From Trichosphaerium sp. ATCC 40318 (Eukaryota > Protista > Tubulinea): a DNA stretch of 64,000 bases. The notes beneath the pieces are model-generated. The model ran no database searches, was not told the DNA's origin, and saw only the letters and a program-made list of their open reading frames with translations. The stretch spans positions 1 to 64,000 of the forward strand of contig JALMLS010000156.1 of assembly GCA_038496445.1 (NCBI GenBank), in the 5' to 3' direction. The translations under genes were made by a program, and so were the position numbers. Of this stretch, positions 1 through 64,000 are shown in pieces; positions within the stretch are counted from its first letter, which is position 1; each line of letters starts with the position of its first letter.

Positions 1-223
1 TGATCGCCCAAGAATACCAGTTTATACTTTGCTAGAGGTGTAATATTTGATTGTCCAGTGGCATTTCCGTCTGTCATGACCGCAAGTTGTGTTGTAAGCA
101 CCTGTTATTGGTGTATTTTAGAATAAGTAATAGAACTATGCTTTTAGCTGACTCGCAAAGCGGTCTCCAGTTTTCGCTAGACGCTTTTTTAGATTTGAAC
201 AAATAAACTAATTGTACGCAACA

Positions 224-1602
<1,379 letters not shown>

Positions 1603-2075
1603 AACACAACTTACACTTTGTAACTCTCCTCTCCCTTAAAACGCTCGCACTCACTCACTTTCTTGACCTAAAACATCAGGAAATGCACTTATGAATATGA
1701 TATAATTATCATTTATTTTTATGTGCATGTAATCGTTGCACAGTACTTGAATTTTTTTTGTTGGAAAAAAGCAGGAAACTCTTGCTTTTTTTTTAGCCTT
1801 TTGAAGAAGTTCAGCTTTTGTGTATTTGTCAAATAAACCTTTTCACCAAGACCATAATATTGATGTTTCGATTGGCACGTGTTTTTGAAAAAGTGGTTGT
1901 GAGGAACTACTTTATACACCCGTTTGACGGTGTTCGGTGGAATGAGCATATAAGTTCATAAACACAATAAAAAGTTGTTTGCTTTTGAACAATTAACGTT
2001 ACACTACAATAAAATCCTGATCCATTTGTATTATGCTAAGGTTGTTATTTGTTTTTCTTTGCAGTATATTGTATG

Positions 2076-2907
2076 TCAAATCCTGTTTGCTGAATAGGAT
2101 TTGATGGCGTTGACTTTAAATTGTTGGTGTGCAATTATTTTCCAAGCCATGATAGGAACTGTTCACATTGAATCGTTGAATAGTAAATAACGCCATAAAG
2201 TGTGTTATACTTTCTCTTTTAAGTTTTTTTGTGGTGTTGATGATATTATTATTGATTATGTATCAGTTGTTTCTTTAACTACCTTCTTTTCAAAAAATTG
2301 TTTTTAGTGAACATGTGAAGTTCACGTGATCTACGAAACTTGTAGTTTACACTGCCGATGGTGTTTTGCTGAAAATAAAACTGTGAATGAGCGTCAAATT
2401 ACTAGGATAGACAGCATAAACTACATTTTAGCTAGTCAGTACTACTGACAAAATAAAATACAAATCCTATTCATCAAACGAGGGATTTGACATTCAAATA
2501 CTTGTACACAAAAGAACGAAGGACAAAATACAACAATTAGCTACCAAAAATGTCGTTCTTTGCTGGAGACTTCTAGGTGATATAATGCCGTAAAAGACGA
2601 ACAATATGCACCCACAAACATTCTATGTCAGTGATGACAACATCAACAACCTGATAGATAGATCAGGCATTATCAGTGTTAGTTGAACTGTACAAACGCA
2701 AAGGCATGGAAGTAAACCAAGAAATCATTGAACTGACAATAATTCAGGTGAGGTTTTGTTTTAATAGAAATAGTGATACACCATTATGAGTGTTTTGAAG
2801 TGTAATCAAATAACTAGAATAGTAAGCATATAGTTCAGTTTAGCTTTCTCAGAACCCACAATTAAAATGTACACGCCCAAATCCTATTCATCAAACAAAG
2901 GATTTGA
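2076..2907. repeat. Three copies of a palindromic element CAAATCC(T)-N11-15-(A)GGATTTG (2076-2104 inverted, 2461-2490, 2878-2907)
   Basis: Direct comparison; copies 2 and 3 share about 70 bp of extended similarity. Confidence 0.8.
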
Positions 2908-3002
2908 CGTTCAAATCTGTACACACGAAAGAAAAACGATCAAAATACAAAATTCAAACCAACCAAAACAACAACACTTCTCAACAACTCAAAATAAAAC
3001 AA

Positions 3003-3314
3003 ATGGGTGGATCAATCTCAATTGCCAACTTTGCCAAAAACAATGTCTTTGTACGAATAACAACTGCTGGCGAAGGTTTTCTTGTCAAGGAACTTAATGC
3101 AGAACAACAAAATACTACAAAAGCTGAAGGTCTTGAAGCTGTATGGTATGATGTTCAAATTATTGATAACGGCAAAGCTGTTTGGATCAAAGGAGTTTAT
3201 GCTGGCTCGCATCCAACTCTGACCTACAAAGATCAATCAATCACTGCTCCTGCAAACGCAACACCAACCAAGGAAGAAGTGGCTGCTTCCATTGCTGCTG
3301 TCAATAAAGTATAA
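3003..3314 (+). CDS. Small intronless hypothetical protein (103 aa) with a probable N-myristoylation start MGGSIS
   Basis: ATG at 3003 after an A-rich leader; open frame; AATAAA downstream. Confidence 0.7.
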   Translation: MGGSISIANFAKNNVFVRITTAGEGFLVKELNAEQQNTTKAEGLEAVWYDVQIIDNGKAVWIKGVYAGSHPTLTYKDQSITAPANATPTKEEVAASIAAVNKV

Positions 3315-3401
3315 GACACTGAATGATGTAATATGCTAGTGGTTCATAACAATAATGCAGAATTGTATGTCAACAATAAACACTTTTTATTGTAATCTAA
3401 C

Positions 3402-3531
3402 TTATAAACTCATTCCACCGTCAACAAGTATCTGAGATCCCGTGAAATACTTTCTTTTTGGTGATAATAATAGCATAACCGCTTGAGCAAGATCATCAAG
3501 GTCTCCAAGCTTCTTCAATGCAGTCATTGAC
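3402..3531 (-). pseudogene. Orphan terminal exon of a short-chain dehydrogenase paralog
   Basis: SMTALKKLGDLDDLAQAVMLLLSPKRKYFTGSQILVDGGMSL* matches the last exon of the SDR at 15142-15272; no upstream exons seen. Confidence 0.8.
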
Positions 3532-4599
3532 CTTAGCTAACTGGTCATACTACTAGTCAATCTTTCCAATTCGACTTGTAGTTTATAGCTGTTAATTTTT
3601 ATTGTTACGTTTAAAATAGAAGCGAGCAGAGTTCGCAGGTACACATATTGAAGAAAAAGCTATGGCAAATGATTTTCGTAGGTGGTACTTCCTTGTTTTC
3701 CTTTAAACAATCCTGATGCTAAACGACTGAAGTCAGTCGTGACGGTAGTACTTCAGCCGAAAATCGGCGACTCAGTCGCCATCTATTTCAGATGATAGAA
3801 CTTTATGAGCCACAAAGGTTGTTGGGCGATCAAACTAGTTTCTTGTGAGAACATTTCGTGTCAAAAAGCGCTAGAAAACTCATGACCAGAACTAGATATT
3901 TTAACATGTTAGGTCACGATTTTGTAGATGAAGTATTATAGCATTCCCTGATACTTTGACAATCTGTAACAGTTGAATCTTTTAAGGCACTTCTTTTTCT
4001 ATTGTGAACAGGCGAGGATGCGTAGACTTGATAGTTTTATGTTTTGCTACTCTAGAATATGTAGATGTATTCATAAGTACATGTTGTTCTCATCTTTATT
4101 TTGTTGTGTAGACATACGAATTGTAACACAATCTACTGGAGTGGATTCATTGCTCCCAGTTTTGTGCAAAACAATTCGAGTATAGGACAGCGAATGCAAG
4201 CGAATATGGAGCGCTGTTCGCTTTAGTCCCAACCTTCACTCACAAAATGTCATCCAAAGCGCACTTTATGATGTTGGTGAACGTCTAGGCATGACAATTC
4301 CTATGGCCAAATATACTGTATAAGGAGTAGACATAAACCCAGAACTAGCAGAGAAATTGTCTACCGAATAGGCTATTAAGTCCTTGTTAGGCAAACATTC
4401 CTTATTTAGTCACATTATATGAACAGTTTGCAAGTAAGTGAAAATATGGGAGAGCAACATAAGCAAAGCTGAATATCTTATAATTACCTTCTTTGAACTC
4501 TTTTCGAGGTGAAAATATGGGAGACGAAGGAATAGTTAGTCCGGATCAATTCTTGTTTGTTTGGGAAGTTTTACCACTCTACAATAAACCATTGTTGTC

Positions 4600-5319
4600 A
4601 TGATGAGCACCACGTATACACCAGCCGTATTCATTACACTATTTGCAGTGTCTGTTTGCTCTTGGGTTATAACTTCCATGCCATTGTCAAAGTCTAGTTT
4701 TGCTTTTACAGGTGTATCAACTCTTCCAACTGAAAATATGAACTACACTGGCGTCTATAAGTACTATACTTTTCCAAATGGTACAGCCTTGATATACCGC
4801 AATATTGCAAATGTTACGTCATCTGGATCAAGTACAGAAGTTCCTAGCATTTTTTATGGACGCATAGAAGGAAAGAAGGTACGACACGAGTTGATACAGT
4901 TGTGTAAAAACTAATAATGTCATCCTAGCTTTGGACATGTACACAGTTTAGTGATGGGTGCTGCGTTCCTCAAGAACTTAACTGGGGAGACTGTATCGGT
5001 AAATGGACCGATGGAGAACTACGCTGTATGGACGCTCTTGGTAGCAAAGTAATCTCTTCAGCTAAAGTTGTAGGTGGTAAGTTAGAGTCATAAGTAGCCA
5101 TTTATCTAGATACTGTGTGGCTAATACTTCTACAATAGATGTTCTCATAGACTTTACTCAACTGATAAGTTTTCCGAACAATGACAAAGCCTTCATTTCG
5201 TATAAGATGAAATCAACTGAGCAGTTTGGTACTCCCACAATTGATGAGTTTACAGTAAGAAATACTTGTTATGTGAAGATCTAATTTTTTTTTTGCAATA
5301 GCCAAAGTCGATTTGTTAA
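4600..5319 (+). CDS. Secreted Cys-containing glycoprotein, 4 exons (possibly ependymin-like fold)
   Basis: Signal peptide; N-glycosylation sequons; GT-AG introns give a continuous frame ending DEFT|PKSIC*. Confidence 0.6.
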
Positions 5320-6011
5320 GTACCCTTAAAGTCATACAATAAATACTTGCCTTGCTATACTGTCTATTTGTTCTTTTGTGTTGTCTTTTTTTGTCAGTTT
5401 ATGCAAGTTGACACTTCAATCAGCTGCGAGGAGCTGGGTTCTGTGTTGATTTATGAGTTCTGTTGTAGCATTTTGTCATTGTTTGGTTGTTTAGTTTCTT
5501 AGCTTTAAATAGCATGTTTCAAGGTTGAGTTAATGTGAACTTTGCAGTGAACAAAACATGACTTGCATACATCTGTATTTGACCGTCTAGTAGGAGTTAT
5601 TTTTGTCTAGTACCGCTAGTCAATTTGATTAGTGCAATACTGTTTTTTCGGAACCTGCGTATTCCGCTTTTTAACAAAGAACTTTCTTTCTGCACAAGTA
5701 GATAGATATTGTAGCCAGTAAAATATGCTGAATGTGGTTGTTGCTATTGATTCAAAATTTACAAAAAACAAAGGCATTTGAACAGTTTCAGAAAATTACT
5801 AAGTTGTATTTCAAGAGATTTCGAGAAGCATACTTTAGATGTTTTTACTCACCTCAGAACCATCTTGCACTACAATCACTACTTTGAACATGTGCCTATC
5901 ATGCTGTACTTATAGGTGGTTAAAAATTTTTGCAATTCGTTTATGCTGTACCAAGGAAAAGTACTGACTACACGTTTTTGTTCTAAAACTACACTTTATT
6001 CTACTTTTTTA

Positions 6012-6896
6012 TTAACCTCGTACATTGATGTAAGACATATCGTGAGATGTCAAATAATTAGCCCTATGCCGTGAAATATCATTTGGTACTGCCTGTACAT
6101 TGATACTTGGCATACCAGCTTGTTTAAAGCACCATAAACGGCGGTTATCAAGTGCATACCATTCACCATCTAAACGAACAACACGAATTTCTGGGATGTC
6201 ATCTGCGTCCAAATACCCATTTTCAAGGTCATTGGCAACATCGTATATATACGAACCTGTCTGAAAGTACGGAGCAATAGAAGTGTTGGTGTAGTTGATA
6301 ACATCTGGATCAAGTGATGTTGGGTCAATCTCATCTTCAATTGCTTTCAAAGAATACGAGCAGTAATCTTCCTCGCCACTAGCAGCACGGACATACCAAT
6401 CTTTGAAATCATCTGCCATTGAGATTTCTACAACGTATTCATCACGTGCAAATTCTGCAATACGTTCTGGAAGGTCACCGCTCCACCAAGACGAGCCATC
6501 AGTGAACTGAACGAAGTATGTATCATATGAGAATGCAATTGTGTGAACGCCACCGCGAGAGCTTTGACGACCTCGTAATCTATTGCTAAGAGCCCCAGGG
6601 ATGCCGGAGTATGCGTAATCGCCGTCAGGATATGTTACAAAGTACGAAGAGTCAGGACCAAAGAAAACGTTCTCGCAGTCTCCGTCGCTAATAATATCAT
6701 CTAAATCATCGCTTTTTACACTCCAACAACGTTTGTTGGGTGTTTCAAGGTAGTATTGGCGATTTTCTCCCACTGCAAACTTTTCAAGGCCGTATTTGTT
6801 AATTATCTTTCCTACGCCTGATATATTCCAATGTGTAGTACCAAGGTGATCTACAGCAATATAGCCGTCATCGCATAAACTGACTTGAGAGAACAT
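6012..6896 (-). CDS. Intronless protein: N-terminal beta-repeat domain plus C-terminal ParB-like domain (copy 1)
   Basis: ORF from MFSQVSL; C-terminal motif DPDVINYTNTSIAPYFQTG...IPEIRVVRLDGEWYALDNRRLWCFKQ. Confidence 0.75.
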   Translation of the reverse strand: MFSQVSLCDDGYIAVDHLGTTHWNISGVGKIINKYGLEKFAVGENRQYYLETPNKRCWSVKSDDLDDIISDGDCENVFFGPDSSYFVTYPDGDYAYSGIPGALSNRLRGRQSSRGGVHTIAFSYDTYFVQFTDGSSWWSGDLPERIAEFARDEYVVEISMADDFKDWYVRAASGEEDYCSYSLKAIEDEIDPTSLDPDVINYTNTSIAPYFQTGSYIYDVANDLENGYLDADDIPEIRVVRLDGEWYALDNRRLWCFKQAGMPSINVQAVPNDISRHRANYLTSHDMSYINVRG

Positions 6897-7139
6897 GTCT
6901 TCTATCGTTAGCAACAGTTACACTTGCTAAATAAAAACGGTGTACTTGGGAGCTAATTTCTAAATAAGACGTTAACTTAAGCTTCATTAAGTTCAACAAA
7001 AAACCGGTTTATTTTGCTAACTGCCAGTACACGTGATCGCTACAATGTCAAGTAACATTAAAAGAAAGCTAGTGTTAACAAACACAGCAATCAATTTGCC
7101 TTTGTAACATAATGTAAAAGGTCACAGAAACAATCTTAA

Positions 7140-8039
7140 TCAACACCTGACTGTAATGTGTCTCATATCATGTGATCTCAAATAGTTCATCTTCCGCTTT
7201 GATAAACCATTGGATACTACTTCTACAGGGATTCGAGCCATACCTCCTTGTTTGAAGCACCATAAACGGCGGTTATCAAGTGCATACCATTCACCATCTA
7301 AACGAACAACACGAATTGCTGGGAAATCTTCTACTCTCTGATACACGCAGTCTAAATCTCTTACAACATCGAATAAAGACTGTCCTGTTTGAAAGTGTTG
7401 AGCAATCGAACTATTGGTGTAAAGTATGTCTTCCGGATTGAGTTCTTCCGGATAGTATTCTTCATTCACCTTTTCTTCAATCTCCTTCAAAGAAGCTGAA
7501 CAAAAATCCTCTCTGGTACTGGAACGAACGTACCACTCCCGACATTCGTTTGACATTGCTATTTCTTCAACGTAGTCTTCATTAACGAACTCTACAATGC
7601 GTTCTGGAAGGTTCCAACTGTACCAACCAGAGCCATCAGTGAACTGTATAAAATACGTATCATACGAGAAGGCAATGGCTGTAACGCCTATCTGAGGATC
7701 TTCTAGGTCTTCTAATCTGTTATGAAGAGACCTTGGGATACCGGAATACGCAAATCCGCCCGAGGAATACGCTACAAAGAACGAAGAGTCAGGACCAAAG
7801 AATACTGTTTCTACATCTTGGTCATTTCGGATGATAGAGTCCAAATCATCGTTAATAGCTCTCCAGAATGTATTCTTCTCGGTTTCAATGTAGTATTGAT
7901 CGTTTTCCCCGATTGCGAACCTTTTTATCGATCCAGCATCATTTATTACCTCTCCTACCCCTGGCATATCCCAGTGAGTACTGCCAAGGTGATCTAGAAC
8001 AATATACCGGTTTTCGCACAAACTGACTTTAGAGAACAT
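7140..8039 (-). CDS. Tandem paralog of the 6012-6896 ParB-like domain protein (copy 2)
   Basis: Collinear 299-aa ORF with an identical IRVVRLDGEWYALDNRRLWCFKQ block. Confidence 0.75.
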   Translation of the reverse strand: MFSKVSLCENRYIVLDHLGSTHWDMPGVGEVINDAGSIKRFAIGENDQYYIETEKNTFWRAINDDLDSIIRNDQDVETVFFGPDSSFFVAYSSGGFAYSGIPRSLHNRLEDLEDPQIGVTAIAFSYDTYFIQFTDGSGWYSWNLPERIVEFVNEDYVEEIAMSNECREWYVRSSTREDFCSASLKEIEEKVNEEYYPEELNPEDILYTNSSIAQHFQTGQSLFDVVRDLDCVYQRVEDFPAIRVVRLDGEWYALDNRRLWCFKQGGMARIPVEVVSNGLSKRKMNYLRSHDMRHITVRC

Positions 8040-9976
8040 TGTATTCAGCCCGTGTAAACAGTTTCAGGCTGAAGTGTTGCAATGGCTATCAAAATAATAA
8101 TTGTGAGTCTAGATTGTTCACGTACACCTAACTTAACTTGAAAACTAGTTGAAATTCAGTCACTTTGGACAAGCCACCCTGAGGTTTTATGTATGCAAGT
8201 TGAGTGGGTGGTAAACGGCTATAGCTGGGTGTAACAAATATAAGTACCCAATCCAAATAAACTACCAATACCTTTCGAGCATAAAGAAGGTTTTACACTA
8301 TTGTCATAAAAACTGTATTCAACACTCGTTTTAATTGTACCATCTTTTTTTATTTGTCCCAGGGCACGTGATTAACACTTGCACATTTCGAGACTTCAGC
8401 AAGTCTTGTGACCAGCCTCAAAACTAGAGAAAGAAAGTTCACATAGCTGTATTGGACTTTAGGGAATTAGTATAGCTACATTTCAACATATGGCTCTGCC
8501 TCCTTCGAAAAAGGTACGATCTCAATGCCTTGTGTAAATAACGCTTCAACAGTTTAATGGCAACCAGGTTGGCTGGAGTTTGCCAGACTGCTTCACCTAC
8601 CAATCGAGCTACACAGGGATATTTGTGATCTTGATTTGAAGTGTTTTCGAAATACGCAGCAAAAGCAAAGTTTGATGACTAGAAAAGCAGATCCTCAACT
8701 ATTGTATAGTCAAGGATGGTGATACAAGGCGACGCAGTATACTCACTACAACCCAAAAGCACACTAGTACTTACAATGTCAAACAGGTCCTGTTTCTATA
8801 GGAATTCAAAGAATCAAAAACACGATTGAACTCGAAGAGCTGCTCTCATTCGGCGGAACCGTAAAAACTTAGTTCCATTGAAAGTCGTGGCAGATGATCG
8901 GTAATCCGATAGTATTGTACTTTAAATTTTGGACATCTTCCTTGAAATTTACGTGTATGGAACTATATACATAGAATTGTCAGTTTGCTTGAATTCCACT
9001 TCGTTGATGATCAATGACATTAATAGTACTTCGTATGCCCACGTACGATACAATAACTGGTACAGGGGGCGCGTTATAATATGTGTAACACAATTTAACG
9101 GAAATTTCTTCAACGAATTCATCTTTGATTGTTTCTTGAATTAATGAGATTAGGACATCAGCCAGGACTCTTTATGATGTAATTGTCCGAGTTGTTTTCT
9201 TCCTTTTGACAAAGCTTATAACGGAATGTTTGAAGAAGGTAGACCAAAAAGTTTGGGTTTTCAATTGTTCCGATTTGTCACTTCTGTTTACTTTTTTAGG
9301 TAAAACCTTTATGGAATAAGACCCGTCAGAAAACTACGACGTACTGGTACTAGTGGTTATACTTGCTTTTATATTTTCTGTACGAGTAAGTTTAGAAAAA
9401 GTAAATGTCTGAAATTTTTTGGTTTTCTCCTCATTTCTTCAAATCAGCCGAACAAACAACACACGGAGTGTTTCAATTCGCGAACACCTTTAATTAAGAA
9501 TGGTTTCCAGTACTTTAAACGCTATACGCTGTAAAGTTGCACCATTGCTAGCACTAGTATTAATCCTTACAGGTACTCTTTCTTCCTTTCCACTCTTGTT
9601 TCGTATAGCCGCTTTCTTTTTGCTTTTTTTTTTTGTTTGCCTACACGCAACTTTCAAAAATGACTTCCAGTCGTTTCTATTCAATGTACTTGAGGTGTTG
9701 GCCTCGCAAAGCTCAAACCGTCGAAAGGAACCTTGGTTTTGTACTTGACGCATTTTAATACAAGAGTAACGCTTTTGCACCTTCCACAAGCAACTTTTTT
9801 GGTTTTTTCAGAAATTTTTCTTTTCCTTCCTTTTTGATCTTTTCCTTTTCGAAGTTGCAAACCCAATACAATTTATAAATCGATTATAATCAAATTACAA
9901 ACTCCCTTTATTAAACCAAATCCAAATATTTATTTTACACAAAAACAAGAAAAAAGGGGTAATCGGTTGGTTGGCA

Positions 9977-11983
9977 ATGACAACATTTTTGATTTCGAAA
10001 ACAAACACCTTTTTGTTTTATCTGTTATGTCTAACTCTTCTTTGCTTTCTTCAGAATGCACATTTGTTAAAGCTCAACAGGATAAACCAGAAGTACTCAC
10101 TTTGTTAAAAACGGGAGTACTATTGCAAGGTGAATCCTCTGTAGGAATATATGCAGCAACTGTTTTGTACGGGTTCTATTAATGCTTCGAACAGAATTGT
10201 GACCTCTTTTTAGCAACATTCAGATAGCAGTAGGCTCAAGTCATTTTGCAACTGGTGGACGCCAACCTCAAGGTAGAATTCTAAACTCTTTATCATTCTG
10301 TTGAGTTTAATAAACAGTAATCATTTTGTGTAGGTATAGCAGTCAAAGGCAACGATGAGCAATTATATGCAGGAGGTGGAAGAAACAATACAATCGTATG
10401 CCTTGTTTACAAAAGCCTTTGTTAACAATGGAAATAGAATATTTATAGTTGGGATAGAGTACCATTTAAAGGGACATTGGTTGATGGCTTTGATATACCG
10501 AATGTAGAGAGCAGTACAATTGGACAAATAGCTATTGACGATCAAAATAAATACTTGGCAGTCACTGTGTCTGAAGGAACTGGACAAGGTTTACATCTGT
10601 TTGAGTTCAATGGATCTTCATTGGTTCCTCAAGAAAAAGGGTTTATTTCAACAACTCTAATAACTCAAGTACACTTTCCACAGTTAGTCAGTTATTTTTA
10701 ATCATTTACTCTAGGCTTGTGCGTTTCTGGGTAGTTCTCTTATCATAGGGATAGGTGACACTCTTTGGATTCATCGTGATGTTGGTATGAACAACGTTTT
10801 TGGAAAACTATAGTTAGGAACTTTTACAAAAATAAAACTGACTTTGTTTCTTAGCCAACATCGATATGAACACTGGTATGGATTCGCTGACCAAGTTTGG
10901 TCCAAGTTTGAATGCAAAGGATATCAAAAATATTGCACCGAATAATAGGTCAGTTGTAGTTGCTGCTGGAGATGTTTGGGTGGTGTCTGATACACGTAAC
11001 TACTTTTTTACTGTTTAGTTTTTCTCAATTAATAAGTATAGAAAAGGAATTGGTTATTAGCACTGGATTAGATATTCTAGCTTTAGATATTAATCCATTG
11101 AATAACAATTTGATAATATCTGATGCTAGCGGTATCACAATGAATATCATCATTCCTGCCTTGTGTGATAGCACACAAAATAGTGCAATATGTTGTGGTG
11201 GGTATCCATTAGATATAGCTGAAGCTACATGCATGAACAATGTGTGGACTACCACAACACCCCTCTCATTACCGGTTAGTATATCTCTATCATCGCCTGT
11301 TAATGTACAAGGTGTGTAACCAAGCCTATAGTTTCCCAAAGTGTCTGACTTGTTTCCTCTCGTTTTAGGCCAGCTAACAATATCGAACAGTAATGTTACT
11401 CTAACCAGACCTGTTTCAATAGCCGTGTCTGGTTGTTTAGTTTTACAAGGTTGGTTTGAATAGACTGTTTATACTTCTTTTTTGGCTAACAGTACTCTTT
11501 TCCTAGATGCACAAATAGTACTCTTGAACTCTACACAGTACCCAGATATATTTGTGTTTATAACTCAAGATTCTGGTTGTGCAGTGATAGAAGAATTACC
11601 AACTGTTGTTGTAGCAGAAGATGATTGTAGAACAGCATCTGGCACCCTGGGTATGATATATTTTTTGAGTATTATTCAAAAGAAGTCCTGATCACTAACT
11701 TTGTGGCTTAGAGGGTAGTAAGCTACTTATTGTTTTTGATACATCCAAATGTATTACAGAAAACTCAAATAGTTTTATCATTATTGTGTCAACAGCATCA
11801 GGAGCTATACTATTCATAGTCATTGTTATAATTATAATTGTACTTGCTTACCGACCACTATGGCTCTTTCCATTTAAAAAGAGACCAAAGAATGTTGGTA
11901 TAGAGGGCTCTGTTACCACTCCTACAAGTTCGATGGACTTGAATGAATTCAATGGTCACGATGATACAGAGGAAGCAGTGTAA
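9977..11983 (+). CDS. Multi-exon type I membrane protein (beta-rich ectodomain, Cys-rich stalk, C-terminal TM); possible frameshift near 10055
   Basis: Many GT-AG introns; TM ILFIVIVIIIIVLAY; the signal-peptide-like frame from ATG 9977 is out of frame with CTFVKAQQD. Confidence 0.6.
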
Positions 11984-12221
11984 ATAAACTAAATAAAATA
12001 CTCAACAATGCTTAATCAGGCTTTCCTATAGCCTTTAACACTATTGTACAAGCTTAATTTGATTTGCACATCTATTGACCTCGCTGAGATTCATATTAGT
12101 TAACTAACCTATTGCTCTATGATTTGTACGTACTTTGCTTTGCAAGTACAAAATGTTTATTTTTAGCTTACCATTCTACTCATTATTTTCTCCCGAATGA
12201 AATGAGTAACCAAGCAGTTAA

Positions 12222-13982
12222 ATGGCTTCAAAACGTATTCGCGCACGTGACAAGCGCACCGTACTAGAAAATAACATATATCAAAGCAACACTAGAAGTA
12301 CGCGTCTACAAAAACAATCACGTGGTGGATTCGTACAAATAACACGCATAGGTAATATACGTAAGAGATATGTAAGGAAACAGCGTATACGAGGTGCGTT
12401 TGCTCAGCAACTGTAACTAAGGTTTGAGTAGCTGTAAGACCTCCAGTTCGCTCTGTGGCGATAAAAAGATGCGTGAAAGGCTTTTTGCGTCGCAAGTACA
12501 TTCGCCTTTACAAACAGAGGCAAGAGAAATCAGGCTGGCAAACGAAAACGCTCCACCGCCGACCTTGCCAACATTGCCTTCATTGCGAATATGGTATTCA
12601 GCAACAACACATCCAATGTTTAAAGGTTAAACATCAGCATCTCCTCCAACGGTTTCTCAAACAACGCAATCTCTTAAGGCGTTATCGCAAAAAACTGTAC
12701 CTAAAAAAAACAACATCCTTAGAACCTCTACACATTCCAACGCTTATACAACAAATGCCACACGTAACAACCTTACCAGTACAACCAGCATCAATGCCAC
12801 CAACGATCGAAATTACTGCTGAAGAACAAAGCCTTCATAAGAAGACTCACTCCTCATTGAGGTGCTTACTTTCATCAACTTGTTCGCTAACTAACTTCAA
12901 TATAAGAGCTGCAAAGTTCTTCTTAGATCAAGCAACCTTAAAGCCAATACAAATATCCAAAAGTTGGTTTACTATTGGCACGTGATTGTGGTATACATTG
13001 TTGATAACAGATGCATCTTAGGGTTGTCACATTACATACATGCTGTAGGATCTGAGTGGAAAAGAAATTGCTCAATTGACTGGGAAGAAAACACGTTAAC
13101 AAGGCAGTTTGCTGAACTAGCAATGACCCAAGACCTTATAGTACCATGGATAGAAGATGATTTAGTTCTATTAGATACACTACTCCCTTGCAATTCTCAA
13201 ACAGAAACAGCAGAGCGTTTTAAAAGGCTGGACGAATTTTTTTTGAAGCAAGAAAAAAACAAGTTTATTGGTGTGCTAAAGGAAATAAATCTTGGTTTAC
13301 GTAAGAAAGATCGTATAACACATGATGTACATAAGCTTTATATTTGGCTGGGATCAAAGAAAATGAGAGATCAATTCATAACATTTGAGCAGTGGTACAA
13401 TCAATCAACGAAGACGTTTCACAGGTTTTTGCATAGACAAACTAACATTGAAAGCGAGGATGATAAGTTGTTTGTACGTTTACTTTGTTGACGTAATACG
13501 TCAGTATTGACGGTTTTTCGTTTGCTTAGATGTTACGCTCTTTGAGGTATTACCTTAACTTGGGAGAAAGTAAAGGATTTGGTGGTATGGCGAAGAAGCT
13601 CACTATGATTGCTTGGAAGTATAAAACTGAAAAAAAGGATCCTTCAATCGATGAGTGTCATGAATTGATTAAAAAATATCTAAAACAAGCAAAAGATCAA
13701 GACATGAGCTTAGAGGTTATTCAACAACATATTCCATTAGCACCAGAATCCAAGAAACCGTGCATATTAGGTACTAATAACTAGCCATAAAAACATATGT
13801 AATTCTAAAGGTGGCTCGTTTAGACACACCGTGTTGGGACTTTATCAAAAAGACTGTGGAAGAATTCTAGAAGGCCAATATGTCGCGACTAGAGACGAGT
13901 CTACTCAAATGCCAAAGATTTCTGGGTTATGAACGACAACAAAAGAGAGTAAAAATCGTCGACAGTTTTATGTATACAAAGG
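12222..13982 (+). CDS. Hypothetical, possibly degenerate multi-exon gene
   Basis: Consecutive plus-strand ORFs 12222, 12424/12455, 12964 and 13530 with intron-like gaps; frames do not join cleanly. Confidence 0.35.
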
Positions 13983-14048
13983 TATTTTGAGACAGACTAG
14001 TGATCTCCAATTTTAACACTCCCCTACCCGCTAAAGTTAGATAAAACG

Positions 14049-14702
14049 TTATACATCAATAGGAGTATTACCTTTAGATATAGGGCATTGGTTTGTGCTA
14101 GTATTAGATAGATTCATAAATCCTAATGGAAGGACTACGTTGATACCGAAATGTGTTGAAAAAGTTACACTAAAGCAACCACAGGCAGTGTTTTCCGTAA
14201 GAGTATGTTTCTTCATCGAAGGACTAAAAAAATAAGCAAAAAGCACGTGATTTTTTAACGATGACGCTATCCAAAAATAATTGCGCGTACCATAACTTTA
14301 ACAAGCCCAGTTTAATACAGTGATCCGTCGTATCAGCTTAGAGCTTGTAAGCGGAAGAGATAAAGCGAGAGAAAGGAAAAAAAAAACAAGTTCGACTGTG
14401 TGTATCATACCTGAGAACGTTGTTTCAAGAACTCTAGAGCCTTCATAAGTAATATCTGCTGTAATGCTCTAAGTTTAAAATTAGTAAAAAAAAACGTGAC
14501 TGGAATGATAAAATCAAAGAGGGAGTATGAAGAGTACTTTATTTGGAGCGTTCCAAACTAAATCAGCGCATGCGGAGAAAGTTTTGCTTCCTTCTGTTAT
14601 TTCTGCGCAACAAGAGCATGTTATCTCCTTACAAACACATCCTTGGCTTCCTTGAACAACAGAGACGGATATAATGGCTAATACAAGAACTAAGGTGTAC
14701 AT
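14049..14702 (-). CDS. Secreted Cys-rich DUF4773-like protein, 4 exons
   Basis: Signal peptide plus GCVCKEITCSCCAEI..ACADLVWN|SITADITYEG..|HCIKLGLLKLC|..ACGCFSV..VLPLGF; Cys spacing resembles DUF4773 (recalled). Confidence 0.65.
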
Positions 14703-15141
14703 CGCGCAGATATTTTGGGTATGTTTTTTTAGTCCGATAAGTCGGAGCACATGGTTGTGTACTAAGAAACGGCCCAATTGTTTCGCCGATTAAGATCCAT
14801 AAACGTTTCCAAAAGGGGTTTTAGACATACGTCAGAACTACCAAGCGTTGCCTTGTTAGGTCCGCGAAAGGACTCTTCAGTTCGAACGCGAAATACATCT
14901 TTTCCTATTGCCTTGACAAGAATAGTGACTTGAAATAAGAAAGCATGTTAAATTTAACCATAAGCTACTTTTTAACTTTACTCATGATTAGCAAGCATTT
15001 GAGTGCCAAAACACAAAATACTCCATGAGGCAATAGGCTGTACTCCAGTGATTACCTAGGTGCTCGATACCCATGTAAAAAAAAGCAAGATTGTATAAGT
15101 AATAGAATCACAACACAAAGTAGTTTACTCTTTATTCGATC

Positions 15142-16313
15142 TTATACACTCATACCACCATCAACAACAATCTGTGTTCCAGTAAAATACTTTCCTTTAG
15201 TAGATAGTAGTAGCATTACGATTTGAGCAAGATCTTCAAGCTCTCCTATCTTTTTCAGCAGAGTCATTGACCTAAGAAAAGCAACGTCATATAACAACAC
15301 ATAACATTGTTTTTTTTTAAATAAAAATACGTACGCAAGAGCATCAAGCATACCCTTATCAACCTCACTAAATATCTCAGTTGAAAAAGGTCCTGGACGA
15401 ATGCTATTTACACGAATATTAAAAGCGCTAGCTTCACTTGCCGCACACTTCAAGTGCTGTTAGCAAACAATAAAATCAAGAATCGAAATACCTTCGATAG
15501 TGCATCAATAGCTGCCTTTGTCATGATGTATGCAGAGTGACCAGGTACCGCCTTTTAATAAGTCATATAGTTGCCGTATACATTAAACATACCATAGTGG
15601 ATGTGCATGAACTGTTGTTCACAATACTTCCTCCAGTAGGTGTTGCCTGTTTTTTCATTTGTGCAATTTCGTGTTTGCAACAAAAAAAAGTACCCTTAAG
15701 ATTCACGGCCAAAATACTCTATCATAACTTAGTACACAAGCAATAATAAACATATTCAAACACTAACATCAAGATCTTTCTCTGACAAATCATCAACGAA
15801 AGTGTTAGATCCAAGAAAGCCAGCATTGTTAAACTAAGCAAATAAGAAAAAATCCAATTGGAAAGGCATACAGCTCCATCAATTCGTCCGTAAGCAGTGA
15901 CTGTTTCCTCTATGAATGCTATGACATCTATGTGCATATTAAGTTGTGCTGTTCGCCTACTCAATGAGACTTGCCTGACTCCTTGGCAACATCACAAACT
16001 GTGAACATTGCTGTACCTTCATTAGTTTTAATTTTGCTAACAATAGAATCTCCTTTTTCTTTTCTTCTACCACACATTGAAACCTTAGCGCCTTGGTATC
16101 ACGTGATAAGTACATGAAAGTTCGAAAATAGAATAACATATTAACACACCTTCCTTAGCACACGCTATGGCTACAGCTTCACCTATACCAGAGGTAGCAC
16201 CGGTCACCTAGTTGTATGTTTAGTATTTTGTGATAAGTTCTTTCTTAGAATAACAGTAAATCCAAAGACAACAATGCAGACGAGTTTCACGTTATCTCGA
16301 TAGCAAAGAACAT
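15142..16313 (-). CDS. Classical short-chain dehydrogenase/reductase (5' end uncertain)
   Basis: VTGATSGIG, GRIDGA, FNNAG, IVNSS, YIMTK (YxxxK), IRVNSIRPG, TGTQIVVDGG. Confidence 0.9.
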
Positions 16314-16925
16314 GCTTTTCGGAAAAAAAGAAAAAGACACGCGACGGCGCGTGTCCGGTTTTTCAACACGTGAATGTCATAAAACAATATGCTAAAAACA
16401 ACAAGATTGAAATTACTTGTTTGAATTGAATTAGCGGTAAGTATATTTGCGTACTATAATTACTTGTACTTTAAGCATTTGCTTTTGTTGTCGTTGTTGT
16501 ATTTGAAGTTTAAAAATGAAATTCCACAATAGCTACAGAGAGTTCACAGTATGTGGCACAGTTGGGTAGATTTTCTGAAGTTTAAAGGATAAAAGCCACT
16601 GTGTATCCACAGTTTAGTAGTATTCCGATTGTAAAATTCACTGACAAGCCAGGTGAGCACTTGGCGTAATTGGAGCGTCGAAGTAAACTCTTTAGAAACA
16701 CCGAGGTAAGTGTGTACAGAAGGACTATCTATTGACGAGCTCGTCTACCGTAGTACCTATAATTCAGCATACATCCTATGGTTGCTCCTAACTATTTTAT
16801 TGAGCATACTATTACTTTAGAAGAATACAAGGTAATCATGCTGGAAGCGCTTACAAGAGCGATCAACAGTTTGTCAGTGTCAGTAGCTCTGAATGCGTTG
16901 GTTTAAGCACAGTAAAAACTATAAA

Positions 16926-16996
16926 TGAATCCGTGGGGATTCGAACCCCAAACTTGAGACCCGCAGACTCATGTGATACCTTTACACCACGGAGAC
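16926..16996 (-). tRNA. tRNA-Arg(GCG)-like gene, probably a pseudo-tRNA
   Basis: GTCTCCG TG GTGTAAAGGTATCAC A TGAGT CTGCGGG TCTCA AGTT TGGGG TTCGAAT CCCCA CGGATTC A; intact A and B boxes and a downstream T-run; mismatches at pairs 2:71, 3:70 and 31:39. Confidence 0.7.
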
Positions 16997-18768
16997 ATAT
17001 AACGCCGGCACAGTGAAGATGGTAAAAAAACAGCACGTGATAGAAAAGAAAATCGTCCAAAATATGGGGCTAGCCCGCTACATAAAAAAATGCGCACTTG
17101 GCCGCAATGGGGCTTCCCATACATAAAGAACACATATTGGTGCTTCTTACATGTCTTCACTGTGAGAACAGTGTGTTGAAGAGTAATCTTAACTTTATCT
17201 CATCTGGTAGGAGAACATATTAAGTGCATCCATATAAATTCCTCAGCCACTCTGTAACAAAAGGCATGTTCATTAGAAAGAAAAGTGAAAATTTTCGAAC
17301 GCACTTGTGATGAACTCGTTCGTCTGTATCTCTTGGCCCTTGTCGTCGTTCATTAGTGCGTATGACACTTGAATATGGCCCTCACTACATAACATAAGCA
17401 GTTTGTATCGCTATGGAAGACATGCTTCAGCACAATCAAGAGCTCTTTCGAACAAAACTCGGTTATTTTAAATCAACGTTTTATTGTTGGTGTTGTGTTG
17501 TTTATAATGTATGTTACACACATGCGTTCTAGTACTGTATATTGGAATTTTGATGTTGTGTTTTTCTTTATGATACGTAAAGGTTGTGTAGTTTTGATGA
17601 TCCTGCATTGTTTTACAAGTGTTTTTTGTTGTGACCGTTTTTTTGATACTTTGTGTCGCCATAAGAATCTTGTCATTTGTGGCGCTTGTCGACTTGTTGT
17701 AGTGCCTCTTGATTGTGGAGCACATCGCCAGTGTCTCATTAGATGAAAGTATGATGGTCTATTGCTTGTTCTCTTTGTTGTTGTAAATGACATTGTTAAG
17801 CTTTGTTATAGTAGATGATGTGATGTTGTGGTTACGTTGTTATGGTCGTATTGTGTTTTAATTAATAACCAAAGTAGACGACTAAAATACTGCAAGTTTC
17901 TTGCAAATTGAACACTTGCGTTCCACTTTAAGAAACAAATCTATAATTATATTCAAGAATCATTTGGTTTACCGTGTTGGGTTGCAGAGGATCTGTTTTT
18001 CAAAAAAGGAACTGGTTTGGAATGCAGTCACGTGAAAATTTACGAGATATGCGTGGTCGCCTTAGGAAATCAATGAGAAGAGATCATCAATCCCATAGGT
18101 AGCTACAGAGCCTGGAAATGGGCTGGAAGATTGATCACAGAAAAGGAGAGTTCGGGTTGTGGAAAGTTGTTCGAAAAAAAAAGGGAGGTAGTTGTCTTGG
18201 GCGAAAACATGTATTGTGAATCACGTGATTTACTAAAAATGTTCGAAACCCTTTTAAACGTTTATTATACAATGTAGAAGCAATTATCATTTGCGTTCCT
18301 CTTTTTTCAAATAAAAACAGGAAAATTGTGGTTAAGATTGTTTTTTACGTTCGTCTAGGCTAAATGAGCGTCAACACACTGTGGTGAAAGCATTCGCACC
18401 AGGTAAAACGGGAATAAGGATATGTAATCCATTACGTGATCATTTCTTGGCGTTTATGACCCAATTCTAACTTGGTGGTGCCTTGGCAATACATCACGTC
18501 ATTCTAAAGTTGAATGGATTGCTTTGCGCCTCTATTTATGGTTGTGTTAACTCCAGTACGTGACGAGTTCTCTCAAGTGATTATTTACAAACGGTGGTAC
18601 ACAGTTTTTTTGACATTATTTCAGTAATTAAACAAACACAACTTGGGAAAAAAAAATATCATCTTATTTTTATTTATTTTTGGGCGTGCACGCACAAGAA
18701 GAGCAAAAAAATCGACTGTGAAGGGTTAGGTGTGCATGTATGTTGGTTCTTCATATCTCTTTTGTTTT

Positions 18769-21700
18769 TTACTTAGAGTCATTGTAAAAGTATGTTCCTA
18801 ATGAAGTAAATAAGCCAAAAATAGAAGAAAAGAGATTATGTTCAAAAAAAATTGTTGTTGCTTTTTTGTCTTATTACGAACTGAGAGTATAAGATATACT
18901 TTCTTAGGTATAGTGTTGCAATACCACAAATTAATTTTAACGAGTGTATCTGCATTATTTTCTTTTTGATGAGCGTACCTTTACGTTTTTGTTCAGAATC
19001 TTTTTGAGAACCAGATTTGTTGATTCTTGGACGGAAGTTATTAGGATCACGACGGAATGTAATTTCTAGTTGTTTCAAGAACATGTTGAATCCAGTTACC
19101 AAGTCTTTTGGTGCATGTGCCTTGGTATGAATAGAAGGTGTACCTGTAAAAAAAAAGTCAACAAACAAAAACCTCAAAGAAGTGCATAAAAAAATAAAAA
19201 GAAATCAAAAACAAAAACCCAAAAACCGCATTCTTACCAGAGTATGTTACAACACGATCTGCGAGGTATGTAGCCATGATGAAATCATGCTCTACAATAA
19301 ATGCAGTACGCTTTGCGTGCAAGATGAATCGCTTAATGACCTAAAAACAATGGAATTCAACAAGACAGTTCAAGAAAGGTAAAAAATAAATTTCATCATA
19401 ATGCAACTGGATTCGTACCTTAGCAGCAGTAACACGTTGCTCAGCATCAAGGTAAGCACTAGGTTCGTCAATGAGGTAGATATCTGCTGGTTGACCAAGA
19501 GAAAGCGTAATAGCAACACGTTGCAATTCACCACCTGATAATTCTTGAACTAGCTGATCATACAAACGCTCAACTTGAAGTGGCTTGATGACATCAGTAA
19601 CGAACTGAGGGTGACTATGAGAACTTCTAATCTTCTTCATAAAGAGATCCTTAACAGTACCCTATTGTAAACACATGTAAGTAACAACCAAGAATCAAGA
19701 AAATCGAAGAAAGATCATCAAAAAAAAAAGAGAAAAAACTTTTGAACTTACAGGGAACTTTGGACTGATTTTTTGTGGCTTGTAACTAATGTGTAGCTTC
19801 TCTAGTTCTTTGTCCGAGTCATCAGCCTTAAGCAAACCAGCAAGAAGTCTCATGAACGTCGTTTTACCAGTACCATTCTCACCAACAAGAACGATAATTT
19901 CAGACTCAGTAAACTCTCCAGCTTCAACATCAAGAGTAAAGTCTCCCATTTTTTTAGTCATATTAGGGTAGCTGTAATTCCTGTGTCTCTTAGATGATCT
20001 CTCTACATTCTCTGAGATCTAAAGAGAATAAGTAAGCTAAAATATAAGATAAAGGATGAGTACCTTAAAGGTTAGAGTAGTATCCCTGAATCGAAGATTT
20101 TCTGTAGGAATAAACCCGGCAAGAAAAACGTTGATTCCTTCTCTTACACCATATGGTAAAGTAACAACACCGTATGCACCTGGTGTTCCGTATAGTACAC
20201 ATACAAAGTCAGATAGGTAATCAAGAACAGAGAGATCGTGTTCTACAACAATAACGTAGGTTTGTTCACCGTAGTCTACAATATCGCGAATAACTGTAGC
20301 GGCATTAAGACGTTGACGGACATCCAAGTATGAGGAAGGCTCATCAAACATGTAACTGTGAAGTAAGAAATAAGCAATCTTTTTTGAGAAATCATCGAAA
20401 AAGCTTTTTGGTATTTTTGAAGGTCAGACTTTTTTTTTTGCCGCCTTTTTTAATGTTTGTTGGTTATCTCTTTTCTTTATGGTTTGGGGGAATTTAAACA
20501 AATTGTGCTGTTACTCTAGAATCAACACAAAGCCCGGAGGCAAGGTTTCATCTTGAAAAATAAATATAGTTTTCAACTTAGTTTGTTTGAAAATTGAGAA
20601 AAAAAAATGTGGTTTTCAATATTGAAAATAATTTTAACGTACATTTGAGCCTTTTGAACACATACAACAGCAATAGCGAAACGTTGGAGTTCACCACCAG
20701 ATAAATGCTGGATTTCTCTGTCGAGTACACGGCTTAAATCAAGTTTTTTGATCAGTTCGTCTGTTTTTTCAGGACGTTTTGATTTTCTCGTCATAATACC
20801 CTCAACTGTTCCTTTTACTGCGCGAGGGATGTTGTCCACGTATTGTGGTTTAACAATAGCCTAATAACATTAATGTTAAGGAACGAGAACAACCGATAGA
20901 ATAAAAAGCAAGATAAAACTCCCTATGCGAGCGCTACACGCGCTCAATAATACGTAGAGGTACATACCTTAATATTATCCTCCAAGAGTTTTGTAAAATA
21001 ATTTTGAAGCTCAGAACCACGCCAATATTGAAGAATCTCACTCCAATCAGGTTGTTCGTCTCTCTACAGTACATTAATGGAAGGTGTCGTGGCATTCTTT
21101 TGTAAAAGTGACGTCAAATGTCTCAAAAACGTTTTGGACAAACAACGCCGTACGAGACGCTGCGTGTATGACCTTGACGTACTCTGTAACGACCGAGATT
21201 AGGTTTCAGTTTACCAGCAAGCATCTTTAGAGCGGTAGACTTTCCGATACCGTTTGTACCTACCAATCCGAGTACTTGGCCAGAGCTAAAAGGGTTTAGA
21301 AGCGAGTTAAAGCAAGAAAATGTAAAAAACAGTACAAATTAACGAAAAGAGCGTATGAGGCTAGAATACTACGCGCTAGGTTTCCGTTTATCGAAAAGAG
21401 AAATACTGCTGAAAAACACGCAGAGAGTTGTAATCAAAAGTGAAAAATAACAATTACTCACCGTGGTACAGGTAAACGATGAAGCTTGAACTGATTAGGG
21501 CCATAACGATAGGTTGTTTCCTTCTCCAAATTTTTTGGAAGGTTAATAATGTTAATGGCTTTGAATGGGCATCTCTTGATACAAATACCACAACCAATGC
21601 ATAGAATCTCTGATAGTTGGGCTTGTTTCGATTTTTGAGTTACTTGTATGCACAATTTACCTTACACAGGATCGTTAGTACTGAGCGTTGTTATTTTACA

Positions 21701-21857
21701 GCAATATTGTACCTCCGCGATTTACAGGACATGCTTTTCTACATTCCTGAGCGCATCTCTTTGGCTTACACTTGTCCTTAGCCACAATAGCGATTCGAGT
21801 TAATGAGTCGGTAGGGTCGCCCTTCTTTCCTTTACGTCTAGATCCCTTGTTGGACAT
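18769..21857 (-). CDS. ABCE1: ABCE1/RLI1 ribosome recycling ATPase
   Basis: Fe-S domain [13 protein letters not shown]; two ABC domains ([37 protein letters not shown]); C-terminal [15 protein letters not shown]. Confidence 0.98.
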
Positions 21858-22015
21858 TCTTACAGTTTATTGGTTTGTATGAAACCTTAGGTGGTTGCGG
21901 TAACAGAATTTCAACAAAGAAAAGCAGAAAAAATTCACCAAACGAGAAAAAAAAAAAAGTCAAACTGAGCATTTCTCACTTGGAAAGTCAGTCAAGAAAG
22001 AACCTATACAAAGAA

Positions 22016-23982
22016 ATGGAAGTAATATTTGTTGTTTCGAAGACAGAGAGCTTGGTACTTGAATTAAGAACAGGGTTGATAAGAGAGCGTACAACCAAAG
22101 TAAAGGCATGGAATAAGCATAAGATAACAACTAGAAGCGTAAATGAAGCGTTTACGCTATGGAAACCAAAGAAAACGACAAAAAGTGAAAGAGGGCTCAG
22201 TTGGAACTGGTTTATTGTACGTTAGCAACACTAAACGCGTTTTCAAAGCGTACGCTCGAAATTAAAGCGAAATTGAGAAAATTGCCATAACCTAACTTGA
22301 AAAGCATTTTGAGCGCTTTTATACGTTCTCTATATGCGCTGGAACCTATTTTCATACCAAAAATCTGTGTAGCAGTACACGTGGGACAAGACCAAATTCA
22401 AACAATTGGAGCTTCTAAAACCTTTGCTAAAAATGCTGTCTTCTTGTATTTCTGCATCACACTCATTTCCTATGTAGGAGGCAAACGCTCAAGCTGTCCG
22501 CGACCGTAACACCCTTCTACCTTCAGCTCTTGCAGATGGTGTGGTGGCTGCATCAACGTACGACAAAGACAACTATTTTTTTTTTGAAGTTCTAAATGAT
22601 TGCAAATACGTTTGTTACTCTTATCTCTTGATCTTTTTTTTTATTATGAAACATATGAGCTCATTGTGTTATTATATAGGTGTGGAAACTACTTGATCAT
22701 CGGTGACGAAAAGGGTAACCTTAGCGTTTATATCTGGAAACCTCGTATCATTGGTTCATTGACTCCTCTCGTTTCTCACTCAAATGTACTAAGAGGTCCT
22801 ACACGTGCTATCAAAATGAACGAGAGTTGGGTTGTAGCAACAGGTATGTATTTTTACGTATTCACAGACGCCTATTTTAGAAGGTTTTTGTCGTTGTTAG
22901 TGAATTAATTCTTACGCATTTTAGGAAGCGATGGTGTACTCCATGTTTATCCTATATCAGCACTACTATCAGGAGCTTCTAGTAAAATGCTATGGCACTC
23001 CTTCGGAGAGCATTCACTCCCTATAACCGACATATGGTTACCTCCAGGAAACACTATTTATACTGCTGCTCAAGACCAAACAATGAAGGTTTGGGATATA
23101 GCTACTAAACAAAGGCTACTATCAGTGAGCTTTCCAACGGCACTAAGGTGTGTCGTGGTATCTCAGATGCAAGACAGGCACGTTTTTAAACGCCAAACAG
23201 TTGAATCTTTGGTTATTTCTTAATTTTGAGTGTAGGATCTATGTTGGTGGTAAAAATGGTAGAATATATCGTGTGGATACTGCTCATGTGACTTCAATGG
23301 ATTTCGAGATTAATTACAGAAAGGAATCAACAAAAGGATTGTTTGTTGGTCACAAGTAAGCTTTTTTTGAGTTCGAATAAGATTTTCTTGGTTGTGTTTT
23401 GACATTTGGGTTAGAGCACCTGTAAATTCGATTACTGTATCTCTTGATGGATCTATACTTGTATCAGGATCTGAAGATGGAGCTGTATATGCTTGGGACA
23501 CTGTAACTTGTCAGTTACTCCAAACTTGGAATCCAGCAATAGGTATAATTTAAGAAGGTTTTTTTATTGCACTCGAGCAACCGTCTCATTAAATTGCTTT
23601 AGGTGCTATTTCCTATGCACGTATCTTCCTCAAGGTAAAGATTGAAGACCATACAAAGACACCACGAGGTGGTATGGTTGTAGCATCCAACCAAATTGAG
23701 GAACTTCCAATTGTGTCTCGACAACAAAACGCTATTGTCATGAATGAAGTCTGGGGAAGTCAGCCACCTGGAACTGCTTGGGATTCTCAAACACTTGACG
23801 AGATAATGTCAGAATCTACATCAACATATGCCAATGTAAGATCACGTATTGGAGCAGGCAGAGCAACAAGACCAGTCCAAAAAAAGAAGGTATGCTCCAC
23901 CTAAAAGTACTTCATTTTATTCTTATTTTATTCTTAGAAACATTCCGGTTTCTATGACGATCTAGCTGAGCGTATGAACTAG
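22016..23982 (+). CDS. WDR18: WD40 protein, WDR18/Ipi3-like (Rix1 complex)
   Basis: HSFGEHSLPITDI, TAAQDQTMKVWDI, LLSVSFPT, GHK|APVNSITVSLDGSILVSGSEDG. Confidence 0.75.
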
Positions 23983-24088
23983 ATATTAATGTAAAATTAA
24001 CTATTTTCCTTGTTAATTTGTGAGTGTACCCGTGGGCACAAAATAAAGACATTAAAAACGTCAACCAGTAAATGTAGAACATTGTCAC

Positions 24089-24440
24089 TCAAACAAGTTC
24101 GTTCAGCATACAAAGTGCACCTTTGATAGTTAGCAAAACCTTCATCCGTAACTCCTGTACAGCGAACATATACAGCATACGCTTTAGAAGATAACGCATA
24201 CTTTCATCACTAACATGTGAGCCATATAAATATAACACTAATCGTATTAATACCACAAATGCCTTAATACAATCATCTGCATAGTAACCAAGGCGATGAA
24301 CGCCTTTAAGATTTTGTATGCCTGCACTGGAAATATTGCTACCGCCAAAACTGGGAAGGGCAATTGTGTACTCCAGCAAGGGACTTGACGCTTCATTTGT
24401 ATTTGCATCAAGATGAATTTAATTAACTCCTTTTAATGAA
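24089..24440 (-). pseudogene. Degenerate fragment of the 'GVHT' LRR family seen at 58.4-59.3 kb
   Basis: Remnant motifs SNISSAGIQNLKGVH, LYGSHVSDESM and (in another frame) CTGVTDEG, with frameshifts. Confidence 0.55.
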
Positions 24441-24567
24441 GTTTTTTTTGAGTGCAATGTCAAAAAACAGAATTCATGTCATGTCTCACTTGAATGAATG
24501 CATAGTTGACAATTAATCATTTTATTGTTTTTATTTTCTTTCTTATTAATAATATAAAAACATAATT

Positions 24568-26921
24568 TTAACTTCTTGATAGGAGTGGTTCTTGTTCATC
24601 CTTCTAAATCTTTTCGTTAGAAAACAAATCAATTCATTTCAGAAAATCTCATTTGTTTTAAAACGTGTTCTATTACCTTAGTATCAGTCTTTACTACGTT
24701 ACCTCTGTAACTCATAATAACAGATAAAATAAGCTAGAACAAAAAATGTGAGCAAGGGGATAAGAAAAAGAAAAGAAAACATAAACATACCAATATAACA
24801 ACAAGCAAAGCTGCAACGGATATCATAACCCAGAACCAAGTACTCTGATAAAACTCATTCCAGAACCCAGGTGCTTCTACAAAACAAGTATGAGCACACT
24901 CGAACTACAAACAAACCACATACCTGCAACTGGACCGCTGACAATCTCCGAAGGTGTCATTGCTAAAAAGTAGAAAAAAATAAGAAAAGTACTGTAATAG
25001 AAGTCTTCAACACGTACTTCTGTTGTATCTTACATTATCATATAGATGTTGTACATCAATATCAAAATAAGGTGAGTACATAAAAGGTAGCTGTAGATGA
25101 TCTTTAGTAACAATAGAGAAACTGTTGACGCCTAAAAGCAAAAAAAGTTAAAAAAAACCTCAAAGCTAAAGCAAAAAAAATGGACAGAAGTCATTGTTAA
25201 AAAGGACAATGAATGATTAATGAACTTATTAAAACACTCCAAAAGACTGTTTTTAGCACGAAAAGAATAATGTATGCATAGCATACTGTGAAATCTCTTA
25301 AGAAAGTTTCTGCTTTTTTTTTTCGTTTTTACCATTTGCAAAGTTTTCGGTGGATTCTGAGCTGCCAATTGACACGTTATATACCCAAGGACCACCTAGT
25401 AATTTTATCAGCAACTTCTTTAATGTGATGAGCTTAATTCATTTAAAAACTATACCAGAGGCACCAGAGGATAAGTGTGAGTGAAGTCCTACAAAAAGAG
25501 GAGGTTGTATACAGTCAGTAAAACAAACTGTATGATTGAAAGTTTCGACCATCTGGTCGCCACCCTGAAAAGCAACTGGATATCCAATGGCTGACATTGG
25601 TTTACCTAGAACATATAAGCCAATAAATTAATCTTGTAGGGTGCATACCTGGAGCATGACCAAGTTGAGTTATTAATTTCAGCACAGGAAATCTTTCTCC
25701 AATATTTTTACCAAGGTAAGGCTACAATAAGTGTTAAACAAACTAAAGTTATGGTGTACACCACAATATTGTACTGTATCACGTACTCTAAGTGTTACAA
25801 AGGCAACATCTCTTGTTAGGTTACCTTAAAACCAGCAAAGTTAGAAAACAAAAAGTCATCAAAAAAAAAAAAATTGATTTTAGGTACCGTGGTAATACCA
25901 TGCTTTGAAAGCGTGATACTGCTCAGCTTCCCATACTTCTCCACCTTTTTTTTAGTATTAGAAATATATAGTGTATCCACAATCTCATTAAACTACTCAC
26001 CGCTGTAGTATTGTGGAGAAAAAGACCTACAAAAAAAGGTTAAGTTTTTTTGAACCTAGAACTGTCTCGAAGCAAATAAAAACTAGCACTTACCATTGGA
26101 GATGCCATCCTTTATCCTTACCTGTCAAAAAAAAAAAGTCAACAAATATTTATGTGGAGAATAGCACGAAGTAGTTGTTGATAACGAGTCTCGTATTTAG
26201 GTTCTTTATTTGTTTTTTCAAAAAACAAAAGAAGATCCAGAAAAAATCAGTACCTCCAGCAACGCAATGACCTGCAGTCATTATTATATTTTCGCCTACG
26301 ATAGATCCACTGCACACAAAATCTTTTTTTGTTACTGCATCAACGAAAAAGACTTTACCAGCCTTCAAACGGAAAAAAAGTTAAAAAAATGAGGAAACAA
26401 TGTGCCGATGTTTTCGGCACGGGTATTCACTATCACGTGACTATCGTACGGAAGAATAAGGAGATGTGGAGAATAGATTTGTAGAAACATAATGGGTGCC
26501 TTCATCTGGAAGAACTTTCGCATGAGGTTCAGCACCAACAGACTTCAACAAACAGTTACGAAAAACCAAAAAAAAATATAACATACACGTTTCCTAGCGA
26601 ATGCTCGCGCGTGTTTAAGCACTTCATCAGGAACCATAACCTGGCCATCTGTATAATGCTCTGTTGAATCTATTTTCAAATGATATGGCGTAGCAGCCTC
26701 CCTATCAAACAGTGTTGGTACAATTCGTTGATCACGTGTGAAAAAAAAATAAATAAATAAAAAGAATTAGTATTTTACCTTTTCTCCTTTGTCCAATATT
26801 GTTTTGGACTATCTACACCTCTCTTGGGTGTTTGTACTCTATATGATACAAATTTTCCATCGCAATATTGTACAAATAACGTTAACGCAGATACAAAGAT
26901 TACTAGGCGTAACATCAACAT
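24568..26921 (-). CDS. Membrane-anchored chymotrypsin-clan serine protease of bacterial V8-like type
   Basis: Signal peptide; GKVFF, CSGSIV, TAGHC (His), RDVAF (Asp), GYP, GASG|GPW (Ser), SPYF; C-terminal TM and EQEPLL tail. Confidence 0.85.
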
Positions 26922-27201
26922 AAAGAAGCCTTGTTACTTGTGGAGTATCAGAACAATGTGTGATCACGTGAGCAAAGTCCTGAAAAATCAAGATAGTCCC
27001 GTGCTGCAGTTATGGTGACGTATTAAAAAAGTAGCTAGCGGAAGAAGTAGCGATGTTACGATGTGAAACCAAAGTGGAAAGAGCTCAAATTTTTATTGTT
27101 AAGACTTTTATTCAGATTTTTTTTGTTTTTTGTACAAATGCCGCATAAGGGGTTTACTGTTGCCTTTTTTGAAGTGCTGTCTTCGTCTTTGAGTTCCTTG
27201 A

Positions 27202-30200
27202 TTATCCGCGGAATGTACCAGCATTTTGGAACGCATAATCTGTTTGATCGACGCCCGGAGCAGTCTTCATCTTATCATTAACGCCTAAGCAAAAAAAAAT
27301 TAAATCTCTCAGTCACGTGGACTAAAATCTTGTTTTACCTTTTATGACTCTAGCAAGTGTTGTTACTGTGGATGCAGGTAATAATGCTGCCAATGCACCA
27401 AGTATATTCGAAATATATGATTCTATTTCCTTAAGAGCAACAGCTGTTGTCTTCTTTAGCTTCATTTTCTAAAAGAAAGAAAAAGAGTTAAACCGAAGAA
27501 CCTTGTTTTTTTTTTCGTTTTTTGAAGTTACCTGATCATCAGTTGGAAAGAAATTTGGTGGACGTGGTCTGGTAACAGGTAGTATATACTGTTCAGATTC
27601 TTCAAGATCCCACTTAATTTGTCGAGCAAGTTGTGCAACAGGAACAATTTGTTCCAATTGTTTGCAACGAACCAAGTATCTCTTTACAGAAATTAGATGT
27701 TGACGAACATCATGACACACGTTCATAGCTTCAAACCTATAATGTAATTAGAATGTTTAACTACATACCATAAAATAGGTAATACGTATAAAGAAAACCA
27801 CAAAAGAGAAGTAGAGTTGAGAAGTAAGATAAAAAAAAATTATAGTGTAAGTACTTTAGTTTGTTAAGTTTTTCTTCAGGTGTCATCTTCGTTTGCCACT
27901 CTGGTACTTTCTCCTCTTCTTCCTCTTCAAAATGTTCTTCAGGTCTCTTAGCATGTTCTCCGGATCCCTTTATACCATAAAGTCAACACAAAATCATTTC
28001 GTTTCTTTAAGAAAGAGCAAGAAAAACAAAAGCGTACTCCAACAAAGTCCATAAGGGAAGGTTTACCCTTTTTCTTCTTTCCTTGACGTTTACGTTCTCT
28101 CTTCCTTTCCTTCATCTTACGCTCTTGTTCGTACGCTATAAAATAACGTTAGGCCCATAAAAAAGCACAAAAAGGAACTCAACAAAGAATACACTAACTT
28201 GTATCCAAAAAAAAAAAAAGACTTACCAAAGTATTGTTTGTTCAAGTGATCAATCATATGATCTGTTCCAATCCTGTACTTGTTCATCAACTGCTCATTT
28301 TCGAAAGGATTTCTATCAAGTGTACAAGTTTTCAATTGTTGACATTGACCCATACTTAAAGGTAAATCTAAAGAAAGAGTATGAGAATAAAGTCCGTCAA
28401 AAAAGAAAACTCTAGTAAAAATCGCTTGAGAATTTACACATAAGATCACGTGCCGCTTATTCTGTTATCAGAAATATTAAGAGAAACCAAACGTGACATC
28501 TGACCGAAATTCTTTGGCAATGCAGTGAGCTTATTGGTACCCAAATTGAGTTCCAAAAGACGCAACATTCCACAGAAACCTTCAGGAAGCTCTGTAAGAT
28601 TACAAGCGTTCATATCAAGAATCTCCATGTACGACATTTGTCCCATAGTTTCAGGAACAGATGTAAGAGGATTACCCGCAAGATTAAGTTCTAAGAAGAA
28701 ACATATAAGTACGAAGAAACCCAGAAAAGAAAAAAAAAAGAAGAAAAAACTCAATTTATCACTCCCTTACCTTCAAGATTCGTAAGGTTTCCGATAGTGT
28801 GTGGAATTGATCTTAAACTGTTATTCGCAACATCTAGCCTTATCATATTACTAAGCATACCAATTTCATCTGGAAGAGATAATAGCTGATTACCTATGAC
28901 GAGTTAACGAGGTTGGAATAAAAAAAAGGATGTTGGGTTGTTTTTAATTCGTGCCATTAACGAAGAGTAGTTCAAGCGTCTTTAAACGACCCAATGCCGG
29001 TGGAATACGCTCGAGCATATTACCAGAGATGTATAGAGATCTTAGCGATTTAAAGGCACTAAAATCTGGCCATGAAGTGATCCTAACACGAGTAAGTAAG
29101 AATGGCGTCCGACAAGAACAATAGTATGTAAAAAGAGTTTCTGGAAATCAGTTTAGTTGGTGGCTTCCTGTTGATTATAGGAGACTGATGATTAGCATGT
29201 GTCACGTACGCATTAAAACCCAAGTCGAGGGAGGTCCAATCAGAACGTGCATTTACAATAGGAGGAATCACCTTAAGCTCACAACCAGTCAAATCAAGTT
29301 CAAGCACTTTTTCTTCCTCCAATAATTCATCTAACAAGCGATTAGTTACTCCACACCCATTTGCGTTATTATTGGCTTGTGTTAATATAGCTAAAAGTAA
29401 AAAAAAAACTAGTTCAAAATCACAACAACTTCATTACTTCTTTCCTGAAAAGCAAGAACTGACAAACAAAAACTCTACCTTGATTTCCTAGTGTTTGAAG
29501 GGCAGCCTGTACACGACGTCTCACAAGTTGTTTAGAGTCTATTTTAGCAGAAGAGGATTGTTGGCGACTACTAAAGAAGGAATCAGAGGTTGAGAGTTTC
29601 GAAAAAAAAAAAACCAAAAAAAAACCAATTAAAATATCACGTGCACTTCTTTTTGGCCAGGAACGAATGCTAAACATATATCACCAGTTACTTTATCGCT
29701 CTTTCCGGAACGTGCATTAAGCTTGAACCAACCAGGGGTACCGTCAAGAGTAACCTAAACAGTTTTTGTCAACAACTAAACTTGATAGCGTTGGCTACGC
29801 GCGTAGTGGGTGCCATAAAAAAATAAGGAAAGCGGAGACCAAAAATAGCGTTATTGTCGCTGTCAGTACAACAAAAATGTTGTCAACAGGTTTTTATGAA
29901 TAAATAAAACAGTTTAAACTGAAATTGGGTGTACCTGCGCCATATCTAAAATTACTAAGCCCAAAAAGTCGTCTGAACCTATAGCATCTTTGTCCCATAC
30001 AGTAACGAGTAGTTTTGTCGTTTTAGAAAAATCTCTGTGATGAATCAACGTCAGAAATTGCTGTGATTAAATAATTGAGGGTTATGAGTTCGTACACGTT
30101 AAAGATTTCCTCCCATTTAGGGTTTAGCGTTTTTGGTTTTACTTTAGATTTATAACGTCTTCCGCCTGCTGTCAAGACTGTGTAAGGGTCCGAATAACCG

Positions 30201-30307
30201 TTTAAATCGGCAGCAACAAGTCCTCTTGCCGCAATTACTAAACAAACGCTCTATTAGCACGCAATATCATCGCAGCGTTCGTGTGTGCCTTTTGTTTGAA
30301 TCCACAT
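27202..30307 (-). CDS. C2-domain plus leucine-rich-repeat protein with helical C-terminus
   Basis: IAARGLVAADLNGYSDPY..KTLNPKWEE..VWDKDAIGSDDFLG (C2); LxLxxNxLxxLP repeats. Confidence 0.85.
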
Positions 30308-30677
30308 TTTAATACAACGCTAGTTTTAATTTCGCCCAAGTCACCTCTTGAATTTTAGTTATATCACCACCTTTAGCCTGACAAGCGTTAAACTTCGCCT
30401 TACCACTGGTTTTCTACAAATTCAACCGATTACTCAAATTGACTGAAGCCTATTCGAGGGTTTGTAGCTCAATTTGAGTACATGGATTTATTGCGTGAAT
30501 CAGGGAAGCCGTTGTTAACAAAATACGAAGTGACATGTTGAAGAAATCCAGTTGACAACAAACCTCTTCTAAATGTTATGTAGTAGATAGAGGCAAAGGC
30601 GAGGAGTTATATTAGAAAGCATATTAGCAAGATTATCATGTTGCACCTGCACGTGCTTAAACATTAATACACGGAAG

Positions 30678-31170
30678 TGAGAAAAACTAAACAATAAAAG
30701 AGTTACGTGTATCAGACCACCCAAACATCTCCAGCAGCAACTACAACTGACTTATTATTCGGTGCAATATTTTTGATATCCGTTGCTTTCAAACTTGGAC
30801 CGAAATTGGTCAGGGAATCCATACCAGTGTTCATATCGATGTTAGCTAAGATACCAATCAGTATTTTTAGTGAGTGGCTTTGTTCCAAAATTCATGATGA
30901 ACCCACCTATCCCTGTGATAAGAAAACTACCCAGAAATTCGCAAGCCTATAGTCAACGGTTAATTGACAGTAATGACAAGTTGCTACAAGTGCACTTGAG
31001 CTATTAGATTTGTTGAAATAAACCCTTTTTCTTGAGGAACCAATGAAGATCCATTGAACTCAAACAGATGTAAACCTCGTCCAGTTCCTTCAGACACAGT
31101 GACTGCCAAGTATTTGTTTTGATCGTCAATAGCTATTTGTCCAATTGTACTGCTATCTACATTCGGTATA
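30678..31170 (-). pseudogene. Inverted partial duplicate of 10494-11028, introns included
   Basis: Near-identical reverse complement, e.g. 30710-30850 vs 10850-10995 and 31020-31170 vs 10494-10645. Confidence 0.85.
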
Positions 31171-31482
31171 TTATACTACTGTCTACCTTTGGAAATGGGC
31201 GAGGATCAGAAATTCACAAAAAAAACTCATACCGTTGTTTGTTAGCGCTAGGTGTAAAAGAACACAAGGTCAAATGACGGAGCAAAAAGGGCAATACAGT
31301 AGAAAAGGTGCTCTTTTGCTTAAAGCCCACTACTCTAATTGCAAGGTGTAACCTGGAATCCCAAAATCTCAATGCCATAAACAACTGCCCTCATATGTTA
31401 GCTATCGCTTAATAGTGTACGGAACAACAACGAAATTTCCTGACCGGCTTGACTAGCTTAGTGTTGTTAAGTGATGGCTAAA

Positions 31483-32511
31483 ATGGCGCATTTTTTGCAT
31501 ATCTTTGTATGTACAAGCCGTAACAGTATTTAACAATGTTGAATGTATCAATAATCACAAGGGTTATGTGTGGAGCGATTGCTGTACGGTTTTGCTGTAT
31601 CTTTTTCACAAAGAGCAATTAACTTGCGTCATACGCCATAAAAACGCGTAAAATTAAGTATTGTAGGCTATTGCTGGAGTAATCGTTGTATTAGTGTCAA
31701 TCTACTTTATAATCGGCCTATGTCCTACCAATGGTACTACAACAAGCGGTCTATCCTGTACTAAGGTTAAAATGGACACTTATAATTATGGGTAACTTGT
31801 CTTTCACTAAATCGCATTTCATTATCCGCATTTTGCCGCCAATCATCGCCCTATTTTAATCTGTATTCTGGCTCGATACATTGCAACTGTATTTATAGCG
31901 AGCTAATGTTGCTCTAGTATGGCCATGAGTGGTTGCTTATTGGGTTTTATCTCCTCTGTGTTCGGATACTTACCTTTCAGAAATTACTCCAAATTCACTT
32001 TTCCATTTGTACGCCAATCACTCGCTTTTATGACCTCCTATGAAATCTTGTAACTACCAGCGCGGGGTTTTTGAGTAGTAAGAAAATTTAGCAAGCCTTA
32101 TGCATTCACTGTTATCACGTGCTGTTCATTAATCTACGTTGACATTAAGTTTGTTTTTTTTCTAAGAAAGATTGTATGGTTCGTGCAACTAATGCTTGTG
32201 TAGTTTATATGTGGAATAGTTGCATCTAATTACCTTATCACACATGGTGTAGGATTTATACAGTACACTGTATGGATGATTAGAGAAAAAGGAGAGGCAG
32301 AGCCATCAACAAGTCTTGTTCGAATCAATTATGTAAGTTCTATTGTTGTTCAAAGATTGCCTCAGCAAATTTACTCTATTAGACTTTGATTGCTTTAAAC
32401 GCTGTATATACTTTATCAAGTGCTATATTAAGTGGATTAATATCAAGTGTTCATATATATGAAGCAGAACGAGAAAAAGAAAAAGAAAATCCGTATGTTA
32501 AAATGACTTAA
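31483..32511 (+). CDS. Small multi-exon four-TM membrane protein
   Basis: Spliced frame with about four hydrophobic segments and a Cys loop CPTNGTTTSGLSC. Confidence 0.6.
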
Positions 32512-32830
32512 AAAAAAACCCTTGTGGCAAAATCGTTCTTGTTAATCTCATCCATTATGTACGTCTCTTGCAATTCTTTTATCCTAAATACTATTGATCA
32601 ATTTTGATTTAACTACAGCATCTATGACCTGGTACTGGACTGCCTAGTACAAGCAATTATGCAAAAAACAAGAAGTTATTCTCTACTGTCCAGATTCATC
32701 ATTTTTAGAGTGCAAATATCACGTTTTATGGTGAAAGGTTGGCAGATTTGTTAATCACAACATGTCAACTTTATTGTCACTAATAAACCAAGGGTATATT
32801 TACATTCATTGGAATTCGTATAGAATACCT

Positions 32831-35800
32831 TTAGGAATTCTTAGGAGTACGCTTAGCGCGTTTTGTATCTTTATCAGGTCTCATATCGCCACTTGCTGCT
32901 CTCTACATTCACTATTAATCGGAGGAAAAAATAAAAAAAAACCAAAACACAGCAAGCCAAAAAATGAACGTCAAAATTTTGCTGTCACGTGTCACAATTT
33001 AAAAAAATCATAGCATTAATCAATACCTTCTTTCCTTTACTAAGATTTACATCAACATCCATGTCATTAGCGCTGAGACACAACACATTAACAACCACAG
33101 AGAAGAAAATCAAAAAACGTACTCTTTCTGGAACTCATTTTCTTCTTTATTGCTTTCATTGCTTTCTTCCTTACCCTCAGGTTTTTTCTCCATAAAGAAA
33201 CTTTTTGAAAGAGTTCTTACTTTATCTTTAATAGTATTTATCCTTCTATATCCCCAGAATACATTTTTTCGATTTGTTTGAGAGAAGTCATCCTTGTGAA
33301 CAATCCTTTAAGAAATCAATATAAAAACCAACGGAGGAGGTTCCTTACTTAACCTTCCCTCTAAGCAACTCAAGATCAATAACCTCTGATTTATCAGTCA
33401 GTACTAGTTCTCTATCGTCCTTTGTCATATATTTCAAATGAGTCAGTTCCTTATCAGCAGGCCTTGAAGAGTATCTTTAATAACAACTTGTAGTAAAAAG
33501 TTATACACGCACCATCGAATCAGCTTTTTCTTAGCGTCACCACGTGCATACCATGAAACACGTGCTTTCTTTTTATCAAATCTATCCTCAAACATATCAT
33601 CTATTCGTCCATATGCCTTACCTTGATCTAAACGCGAAAATGAGCAATAACAGTTGCAAGGAGCGCTCCAGTTTTTTTTACAAAATACTTACCACCGACA
33701 TCCAAATTAACATGCTCAAGTGTTATCTCTATCATTACATTGCTTTCAATATCATACTGTATCTTATTAACAACTGCTGATGAGAAGTATGTCTTTCCTC
33801 TCTTCTCCTCAATCGGCTGTCCAAGCCATGTTATACCATCAGCTCTAAAACAAATAAGAAAAAAACACGAAAAAAATGCAGTACACCAAAATCCCTATCC
33901 TCAGAAAAAAAAAAAAGCACGTGCCCTAGCTTATGAGCCTTATATTTTTTCATAGTCTTATTGACTTTATGTTTTTTAACAGCATCTGTTGTGGTTTCTT
34001 TGAGCCTCTTTTTCACAGCTTTATTTCTAAGCAAAATTTTATATTCTCTATCACATCTAGCTTGTTCTTCCTTTAAAATAAAAGTCTCAATCAGTACACA
34101 ACCACTCTACCCTTAGAATAACGCATATCATACCGGTGCATTAACCTCAGCTTCCCAACTGTTGTATGTATCAGACCAACCTTTCCATTTCACCAAGTAC
34201 TCACGTCTTCCCTGTTGAAAAGAAATCAACAAAAAAAAAGCATGTAATTTGATCTCTGCATACCTCGTTGTCTCTAGCTTGTATCAACTTCTCGATTTCC
34301 CATGTCTCTCCTGCTTCCCAATCATCAACTTCGCCTTCTTCATCTTCCTTTACTTCATCCAAGTTAATTTCAATCTCAGACTCTGATGATTCAGAGTCAG
34401 AATCAACAACCACTCTTCTTCCTCTTGGCTTCAATTTCTGTTTTTGTGAGTGAGTCAAATACACTCTTTAATATCCTCTATTGTATACCTTTGGCGTATT
34501 TTTTTCTTTCCTAACAGGTTCTACGCTGTCTTCGTCACTATCATACACTTCATTAATAGAAACAAGTTTCTCTTTCCTTTTTCTTTCTTTTTCCTCTTGT
34601 TGCCTTCTTTTTTCATCCAAGCCTTCAAGACCAAGTCTAAGTACCCTCCTATTTAAAAAGTTAATAAGGTTTTGAAAAGTAACAGGAAAACGCACAGCTT
34701 AGCAGCTGATCTTTTGTGTTTTAACATTTCTTGATACTCTTTTATGAGCTTTGGAGCGTTTATTTCAGAAACCCATGAATTTCTTTCAGCTGAGTATCCT
34801 TTCCATTTAACTAGGAAATCAATGCCCTAATATTCAAACATTAGCCACTGACCACATCCAGCATATAAGCTATGATATTTCACAAATTCAAGGCTGGTAA
34901 AAATGTACACGTGATAGATTTAGTAACATAAAAAGTTGGATGGAAATGTTTGTGCGGTTTTTTTTTGTTGTTGACGTACACTTGGACGTTTTTGATGGTC
35001 AATAATTCTTTCTACTTCCCATTCATCCTCATCCATGTCTTCACTTTGTTCTAAAAGGCTTGATATTTTTGAGAAATCTGCTTTTTCTAATCACTTAATG
35101 TTAGAGTAAAAAAAAACTTGTGCGAAGATAAGTCATCGTTGTTTTAATTTTAAAAGAACTTCGTTGTACATTCGTACCTGTTGTTACAAGAAAGTTGAAC
35201 TTTCCTGCTGCTTTGAATAGAATAACGTTCTTTGCTCTAAAGCTATTGACACAGCGAGGTGTATGCTCATCACAACTGTTGAGGAAAAAAAACGTGAGAA
35301 TGAACAAAAAAAAAAGAGAATGAGTGACATTAGTCACCCTATGATCTTTTTTAATTACCTCTTTGAGAATCCGAGTTGGTGATGTTTACCTTGACCAAAA
35401 CCATAGCAAAGGCCTATAAATATTACGTAAGAAACCAAAAATAAGTTAGATTTAAAACAGGTCAACAATTAGACTTTGTAAGACTTTAACTTTTATGCCT
35501 TACCATTTGTTGCAATAACCATTGTGTGATAATCACCTGCCGCACATTTATGAAAGAATTCTTCTTCTACAGTGTCAAATCTAACACGATGAGGTACATC
35601 TTTTTCAGCCAGTTCACCAATACCAAGTTGACCTTTTTTGTTTTGGTTAGTAATTTTGCTGCACCTCTCCCTGTGTACTTCTTTTTCGTACCTTCGCTAC
35701 CTCTTCCCCAAGTATATACACTACCATTCTCTATTTTAAAGTTAGTAAATGAAAGACCCAACACCACCTCTGAGAGTAACTCGTTACCTGAAATTACAAC

Positions 35801-37203
35801 ACAATGATTTTTTCCAGCATCTGCGTCTATTATTTTGTGACCCATGAGGTTTCTGACACAGCTTGGTGTATCTATATCTTTTGTAGATTTACCTAGACCT
35901 ATTACATACGTTAACAAAGGATCCAAAGACGAAAAAAAGAAAGAGCATTCCAAATAAAATAAAAAAAAAGCTGTTCAGTTCATCAGCGTACCGAGTTGGC
36001 CGTGCTCTTTGCATCCCCATGTGAACACTTGCCCTTCCTCTAAAAAATCACTAAGTGAGTTTTCAATTTAGCAGGTTTTATTTCCTGTACGTACTTGTCA
36101 CGGCAAGAGAGAAATCATATCCAAGAGCAATTTTCGAAACATCTTTTTCACGTAATGCTTTCACCGGCACTGGAACCAATGACGAGCCCTTTACAATACG
36201 TTAATGCTATATTAAGGATAAAAAGTATCTGTGTAGGTCTCTGAAGGGCCATTGAAGGTGGGTGAAACAGTTTCACGTGTGTTATTTTCTTTTCTTAGTC
36301 GTAAAAAATTACCTTTTTTCCTATCCCAAGACGTCCATTGCCGTTGTTTCCCCATGCATAAACCTTGCTATCCTCTAAAAGAAGTAAAGTAAATACTCAA
36401 TGAAACACGTGTATGATACACCACTTTTTTACGTTGGGCAGACAATAAAGCCAGGGAAAGAGACGTACTTGTAATAGCCATTGCGAAATTATGTGAGCAA
36501 ACAACTTCTCTGATGTTCTTCAATGTTTTGACAGGTACAGGCGTTTTAACAGATGACAGCGTTCCTTATATTAATTCAGACGAGATCAGAGGCGTAAAAT
36601 CACCAGTTGAAGCGTACTGGAGGAAATAATATAAAAAATGCCGTTAAAAAGATTTAATTGTTTGGTTTCGTTGGGAGCGCTTGTTTCGGTTTTTACGTGC
36701 GTACCTGTACCAAGCTGGCCACTTTTGTTTGATCCAACACTTACACATGTGCCATCAGCTATAATGTGTTAAGAGTGTTATTGAGTGTAATAATAGCGTA
36801 CTTAGAACGCAAACAAGAAAGTCTGCCCCAACCGCAGCATTAACAACTTTGTATTTACTGAAAACACCCTAGGTGTGTTAGAAATTGTTGTAAGATGCCA
36901 CATACAGGAGTCACTGGAATAGAAACGTAACTTCCCCACATCTCTTTGATTTTTTCCATTACCCTCCCCCAAACTAATGGAGAGCCCGATTCTATGCGTT
37001 TTAAGTTGTCTACAAATCGCAGAATCAATTGTACTTGTAACAGCGCAACAAAGATAACCAGAGCAATCTAAGGACGTAGGATTTTCATCTGAAAGCGCTT
37101 TAACAAGCTGTGGCGTATGTACATTTCTAGAGCCACTTTGACACAATGTATTTTCTTTGTTTTCGCCCCAGCAATAAACAAACGTATCAACAGCAGACGT
37201 CAT
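32831..37203 (-). CDS. RCC1-repeat plus two chromodomains plus BAH domain protein
   Basis: RCC1 repeats ([33 protein letters not shown]); chromo 1 [23 protein letters not shown]; chromo 2 [24 protein letters not shown]; [37 protein letters not shown]. Confidence 0.8.
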
Positions 37204-37294
37204 GGGTTATTATAGCGTTTAGTGTTTTCTGGCGCAGTGACTTAATAAAATTGTCAAGGCACATTTTAGCGCACCGTCACACAGATAGCAGGTA

Positions 37295-38105
37295 ATGAAC
37301 AAGGTAAAGCTATTTAAGCGTGCCAAGGGCTTTCGTGGACGCTCAAAGAGCTGCGTACGCGTTGCTAGGCCAGCAGTTCAAAAGGCCATGTTATACGAAT
37401 ACCGTGATCGCAGGACGAAGAAACGAAATATTAGACAAATGTGGATCCAGCAAACAAATACTGCACTACATTTACATGGTACGTGACTCCTGCAGGTAGT
37501 TAATCGCCATAGAGTGTTTTCTACGCTATTCCCTGTTTTTAATTCTAAATGACTGGAATAGGCTTAAATTACAGCCAATTTGTACCTGCACTTCAGCGAG
37601 GCCACTGTGTTTTAAATCGTAAAATATTGGCTGAGCTTGCTGTCAATGAACCATACAGTTTCCACGCTCTTACAGAGTACGCTCGTCAACACCCACCAGC
37701 AGAGGGCCTTCGCGATACAAACAGACACAGGTAAGTTTATGATTACTATATTGCTCAAATACAGGCCTATTCGCACGTAAAACAACAATGCCGCAATAGC
37801 AGGCGTTTAAACAAAAAAAATTTTGCCAATTGTTCAACCACAACTCACCCAATCGTTTTAGAATGAACGTTGTAGAAGAAATAGTAGATCCACCAGCACC
37901 AAAGTGGGTATTGAACGACAGGAAGATCAATTGGGATGCAGTAAACGAACGCTTCCTACAAGTACCTCGATTGGCTGGACGTGGCAGAAACGTTGCATTG
38001 AGAGACGATATCATCAAAAAGAGAAAACGTCTAGTACAATTGACAGAGCGCTTTTCGAAACAAAAAACAGAGCTCGACGAAATCAGAAAACAAGCGCAAA
38101 TGTAA
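37295..38105 (+). CDS. MRPL20: Mitochondrial ribosomal protein bL20 with a C-terminal extension
   Basis: AKGFRGRSK, YRDRRTKKRNIRQMWI, LNYSQF, LNRKILAELAVNEPYSF. Confidence 0.93.
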
Positions 38106-38400
38106 TTACCACACTAAAAAAAACCAACGGGACCAAAAAAAAACACCTTGGATCCTCCTCGCACAAAGAAGCCTTTTTGGAGAGCAGTTGTGCTCCTTCT
38201 TCTTTAAAAATGAAACATAATGTATGTATTGAATGTAAACGCTGTAGCTTTGACACAAACACGTATTTGTTGGTTTTGACGCAGCAAGATTTATTTGACA
38301 AGCTTAGTCGTCCTATTGTATGTATATAAATTAACTGATACTTGCTTGCGCTTACTGCAAGTTGGTTGAATATAGAGTAGAAACAATAAGGTGTTGTCAT

Positions 38401-39383
38401 TTAAATACCAAGACACCTGTTTGTTCGGTGCCAGTACTCCTAGTAAATGTTTAGAACTATTATTCGCCTTCCATCAAAAATGTAGCCGCACCTGTCTTTC
38501 GCCCCATCCATTTGGAGAGCAGTTGTGTCTGCCACAGTTAATCCAATTAACAGTAGCTCTAAATCCGGCAAGACTTCCATCAACATAACGATTGAGAGAA
38601 TGTCCCATAAGTGTCTGCCAAACACACGCAACAGATCCAAAACCGATGGATGAGAAACTAGATACTCTACCTGGGGTATATAAAATGCCAGTGCATTGCG
38701 GGCAAGAAGGCGAACTCTGACAGTGTCTGTAGTTTCTAGCACCTGTCAATTGAAGGGGACCGCGGCCGCAGTACGGCGCTGCTATAATAGCAAATATTAG
38801 AAGACCAAACGAGCTAAAACAGAAAGCGTACCGGTAGCGTAGTTGCAAGGGTTTTGAACCCATTTAGTCAGACCTGCTGTCTCAGTGCCAATGTTAGCAA
38901 GAACAGCAGCCCATTGACAAGCGTTGCTAAAGACCTTTCCACCTATTCGATACAATCAAGTTAGTTGATAACATAGAGATTGACTTTGTTGGAGGCAGGT
39001 AAGGCTCCAGGTTCTATTTGTTTACCTGTATGTTTGGTCATGCTTTTAGCGTATAAAGTAGCGGCTGAAGCACCAAGTCTTGGGAACGCGCATCTTAATT
39101 CCTGTGCTGTAACACTTTTCTTTGCATAACATCCGCCATTTGAAGGACGTTGTTTGGGAGTAACAGGCTTAGGTGTCGGTTTTGGAATTGACGCTTTAGG
39201 TGTTGCTCTAGGCGTTTGTCTTCTGAAACTGTGTCTATTATGGCCTCTGTTTGAGCTTAAGTAACGATCGAGGTGTTCTCTAGCGTTTCTTGCCCTCTGG
39301 GCCAAACGAGCGCGCCAGCTAGCTGATACGCATATAGCAAATAATACAAGTGCAATTAGAAGTGAATGAACTACTACTTTCAT
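38401..39383 (-). CDS. Secreted glycoside hydrolase family 19 (chitinase/endolysin-like)
   Basis: Signal peptide; AAVLANIGTETAG, YCGRGPLQLTG..NY, TVNWINCG, PNGWGERQ|EYWHRTNRCLG. Confidence 0.85.
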
Positions 39384-40820
39384 ATTCCGGTTGTATATCT
39401 ATTGTAATAGGTGTTATAAAATAGATTATGTGTTCGAGGACTCAATGCGCACCTTTGTAGTAGCGTGTATTGCGCTACAAATGTTTGACCTAATTTGGTA
39501 TTTTTTCATTTTTTGGGATGCATTTTCCTTTTTTTGTATTTAGGACCTTTACCCATTAATACAATATTTAGTGCGTCTCATGGCCTTTTAATAGCGACTT
39601 TAGATGCCATTGCCCAAATGGTTTCAAGCTAGTGCCGCTACGCCAATACTGGAGCAAGATTTCGAAAAAAACGTCATTCAAGTAGAAAAAAATACTTGAC
39701 AGTACTCTCAAAGAATTAATGTTGATCCAAAGACGCTCAGCCACTAAAAGACGTATGCAACAATTGTGGTACTAGTAAGACGGATATACTGCAATTACCT
39801 AAATGTGTCAATCCTTGTTTTTTCCAGAAGGTTCCGTTCAGCTGCCACGGTGCTTTTGACCAGTTTCAAGATTAACAATGCGGAAATCAGTTGTGTTTTG
39901 GGAAAGACAAACAATTGGTGATTCAACAAGCACCTGCTGCCTAGCATAAGACTTGGTACAAGAAAAAAACTCGTAATAAAAAATCTGTCAAGAGCTAAAA
40001 ATGACAGATTTTTGTGACCATGGGTCACGGATTTAGCTCTCCAGGTTCCCAATTATCGTGTTATATAGGCAAGTGTTCGGCGTTCTAATAGTCACTTGAT
40101 TGTGAGTTGTCATAACACAGTAATTGTCATTTTCGCACTGCCATGGTTTTTCTTTTCTTTCAAGTATCTTCAGAAAAAGTGCAAAAATCCAAGTGAAGAA
40201 AGTTGTTTACGAGGTGTCAACGAATGCTTGACAGTTATTACTATCGTTCTAACCTTCTACTGGGTATGTTTCCTGCGCGTTAGCAACACTTTTAATTTCT
40301 CCGTCATTTGCTGGTTCTTAGGCTTCCTGTTTTTTGCAATCAGTTTGTGTTTTAGCTTTTACATCGGTTTTCAAACGTTCAAAGGCATCGGCGAGGAGGT
40401 TTAAACGTTTACCGAGTACAAAAACGAAAAAAGAGGAAAACCTTTGATACAATAGCATTGTACATGCGTCTAACATGAATAGAAGTGGGTGACTCATATT
40501 TTTTCGCTGCTATTAGCGTGTGTTAAGGTTTCAAAAAAACATTTGTTTTACACCTGTTTTATCGTACGGAACGTGGTAAAGCCTAACAGAGGTATTTGGC
40601 GTTGTAAAGCGAGATTCGTACTGGCATTCAGCTTCGGTAAATCCGAGAAAGCTAAGAACGTATTATTAGAGTTCTAAAGTTGTTCAACGCGGTTTGTAAG
40701 CATCTTATTAGCATGAATGTAACTGAATAATGATAGTTAAGCAAGGTTTCCGTGGTTTTGACGACATTATATTTACGCGAGAATTGCTCGCCTCTCTTGT
40801 TGCGTCCCCACTACGATTGT

Positions 40821-43749
40821 ATGACAGAACAGAATCAGCCTTCGCGAAAAAGGAAACGTTTAAATGTCAGACGAGCGTGTGACTATTGCCGCACAAAACA
40901 TATAAAGTGTGATGGAGCAAGCCCGTGCGGTAAATGCGTACAAAACTGTATTACTTGCGTATACACAGAAGATCCGGTGAAACGGCATAAAACAGAAGGT
41001 AAACTACCGTTCGATACAAGATTAGGTGTTTGCGCTAATAAACTAAATCGTAGCGAAAGTAGAAGAGACCGAAACAGATAGCCTTAGTCAAGCACTTGAG
41101 AAGAAGAACAAGGAAGTAGCGTTTTGGAAAGCAAAATATGACCAGGCCAGCAGTTCGCTACAAGATTACAAAACTCCGCCTCCACAACCAAAACGATCAG
41201 CAAATAAGGTGAATATTTCGTGGTGGCCTAACCGCATTAGCCCGAACTTTTATTGTTACTAACACTTCTCTCTTTTGCAACAGATAACGTTTTGGAAGCT
41301 TTCGGCGCATCTTGGAGTATCGTCAGATATAGCGTCTTGGTTGTCTCTTTATGAGGCTGTGATGTACCCACGATACGTAAGAACGTTTTGTCGGTAAAGC
41401 TAAAAACGTAAAACTTTTTTTTTGTTTGTTTTTTTTCGTATTTTTGACCTCTACGTCGGTATATTTTATTGCTCTGTTATCATTTTTATCGTTTATTTGG
41501 CTTTTTTCTTTTACATAAAAACGATTCAAGACAAGATATTTCATAGATTAGTTACCAAAATTCATGTTTTTCCGAAAATTTTTCGAGTTCAATGGTATAC
41601 CAGTTTTCCTAACTTATTATTATAAAGGCAGTACCAGTCGGTCATTGGAATACTACAACAACAATGAGTGCTTTTGAAGATGATCTATGTACGTCTGATT
41701 CAAAACGGTCCTCCTTCTAAATTTGGACCCTTTGTATAGCTTGGTCGCAACCAGAAACTGTTGAGTTGTTGGGTATTCTTGCTGTAGCAGCTTTAGCTTC
41801 AGGTTTTACAAAAGAAAGCAATCTTATATGTAACGTCGCCCGACAAATTCATGAAGACTTGGGCGATACTAAACACCCTAGCATAGCAGGTTAGACGAAC
41901 TTTGTTTTTTTTCAAAACCCGTTGGTTTTTCTTTTTTTCTGTTTCTGTTTTGTTCTAATTCTCTCTGGTATAGCTGGGTTGTACTTAGTTGGTGTTCACT
42001 ATTTAAACGCTGGCAAACCTGAACTCAGCAACGAAATATCACAAACAGCTATGAGTATGTGAATCAAAACGGCCATTTTTTGTGAATAGAAAAGTTTTGA
42101 CTTGGTTTTTTATTTTAGCGATGGTAAATCACGTGTGCAATGATGTAGCATTTAAAGATAATACAAAGGTTCATCCTCATGGTTATTTGCGTACAATAGC
42201 ACGGCGAGCGACCACGTTCACATATTGTCTTTTCTGTGATAGGTTTGTGATTTTTTTTCTTTTTGCTTCGATACCTCAATCTCACTTGTTGTTTAAAGGA
42301 AGAGGCAGTTAGTGATGACTACAGAATCTACTAGAGGACTCCCGTATTCTATAGACTGTCCTTATGGCGTACCATTCCACATAGCAATGTTTTTAATATG
42401 GGTTGTTATAACCAAGGTTCGTTTTTTTTTTCTTGTGGGCACAATTTGTTTATTATTTGTAGATATGGATGAGAGTCTCTACAAATACAAAGCCTCCACG
42501 GCCCGATGGATCTAGTGATACAGGATATGCAATAGTGGGAATTGTACGCATCTTTTTCTAAAAGTTAAGTGCGGTTGGTTGCTGACGTTCATTTGTTTAG
42601 GATGAGCAACAATTTTCTACATTTATTTATGAGCTCCAAGCTGCTAAGAAATTCTGTAATGTTGCTCTTGCTTCTCTTCATCCAACAGTTATGATTAGTT
42701 TAAAATTGATGATAGACTTTACATTAGCAATAACGTACTGTGCTGGAGGACATACACATGAGGCTGTGAGGGTACAAAATATTTTTGGTAAAACACCAAG
42801 AATCTCAAATTTCTTTTACAGAGGGCCAAGGATATTTTTGCTACACTTGGTGATGCGCCTATAGTAAAGGAAAAAAGTGGTTTAGCTATGTGCATGGTAC
42901 ATGATGTATGCACTGTTGCAATACTAGGTCATGATGGACCATTTTTTGTTGCGGTTAGTGAAACTTTGTTGTCTCTCAGAAGTTTTTCCTCTAATCTTGC
43001 TTTTTAGGTATTCACACTGCTCTTTAAAGGCTTTGGTCCAATGGCAAGGCATTTATTGAGGTATCCTAAATCGTATAATTATACACGTTTATACTCACGT
43101 GATTTGTGATTTCAGGTCTTTACTTGAGTTGGCTGATTCGACACGCTTAATTTATGAGAAATCTGATATTCTTGATCTCTATTTTGGACTACCTCCAATA
43201 CTTACTCAAAACGCTGAAGGTAATACTGACACTCTAGACGAAGAATATTTGTGCGCACTGAGTTGAAATATTGTTACTCGTTTTTACTGACTTGCTGCTT
43301 AGAATCCCGTTGATGGACAATTCGTATGACGATAATTCACATGAACGTCAAGATATGGGTGATGAGCTAGAACCTTCGTATGAATGTCAAGATATGAGTG
43401 GTGAACCAGAACCTTCATATGAACGTCAATATATGGGTGATGAGCTAGAACCTTCGTATGAATGTCAAGATATGAGTGATGAACCAGAACCTTCATGTGA
43501 ACCTATTACAAATAGTAGTGTAACAACAAACCCCAATATTATTCAAGAACAAATGCAACAACATATTAGTCGACAGAGTAATCGCAGTCGAGATAGTAAT
43601 AATAATCTAATTGGACATCAAGACAATTTTTTTGTACGTTGGAAAACTTTTTTCTTCTTTTTTTTTTTTGCAAGCACGGTAAAAAAACTCGTTTCACGTG
43701 TTAGTTTTTTATGTTTTTCTTATTGTTTTTGTAGGACCCAAATGTATAG
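40821..43749 (+). CDS. Zn(II)2Cys6 (GAL4-type) transcription factor
   Basis: RRACDYCRTKHIKCDGASPCGKCVQNCITCVY followed by a coiled coil, many exons and an acidic C-terminus. Confidence 0.9.
43341..43496 (+). repeat. Coding minisatellite, 4 x 39 bp in ABAB order (78-bp higher-order unit)
   Basis: Alternating ERQDMGDELEPSY / ECQDMSGEPEPSY units. Confidence 0.95.
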
Positions 43750-43980
43750 TAACTAAAATAAATAAAACTTGTATAGATAAAGGCGCCTCTGGGTTGAAAT
43801 TGAACCTAGTAGCGGCATTTTTGTATGTTATCAGAAAAAAAACTAAAAAGTTGTTTAATAAAGAAGGCCTTGTGCGCACTTGTTATGCATGCTGTCAGTA
43901 GTTTGGTATGAACAAATATATTGTCTACATAGAGCTGCAGGGACCAATGAAAGCAAATAACAAAAGCGTTTATTGTCAGA

Positions 43981-44525
43981 TTATTCGCTACAACATGGAC
44001 AATTTCTTATTTGCCATCTGCACCCACGTGTTCTTGGGTTCCTGATACAAACACCAGTATTGCCTCCAACGCTTCCATCACAGCACTCGAATGCTGGCGC
44101 ACGGAGAGGAGGGCCACAACGTTCTACACGGCCTAAAAAGACAGCTCAGTAAATATATACAACTAGGTTTTTGAACGAAAAAATCTGACACTACGGAAGC
44201 AGAAGTGCTTCTAAATCACGTGTAAAAAAAAAGCATCGTACAGCACTTAGGGCACACAGACATATCGGTGAGCTCCCAGGAGCAAGTACCATCTCCGTTA
44301 CGTAAGCAGCGACCAGTATTTCCGAAAAAACTGCCGTCACAGCATGTTCCAATAGGCGGTTTAATAGGAGGACCGCAAGCTACTAGTGGACCTTCGTACA
44401 GAGCGTTATTGCGTGTTTTAATAAAGCGTAGTCGTACAGCATCCAGATCTCGCGGTTGGATCATTTTGTTGGGCAATAACAGCGCCAAAGAACAAACACA
44501 AAGTCAAGAAAAGAAAGGTTGTCAT
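43981..44525 (-). CDS. Small secreted protein with two Cys-rich repeats, 3 exons
   Basis: Signal peptide; CGPPIKPPIGTCCDGSFFGNTGRCLRNGDGTCSWE..CP and CGPPLRAPAFECCDGSVGGNTGVCIRNPRTRGCRWQIRNCP. Confidence 0.8.
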
Positions 44526-45582
44526 GGTTTTATTTTCCAACGTTTTTAAAGTTGTGCACTGGCTATCGAACACAGAACTTGCGGTTGAATCACAGTTACT
44601 AGCGTTCAAACCTGTTTTAGACTAATACGTTGTACCAGTGTAGTACATACGTAGAGCATTTTGGCCGATACTTTCGGGTGGCGGTGGCTATTGTACTGTT
44701 TTGTTGAATACCCTTTAGCACCTTTGTACATTTCTAACAGAACAGGTATCTTTTTAGTCTTCACAACAGTACACATGTACTGCGTGCTTTGGTAATTTGG
44801 ATATTGTGACGTTGAATAGCGTGACACTACTTCGTAAAAATATGTCAAAATGCATGATGCATTCTGATTCTTTTCACTTTGGTGAAAAGTCCACAATTAC
44901 GCTATACCATCACGTTTAAATCGTGGTATTCAAAATGTGTGTATCACGTTGTTCAAACAACATTTATTAGGAAATTACATGTAATTTCTCCAGTAGTGTC
45001 TTCTTAAGCATCCGCAGGTGAATACAATATGCCTGCTTGAATTCGGTACTGTTGGACACTTGAAGCCTGCAATGGACCTCTAAAAGCGACAAAGTTTGTC
45101 ATAACGTAATCACGTGATTTATTTGTCATATTGTGCGCTACAACCAAAGTAACCAAATAACTTTGATAACGCGATAGTTTCCACTACGTTAAATATTGGA
45201 GAACTGCCTTTGGAAGGTTTCACTTTCTGCGATAGCCGCTTGTGTCAGGTCTTTTCTTCAGTCAAAACTCTTGAGAGCGCTGCAGCACAAGGAAACTTAT
45301 CATATTTTGCTTAATTTATCTATTTTGATAAATTATTGAAAAGGCCTACTTTGGTTGAACCATACAATAGTATAAAATAGAGAGGATGCACTTATGGCAA
45401 TTTGAACATTATCGAGTTTGCAAAGTTGTTTAAATGAATGTTTCTAGTCCATAGTATGGTGAGATGAGAAAGATGGTTATTCTTGACTTAAAGTGTTTCG
45501 CTTTATTGAAGTTTTCTTTACTTCCTACGGTAAAAAGCACAATAGAGCGTATAACGTCTTTAATAATTGTAACATGAGTTTC

Positions 45583-47057
45583 TTAACTGAGTACTTTTTC
45601 TACTTTGTCAACAAGCTTCTCACCAGTAGAATTTTCGATTTGAAGTTTTAAAGCGGAAGAATCTGGAGAAAAGTACTTTGTCATGTCAACTCCCAGTTCT
45701 TTGATCTGCTTCAGATAAGCTATCTTCTCTTGATCTTGTATTCTCTTTCTCTCTACTGACTTCTTATTACTCAAATCATACATTTCTTCTCTTTGTTCTA
45801 TCTCCCTTTTTTCTGCTTTTAATTTTCTTTCAATTTCTTTTTGACTTGTCATGTCGTAAAGCTCCTGTCTTTTAAGCATTTCTTTCTTTTCATTCTCTAC
45901 TTTTATCATCATAGCTTCTGTTTCTTGCTGTAGTTTAGCCATAGCGCCTGTTGTTTGGTACCCTTGATAGATCACAGAAACAATAGAAATGCCAAGCGTT
46001 TCCGCTAGTTCCGTTGTTCTTTTGTAAAGGTCCAAGTTATTCATCTCTGTTGTACGTTGTCTCATGTCAGCGAAATTGATACCAGACATGTAAGTCATCA
46101 TATCTGATCCAATAGTAGAAGATAAATCCTGAAGAGGGTCAAGAGTGTTTTCTAGAAGCTCTTCTATATCCTCAATTTTGAATGTTACTATTAAGTGGAC
46201 GTTTACTGAAACATCATCTTTTGTTCTTAGGTTATCGACTACTGTCGTTATTGGGGATGGTGCCGTATGAACAGTGTTGAATTTTTCTTCTTCCTCCCAC
46301 TCAAACTCGTGCATCTAATCGTGAAAAAAGTGAGAAACAAAAACAAAACTAGAACGATGCTTTTCTATCTTACCCACTCATTTGGTTGTTGGACATATTG
46401 AGTTGGACCATGTACTACATGTCTGCTGGTATTTCTAACACCATCTTCCTCCCTACGAGCGTGAGTAAGTATTCAAAATCCAAGTTCAAAAAAAAAACCA
46501 GAAAAACTTTTCAAAAAGGTAGAAAAAAAATCGCTTTAGTGTGAGTTCACTTACGTTTGTTTGTAGACTACAATAGCTTCTCCATGGCTTAGAGAGACTG
46601 CTCTTTTGACTCTAACGCTTTTAATCACCTCTGGATGAGCTACAACGCTATTTGGTCCAAGAATTATCTCCTTCTCTCCTGTTTGCTTCTGAACAACCAA
46701 ATACTCGCTGTCATCAGCTTGAAACCTGTTTAAACGCATATACTTCGTATTCCAGCACATAACGGTTTTAGGGCCCGTAACTAGCTTCATTTCACCTTTG
46801 TTATTCCATACAGCGTATATCTGCTTCTCTGGGATCGTAAGGCGTCCGAATATCTTCGTAAATTTAGGCGATTCAATTGTCGAATGTGTTGAACTAGTGC
46901 GTCCTAGCTCAACCGAAGGTTGTTTCCATCGCTTGTGGAGGTTCATTTGAGTGGATTGAATAGCAGACCTGTGCCTTCTCTGGGTTTTAGGTTTAGCGCT
47001 TCTGAGCGCATGCGAAGTAGAAGCATTTACTCCTCGGCAATACATTGAAGGAAGCAT
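45583..47057 (-). CDS. Major-vault-protein-like repeats plus SPFH/band-7 domain plus coiled coil
   Basis: Three repeats ending VTGP/ILGP/VHGP; RTKDDVSVNVHLIVTFKIEDI (band 7); GISIVSVIYQGY; charged coiled coil. Confidence 0.7.
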
Positions 47058-47381
47058 TGTTTAATAGTTGAAAGGTACTGACAACTTCTGCTAGCAGTTG
47101 AACTCATCATTTCATTGAATAGCTCTTTCAAGTAATCAGCGCTAAGTACTCCTCTGTTACTAATCTGTTGCTTGACTTTAGAGATGGTAAACTAACGAAT
47201 TCGTAACACCGTGAAACAGAAAACAGGACGCTCATTTTTAAGTCAATCGTAGGTTGAAAAGAACGGATTTCAAAGAAATATAGCATGGCGCATAATTTAG
47301 CAAAATGTAGTGCAACCCTAGGAAAAACAATCACGTTTATTGGTGGCACATAAAATGCTAAGACTTTTTACTCAACAATGA

Positions 47382-48360
47382 CTAGTTGCTGGTGGAGTTA
47401 GCATCAATTTTCTTGAGTATCCTGGCTGTTAGCAAAATAAAGGTTTCGTTAACTATGACAATAAGTTAGCCATTTTACTTATTGGACATGTGCATTACCA
47501 CTAATTGCATCTTTTGATGATATTTCAATAAACTCCATCTCATGTTCAACAGCGAATGCCTGATGTAATTAACCAAAAATAAATGGTACTCTGACTGTTG
47601 TTATTACCTGTGCAATATCAGTATCAACAGCACGTTCTTCAATGAGATCACTTTTTGTTCCAACAAGTATTATTTGGATATCTGGTGCATATCGTTCAAC
47701 ATCTAGTGCCCACTTTTTGGTATTTTGAAATGTCTCTAGGTTTGTAGTATCATACATTATCAAAACACCATGAGCACCTCGAAAGTAGCTGCCATATTTT
47801 TTGTATCTGTCATCACCTATTAAAATGGAAAACATTTAATGTAATAAACCTCCATCAAAACTCACAACACGCATCCCATATTAGCAGCTTGATTGTTTCA
47901 TCATACACCTCTATGGTTTTGACTTTCTATTTTTGGTTAAACACGTGACTAATAAAAAACGAGCCAGTATAAAGTGACATACAAATTCAACACTACTTGT
48001 GGAAGTGAATGGTTCAGTATAAGTGCCGTCTGTAAATCTTAGTATAGCACTGGTTTTTCCAACACCAATGTCTCCAAAGGTAAGTATTTTGAATAAACGA
48101 CCACTAAAACACGTGGTCAAGAAAAAATGTTGATCCAAGAGTATTGTACTAGTCTGGTTTGGGCCTGTCTGTAGCCTTCAAGGCTAATATGAATGTATCA
48201 GTCACTAGGCGATTAAAGTGTTTTTGAACAAAAAACGGCTTTTTAGAGTGGTTGTAAAGTTGTGGAACTCTTTTGTAGAGTTGAGAGCAAATTACGACGA
48301 GAAACAGTCTCCACCTTTTTTTCGTTTGTTGTAAGCGTCTTTACTGCTTTTACCACCCAT
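47382..48360 (-). CDS. Atypical Rab1-like GTPase, N-myristoylated, no C-terminal Cys
   Basis: MGGKSSK start; LFKILTFGDIGVGKT, YFRGAHG, ILVGTKSDL, EISSK; ends DANSTSN*. Confidence 0.8.
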
Positions 48361-48700
48361 TGTAGTTAGTTAACCTCGAAATCTATGTTTAAATTTCAAA
48401 GAACCAAAACATTGCCTTAACAGTTAATAATAGTTCAATCACGCTGAACTCACATTTATTTCAGAATCTGACAAAGAACTACATGGAAACAACATAAAAC
48501 AAACATGATAAACATACTAGGAGAAGTGGATCAGAAGGAGCTATCATTGTGTACCACGTGACAGAGGAATACAAAAGAATTTTGAATGAAATACAGTGAA
48601 GGTATTGTTTTTTCGACAATCTAGGACGTTGCTTGAAGTTTGGAAAATACTGTTAACATTCCTGAAAGTATTTGTGATGTATTGACAACCCCACTTATAA

Positions 48701-49436
48701 TTAATAACCTATCTCTTCAAAGTAATATTGTACACCAGCTACAGCGCTGGCAGAGTAACTTGGTTGTCTAGTGTCATCATAGACTCCAAGAATATACACT
48801 GTATTTGATTTCAAGCAATGAAATCCATATATTCCACATATCCCACACATGCTTTCATCAGATTTTAGCACCATGTACCTTGTTCAATCATTAGTTGTAC
48901 ACAACAATTAAGTACAAGTATAAAATTATGCACAAGGCTATACAAAATTCCATCTAGCAGTTTTTCTTGTATTGTACATAGCCAATGGCACTGCTATTGG
49001 ATAATTTTGTATTGATAACGTTATGCAGCACCACTCAAGCGCTGTTTATAGCAACAAAATAAACACATATTTGTACTTTGTATTGCCCAACGTTATTGGT
49101 AGATGAGAACCAAATCCTTTTGCCAGAGAAGCAAGTTGTTGTTTGTTTACATTAAACAAGGTTGATTTGGCCAATATAGATCCATCTCTTGTGAAAATAG
49201 CACCGTATTTATTACTTGAACAACGAGTACCTGTGATCTTTCTTATCCAAGCTTTCCAACCTCCTATCCACCATAAATTAGGTTCAATGTCAAAAGTCTT
49301 TGCCAAAAAACTTTAAAGAGCTTGTTGGATACTACTTACGCATTCCCTCAACAAAGGAGCCCTGATATTCTTCATCTAGAACCTTTTTTGTTTCGTAGTA
49401 TCGCTGTTTGCAATTATCTTTGTAAATAGTTGTCAT
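48701..49436 (-). CDS. Divergent profilin-like protein with an N-terminal extension
   Basis: GWKAWI..GAIFTRDGSILAKS..ITLGNTK|YMVLKSD..LKSNTVYILGVYDD..QP..YFEEIGY*. Confidence 0.75.
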
Positions 49437-49949
49437 GGACATCAAGTGGTTGTCAAAGTCTCTATAAGACAGATTTGTCCAAATCTTTAAGAGTTAGACG
49501 TTTAAACAGAATTACATGATGTTTCGCACTGTACTATCATTACCAAGCCTAGAAGCATCACAACACACTTTGGAAACCGAAATTAAATCAGTTGCTTCCA
49601 AACACTTCAAAATGAGTATTACGACCTCATCAGGTAGAGAAAATAACGTATTCATGGTGTACACTGACTATCATAAACCTACGACAGTGAAAATGCCACG
49701 GAGAAAAAGAAAAAAAAAAGAAGATTATCACAACTTTCAGTCAAACTTCGGTCAGTTAGTTTGTGGTTAGCCACGGTTCTGAAAAGTTGTTTTAGTGTAT
49801 TACATACAAACCCAAAGTCAGCAGATCTCTGACTTAACTAACGTATAACGGAATTTCATGATGAATGACATGTGACTATGAAGCTCGCTTATTACATTTT
49901 TTTACACAATCTTATACGTTAGCAGCTCGTTGGCACCATCTCACAGACC

Positions 49950-51330
49950 ATGGAGACAGTATTCAACCTTCCAGAAACCCTTCTGGCGGTTATGGAGCAA
50001 ACAAGTAGTTTTACAGCGATCATAGCATTCTCAAGCAGTCACAAGAGAGCACGTAATATAATATGTTCTCCAAAGGGAGCGAAACAATTGTTTAAAGCGA
50101 AATGGGCCAATCCTTTGTTTTACGGTCCATTGTGCGAATGGCCACCAAAACTTGGAGTTGATATATCCAACTTTGATGGATTACAATACCTCTGTTTTGC
50201 GCGTCATTTGGAGAAACAATTTCAAGTAAGTCATGTTTAACGCACGTGCGATATTTGCTAAACACATATCGTTAAGAGTGAATGCAAAGTAGAAAGACAG
50301 GATTTGGGAATAGTAGATCTAAAACAAGTCATCGATATCAAAACAGGAGAAGAGATCAAATCGCCACCACTTTCGATGGATTATCACTATCGCCAACAGC
50401 CAGCTTTTGATCCGTTTGCAATTCCTACAAGGGAACGCATATACTATTTGGCTGATATTGTCCTGAGTATAGAATCACGACGGTCGTACATAGGGTTTTG
50501 TAAGAAAACCAAAAAACAATTGTGGAGTTTTGAGGTAGTAAAGGATTTTGTGAGTTCACTGGACGTTCAAAATTATGCTAGAAATGCTATCATGATTTTA
50601 ACAGATGGAACAAGCTCTATAGATTTAAAAAAGAGAGTTATGCATGGTGTGGATTTAAAGGATGGTACGATATGTCGATAAAAAGTAAAAGTGTTTTCTT
50701 TCTTTTTTCCTTGTTACCTTTCGTGTCATTTACAGGGTTGTTCTTTTAGGTTCTATATTGTGGACCAAAGATGTTCTACACTTATTCCCTCCTGAACAAC
50801 CACTATCTTTCGTTATAGTAAGGGATAAGTTCGTTTATAGTAATAACAGAACAGGAAATGCAAGTGTAGTCATTGACATCCAAACTGGCAAAGACGTTTT
50901 TGTGCTGAATCACGAAGTGCTCCGTGCCTCTAATCAAGGTGATTATTTATTTATAACAAGCCACGAATTTGTACACAAGTATAAGGAAGACAACAATATA
51001 TTTACCCTAATGTGGAAGACAGCATTACTACCAGGCCTACATTACAATATAAAAATATATCATTTTTCGAATCAATACATTTTATTGCTGATGTCTACAA
51101 TATTGAATAACAGCGACTTTGGCCTTAAGTTAATCAACAAAGAAGGTAGTATCATATGGGAAACAGGTGTCAGAATAGGTACAAGAGAAATCGGCTTTTG
51201 TAACACTGCTACACAAATAAGAGGAAGGCAAGGAATTATTGTACAATCATTAGGACATTCTAGAGTAGTATGCGAACATTTCGGATGGGATGGGTCTAAG
51301 AAATGGAGAGCATTTTATAAAAGTGCCTAA
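49950..51330 (+). CDS. Hypothetical protein with a possible F-box-like N-terminus and a PQQ-type beta-propeller
   Basis: Three long exons; FNLPETLL; repeated GxxxW motifs (DLKDG..LW, EGSIIWE, DGSKKW). Confidence 0.5.
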
Positions 51331-51657
51331 TCAAATCAACGATCCGTGAAATCAAGAGAATTCATCCTTTTGTGTACCTGTAGCTTTTGACGGTTAACGG
51401 CTAAATAAGGACAGTTTATTGTAAGGGTATTAATAAATGAATCTCTGTGGAATTGTAAAATTGTTGCTGTGTTACGATTCTTTACATTATTATCAGTACA
51501 TAAAAGTGGAAGCGTAAAAGCTACATAATCAGTACTTCTTACTAAACAATAGAAAGAAGTGTCAGCGCATAAGGAAGTGCAAAATACTTAAACAGTCAAC
51601 ATCAATTTTTCATCATTTTTCCGTACTAAAAACTTGTCAACACGTGCAAACAATAGA

Positions 51658-52286
51658 ATGTCCAGCTGTAAACGTAGTACATCAGGCTTAAAGCCCTCAC
51701 GGATGGCATTAATGCCCGATAACTGTATTTTACCTGAAATCTCACTCAGACAAATGCAACAAATGCCTGAGCATAACCAAACGCGAAATAAACCACTTAT
51801 GAATAAATCCAAAGAAATCACTCCTACTTACAATTACAGTTCAACAAACAAGTACGTTTCCTCTTCTGAACATCTTCAACGCGCTCCTTATGTATATAAA
51901 TGAGCTTAGCGTAATTTTAAAGTGTATAACTGACTAACTGTGGTCATATAAGTGTAAATCCTCTTGAACACGCTCCTGTTGACTTTGCTAAGCAACAATC
52001 AAAGTACAGAATGAATCCAAGGTCAGAATTGTGATTTCTCTGACGCCCTTTGTAGTTTCAGTCCTATCCTAATGGCAGATGATGAACAGATCACTAGAGA
52101 ACTCAATAGTTTATATAGTCTTGTTGAAGCAGGCTTCATAACATCAAGCGAGTACAATACACGCAGAAAATGCTTGTTGTTAACACAAAAGTTGACATCT
52201 GAGCGTTTGTACATGGTAAGCAGGCTTTGTTTATTGACATTAATATTGTGCCAAAGGTGTTCCAACCGAGATGGGAATGGATGTAA
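51658..52286 (+). CDS. Hypothetical protein with a C-terminal SHOCT-like motif
   Basis: Spliced frame ending ELNSLYSLVEAGFITSSEYNTRRKCLL. Confidence 0.55.
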
Positions 52287-52568
52287 AATTACGTAAGCAC
52301 GTGGTCGTACACAACGAAAAATAAATAGGAATGCCTTCAATTTCTCTAGTATTTGCTCGAAGCACTCGTGTCTATGATTTTGGAAATCACGTGATTAGTA
52401 CACTAAAAAGAAACAGAGTAAAATACTTGTGAGTTTGTGTGCTAGCAGAGCTATCAGAAACTGACGCTTTGGTGGGAACAATGTTCAGTTTTTTTATTCA
52501 CTTCAAAAAAAATCGCAGCTTGGTGGTAAAACCATTTCAAAAAAACTGATTTATTATTATTCTTCACT

Positions 52569-54932
52569 ATGAAGGTGCAGTGTCTTCTTGTGGTCGTTTT
52601 ATTTTTGGCGTGCTCTTTGGCGTTATCAAGGAATGTACTTAAAATGTCGCCTACACGTGATATAGGACTATATGATAGCCTAAAGACTGATGGATATGAT
52701 GGTAAGCGTCCATAACAACGAAATAATTACGAGCTCTAACAATGTAGCTTTATCTCGCTTGGGCCAACCGAACGACGTCTACGTCATCGCTACCGACGAA
52801 GAACTCGACTCAATTATGAAGTGAGTACACTTTTTCTGTTTTTTGGTATCTTTTTGTCTAAATCACATGTTACGCATCTTTCCACGTGATACAAAAACCC
52901 CAAGCAACCACTCAGAAAGTTGAAGATACTTTTCGAAAAAAAAAGAAATACTTTCTACCACTTTTTCTTTTTTGTTTTTACTCGGCTTTTAGGAAGCACT
53001 GGGACGTGCCAAGTAGCTTGATTCAAAGCACTTCAAAGAACTTTAGTCTACCAGAAGCTGATGATATTGGACTACCAATGGCTGTTCCTTCAGGTAAGCG
53101 CTGAGTGATCCAAGTAATGTGATTTGTGGATAGGTTACAGAGATTTGGCAGAAATAAATACCCTTTTGGAAAAGTACCACAACGTTCGTGTTCTTTTTTC
53201 ATGCATCTCCTTTTCTTTTGTTTTATTCGGAAACTAGGATTATCCTTCAATCACGAAGTTAGTTGATATTGCCGCTGAGTATGGTGCAGGCCCAACCTAT
53301 GAAGGTAAAACTATTTTAAAATGTGATTCTGAGAAAGTATTACATCCATCTTTCTACTCATGTTGACTTGTTTTAGGTCGTGCTATTATGGGATTGATGA
53401 TATCTGATAACCCGAACGTCATAGAACCAGAACCAACCTACATCATACTAAGCACTGAACACTCAAGGTTGATATTTGTGAGTTGTTGATTATTGAGTTT
53501 TTGTTTAGAGAGATCTGCACTCCTGAAGTTGCGTTGGATACAATCGAAAGAGTATGCCTTAATCTAATTGTGTTACTTTCTAATTAAGCTTTTATAGCTT
53601 CTAAATGGATACTCTACTGACTCTTCGATTAAAACATTGGTCGATGAGACGCAGATATGGGTTTTACCAATAGTAAACCCAGATGGGTAAATATTTCGAT
53701 TGTATTGATCTTTTGATCTTCTGATGATTTACCTTAGATACTCTTATGTTTTCACTACTTACAATTTATGGCGTAAGAACAGGCGTCCTATTGGCTCTTC
53801 ATTTGGTGTAAGATATACTTTATAATCTAAAAATAATAGTAACCATTTACAGGTGGATCTAAATAGAAATGCTAAAATGGGATGGTCAGCATCTTGCAGT
53901 GGTTCTTCGAATCCAAGCTCTGACACTTACAAAGGTACGTATATTACGTTTATTCTTTTGTAACTGTTCGATAGGACCTGAGCCAATGTCAGAACAAGAA
54001 ACTAAAGCCATATTTGGTCTTGCAGATGAATACGGTACAAGAACATTTCTTTCTTTTTTTTTCTTCTGATGTGCATTTAAGGTATTGCTAAATACCTTGA
54101 GTTTCATCAATATGGTCAAGAGCAATTGTTTGCATATAGCTGTTCCCCTATGGCTACAAACTGGCGTAATTACCTAACAGCAGATGCAAACGCTCTCGCG
54201 TACGTCAAAGAAAGCCCTCTGAGGAACAATCAAATACTGAAATGTTGTATGTTAGACAAGCTGCTACGCCTGCGTACAGACTTCGTTCTCCTTCGGCTGA
54301 TGGAGAGATATTCCAACAGTTTCTTCAAGATTACACGAGCTATGCTTCACTTACAGAGCTTGGTAAGTCCTAAAACCTCCCCAATGTTTTAAGTTCTTAT
54401 TCTAATTGTTTTTAGCAACGTCTGGTTTTCAACCTTCTTACTCTGCTTGCCAAAGTATGTCTTGAATATTCTCTTTTCTTTTATTGTAGAGCTGAAGTGG
54501 GGTTACTTTCTTACCGAATTATAGATGTTGTTGGTGGAGTAAGAGGCATGATAGATTTGTATTTTAAAACACCAGAATCTGTTTCTGGATTTGTTACAAA
54601 CAGTGCTGGTTCACCAATAGTTGCTGATATTGATATCGATAAGATTAATTTCCAATCTGGTGAAGTACGTAAAAGCCATGCTAGATTTGGTCGCTATGAT
54701 TTATTCTTGGCCGCTGGTACGCGCAAACAGAAAAAAAAAACCCATCAGATGTTTTTTCTCATTTTTTTCTGTTCGTTTTCTCTTTGTTTGTTTATGTGTT
54801 TGTTCATTGAGTATTTTATTAGATACATACAGACTATCATTCAGTGCACCTGGATATAACCCTGTATTTCAAACTGTGGTTGTCACAGAAGGTCAAACTG
54901 TACAACTGAATGTTATCTTGTCGTCTGTGTAA
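52569..54932 (+). CDS. Secreted M14 zinc carboxypeptidase with a C-terminal beta-sandwich domain
   Basis: EHSRE (HxxE), VNPDG, WRKNRR, GVDLNRN, YKGPEPMSEQET, FHQYG. Confidence 0.92.
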
Positions 54933-55140
54933 TAAAGCTCACAAAGCATCCTTAATCACTTCATAATGCTGTATGTATGCTTGTATGTTTAGCTTGGCTT
55001 TATTGAAGCAACAGTCAATCATAAACAACAAAGCCAGAATGTCTATTGTCACTCACGGGTTTATTAATACCTCCCATTTTGTTAGAGAATTGTGGCACAA
55101 GTCCACGTTTTTCTTTGACCTAAGTACACGTTTGTACGAA

Positions 55141-56102
55141 ATGGAAGATAAGAACGCCACCATACAGGTATCTTCATAATTCGCAAGCGAACACCTTTTA
55201 CAGAGTCTAACTACGCAAAAGAGCTGCCACCTGAGGTGTGGGATGCGATACTGTCTTATTTAAAGAATATTGGTGATTTTAGAGCGTTTGCGTGTTCATC
55301 ACTACAATTTAACGCTTTGGTGGACGCCTCAGCCTTCAAACCATCTGCCTACGCTAACCTCATAATACACAACTCGATTAAACATGACCACGTGAAAAAA
55401 CTTGAACAATACATACATCTCTACGACCCACATTTGGATGGCTTTGAAAGAGATGGTGGAAAATCTTATGGTTGGAAACTTATTTTCAGATCAGGCTATA
55501 AAGATATTGAGCTTGTAATTAAACATAATGATACACTCAGAGATGTCCGTGAACAAATGTGTCTTAAAGTTGGTAAAGAAGAGGTGGTACTTGTATGGGC
55601 TGGTAGAAAGATTGAATCAGGGGCAAGGTGGCATTCTGGCCCTGTAACAGAAGATTCTACAATGGGTGAGTTGAATCCTGGTGTTAGAGAAGGATTTCCG
55701 CCAATATATTATTTTGCAAAGCAAGGAGCACAGCTTCTATCCAAAGACAAGAAAGAAAACCAAGGCAAGTTTTTTTTTTCTTTGTTTTTTTTTTGGCTCT
55801 TGCGACACCCTTGATGTCCAACAAATAGTATCATCAAGGGATAGTAGTTGAGGCAATATATTATAATGTACACTAACACCTTTACAGTTTTTAAACGTTG
55901 GTCAAAACAACCTGGCAGACAAGAAAAATATAGGGTGTTTTCTGCATATCAATACTTGTTAATGAGGGCTGTAGATTGTAAAAGTCCCAATGCTGCCAGG
56001 CTATTGCTTAACAGTAATAATTTAACAGACAAGGAAAGAGAGGAAATGAGAACTTGGTTGGAACATGAGAAGAATACTTTTTCTTGTAACTTGGTACTCT
56101 AG
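55141..56102 (+). CDS. F-box plus ubiquitin-like domain protein
   Basis: ELPPEVWDAILSYL (F-box); IELVIKHNDTLRDVREQ..VLVWAGRKI..EDSTMGEL (Ubl-like); GC-AG intron 55765-55887. Confidence 0.6.
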
Positions 56103-56806
56103 CAAGTAATTACTGATTATGTAGTATCGTTGCAACTCTTTGTTAAGGAGAGAAATTTTCTAATGTTATTACAGCTATCTTATTTGTTATGGAGTAGAGT
56201 ATTTCTTTGGAGTATGTAATGATTATTGCTATCGTTAGTGTAGGTGGTGTTCCAGTTATTTTGTGCTTGTTCGTTTTCTTCCAGCAACGCAGTTTCTATT
56301 GCCTTTGTACCGTGTTATTCCAGGTCTCTGACGTTTAATTTGGCTTGTAGTGTTTACATGTAATTGGACCTTTTTTATTCCCTTTCGGCTCTTTGATGTC
56401 TTCTTTGGTTTTCTTTGGCGTTTACACCTGGTAAAATACTTTGGTCAAGCATCGAATGACATTGAAATTTGTAGTCTCGCTTAAGGTACAATGTGCATGT
56501 GATATGTACACATTGCTGATGGCTTGTACTGTATGCTAAGTTTTGAAGGAGCGATGAAAGAATACGAAAGGCGTTAGACAATTTAGTAGCACGTGTTTTG
56601 TGACTCCTGTTGACCTAAAAAAAATAGCTATTGAGTCACATCGTTAGAAACGCTGAATACAATGGCAGTGAGGCGTAAAGTACATGTAAGCTTGCTGGAG
56701 ATTTTGTTTTACATTAAATAAATTTAACGCCATTTTAGAGGACAGATAACCAAATACAGGATCGAAATAGCTTACTTGAGCTTCCCCGGAACTACAACTG
56801 GAAATT

Positions 56807-57742
56807 ATGGAATCAGATAGCGAAGCGTACATAAAGTGGCCGTTATTATCAAAGCAAGCATCGGTATGCTCAAGGTTTGATAGTGATCTTAAAAAACAAG
56901 GTAAATGGTTGAAATACAATGATAGTAAAATAGTGACTCAACGATCTTATTCTCATGGACTCAGAGAAGGTATCACTAAAACTTGGCGAACAAGCGGTAT
57001 GCCAATAAGAGAGTATAATTACGCGAATAATAAGCTGGATGGAGAGTACAAGAGATGGTCAAAAAAAGGGGTCTTGAATGAACATTTGTTTTACAAGAAT
57101 GGAAAGAAACATGGAGAAAGTAAGATGTTCGATGATTATGGTAATGTCCTTGAGCATTGTTTTTATAATGAGGATGAACTACACGGAGAATATAAACAGT
57201 GGCATGGTAACGGCCAATTAAAACATCATTGCCATTATGATAACGGCGAGTACAATGGTGAAAGAAAACTATGGTTTAGGAATAGTCAACTGAAGAGTCA
57301 ATGTACTTACATAGACGGAAAGATCCATGGAGTAAAAAAAGAGTGGCATTATAATGGCCAATTACTATCCCAATATATATATATGAATGGCTTGGTAGAA
57401 GGAGAGAAAAAGGAGTTCCATAAAACTGGAAAATTGAAATCCAAAGTTTTGTTCAGAAATGGTTTAAAAGAAGGTGAAGAGAACACTTGGCATGAGAATG
57501 GTCAGCTAGCGAGTCAGTGTTTTTATTCAAAAGGTAATAAAATAAAAGGTGAGACAGGATGGCATACTAATGGCACAAAGATGTATTACTGCGGTTATGT
57601 CAATAACAAGAAGGAAGGAGAAGAAAAATGTTGGTATTCAAATGGCAAATTACAAAGTCGATGTTTTTATATTAACAACAAGCAACAAGGAGATAGAACA
57701 GTTTGGTTTTCTAATGGACAGATATCAAGTCGCAGGGTATAG
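56807..57742 (+). CDS. Intronless MORN-variant (YwqK-like) repeat protein
   Basis: About 11 repeats of 24 aa, consensus GExKxWHxNGQLxxxCxYxNGxx. Confidence 0.85.
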   Translation: MESDSEAYIKWPLLSKQASVCSRFDSDLKKQGKWLKYNDSKIVTQRSYSHGLREGITKTWRTSGMPIREYNYANNKLDGEYKRWSKKGVLNEHLFYKNGKKHGESKMFDDYGNVLEHCFYNEDELHGEYKQWHGNGQLKHHCHYDNGEYNGERKLWFRNSQLKSQCTYIDGKIHGVKKEWHYNGQLLSQYIYMNGLVEGEKKEFHKTGKLKSKVLFRNGLKEGEENTWHENGQLASQCFYSKGNKIKGETGWHTNGTKMYYCGYVNNKKEGEEKCWYSNGKLQSRCFYINNKQQGDRTVWFSNGQISSRRV

Positions 57743-58380
57743 CATGTTTTATTCCTTTATCCATACATGTCATTACAATTGAAGTATGTATGAGAAACAA
57801 TCAAATTGTTTTAAGTTTCTTCAAACAAAACCAACAATACAATAGTACCTACTATGTAGAACAATGTAACACTATTTAATTAACATTGAGAATAAACTAC
57901 AAACCATTCATTGAGCCACTTATTGTAAATTAGGAAACTGCTAAAGACAAGTACGTTTTTTCAACACCTTGATAAGTGGATTGTTGATAAAAAAGACTAA
58001 CGATAATCCCATTTTTTATTTGGTCATTGCTCATAACCCAAACCATCTCCATTACTCATAGCATATAGCTACAATAAATGAATATCAATGCCACTGAAGA
58101 GAAAAACTCCAGATGAATGTATTACTCTACTTATCCAACTGATGTTACTGGGTGGCTGTTGTTCCAAAAACAAGAACACATTTACAACACTAGCCTAAGA
58201 AAGTGTTTAGAGATAATGTTTATTGGGCAAAGATCGAAAGTAAGCAGTAAGCAGTTTATTTTCTACTTTAACAGTAGTTTACAGTTGCAAACTGATCTCA
58301 TGGCTTTATCTGTAATTGAAATACCATCAATAACAACAATATGGAAACCTCGATAGCATAAAGAGCACATGTGTTATTGT

Positions 58381-59346
58381 TTAATAATAGACACTAAGGA
58401 TAACAGTATTGGCGTGTTTCAGACCTTCATCTGTAACCAAAGTATCAGTAAGATCAATGGTATGGACACCTGTCAGCGATTTGATACCTTCATCAGTAAC
58501 TGAAGTACCACGAAGATAAACGGTATGAACGCCTTTGAGGTATTTGAGACCTTCATCTGTAATTGAAGTACCATTAAGATTAATGGTATGGACACCTGTT
58601 AGCGATTTGAGACCATTGTCAGTAACTGAAGTACCATCAAGCTCAATGGTATGAACACCTTCCAGTGCTTGGAGGCCTTCATCTGTTATTGTAGTATAAG
58701 CAAGATCAATGGTATGGACTCCTTTGAGTGCTTGGAGACCTTCATCTGTTATTGTAGTGACTCTAAAGAGATCAATGTTATGGACACCTTGAGTGCTTTA
58801 AGGCCTTCATTTGTTATGCCAGTATCACCAAGATTAATGGTATGAACGCCTGCAAGTTCTTTGAGGCCTTCATCTGTTATTCCAGTTCCAGACAGATTAA
58901 CGGAATGTATTCCTCTGAGCGCTTTAATACCATCATCACTCACATTTGCACATCTCCCAATGTTGAGAGTATGAACACCTGCAAGTCCAATAGCCTTGAG
59001 ATCGCTATCGTTTATTTCAATTAGAGAGTTTTGTGATGTTTGTATATGGCGACATCCTGCCAGCAAAGAATACAATGTGTTGTTCATAGATGAATCTAAG
59101 GCAATGGTGGTATTGTTGACAATGCCTTTGTATTTGAGAATCTTTAAAATATCAGGAACACACTTTATACGAATAAATTCATATCCAACAACATCGTGAA
59201 TGAGATCAGACATCAAACGACATGATTGAGCAACACAAAATCTTGACTTTACATCTGTACAACTAAGAATATGATACGCAATAATCTCATTTGGCAAATC
59301 AACAAAGTTCAACTTGTTAGATACTGTTTGGGCTCTGTGAGCTCAT
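58381..59346 (-). pseudogene. Intronless F-box plus about 9 LRRs of 21-22 aa (GVHTIxLxGTxITDEGLKxL), two apparent frameshifts
   Basis: DLPNEIIAYHIL F-box; 1-nt deletion at about 58790, after which the repeats continue in another frame to TAA at 58381; ATG 59346 is 1 nt out of frame. Confidence 0.75.
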
Positions 59347-59378
59347 ATTTAGAAAAAAACCTGAAGTGAAAGTCTGAC

Positions 59379-59654
59379 TTACTCTCTTTTGTACTTGCGT
59401 TTCGTTGGCACCTCTCTGTCTATTGGATTCTGTTCTACATACTCATTACTTGCTTCTGAGACGATATCCACGTGTTTGAAGAGAGCTTCATCAAATTTTC
59501 GCATGAGACTTTTATTTGTATCGAATATAATACTGTCAAGTTGTTTAATCAACGTTTCTGTTTGTTTATCTTCTTTAATTTTACTGAACGCTTCTGGGTG
59601 GTGTTTGCGATAGTATGTTAATGCTTGATCTATTGTAACTCCTGGGAAGTCCAT
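59379..59654 (-). CDS. Small intronless hypothetical protein with a basic C-terminus
   Basis: 91-aa ATG-initiated ORF ending KRKYKRE. Confidence 0.55.
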   Translation of the reverse strand: MDFPGVTIDQALTYYRKHHPEAFSKIKEDKQTETLIKQLDSIIFDTNKSLMRKFDEALFKHVDIVSEASNEYVEQNPIDREVPTKRKYKRE

Positions 59655-60135
59655 TTATTAGTTCACGTGTCGTCACTTTATTTTATTTCGGCATTTACTT
59701 TTTTACCAAAGTCAAAATAAAGTCATGTCTATTGTCATTTTTTGGATCTCCAAACATTGCTACAGTCTCAAAGCGTGAACTTGTTCCCTCAGCGAGCTAC
59801 ACGCACATGGGATTATCTTCAAACACCATGATCATGCCAATGGGTCAGATACAGCTATGGTACAAACAGAGATGACTGATGGTGATACAACTCTTTAAGT
59901 GCACCAATACACCTGTGCTACACAAATACTGGAAGAAATACAAAATAAAGGAGCTATTGTGATTGTATCTAAACCAGACTGGAATGTTTAGAGTACAGCA
60001 ATAAACTAAAACATGCTCGGTATTGTATATGAGTTTATTAATAAACGACAAGGGTTCTCCTCATTCTTAGAAAATGAAAATCCACAAGTTAATATTTTGG
60101 TATTAAGCCGAGTTGTAACGTCTTTCTCGTCACTA

Positions 60136-62470
60136 TTAAGCTTTTGCCAGATATATTTTAATTTCCCTTAAAGCTTGTTTATAGTTTCCGTCAACAATAT
60201 TCAATTCACTATTTATAATTCCAAGCCATCCATCAGGTATACTTGATTCATCTTTAATAGTTTTTGATAATTTGATATTACCAATTATTTCAATTTCTTG
60301 AATGTACTTCAAATCACGAAGGAAATCTGAGATATCTTTTGGTGTCTTGAACCCAAGCTTCTGTAACTTTATGCGTCTTATATTCAAACCACGCAAATCA
60401 TCTAAAGATATACCCTAAAAATGAGAGACATCAGATGAGGAACAAAATGAAGGTACAAAAAAACCTGATTAAGAAAGGGAAACGGATTAAATTGTTTTTT
60501 GACTTACGCTTGTTCCAAGAATTGTAAGGGATTCTAAGTTCGGTAATGAATCCCTTAGTATACTTCCAATATCACCATGCCTAGTTAAGATATGTAAGTT
60601 AATAAAACTCAAAACTGAAGCTGTTACAAAGTTGCTTTTTTTTTGGAAATCAGTCACTTAAGTGAAGTTGTGATATCTATTCACGTACAATCCATCAACA
60701 TCTTCTAAGGTCAGATGTGTTATGTTAACAAAGCTTTCATTCATTAAGAATGTAAGTTGCTCAATATAGCAAGACTTGATGCTCAGATGTGTGAGTGTTG
60801 GAACTTTTGCTAACTTTAATCCTGCCCAAGGGAAATCATGGTTTATCTCAGCTGGATATGTCTTTAGGCGCCAATCACTAAAAACGCAAAGTAAGAATCA
60901 TGGCGGAAACACATAAGCATCATATAAATGAGTTTGTACAAACGCTGCTTTGGTATTTTGAAACAAAAAGTTAACCGATAAAAGAACAGTTTGGAAGAAA
61001 TGTATAAAGAGCATGAAGTACCTTATGTATAAATGGGTCAAGTTTGGTGGTAAATACATCTGATCAATATCAGGCTTTGCTAGAAATTAAAGCCCGTGAG
61101 TTCAAATTACAGAGTAATCTCGAACAGAAAAAAAAAAAGAAAGCAGTTTGGTTTTTATTTGCACCTTTCAACACTTTCGTTTAGTTTTTCTTGTGTTGTC
61201 GACAAAATACATACCTCGTTTGCCTATAGGTTCAAGTACAAGCTTCTTTAACTTTGGATAAGACATCCAGTGAGATTTTTCCTTACAGAACCATAGATTC
61301 GTTGATTTATAAACAACAGTTTCAAGGTTAACAAGACCTTTCATAGCACTCACGATTTTCTCAAATCTTGAATACCTATGAACATCTAGACCGAAGCTAA
61401 AGAATAATAAACAAAAGGAGATAGCATATACTTATTTAAAGAGTTTGAAATCGCGTACTCTAAGTACTCAAGCTTAGGTAAAATTAAATCAAATTTCTCA
61501 TCTGAAATAAAAAGTCCAGTAACTCGTTTCAAGTTTGGTAAGTCATTTAAGTTCTTAAAGTACACAGGTTTGCCATCCTTTTGAACAATATCAAGCTGCT
61601 CCAATGTAGCAGGAAATTTTGCAAAAGTCAAGACAGTATCAGAAGCGCTAATGAGTACTCTCTAAAGATTAAAAAAAACATTAACAAAAAGTTGTTGGAA
61701 ACCCAGTCATGAGAAAAACATCACTTTGTGTACATGGAAGATAGCATCAATTATGTCAAGTTTAAAATAAAAATGTGTGCTGTTTGTTGGTTGGTTGTAT
61801 AACGTACCTTCAAAGAAGGAAACTTCTCTATCCAGTCATATTTGTTCTCGCCTTTATCATCAAAAAAAGGTAAATAAAGCTCTTCTAAACCATTCAGTAA
61901 TGTCAGATGGCGTAATTCTACTTCTTGATCTTCATCTGCTGTAGGTTTTTCTGTCCATTTTTGTCCGAGCACGTGACAACCTGACCAAAAGTATTTTTAA
62001 TACCAACAAAATAAAATTGCTCTAGAAGCCATTTTATGCGTACTTCGTAGCGTGTCGATTGTTGCGAGCGATTTCATGTCTTTTTCGGCTCTACCTTGTT
62101 GAATGTACAGAGAGATGTCTGTGATGTTTGGATAACAAGCGGTGACTACTATTAAACCAATTTTAGCTCGATTCCAAGCGTAAGAGAACAGTTTGAGACA
62201 TATTTTGTTTATACTGTATCAAAAGCTATTTTTCACGTTTCATACGCACGTACATGATATATCCGGTGCATTTGGGTTTATGTTGATGTGTTTGGTGTTA
62301 TTCGAGACGGATGATTTAAATCTCTTCGAAATTTGCCTCAACGACGGTTTGTAACAGTATTGCAGGCAAAGCGCTAGTAATTCGTCTGTAATTTTATCAA
62401 ACACCGCGAAAGAGCCTCTTGACGATTCATCGCCACTTGGATCATCGGTTTTTTGGCGTTTCGAGTTCAT
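60136..62470 (-). CDS. Multi-exon F-box/LRR-like protein
   Basis: FDKITDELLALCLQY..SLRQISKRF (F-box-like); LRR-like LEELYLP, LPNLKRV, YPKLKKLVL. Confidence 0.65.
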
Positions 62471-63246
62471 TCTCCAGCAAATGTCAGAACGCACCCTTTT
62501 TTGACAGTCAAAAAAGCAAGATTTTGACTTTTTTTAAAAATGGTCAGTTTTCTGTTTGAACTTCTCGCTAAAGTCTACCTCTTTTCACCCAAATCACAAA
62601 CACTTAGTGTTGTACAGAATAATTGTTTAGGATTTATTAGCACTTGGTAGCATTACATGATGTTGTTCCCATTTTTCCGGTATCCAATGACACGGTATCT
62701 TTTTATGAATGACCCAACTGGATAATATATCATACTGATCTTTTTCTTGCAGCGTATGTTGTTGGCCACTAAGGCTACAGTCCCAATTCAATCAACAAGA
62801 TTCAGATTCAAACTGGTGTAGTTATATACCTCGTCACAGAGGCTAGATTCAAACGAAGCTTCGTTTGTTGCTATCAACTCCATTCTTACATACTTTTAAA
62901 ATGTGTCGGATTGACGCATTCGAATTTCTTGAACGAGCCGGACATTCAGCTCCTGTCCAAATTCTTCTGTGCTTGATCTAAAATCTATTGCTACTGATTC
63001 TATTTGCGACTGAGTTTCACTGAATAGGATCTGCCACATTTAAATTCAGGGACTTCTGAAAAGTTGTGGAGGCTTCTTTTGAGTAGACTTTCTCTATCCT
63101 GCGAGTACTCATACCACACGTGATGATGTGAGCTACCTAGTGTTTCTCCTTACATCACGGTCATTCTTATACTTTAGATGGTAATTTTCAATAAAAAACA
63201 GACAAAAAGCATTGAAACAAAATATTTAGTGAACGAACACCGCTCC

Positions 63247-64000
63247 ATGGAGGACTTTAGTTTATCCGCAAATACTAAAGATGCTAAAAGGTAAGTACTC
63301 AGCAGCTTGTTTTGCTGTTTTTATAACCTTGAGAATAAATTCTTCTCTTGGACGCTCAAATACGCTTTAATATGAGTGATTAGTAACTAATCGAGGTGTA
63401 GGATGGTTTACCACATTAAATTAACAACAACCCTTCACGAAGCCCTTTTAGGATCTCCTACAGAAACACCTACGTTGTGTTTCACCACCAAGGATGAAGC
63501 TGTGCGTTTTCTTTTTGATTTACCAGCGTACCAACAATGCCTTGTTTAGCAATTTACTATGCAAAATGGACATAAATACATCATAGATATCAAGGAAGAG
63601 CAAAAACCACACCATATATTCCTTAATAATGAATCAGGCTTCGTTCGAGCTGGTAAGTTTTTAGCTATGTGTATACAAGCGCTTTCGAAACGTCGATTTA
63701 ATGTCAAAAGCTTATTGTTATTCGAAGGCATTGTGAAATCTAAGCTGTCAGTGCGACCACGTCTTACAGAGAGTATGTGCAAGCGCATTGGCCAAAAGAC
63801 GCGTGAAGCAGAGCGTGCTCGTGAAGGAAAGCATAGAACATCTGTAATAGACGACACAAGCAGTAGAAAACGCGGATCATCCTCAACACGAGTTTCTGGA
63901 CAAGGTATTAAACAAAAGCAAAGCATTTTACATTTTTTCTGACACTTTGTGGTTTTATGCTGACAACCCGCTTAGCTTCACGAAAAGCGCTAAAAGCGCG
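63247..64000 (+). CDS. 5' part of a possible ELL-family RNA polymerase II elongation factor (runs off the window)
   Basis: Spliced frame VYHIKLT..GIVKSKLSVRPRLTESMCKRIGQKTREAERARE..RTSVID resembles the ELL N-terminal domain. Confidence 0.45.

Follow-up and report, generated by a model that had tools for sequence, protein, structure and literature searches.

Tandem intronless genes of Trichosphaerium encode a five-bladed propeller-like domain joined to a predicted ParB/sulfiredoxin-fold domain of the Tox-ParBL1 family

Two adjacent genes within the 64,000-nucleotide stretch of Trichosphaerium sp. DNA analysed here (hereafter, the window) encode paralogous proteins in which a propeller-like domain is followed by a C-terminal domain assigned to the Tox-ParBL1 family. 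The best explanation overall, which we regard as probable, is that these proteins are two-domain intracellular effectors with the ParBL1 domain as the catalytic end, that they act in conflict or stress, and that they belong to an old eukaryotic lineage. The features of the pair are collected in Table 1.

Both open reading frames are intact and lie in tandem on the minus strand without introns, in agreement with the original prediction of two intronless paralogs of about 300 residues, and their products are 57% identical over the full length (BLASTP E 4e-125). Similarity between the two copies starts and stops with the coding sequence. Just 11 open reading frames of at least 150 amino acids occur in the 64 kb window, and the full-length paralogs elsewhere in the genome are all single open frames; the data are consistent with intronless genes in an intron-rich genome. 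Translation of copy 1 likely starts at the ATG at 6896 (294 residues) and not at the TTG at 6914, since the transcript-derived protein P0001 begins there. This protein, from a public MMETSP transcript, is the same as copy 1 except for one residue (S264R). Among the public transcripts, no exact match is on record for copy 2; the C112 and C3 paralogs are also represented by transcripts. Neither protein shows a hydrophobic leader or a membrane segment, the N-terminus being the first propeller strand, and both are predicted to be soluble and intracellular, with no signal peptide.

Table 1. Features of the tandem pair and its surroundings (positions in the window)
Feature	Position	Strand	Basis
Copy 1 CDS, propeller and ParBL1; 294 aa; stop codon 6012-6014	6015..6896	-	ORF and transcript
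Copy 1 Tox-ParBL1 domain, residues 195-294	6015..6314	-	family profile (A1), E 2.2e-38
Copy 1 arm of the 72-nt near-identical block	6120..6191	-	70/72 nt identical to 7248-7319
Copy 1 DNRRL motif, D250-L254	6135..6149	-	direct reading; conservation
Copy 1 YTNTSI motif	6276..6293	-	direct reading
Copy 1 five-bladed propeller-like domain, residues 1 to about 178	6363..6896	-	alignment to copy 2; repeat alignment
Copy 2 CDS, propeller and ParBL1; 299 aa; stop codon 7140-7142	7143..8039	-	ORF
Copy 2 Tox-ParBL1 domain, predicted ParB/Srx fold, residues 200-299	7143..7442	-	AF2 model; fold searches; identity to toxin tips
Copy 2 arm of the 72-nt near-identical block, codons 241-264	7248..7319	-	70/72 nt identical to 6120-6191
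Copy 2 DNRRL motif, D255-L259, putative equivalent of the ParB GERR/GxxR phosphate-binding motif	7263..7277	-	conservation and hhalign
Copy 2 YTNSSI motif, conserved N-terminal Ser S211	7404..7421	-	Ser/Thr column
Copy 2 five-bladed propeller-like domain, residues 1-182	7494..8039	-	AF2 model; fold matches; repeat self-alignment
Empty site in this haplotype; about 465 extra bases in allelic contig C25	3873..3893	.	blastn of L008 against the window

The Tox-ParBL1 family was named by Zhang, de Souza, Anantharaman, Iyer and Aravind (2012, Biol Direct 7:18; PMC3482391), with Neisseria gonorrhoeae NGK_2271 as its type member. It is defined by a Ser/Thr that is conserved near the N-terminus and absent from classical ParB domains, and by a motif [NT][RT][RT], mostly N-R-R, equivalent to the DGHHR/GERR of ParB (PMC3482391). 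We assign both C-terminal domains to this family because of their YT..SI and DNRRL motifs and their homology to bacterial RHS and PT-HINT toxin tips. The N-R-R of DNRRL and the N-terminal Ser are present in both copies. Across 143 domains, the DNRRL motif has N in 138, each R in 136 and L in 142, while the YT..SI column holds Ser or Thr in 122 of 139. No measured activity of any Tox-ParBL1 domain was found in the literature, and the family-defining paper found is computational.

The original prediction of a likeness to the tips of bacterial polymorphic toxins is substantiated by direct homology to RHS, PT-HINT and PT-TG tips. Ten bacterial loci match the ParBL1 domain at 34-58% identity, mostly 40-45%. 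Between the copy 2 domain and bacterial toxin tips the identity is 41-45%, with pairwise E values of about 1e-20. Against the whole library, P0091 (RHS with PT-HINT) matches with E 2.6e-9 and P0150 (PT-TG with PT-HINT) with E 6.1e-8. Two of the bacterial loci carry RHS repeats, two carry PT-HINT and one an RHS-associated core; the ParBL1 tips follow immediately on the RHS repeats and the PT-HINT '...VLVHN' junction. Downstream of the bacterial toxin genes, at a distance of 4-60 nt, lie small ORFs on the same strand, which fall into two families and are candidate immunity genes. The partner domains of ten other ParBL1 proteins returned no Pfam matches. An N-terminal delivery module and an adjacent immunity gene, which mark a whole polymorphic-toxin system, are absent here: neither protein contains an RHS, HINT or secretion module, and no immunity-like gene adjoins the pair. 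Searches of this genome for homologs of both bacterial candidate immunity families, run without a positive control, gave no match.

The AF2 model of the copy 2 ParBL1 domain (about 100 residues) has a pLDDT of 94. Foldseek against the PDB returned ParB (6sdk) and sulfiredoxin (6ky4) as top matches, and every listed row is a ParB/Srx fold, with middling scores (E about 1e-3, TM about 0.5). VIA-align, which is independent of Foldseek, placed 2hwj and 6ky4 at the top with Z 8.2; 87 of 89 residues align to the sulfiredoxin 6ky4, and 10 of the 11 chains with Z of at least 2 are of the ParB/Srx fold. Overall, nearly all of the fold matches are ParB, sulfiredoxin, KorB, SerK or SbnI. An hhalign comparison of the domain profile with the ParB_N alignment (E 1.3e-4, probability only 53%) places DNRR on GERR. 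DNRR thus appears to be the positional equivalent of the triphosphate-binding GERR motif of ParB, and nucleotide binding is putative. Since the single scores are middling, the fold assignment is drawn from the consistency of the hit lists and from the HHpred result of 2012. On this basis the C-terminal domain is predicted to be a divergent branch of the ParB/Srx fold, and the ParB/sulfiredoxin-like domain proposed from the DNA letters is borne out by the model and by both structural searches.

Neither copy matches the Pfam ParB_N model (PF02195) at E <= 1, nor does any match occur in the whole genome; weak matches are found in 3 of 31 relatives (best E 0.031). The domain is therefore a member of the wider fold and not of the Pfam family. 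The catalytic-cysteine motif of sulfiredoxin, FGGCHR, is absent in both copies, where the equivalent stretch is LDNRRL with no cysteine.

The full-length AF2 model of copy 2 (pLDDT 95.3) has five N-terminal units, each of three strands and a helix, and the five-fold repeat is also visible in self-alignment of the sequence. The beta repeats that had been noted in the N-terminal 190 or so residues are thus real, but there are five of them and not four. The best fold matches are generic, with overall Z of 5-7.5: tectonin 2 (5fsb, Z 7.5), RCC1-like and GH43 proteins, the RCC1-like domain of RPGR (4jhn, Z 6.8) and fishelectin (4ruq, Z 6.7). These scores lie within generic fold resemblance and give no grounds for assigning a lectin or GEF function to the propeller. 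Pfam, NCBIfam and PADLOC contain no model matching either the propeller or the ParBL1 domain of either protein, and sequence searches of the PDB, with single sequences and with profiles, gave only chance matches to polyphosphate kinase and centaurin (E > 0.5). A word-indexed protein search with each domain by itself returned hardly any matches. On contigs C334, C28 and C530 of this genome, the propeller is joined to a RING finger (zf-C3HC4_3, E 1.9e-10). Because it is found with a RING E3 finger in some proteins and with ParBL1 in others, the propeller seems to behave as an exchangeable recognition module, and the RING fusion supports a putative modular design of recognition plus effector.

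The two copies evolve under purifying selection. Between them, dN/dS is 0.24 overall, with 0.20 in the propeller and 0.32 in ParBL1. A dS of about 1.2 between the tandem copies indicates an old duplication. On the allelic contig C25, copy 1 differs by one synonymous base and copy 2 is identical in DNA, so that the alleles differ at 1 of 1779 coding bases versus 67 of 3206 in the flanks (2.1%; p 4e-12). C25 also carries, in its extra bases, a stand-alone ParBL1 ORF of 105 residues (ParBL1 profile E 1.4e-34). Selection of this strength and alleles this similar would be equally expected of an ordinary cellular enzyme. It is extremely improbable that the genes are decaying or non-functional duplicates. 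The missing transcript of copy 2 and the truncated and motif-degenerate copies elsewhere in the genome would agree with decay, but both frames are open, both copies keep all family-invariant residues, dN/dS is low, and the haplotypes differ by zero and one coding bases against the divergence of the flanks.

A block of about 70 nt had been described as nearly identical between the copies, with gene conversion or strong constraint as the two readings offered. The block is real, and its third codon positions are 0.96 identical versus about 0.4-0.6 elsewhere. Identical residues use the same codon in 20 of 21 cases inside the block and in 80 of 138 outside it (Fisher p 4e-4). The more distant C112 paralog encodes the peptide of the block with other synonymous codons, and gene conversion over a short tract therefore fits better than constraint at the nucleotide level. 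The block is accordingly best described as a putative short gene-conversion tract between the copies.

Matches at E <= 1e-3 were obtained in 791 representative proteins. At least 65 clusters (50% identity) have a propeller followed by ParBL1, a count drawn from the top 152. The named hosts of this layout include Acrasis, two chytrids and the foraminiferan Bolivina, and a longer relative of 466 residues is present in Chara braunii. The named eukaryotic hosts span four supergroups. Zhang et al. had already recorded Tox-ParBL1 in several eukaryotic lineages, proposed a bacterial origin for the eukaryotic members and suggested their incorporation into core eukaryotic systems; a propeller fusion is not mentioned in the text of that paper (PMC3482391). 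The present genome holds five ParBL1 loci together with a haplotype-specific fragment and a degenerate copy. In a tree of about 110 columns the five copies form one clade (support 98/99) with no supported bacterial sister; in the same data a split of bacteria from eukaryotes is not rejected (AU p 0.38) and no donor lineage is resolved. A giant-virus origin was considered and rejected for lack of evidence. The single locus obtained from IMG/VR is an orphan cassette encoding a bacterial toxin tip; it includes a candidate immunity ORF and lies beside an IS110 transposase. BFVD yielded just generic RCC1 propellers and ParB-fold proteins.

These results bear on the claim that the family was horizontally acquired, in the sense of a bacterial polymorphic-toxin tip captured lately and used as a toxin. 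The lack of introns, the identity to bacterial toxin tips and the published proposal of a bacterial origin would all suit such a history. It is nonetheless improbable: the whole layout is shared with Acrasis, chytrids and Bolivina, the five local copies group together apart from any supported bacterial sister, the tandem duplication is old, and GC3 in these genes (0.32-0.39) is similar to that of the AT-rich host. The missing RHS, HINT, secretion and immunity components argue in the same direction. The propeller-ParBL1 combination thus appears not to be a recent transfer into this genome, and that part of the original prediction did not hold. Most likely, the family is a eukaryotic lineage of long standing and patchy distribution, whose domain also occurs in bacterial polymorphic toxins; it has expanded locally here and would be homogenised in part by gene conversion.

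As to function, the propeller may bind a ligand or partner protein, while the ParBL1 domain would form the catalytic end and bind a nucleoside triphosphate through DNRR. By analogy with sulfiredoxin, SerK and ToxB, it could then hydrolyse the nucleotide or transfer a phosphoryl group to a target. The biological role would most likely be that of an intracellular effector in some conflict or stress response, and a core housekeeping step is less likely. A role in defence or as a toxin is plausible.

It is conceivable, if somewhat unlikely, that the proteins are domesticated ordinary enzymes in which toxicity has been lost, with a routine ATP-dependent repair or kinase-type role and the propeller as substrate adaptor. 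Fold and size as in sulfiredoxin, the selection and nearly invariant alleles described above, the predicted soluble, intracellular state and the suggested use of ParBL1 in core eukaryotic systems would agree with this. Patchy distribution and lineage-specific copy number speak against it, as do the rapid divergence of paralogs, even neighbours being only 57% identical, and catalytic motifs that are those of bona fide toxin tips and not the FGGCHR of sulfiredoxin.

A non-catalytic role is most improbable. Here the ParB-like domain would bind nucleotide or nucleic acid and regulate the propeller as a nucleotide-gated switch, in the manner of the CTP-gated ParB clamps. In canonical ParB, Noc and KorB, this fold and motif do serve as a CTP switch, and the C3 paralog is degenerate in its motif yet still expressed. 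However, the Pfam search and AF2 model reveal no HTH or dimerisation domain in either protein, the solved single-domain members of the fold (Srx, SerK and SbnI) are enzymes, and a harmful activity is implied by the bacterial homologs, which are toxin tips accompanied by candidate immunity genes.

The preferred reading, an intracellular effector with a catalytic ParBL1 end, can be extended, although the extension is speculative and we consider it unlikely as a whole. Propeller-ParBL1 proteins could represent an intracellular sensor-effector system that is widespread among protists, chytrids and algae but has gone unrecognised, in which the propeller would detect a foreign or danger ligand and release an NTP-dependent toxin activity of the ParB fold, as in abortive infection. 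The RING-tipped relatives would then route the same signal to ubiquitination, and motif-dead paralogs such as C3 might be built-in regulators.

ParBL1 is found repeatedly among bacterial toxins and in numerous eukaryotes, and the small, soluble, intron-free proteins described here offer a convenient means of finding the activity of this branch of the ParB fold; the high-confidence models and obvious candidate catalytic residues make them tractable. A single propeller that bears either a ParBL1 or a RING end gives a route to identifying what is recognised. Should the activity turn out to be harmful and under regulation, the pair would show a bacterial toxin domain put to new use within a eukaryotic cell; should it be routine enzymology, it would be a second sulfiredoxin-like story.

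Each domain can be set against known systems. The N-terminal 182 residues superpose on the blades of tectonin, RCC1-like and GH43-type beta-propellers, but here there are five blades of only three strands and a helix, and no sequence model matches. Sulfiredoxin, the joint best structural match, resembles the ParBL1 domain as a eukaryotic single-domain ParB/Srx fold of about 100 residues; the ParBL1 domain differs in lacking the cysteine motif, and no sequence relationship is detectable between the two. The N-terminal CTPase domain of ParB/Spo0J, Noc and KorB (PF02195) has the fold that is predicted for ParBL1, and DNRR occupies the position of its GERR (Box II, P motif), where the next helix begins; in contrast to that domain, ParBL1 goes undetected by the Pfam model and has an extra conserved Ser motif.

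ToxB, a ParB-fold ATPase toxin of CdiA proteins, likewise uses the fold as a toxin tip, is paired with a cognate immunity protein, and depends on the arginine of GxxR both to bind ATP and to be toxic (bioRxiv 10.64898/2026.05.05.722872). It is not a ParBL1 protein, however, and belongs to the classical, ParB_N-detectable branch (with a GNHR motif) delivered by CDI in Enterobacterales. Compared with bacterial Tox-ParBL1, the domain here forms the C-terminus of a short, predicted intracellular eukaryotic protein with a five-bladed propeller before it, and comes with no secretion or delivery module, HINT cleavage site or adjacent immunity gene. What the two share is the Ser/Thr, the N-R-R motif, the predicted ParB fold and direct sequence similarity.

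The two genes form a head-to-tail pair on the minus strand, and their products are 57% identical over the full length (E 4e-125). The start of copy 1 is most likely the ATG at position 6896, giving a protein of 294 residues, since a transcript-derived MMETSP protein (P0001), which differs at one residue, begins at the same ATG. DNA similarity between the copies runs from the ATG to a few bases beyond the stop codon, and dS is near saturation (~1.2), indicating that the tandem duplication is old. Only 11 open reading frames of at least 150 codons occur in the 64-kb window; this is consistent with the intron-rich genome of the original prediction, and in it the two copies are conspicuous as single exons. 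No hydrophobic leader or membrane segment was found in either protein. Two other single-exon reading frames of the window encode a 311 amino acid MORN_2-repeat protein (56807–57742, plus strand; E 1.7e-32) and an F-box/LRR protein (58749–59312, minus strand).

Between the copies, dN/dS is 0.24 overall (0.20 for the N-terminal and 0.32 for the C-terminal domain), the mark of purifying selection. The window contig (C131) and part of contig C25 are alleles, about 97–98% identical with indels over the ~7 kb compared (window ~2560–9520); the window contig reads as an alternative haplotype, so that copy counts in the assembly are inflated by haplotigs. Over 5 kb, the haplotypes show 67 differences in 3206 aligned non-coding positions and a single one, which is synonymous, in 1779 coding positions (p 4e-12). 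Together with the dN/dS values, this near-invariance of the coding sequence means that both copies are maintained.

Curated domain libraries gave no match for the C-terminal domain. Among 1.84 billion representative proteins searched, 791 relatives were found (E ≤ 1e-3), many aligning over residues ~197–280 only; in these the domain stands alone in a short protein, lies at one end or is repeated in tandem. A model calculated with AF2 from an alignment of 31 of these domains has a pLDDT of 94. In a Foldseek search of the PDB, all the matches shown were ParB, Noc, KorB, sulfiredoxin, SerK, SbnI or Atu1540 (best E 1.3e-3, TM ~0.5). An independent structure search of 48,161 chains returned 11 with Z ≥ 2, of which 10 have the ParB/sulfiredoxin fold (2hwj and 6ky4, Z 8.2), and the full-length model gave the same result. 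Although the single scores are middling, the unanimity of the matches makes the predicted fold convincing, as had been proposed from the DNRRL motif. More locally, alignment of the domain profile with ParB_N from seven bacterial ParB genes (hhalign E 1.3e-4, probability 53%) places LDNRRLW on AGERRWR, so that DNRR corresponds to GERR, the triphosphate-binding motif.

The proposed relationship to bacterial toxin tips is likewise upheld. Zhang et al. 2012 (PMC3482391) described Tox-ParBL1 as a divergent ParB-like toxin domain recognisable by an N-terminal Ser/Thr that is conserved and by an [NT][RT][RT] motif; it caps RHS, filamentous-haemagglutinin and HINT-processed toxins and is present in several eukaryotic lineages too. 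No further publication on this family was found. YT..SI and DNRRL are present in both window proteins, and among 143 domains 138 have the asparagine, 136 have each arginine, and 122 of 139 have the Ser/Thr. In database relatives the domain follows RHS repeat, dockerin and PT-HINT (P0091) or PT-TG and PT-HINT (P0150). Ten loci, mostly 40–45% identical, were found on scanning bacterial genomes; they come from Clostridia, Ruminococcus, Streptomyces, Acetivibrio, Gracilibacillus, Acidobacteriaceae and others. In three, the domain directly follows a pretoxin HINT "...VLVHN" junction; in others it terminates RHS proteins, with open frames of ~1,770 residues running off the locus. A small same-strand reading frame always lies 4–60 nt downstream of the tip, where an immunity gene is expected, and encodes either DUF7660 or a conserved ~127-residue family, for which neither Pfam nor NCBIfam has a model and which is a candidate for the cognate immunity family. 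Searches of this genome, run without a positive control, found no homologs of the two candidate families. The motifs, the toxin-tip relatives and the downstream frames make membership of the window domains in Tox-ParBL1 well supported.

Coordinates of the copies, their paralogs and the bacterial downstream genes (window positions, or positions in retrieved loci, L)
Feature	Position	Strand	Remark
Copy 1, open reading frame	6012-6914	-	
Copy 2, open reading frame	7140-8039	-	
Near-identical block, copy 1	6120-6191	-	matching codons
Near-identical block, copy 2	7248-7319	-	codons 241-264
C3 paralog	L007:1492-2373		profile match; intact propeller, degenerate ParBL1
Stand-alone ParBL1, 105 aa	L008:1440-1925 (C25)		~2 kb downstream of copy 1; one haplotype
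Propeller-RING proteins	L010:835-2082, L012:835-2082 (C334, C28); L011, L013 (C530)		C3HC4 end
C11 propeller protein	L009:1063-2094		C-terminal region ~140 aa
~127-aa candidate immunity gene	L014:430-813; L015:5310-5690; L016:5319-5717; L018:2092-2430; L020:5328-5717; L022:5319-5735; L039:5255-5704		directly downstream of tip
DUF7660	L017, L019, L021		three loci; same downstream position

The full-length AF2 model (pLDDT 95.3, pTM 0.79) divides residues 1–182 into five units, each made of three strands and one helix, and has a linker helix after them. The original prediction of a repeat domain therefore holds, but its four listed repeats become five, as is also visible in sequence self-alignment. 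Its fold matches are propellers of many kinds, among them tectonin 2 (Z 7.5), fishelectin, RCC1-like domains and five-bladed GH43 enzymes; no Pfam match was obtained in any of 40 relatives, and look-alikes in the Atlas are unnamed clusters. The modelled domain is best termed propeller-like, nothing more specific.

Within the genome, the ParBL1 profile also matches the C25 alleles and full-length paralogs on contigs C157 and C112, and every full-length copy is a single open frame. All frames were read as they stand in the assembly, with no splicing, stop read-through or repair. In the C3 paralog, which is matched exactly by a transcript-derived protein (P0005), LDERKL replaces LDNRRL and YT..SI is lost; this paralog may be a pseudo-enzyme or a regulator. 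The stand-alone frame on C25, also a profile match, opens with MFS, as the full-length genes do, and enters ParBL1 at once, as though it had lost the propeller by deletion; the entire ~465-bp segment that holds this frame is missing from the window haplotype (empty site 3873–3893). On C334, C28 and C530 a Ser/Pro-rich linker and a coiled stretch connect the same propeller to a RING finger at the C-terminus (zf-C3HC4_3, E 1.9e-10), the C530 copies appearing frameshifted or truncated, and the C-terminal region of the C11 protein has no Pfam match. The propeller is thus a module combined with different ends.

The block of near-identical DNA, for which gene conversion or strong constraint had been suggested, is real (70 of 72 positions) and includes the proposed catalytic DNRRL motif. 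Third-position identity is 0.96 within it versus roughly 0.4–0.6 elsewhere, and residues shared by the two copies have the same codon in 20 of 21 cases within the block against 80 of 138 in the rest of the gene (Fisher p 4e-4). In the C112 paralog a nearly identical peptide is specified by other synonymous codons (6/16), making sequence-level constraint unlikely; a short conversion tract among the closer copies is the better reading.

Horizontal acquisition, as originally envisaged, is not supported in the sense of a recent event. Among the best 152 representatives, the propeller precedes ParBL1 in 65; ParBL1 is the sole domain of 26 short proteins and is duplicated in tandem in 5, another 25 consist of propeller repeats alone, and in the remainder the partner regions are of other, unknown kinds. 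Two-domain relatives of ~300 residues occur in Acrasis kona, the chytrids Quaeritorhiza and Borealophlyctis and the foraminiferan Bolivina; that of Chara braunii is longer (466 residues), and those of Polarella, Styela and Dimorphilus have different layouts. In the domain tree the copies of this genome group together in a single clade (98/99); deeper branching is not resolved, and constraining the bacterial domains to a single clade is not rejected (AU p 0.38). Given the shared eukaryotic layout and the single clade, the window genes are a local expansion within a eukaryotic family that is old and patchily distributed, and not a recent capture. A giant-virus origin was also considered and dropped, as viral database searches returned no supporting match.

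The bacterial toxin relatives, patchy distribution, copy-number variation and RING-tipped sisters suggest a conflict-related role for the propeller-ParBL1 proteins, which is our preferred reading; that they are instead a domesticated routine enzyme is a serious rival. By analogy with known activities of the fold, ParBL1 would bind a nucleoside triphosphate via DNRR and then hydrolyse it or use it for target modification, with the propeller supplying target or ligand recognition. Among proteins of this fold, sulfiredoxin and SerK act as phosphotransferases that depend on ATP, and ParB hydrolyses CTP. ToxB, a toxin with the ParB fold, is an ATPase that requires the arginine of its GxxR motif to be toxic (bioRxiv 10.64898/2026.05.05.722872).

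Follow-up and report, generated by a model that had tools for sequence, protein, structure and literature searches.

Multivalent readers turn weak single contacts with histone marks into specific chromatin targeting. In the plant chromomethylases (CMT3/ZMET2), the BAH domain and the chromodomain read the same repressive chromatin; other possible ligands of chromodomains are RNA, DNA, and non-histone proteins. The family of propellers built from RCC1 repeats (RCC1-like domains, RLDs) is more familiar from the regulation of GTPases and from protein docking. RCC1 proper, the exchange factor (GEF) of Ran, works on chromatin, where its loops and its N-terminal tail contact the nucleosome. The RLDs of HERC1, HERC2, and UVR8 serve as protein-binding platforms, and most RLDs have no known GEF activity. 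The BAH1 domain of DNMT1 reads H4K20me3 via a Y/W/D/E pocket (PMC8093215), and lineage-specific bursts of reader innovation have been reported in eukaryotes (10.1101/2021.11.30.470311).

The window analyzed here, a 64,000-nt stretch of contig JALMLS010000156.1 from the protist Trichosphaerium sp. ATCC 40318, carries a gene on its minus strand (37203 to 32831) whose 25 exons form an intact open reading frame of 861 amino acids (aa), from an ATG at 37203 to a TAA at 32833-32831. From the N to the C terminus, the product comprises a seven-bladed RLD, an HP1-like chromodomain, a charged linker of ~100 aa, a Polycomb-like chromodomain, a lysine-rich linker, a probable BAH domain, and a basic tail. 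The gene is nuclear and single copy (each exon tested occurs once in the genome). Its 5′ end is fixed because a divergent gene for a bL20-type ribosomal protein (Pfam Ribosomal_L20, 2.6e-17 on 37295-37483 of the plus strand) starts 91 nt away, and its poly(A) site lies ~85 nt past the stop codon.

32831..37203, minus strand: whole coding region, 25 exons, 861 aa, 97.6 kDa, pI 8.7, with 16 of the 24 introns seen spliced in cDNA
37204..37294, between the strands' divergent starts: head-to-head intergenic region of 91 nt, shared with the bL20-type ribosomal protein gene (ATG at 37295, plus strand)
32747..32830, minus strand: 3′ UTR with an AATAAA at 32775-32770; cDNA contigs end at 32747 and 32768

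We consider it reasonably probable that this single expressed and spliced gene, through its one 861-aa polypeptide, would act as a multivalent reader of repressive chromatin with the propeller as a docking output module, a function predicted from its sequence.

Transcription was followed on spliced cDNA contigs from three public runs (X1, X2, and X3), each contig covering part of the transcript. Everything from exon 14 down to the poly(A) site is covered by X1 and X3 contigs, with introns 14-24 spliced, X2 covers exons 1-5 and 19-21 and supports introns 2-4, 18, and 19, and X3 also supports introns 12 and 13; introns 1 and 5-11 were placed without RNA support. Splicing of intron 19, which joins 33844 to 33925 and yields ...KAHKLG/ADGITWLG in the cDNA, uses a GC donor, and a GTGTAC at 33886 considered as an alternative donor was rejected on this cDNA evidence. 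At the other end of the chromodomain half, the RLD exons come within one short intron of exon 14.

35179..37203, minus strand: seven-bladed RLD, exons 1-13, aa 1-369, from PF00415 matches, PDB matches, and blade layout; introns 2-4 (X2) and 12 (X3) spliced
35087..35177, minus strand: intron 13, the RLD-to-chromodomain junction, 91 nt (GTACGA...GATTAG), with the X3 joint 35086->35178 and a branch-like CTAAC 13 nt before the acceptor
33845..33924, minus strand: intron 19, GC-AG, 80 nt (GCACGT...TTTTAG), whose joint ends CT..GC on the plus strand and is found in X1, X3, and X2

Exon 13 ends in ...NFLVTT and reaches its donor (G/GTACGA at 35178/35177) with no stop codon. An initial sequence-only reading had claimed a single gene, spliced in frame after NFLVTT at an acceptor at either 35087 or 35051, and had proposed an RNA check across this junction. 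Read by eye, both acceptors and a third at 35078 are in frame for exon 14, and the cDNA uses 35087: in public run X3, a single contig links exons 12-13 of the RLD to exon 14 of the chromodomain over the 91-nt intron by the joint 35086->35178, which is GT..AG on the minus strand and has 100 letters on its shorter side. At its loose end, this contig carries the SMART template-switch oligo joined to the final 12 nt of exon 12, which identifies it as cDNA in which intron 12 is also spliced. A retrocopy as the source of the spliced contigs was ruled out, as the genome lacks the spliced exon 13/14 junction sequence and contains a single copy of each exon tested; the contigs thus derive from RNA. The X3 sequence differs from the window at four coding positions, three of them synonymous and one in the disordered tail. 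Searching metagenome contigs for the spliced-junction patterns of exons 13/14 and 20/21 gave 0 matches. The RLD and chromodomain exons are therefore one transcription unit, not two genes. Isoform heterogeneity is possible at the 5′ edge of exon 14, where the X1 contig stops.

Both chromodomains were identified by single exons scored against PF00385 (cut-off 25.1 bits), and a genome-wide PF00385 scan recovered them again, at 29.8 and 36.2 bits.

34713..35027, minus strand: chromodomain 1, HP1-like, aa 390-443, exons 14-15; PF00385 33.4 bits (exon 15); cage W392/W414/Y417
34309..34712, minus strand: charged linker 1, aa 444-545, K/R/E-rich, then acidic and serine-rich (25 K+R, 30 D+E, and 9 S in 102 aa); introns 15 and 16 spliced in X1 and X3
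34020..34308, minus strand: chromodomain 2, Polycomb-CBX-like, aa 546-603, exons 17-19; PF00385 36.7 bits (the 26-aa exon 18); cage W548/W570/W573

The best PDB match of chromodomain 1 is CBX5/HP1alpha (3.6e-6), and those of chromodomain 2 are CBX8, CBX4, and CBX2 (5e-8), with CHD1 among the weaker ones, the HP1-like and Polycomb-like assignments resting on 24-40 aligned residues. A PDB search with exon 17 returned nothing relevant. The cages W/W/Y and W/W/W that had been read from the sequence held up on alignment at their second and third positions (KWKGY and KWKGW), which fall on the cage W and F/W of CBX5 and CBX8. For the first position, the W in DEWEVERI of chromodomain 1 lies opposite the Y of the CDYL N-terminal strand in a weak alignment of exon 14, and the W in TWEIEKL of chromodomain 2 was assigned from the sequence pattern alone. 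Because both domains are canonical HP1/Polycomb-class modules with complete cages, methyl-lysine reading is a plausible prediction for each, and chromodomain 1 probably reads H3K9me. Among its paralogues in the genome, chromodomain 2 is closest to chromodomain 1 of the same gene (61% identity), and the two look like an internal duplication. A transposon origin of the chromodomains was also considered and ruled out: the gene is spliced and single copy, the domains are HP1/Pc-like, and no exon carries a transposon domain.

Then we examined the propeller. Scored singly against PF00415 (cut-off 21.7 bits), exon 1 reached 30.0, exon 11 23.8, exon 9 22.6, and exon 7 22.0 bits; with several repeats above the cut-off and seven regular blades of 50-56 residues each, several of which carry an intron at the same position, the domain belongs to the RLD superfamily. 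Its exons matched the propellers of HERC2, HERC1, UVR8, RCC2, and RPGR in the PDB, the best being the RLDs of HERC2 (1.9e-14 for exon 1), HERC1, and UVR8, and no RCC1 structure (RCC1/Srm1/BJ1) was found in the PDB match lists of two RLD queries. The blade layout suggests no obvious insert of the size of a beta-wedge or switchback loop, and the domain lacks an N-terminal tail because its ATG lies so close to the bL20 gene. None of the hallmarks of RCC1 proper was thus found, namely closest likeness to RCC1/Srm1, a beta-wedge, and a nucleosome-binding loop with a tail. Judged from these matches, the RLD resembles the HERC and UVR8 propellers and not the Ran exchange factor RCC1, and the earlier proposal of a tethered RCC1-like activity, taken as Ran exchange, is therefore unsupported.

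The C-terminal part of the protein gave weak matches at the level of single exons.

33236..33843, minus strand: probable BAH domain, DNMT1-BAH1-like, aa 636-785, exons 20-23; weak exon-level matches; all its introns spliced in cDNA
32831..33235, minus strand: tail of low complexity, aa 786-861, that closes with a basic NLS-like stretch and the stop codon, from translation and composition; introns 23 and 24 spliced in X1 and X3

Exon 21 matched positions 23-51 of the Pfam BAH profile (PF01426) with an E-value of 0.005 and 17.1 bits, where the cut-off is 30.8 bits and the query a single exon of a ~120-residue domain. The start of exon 20 matched the start of the DNMT1 BAH1 constructs (E 0.038); in the Atlas, exon 20 had weak BAH leads, whose counterpart for exon 22 was noise. 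By eye, a BAH-consensus pattern runs over the four exons (a Y..GD-like strand, W[YF].R..[DE], and ELxL.D....I....L.GKV.V). The region is a probable BAH domain, and the BAH claim of the sequence-only reading stands in part: two adjacent exons give leads in the right order, but the score stays below the Pfam cut-off and exons 22 and 23, searched singly, have no BAH match. The basic NLS-like tail that had also been noted is present in the translation, as a stretch of 27 residues.

That the C-terminal region might not be a BAH domain at all, and the protein a two-chromodomain adaptor with a lineage-specific domain of unknown fold, is a doubtful but not negligible reading. The sub-threshold score and the silent exons 22 and 23 speak for it, as do several further null results: neither exon 21 nor exons 22 and 23 had a relevant match in the PDB; this locus was not among the matches of a genome-wide BAH scan; phmmer with exon 20 against 1.84 billion representatives returned 0 matches, with a query of only 50 aa and a library lacking the proteins of this genome; and the spliced BAH region showed no significant likeness to the genome's own BAH exons (pairwise Smith-Waterman z of 0.65-1.7, nothing by tblastn). 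When the DNMT1 BAH1 exon of this genome was used to look for DNMT1-BAH1-type sequences, no candidates were returned. However, exons 20 and 21 point to BAH independently of each other, and the hydrophobic and aromatic pattern seems, by eye, to fit the consensus on all four exons. More drastically, the two halves could be neighbouring genes, one for the RLD and one, starting at MDEDEW, for the chromodomains and the BAH domain; their main products would then be separate proteins, and the fusion a transcript that arises only rarely, by read-through or conjoining. In X1, the contig (depth 16.6) does end within ~3 nt of the exon 14 acceptor with no coverage of the RLD part, exon 14 contains an in-frame ATG, and the bridge between the halves is a single contig of depth 6. 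On the other side, alternative acceptors or pre-mRNA reads typically break contigs at exon edges in an assembly graph, and oligo-dT/SMART cDNA is normally 3′-biased; X2 has both halves of the gene at equal low depth. Moreover, no stop closes exon 13, whose end is in phase 1, 26 junk codons would follow if intron 13 were retained, a canonical 91-nt intron with a branch-like CTAAC fills the gap, and intron 13 sequence is missing from the X1 contig, so that no start within the intron is seen. We regard two separate genes as very improbable.

Accepting one polypeptide, the propeller could still be a chromatin-tethered GEF that activates Ran or another small GTPase on methylated heterochromatin, with the chromodomains and the BAH domain replacing the nucleosome-binding loops of RCC1. 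The RCC1 repeats are genuine and RCC1 itself acts on chromatin, which would suit this idea; against it, the PDB match lists hold HERC, UVR8, RCC2, and RPGR without RCC1/Srm1/BJ1, the blades are uniform with no beta-wedge-sized insert, and GEF activity is not a known property of most RLDs. We hold it to be unlikely. In a variant to which we give little credence, the propeller would be active, catalytically or allosterically, on Ran or a Rab/Ras-like GTPase only when the three readers dock on methylated heterochromatin; if true, such a histone-mark-gated GTPase switch would be an undescribed coupling of chromatin state to GTPase signalling. For the multivalent reader that we favour, each chromodomain would bind a methylated ARKS-type lysine (H3K9me and/or H3K27me), the BAH domain would supply a third contact with a histone or the nucleosome, and the binding strength would come from several weak contacts, on one nucleosome or on neighbours. 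The propeller, which does not appear to be a histone reader of a known kind, would most likely be the output module, on whose surface a partner protein docks and is thereby brought to marked chromatin, and not a Ran exchange factor, because its PDB matches are the HERC and UVR8 RLDs and not RCC1.

Marks for such a reader may be present in this organism. The genome contains a DNMT1-like gene, chromoshadow (HP1-type) exons, and a Pre-SET exon just below the cut-off, which together make an H3K9me/HP1/5mC-type system plausible. Other fusions of RCC1, chromodomain, and BAH domains are also numerous in it. The initial suspicion that the architecture is undescribed is borne out as far as we searched: no described protein with RCC1, two chromodomains, and BAH turned up in literature searches or in a 172-genome reader survey, and homology searches, run on single exons, found no relative with the same architecture. 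The combination of an RCC1-type propeller, two chromodomains, and a probable BAH domain thus appears to be described nowhere, in a genome that shuffles these domains often. As one gene of one organism, with no orthologue found and many other such fusions beside it, its value is limited, and it illustrates lineage-specific reader innovation in eukaryotes (10.1101/2021.11.30.470311). If the readers bind as predicted, the protein would be a natural multi-mark probe and could show what activity is brought to silent chromatin in an amoeba-like protist.

Compared with known systems, one chain would carry HP1-type, Polycomb-type, and DNMT1-type BAH readers plus a propeller. Like HP1/CBX5-type proteins, it has a chromodomain that aligns best to that of CBX5 and keeps the three cage aromatics, but HP1 proteins end in a C-terminal chromoshadow dimerisation domain, whereas this gene lacks one (this contig has no chromoshadow match; the three such exons of the genome are on contigs C12, C56, and C25) and has instead a second chromodomain, the BAH domain, and the propeller. 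Chromodomain 2 shares with Polycomb CBX2/4/6/7/8, over 24 residues, the signature ending in ..Y.sWE, but the gene has no Pc box and no PRC1 context. Two chromodomains per polypeptide are also found in CHD1-type proteins, where they are adjacent and form one unit beside a SNF2 ATPase; here a 102-aa linker separates them and there is no ATPase (no helicase/SNF2 match among the exons of this gene). With DNMT1, the likeness is that of exon 20 to the very start of BAH1, and counterparts of the Y, W, D, and E of its pocket seem to be present by eye, but by pairwise alignment and tblastn this domain is no recent copy of the genome's own DNMT1 BAH1. Chromomethylases likewise combine BAH and chromodomain, but their chromodomain is embedded in the catalytic domain, whereas here the chromodomains precede the BAH domain and no C5-methyltransferase domain (PF00145) was found on this contig, the matches being on contigs C7 and C59 only. 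The RLDs of HERC1/HERC2 and UVR8, although the best PDB matches of the RLD exons, occur in proteins of another make: this gene has no HECT, SPRY, or other HERC domain, and its chromatin-reader tail is unique to it. With RCC1 it shares a seven-bladed RCC1-repeat propeller, predicted here to be attached to chromatin, but where RCC1 contacts the nucleosome by parts of its own propeller protein, the loops and the tail, the attachment here would come from the appended readers.

The minus strand of the window carries, from 37203 to 32831, a gene assembled from 25 exons whose intact reading frame of 2586 nt encodes 861 residues (97.6 kDa), in DNA that is eukaryotic, has 37% G+C and contains numerous short introns. 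All introns of this reader gene measure 37–153 nt; 23 are GT-AG, with donors that are mostly GTACG or GTAAG, and one is GC-AG. The ATG at 37203 and that of a divergent bL20-type ribosomal protein gene are 91 nt apart, so the reader gene does not extend further upstream and the propeller begins at residue 1. With so short a spacer, a compact bidirectional promoter probably serves both genes. An AATAAA follows the stop codon by 56 nt.

Features of the window.
37203-32831, minus strand: reader gene, encoding an RCC1-like domain (RLD; propeller, exons 1–13), two chromodomains (from exon 14), a probable BAH domain and a basic tail
33924-33845, minus strand: intron 19 of the reader gene, GC-AG (GCACGT...TTTTAG), 80 nt, spliced in three runs
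37295-37483, plus strand: first exon of the bL20-type (mitochondrial-type) ribosomal protein gene (Pfam 2.6e-17)
28117-29337, minus strand: LRR gene of several exons, distinct from the reader gene and lying downstream of it, with ORFs of leucine-rich-repeat sequence (LNLAGNPLTSVPE..., LDLTGCELKVIPP...)

Three public sequencing runs containing parts of the window (X1, X2 and X3, from three studies) were located by a word-index search, and all their contigs aligned to the reader-gene locus are spliced. Introns 14 to 24 are removed as predicted in X1 (a single 1570-nt contig) and X3, whose contigs have 3′ ends at 32747 and 32768, directly past the AATAAA, and introns 2, 3, 4, 18 and 19 are removed in X2. 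The sequence-only reading had proposed that propeller and chromodomains belong to a single gene, and this was borne out by an X3 contig in which the last propeller exon is joined to the first chromodomain exon (35086 to 35178, with 100 matching letters on the shorter side) in one reading frame. Past exon 13, the same contig carries the final 12 nt of exon 12, with a loose end at 35277, hence intron 12 is spliced too. It then enters the reverse complement of TATCAACGCAGAGTACG, recognisable as the SMART template-switch oligo, which identifies the contig as cDNA from a molecule whose 5′ end lies inside exon 12 and X3 as a SMART-type cDNA run.

A retrocopy as the source of the spliced contigs was ruled out, as the spliced 13/14 junction is absent from the 70-Mb assembly, even with up to two mismatches allowed, and exons 1, 11 and 20 each match the reader-gene locus alone in the genome. 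Of the two exon 14 acceptors proposed earlier, 35087 and 35051, both are in frame and the first is the one used in the cDNA; no use of 35051, or of 35078, also in frame, was seen in the cDNA contigs. The GC-AG boundaries of intron 19, obtained from cDNA, take a run of junk codons out of the frame. Four coding positions differ between X3 and the window: three of the changes are synonymous, and the fourth alters a residue in the disordered tail. Contigs at least 99% identical to the reader gene are filed in the three studies under three different organism labels, which means either that one organism goes by several names or that some of the studies include it as a contaminant or from co-culture.

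RNA covers the introns other than 1 and 5–11. For predicted intron 1 (36992-37034, minus strand, 43 nt), no read shows splicing. The final 17 nt of this intron are still present, alongside a spliced intron 2, in a 151-nt X2 contig of depth 2; either intron 1 is retained there, or splicing has used an alternative intron of 25 nt with its end at 37010, which would add six in-frame codons. Intron 9 (35731-35787, minus strand, 57 nt) keeps the reading frame and contains no stop codon; its retention would place 19 extra residues between blades 5 and 6.

The propeller is genuine. It consists of seven blades of 50–56 residues, several with an intron at the same position, and four exons pass the Pfam RCC1 cut-off. 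All database searches of the protein took single exons as queries, at some cost in power. In the PDB, the propeller exons matched the RLDs of HERC2 (1.9e-14) and HERC1, then UVR8, RCC2 and RPGR; RCC1 itself was not among these matches.

Both chromodomains are canonical, and their cage residues are those proposed earlier, W/W/Y in the first and W/W/W in the second.

Chromodomains of the reader protein.
aa 390-443: chromodomain 1, Pfam 33.4 bits, best structure match CBX5/HP1alpha
aa 546-603: chromodomain 2, Pfam 36.7 bits on a 26-residue exon, best matches the Polycomb-type CBX8, CBX4 and CBX2

A phase-0 intron lies at the same position in both, and within the genome neither has a closer relative than the other (61% identity), which points to an internal duplication.

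The BAH domain placed after the chromodomains probably exists, at aa 636-785. Exon 21 gives a Pfam BAH hit (E 0.005) that stays below the cut-off, and exon 20 aligns with the opening residues of DNMT1 BAH1 crystal constructs (DRISWLGQPMKIEENRTYY; E 0.038). The other two exons gave no match in the exon-level searches, and a BAH pattern can be followed by eye across all four exons of the region. Known residues form the H4K20me3 pocket of DNMT1 (PMC8093215). Counterparts of these seem to be present in our own alignment of the region, which is only a lead.

Across the genome, at least 29 chromodomain exons were found, together with other chromatin-related genes.

Chromatin genes in the genome assembly (G000).
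G000:C7:645518-649049, minus strand: DNMT1-like gene, C5-methyltransferase exons (47.7, 26.9 and 23.5 bits) with two matches to BAH (29.5 and 22.2 bits) upstream of them
C12:410871, C56:251412 and C25:324177: three chromoshadow exons
C223:66422: Pre-SET exon, just under the cut-off

Given the DNMT1-like gene, with its BAH matches and C5-methyltransferase exons, cytosine methylation is probable in this organism. Contig C59 carries another methyltransferase exon. The chromoshadow and Pre-SET exons represent candidate HP1 and SUV39-type genes; on C25, the chromoshadow exon lies ~0.5 kb from a chromodomain exon. The reader gene itself belongs to no expanded family in this genome, as its exons lack near paralogues.

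We propose that the chromodomains and BAH domain would anchor the protein on nucleosomes with repressive methyl marks, several contacts together supplying binding strength, while long charged linkers could let the readers engage a single nucleosome or a neighbouring pair. For nuclear import, the protein would rely on its basic tail. The propeller would then offer a docking surface to a partner. The sequence-only reading had instead suggested that RCC1-like (Ran-GEF) activity is tethered to chromatin; this is possible, but none of the evidence tested favours it, and the propeller is most closely related to non-GEF RLDs.

The reader gene is a single lineage-specific gene of predicted function. 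Literature searches for the propeller/chromodomain/BAH combination returned unrelated papers only, and a search of 1.84 billion representative proteins with exon 20 alone returned no relative. The text of a 172-genome chromatin-reader survey does not mention RCC1, and the accessible part of its supplements lists it only with SNF2 or SET architectures. Multivalent chromatin readers are a known kind of protein, to which the reader gene adds a propeller fusion that is real and unusual.
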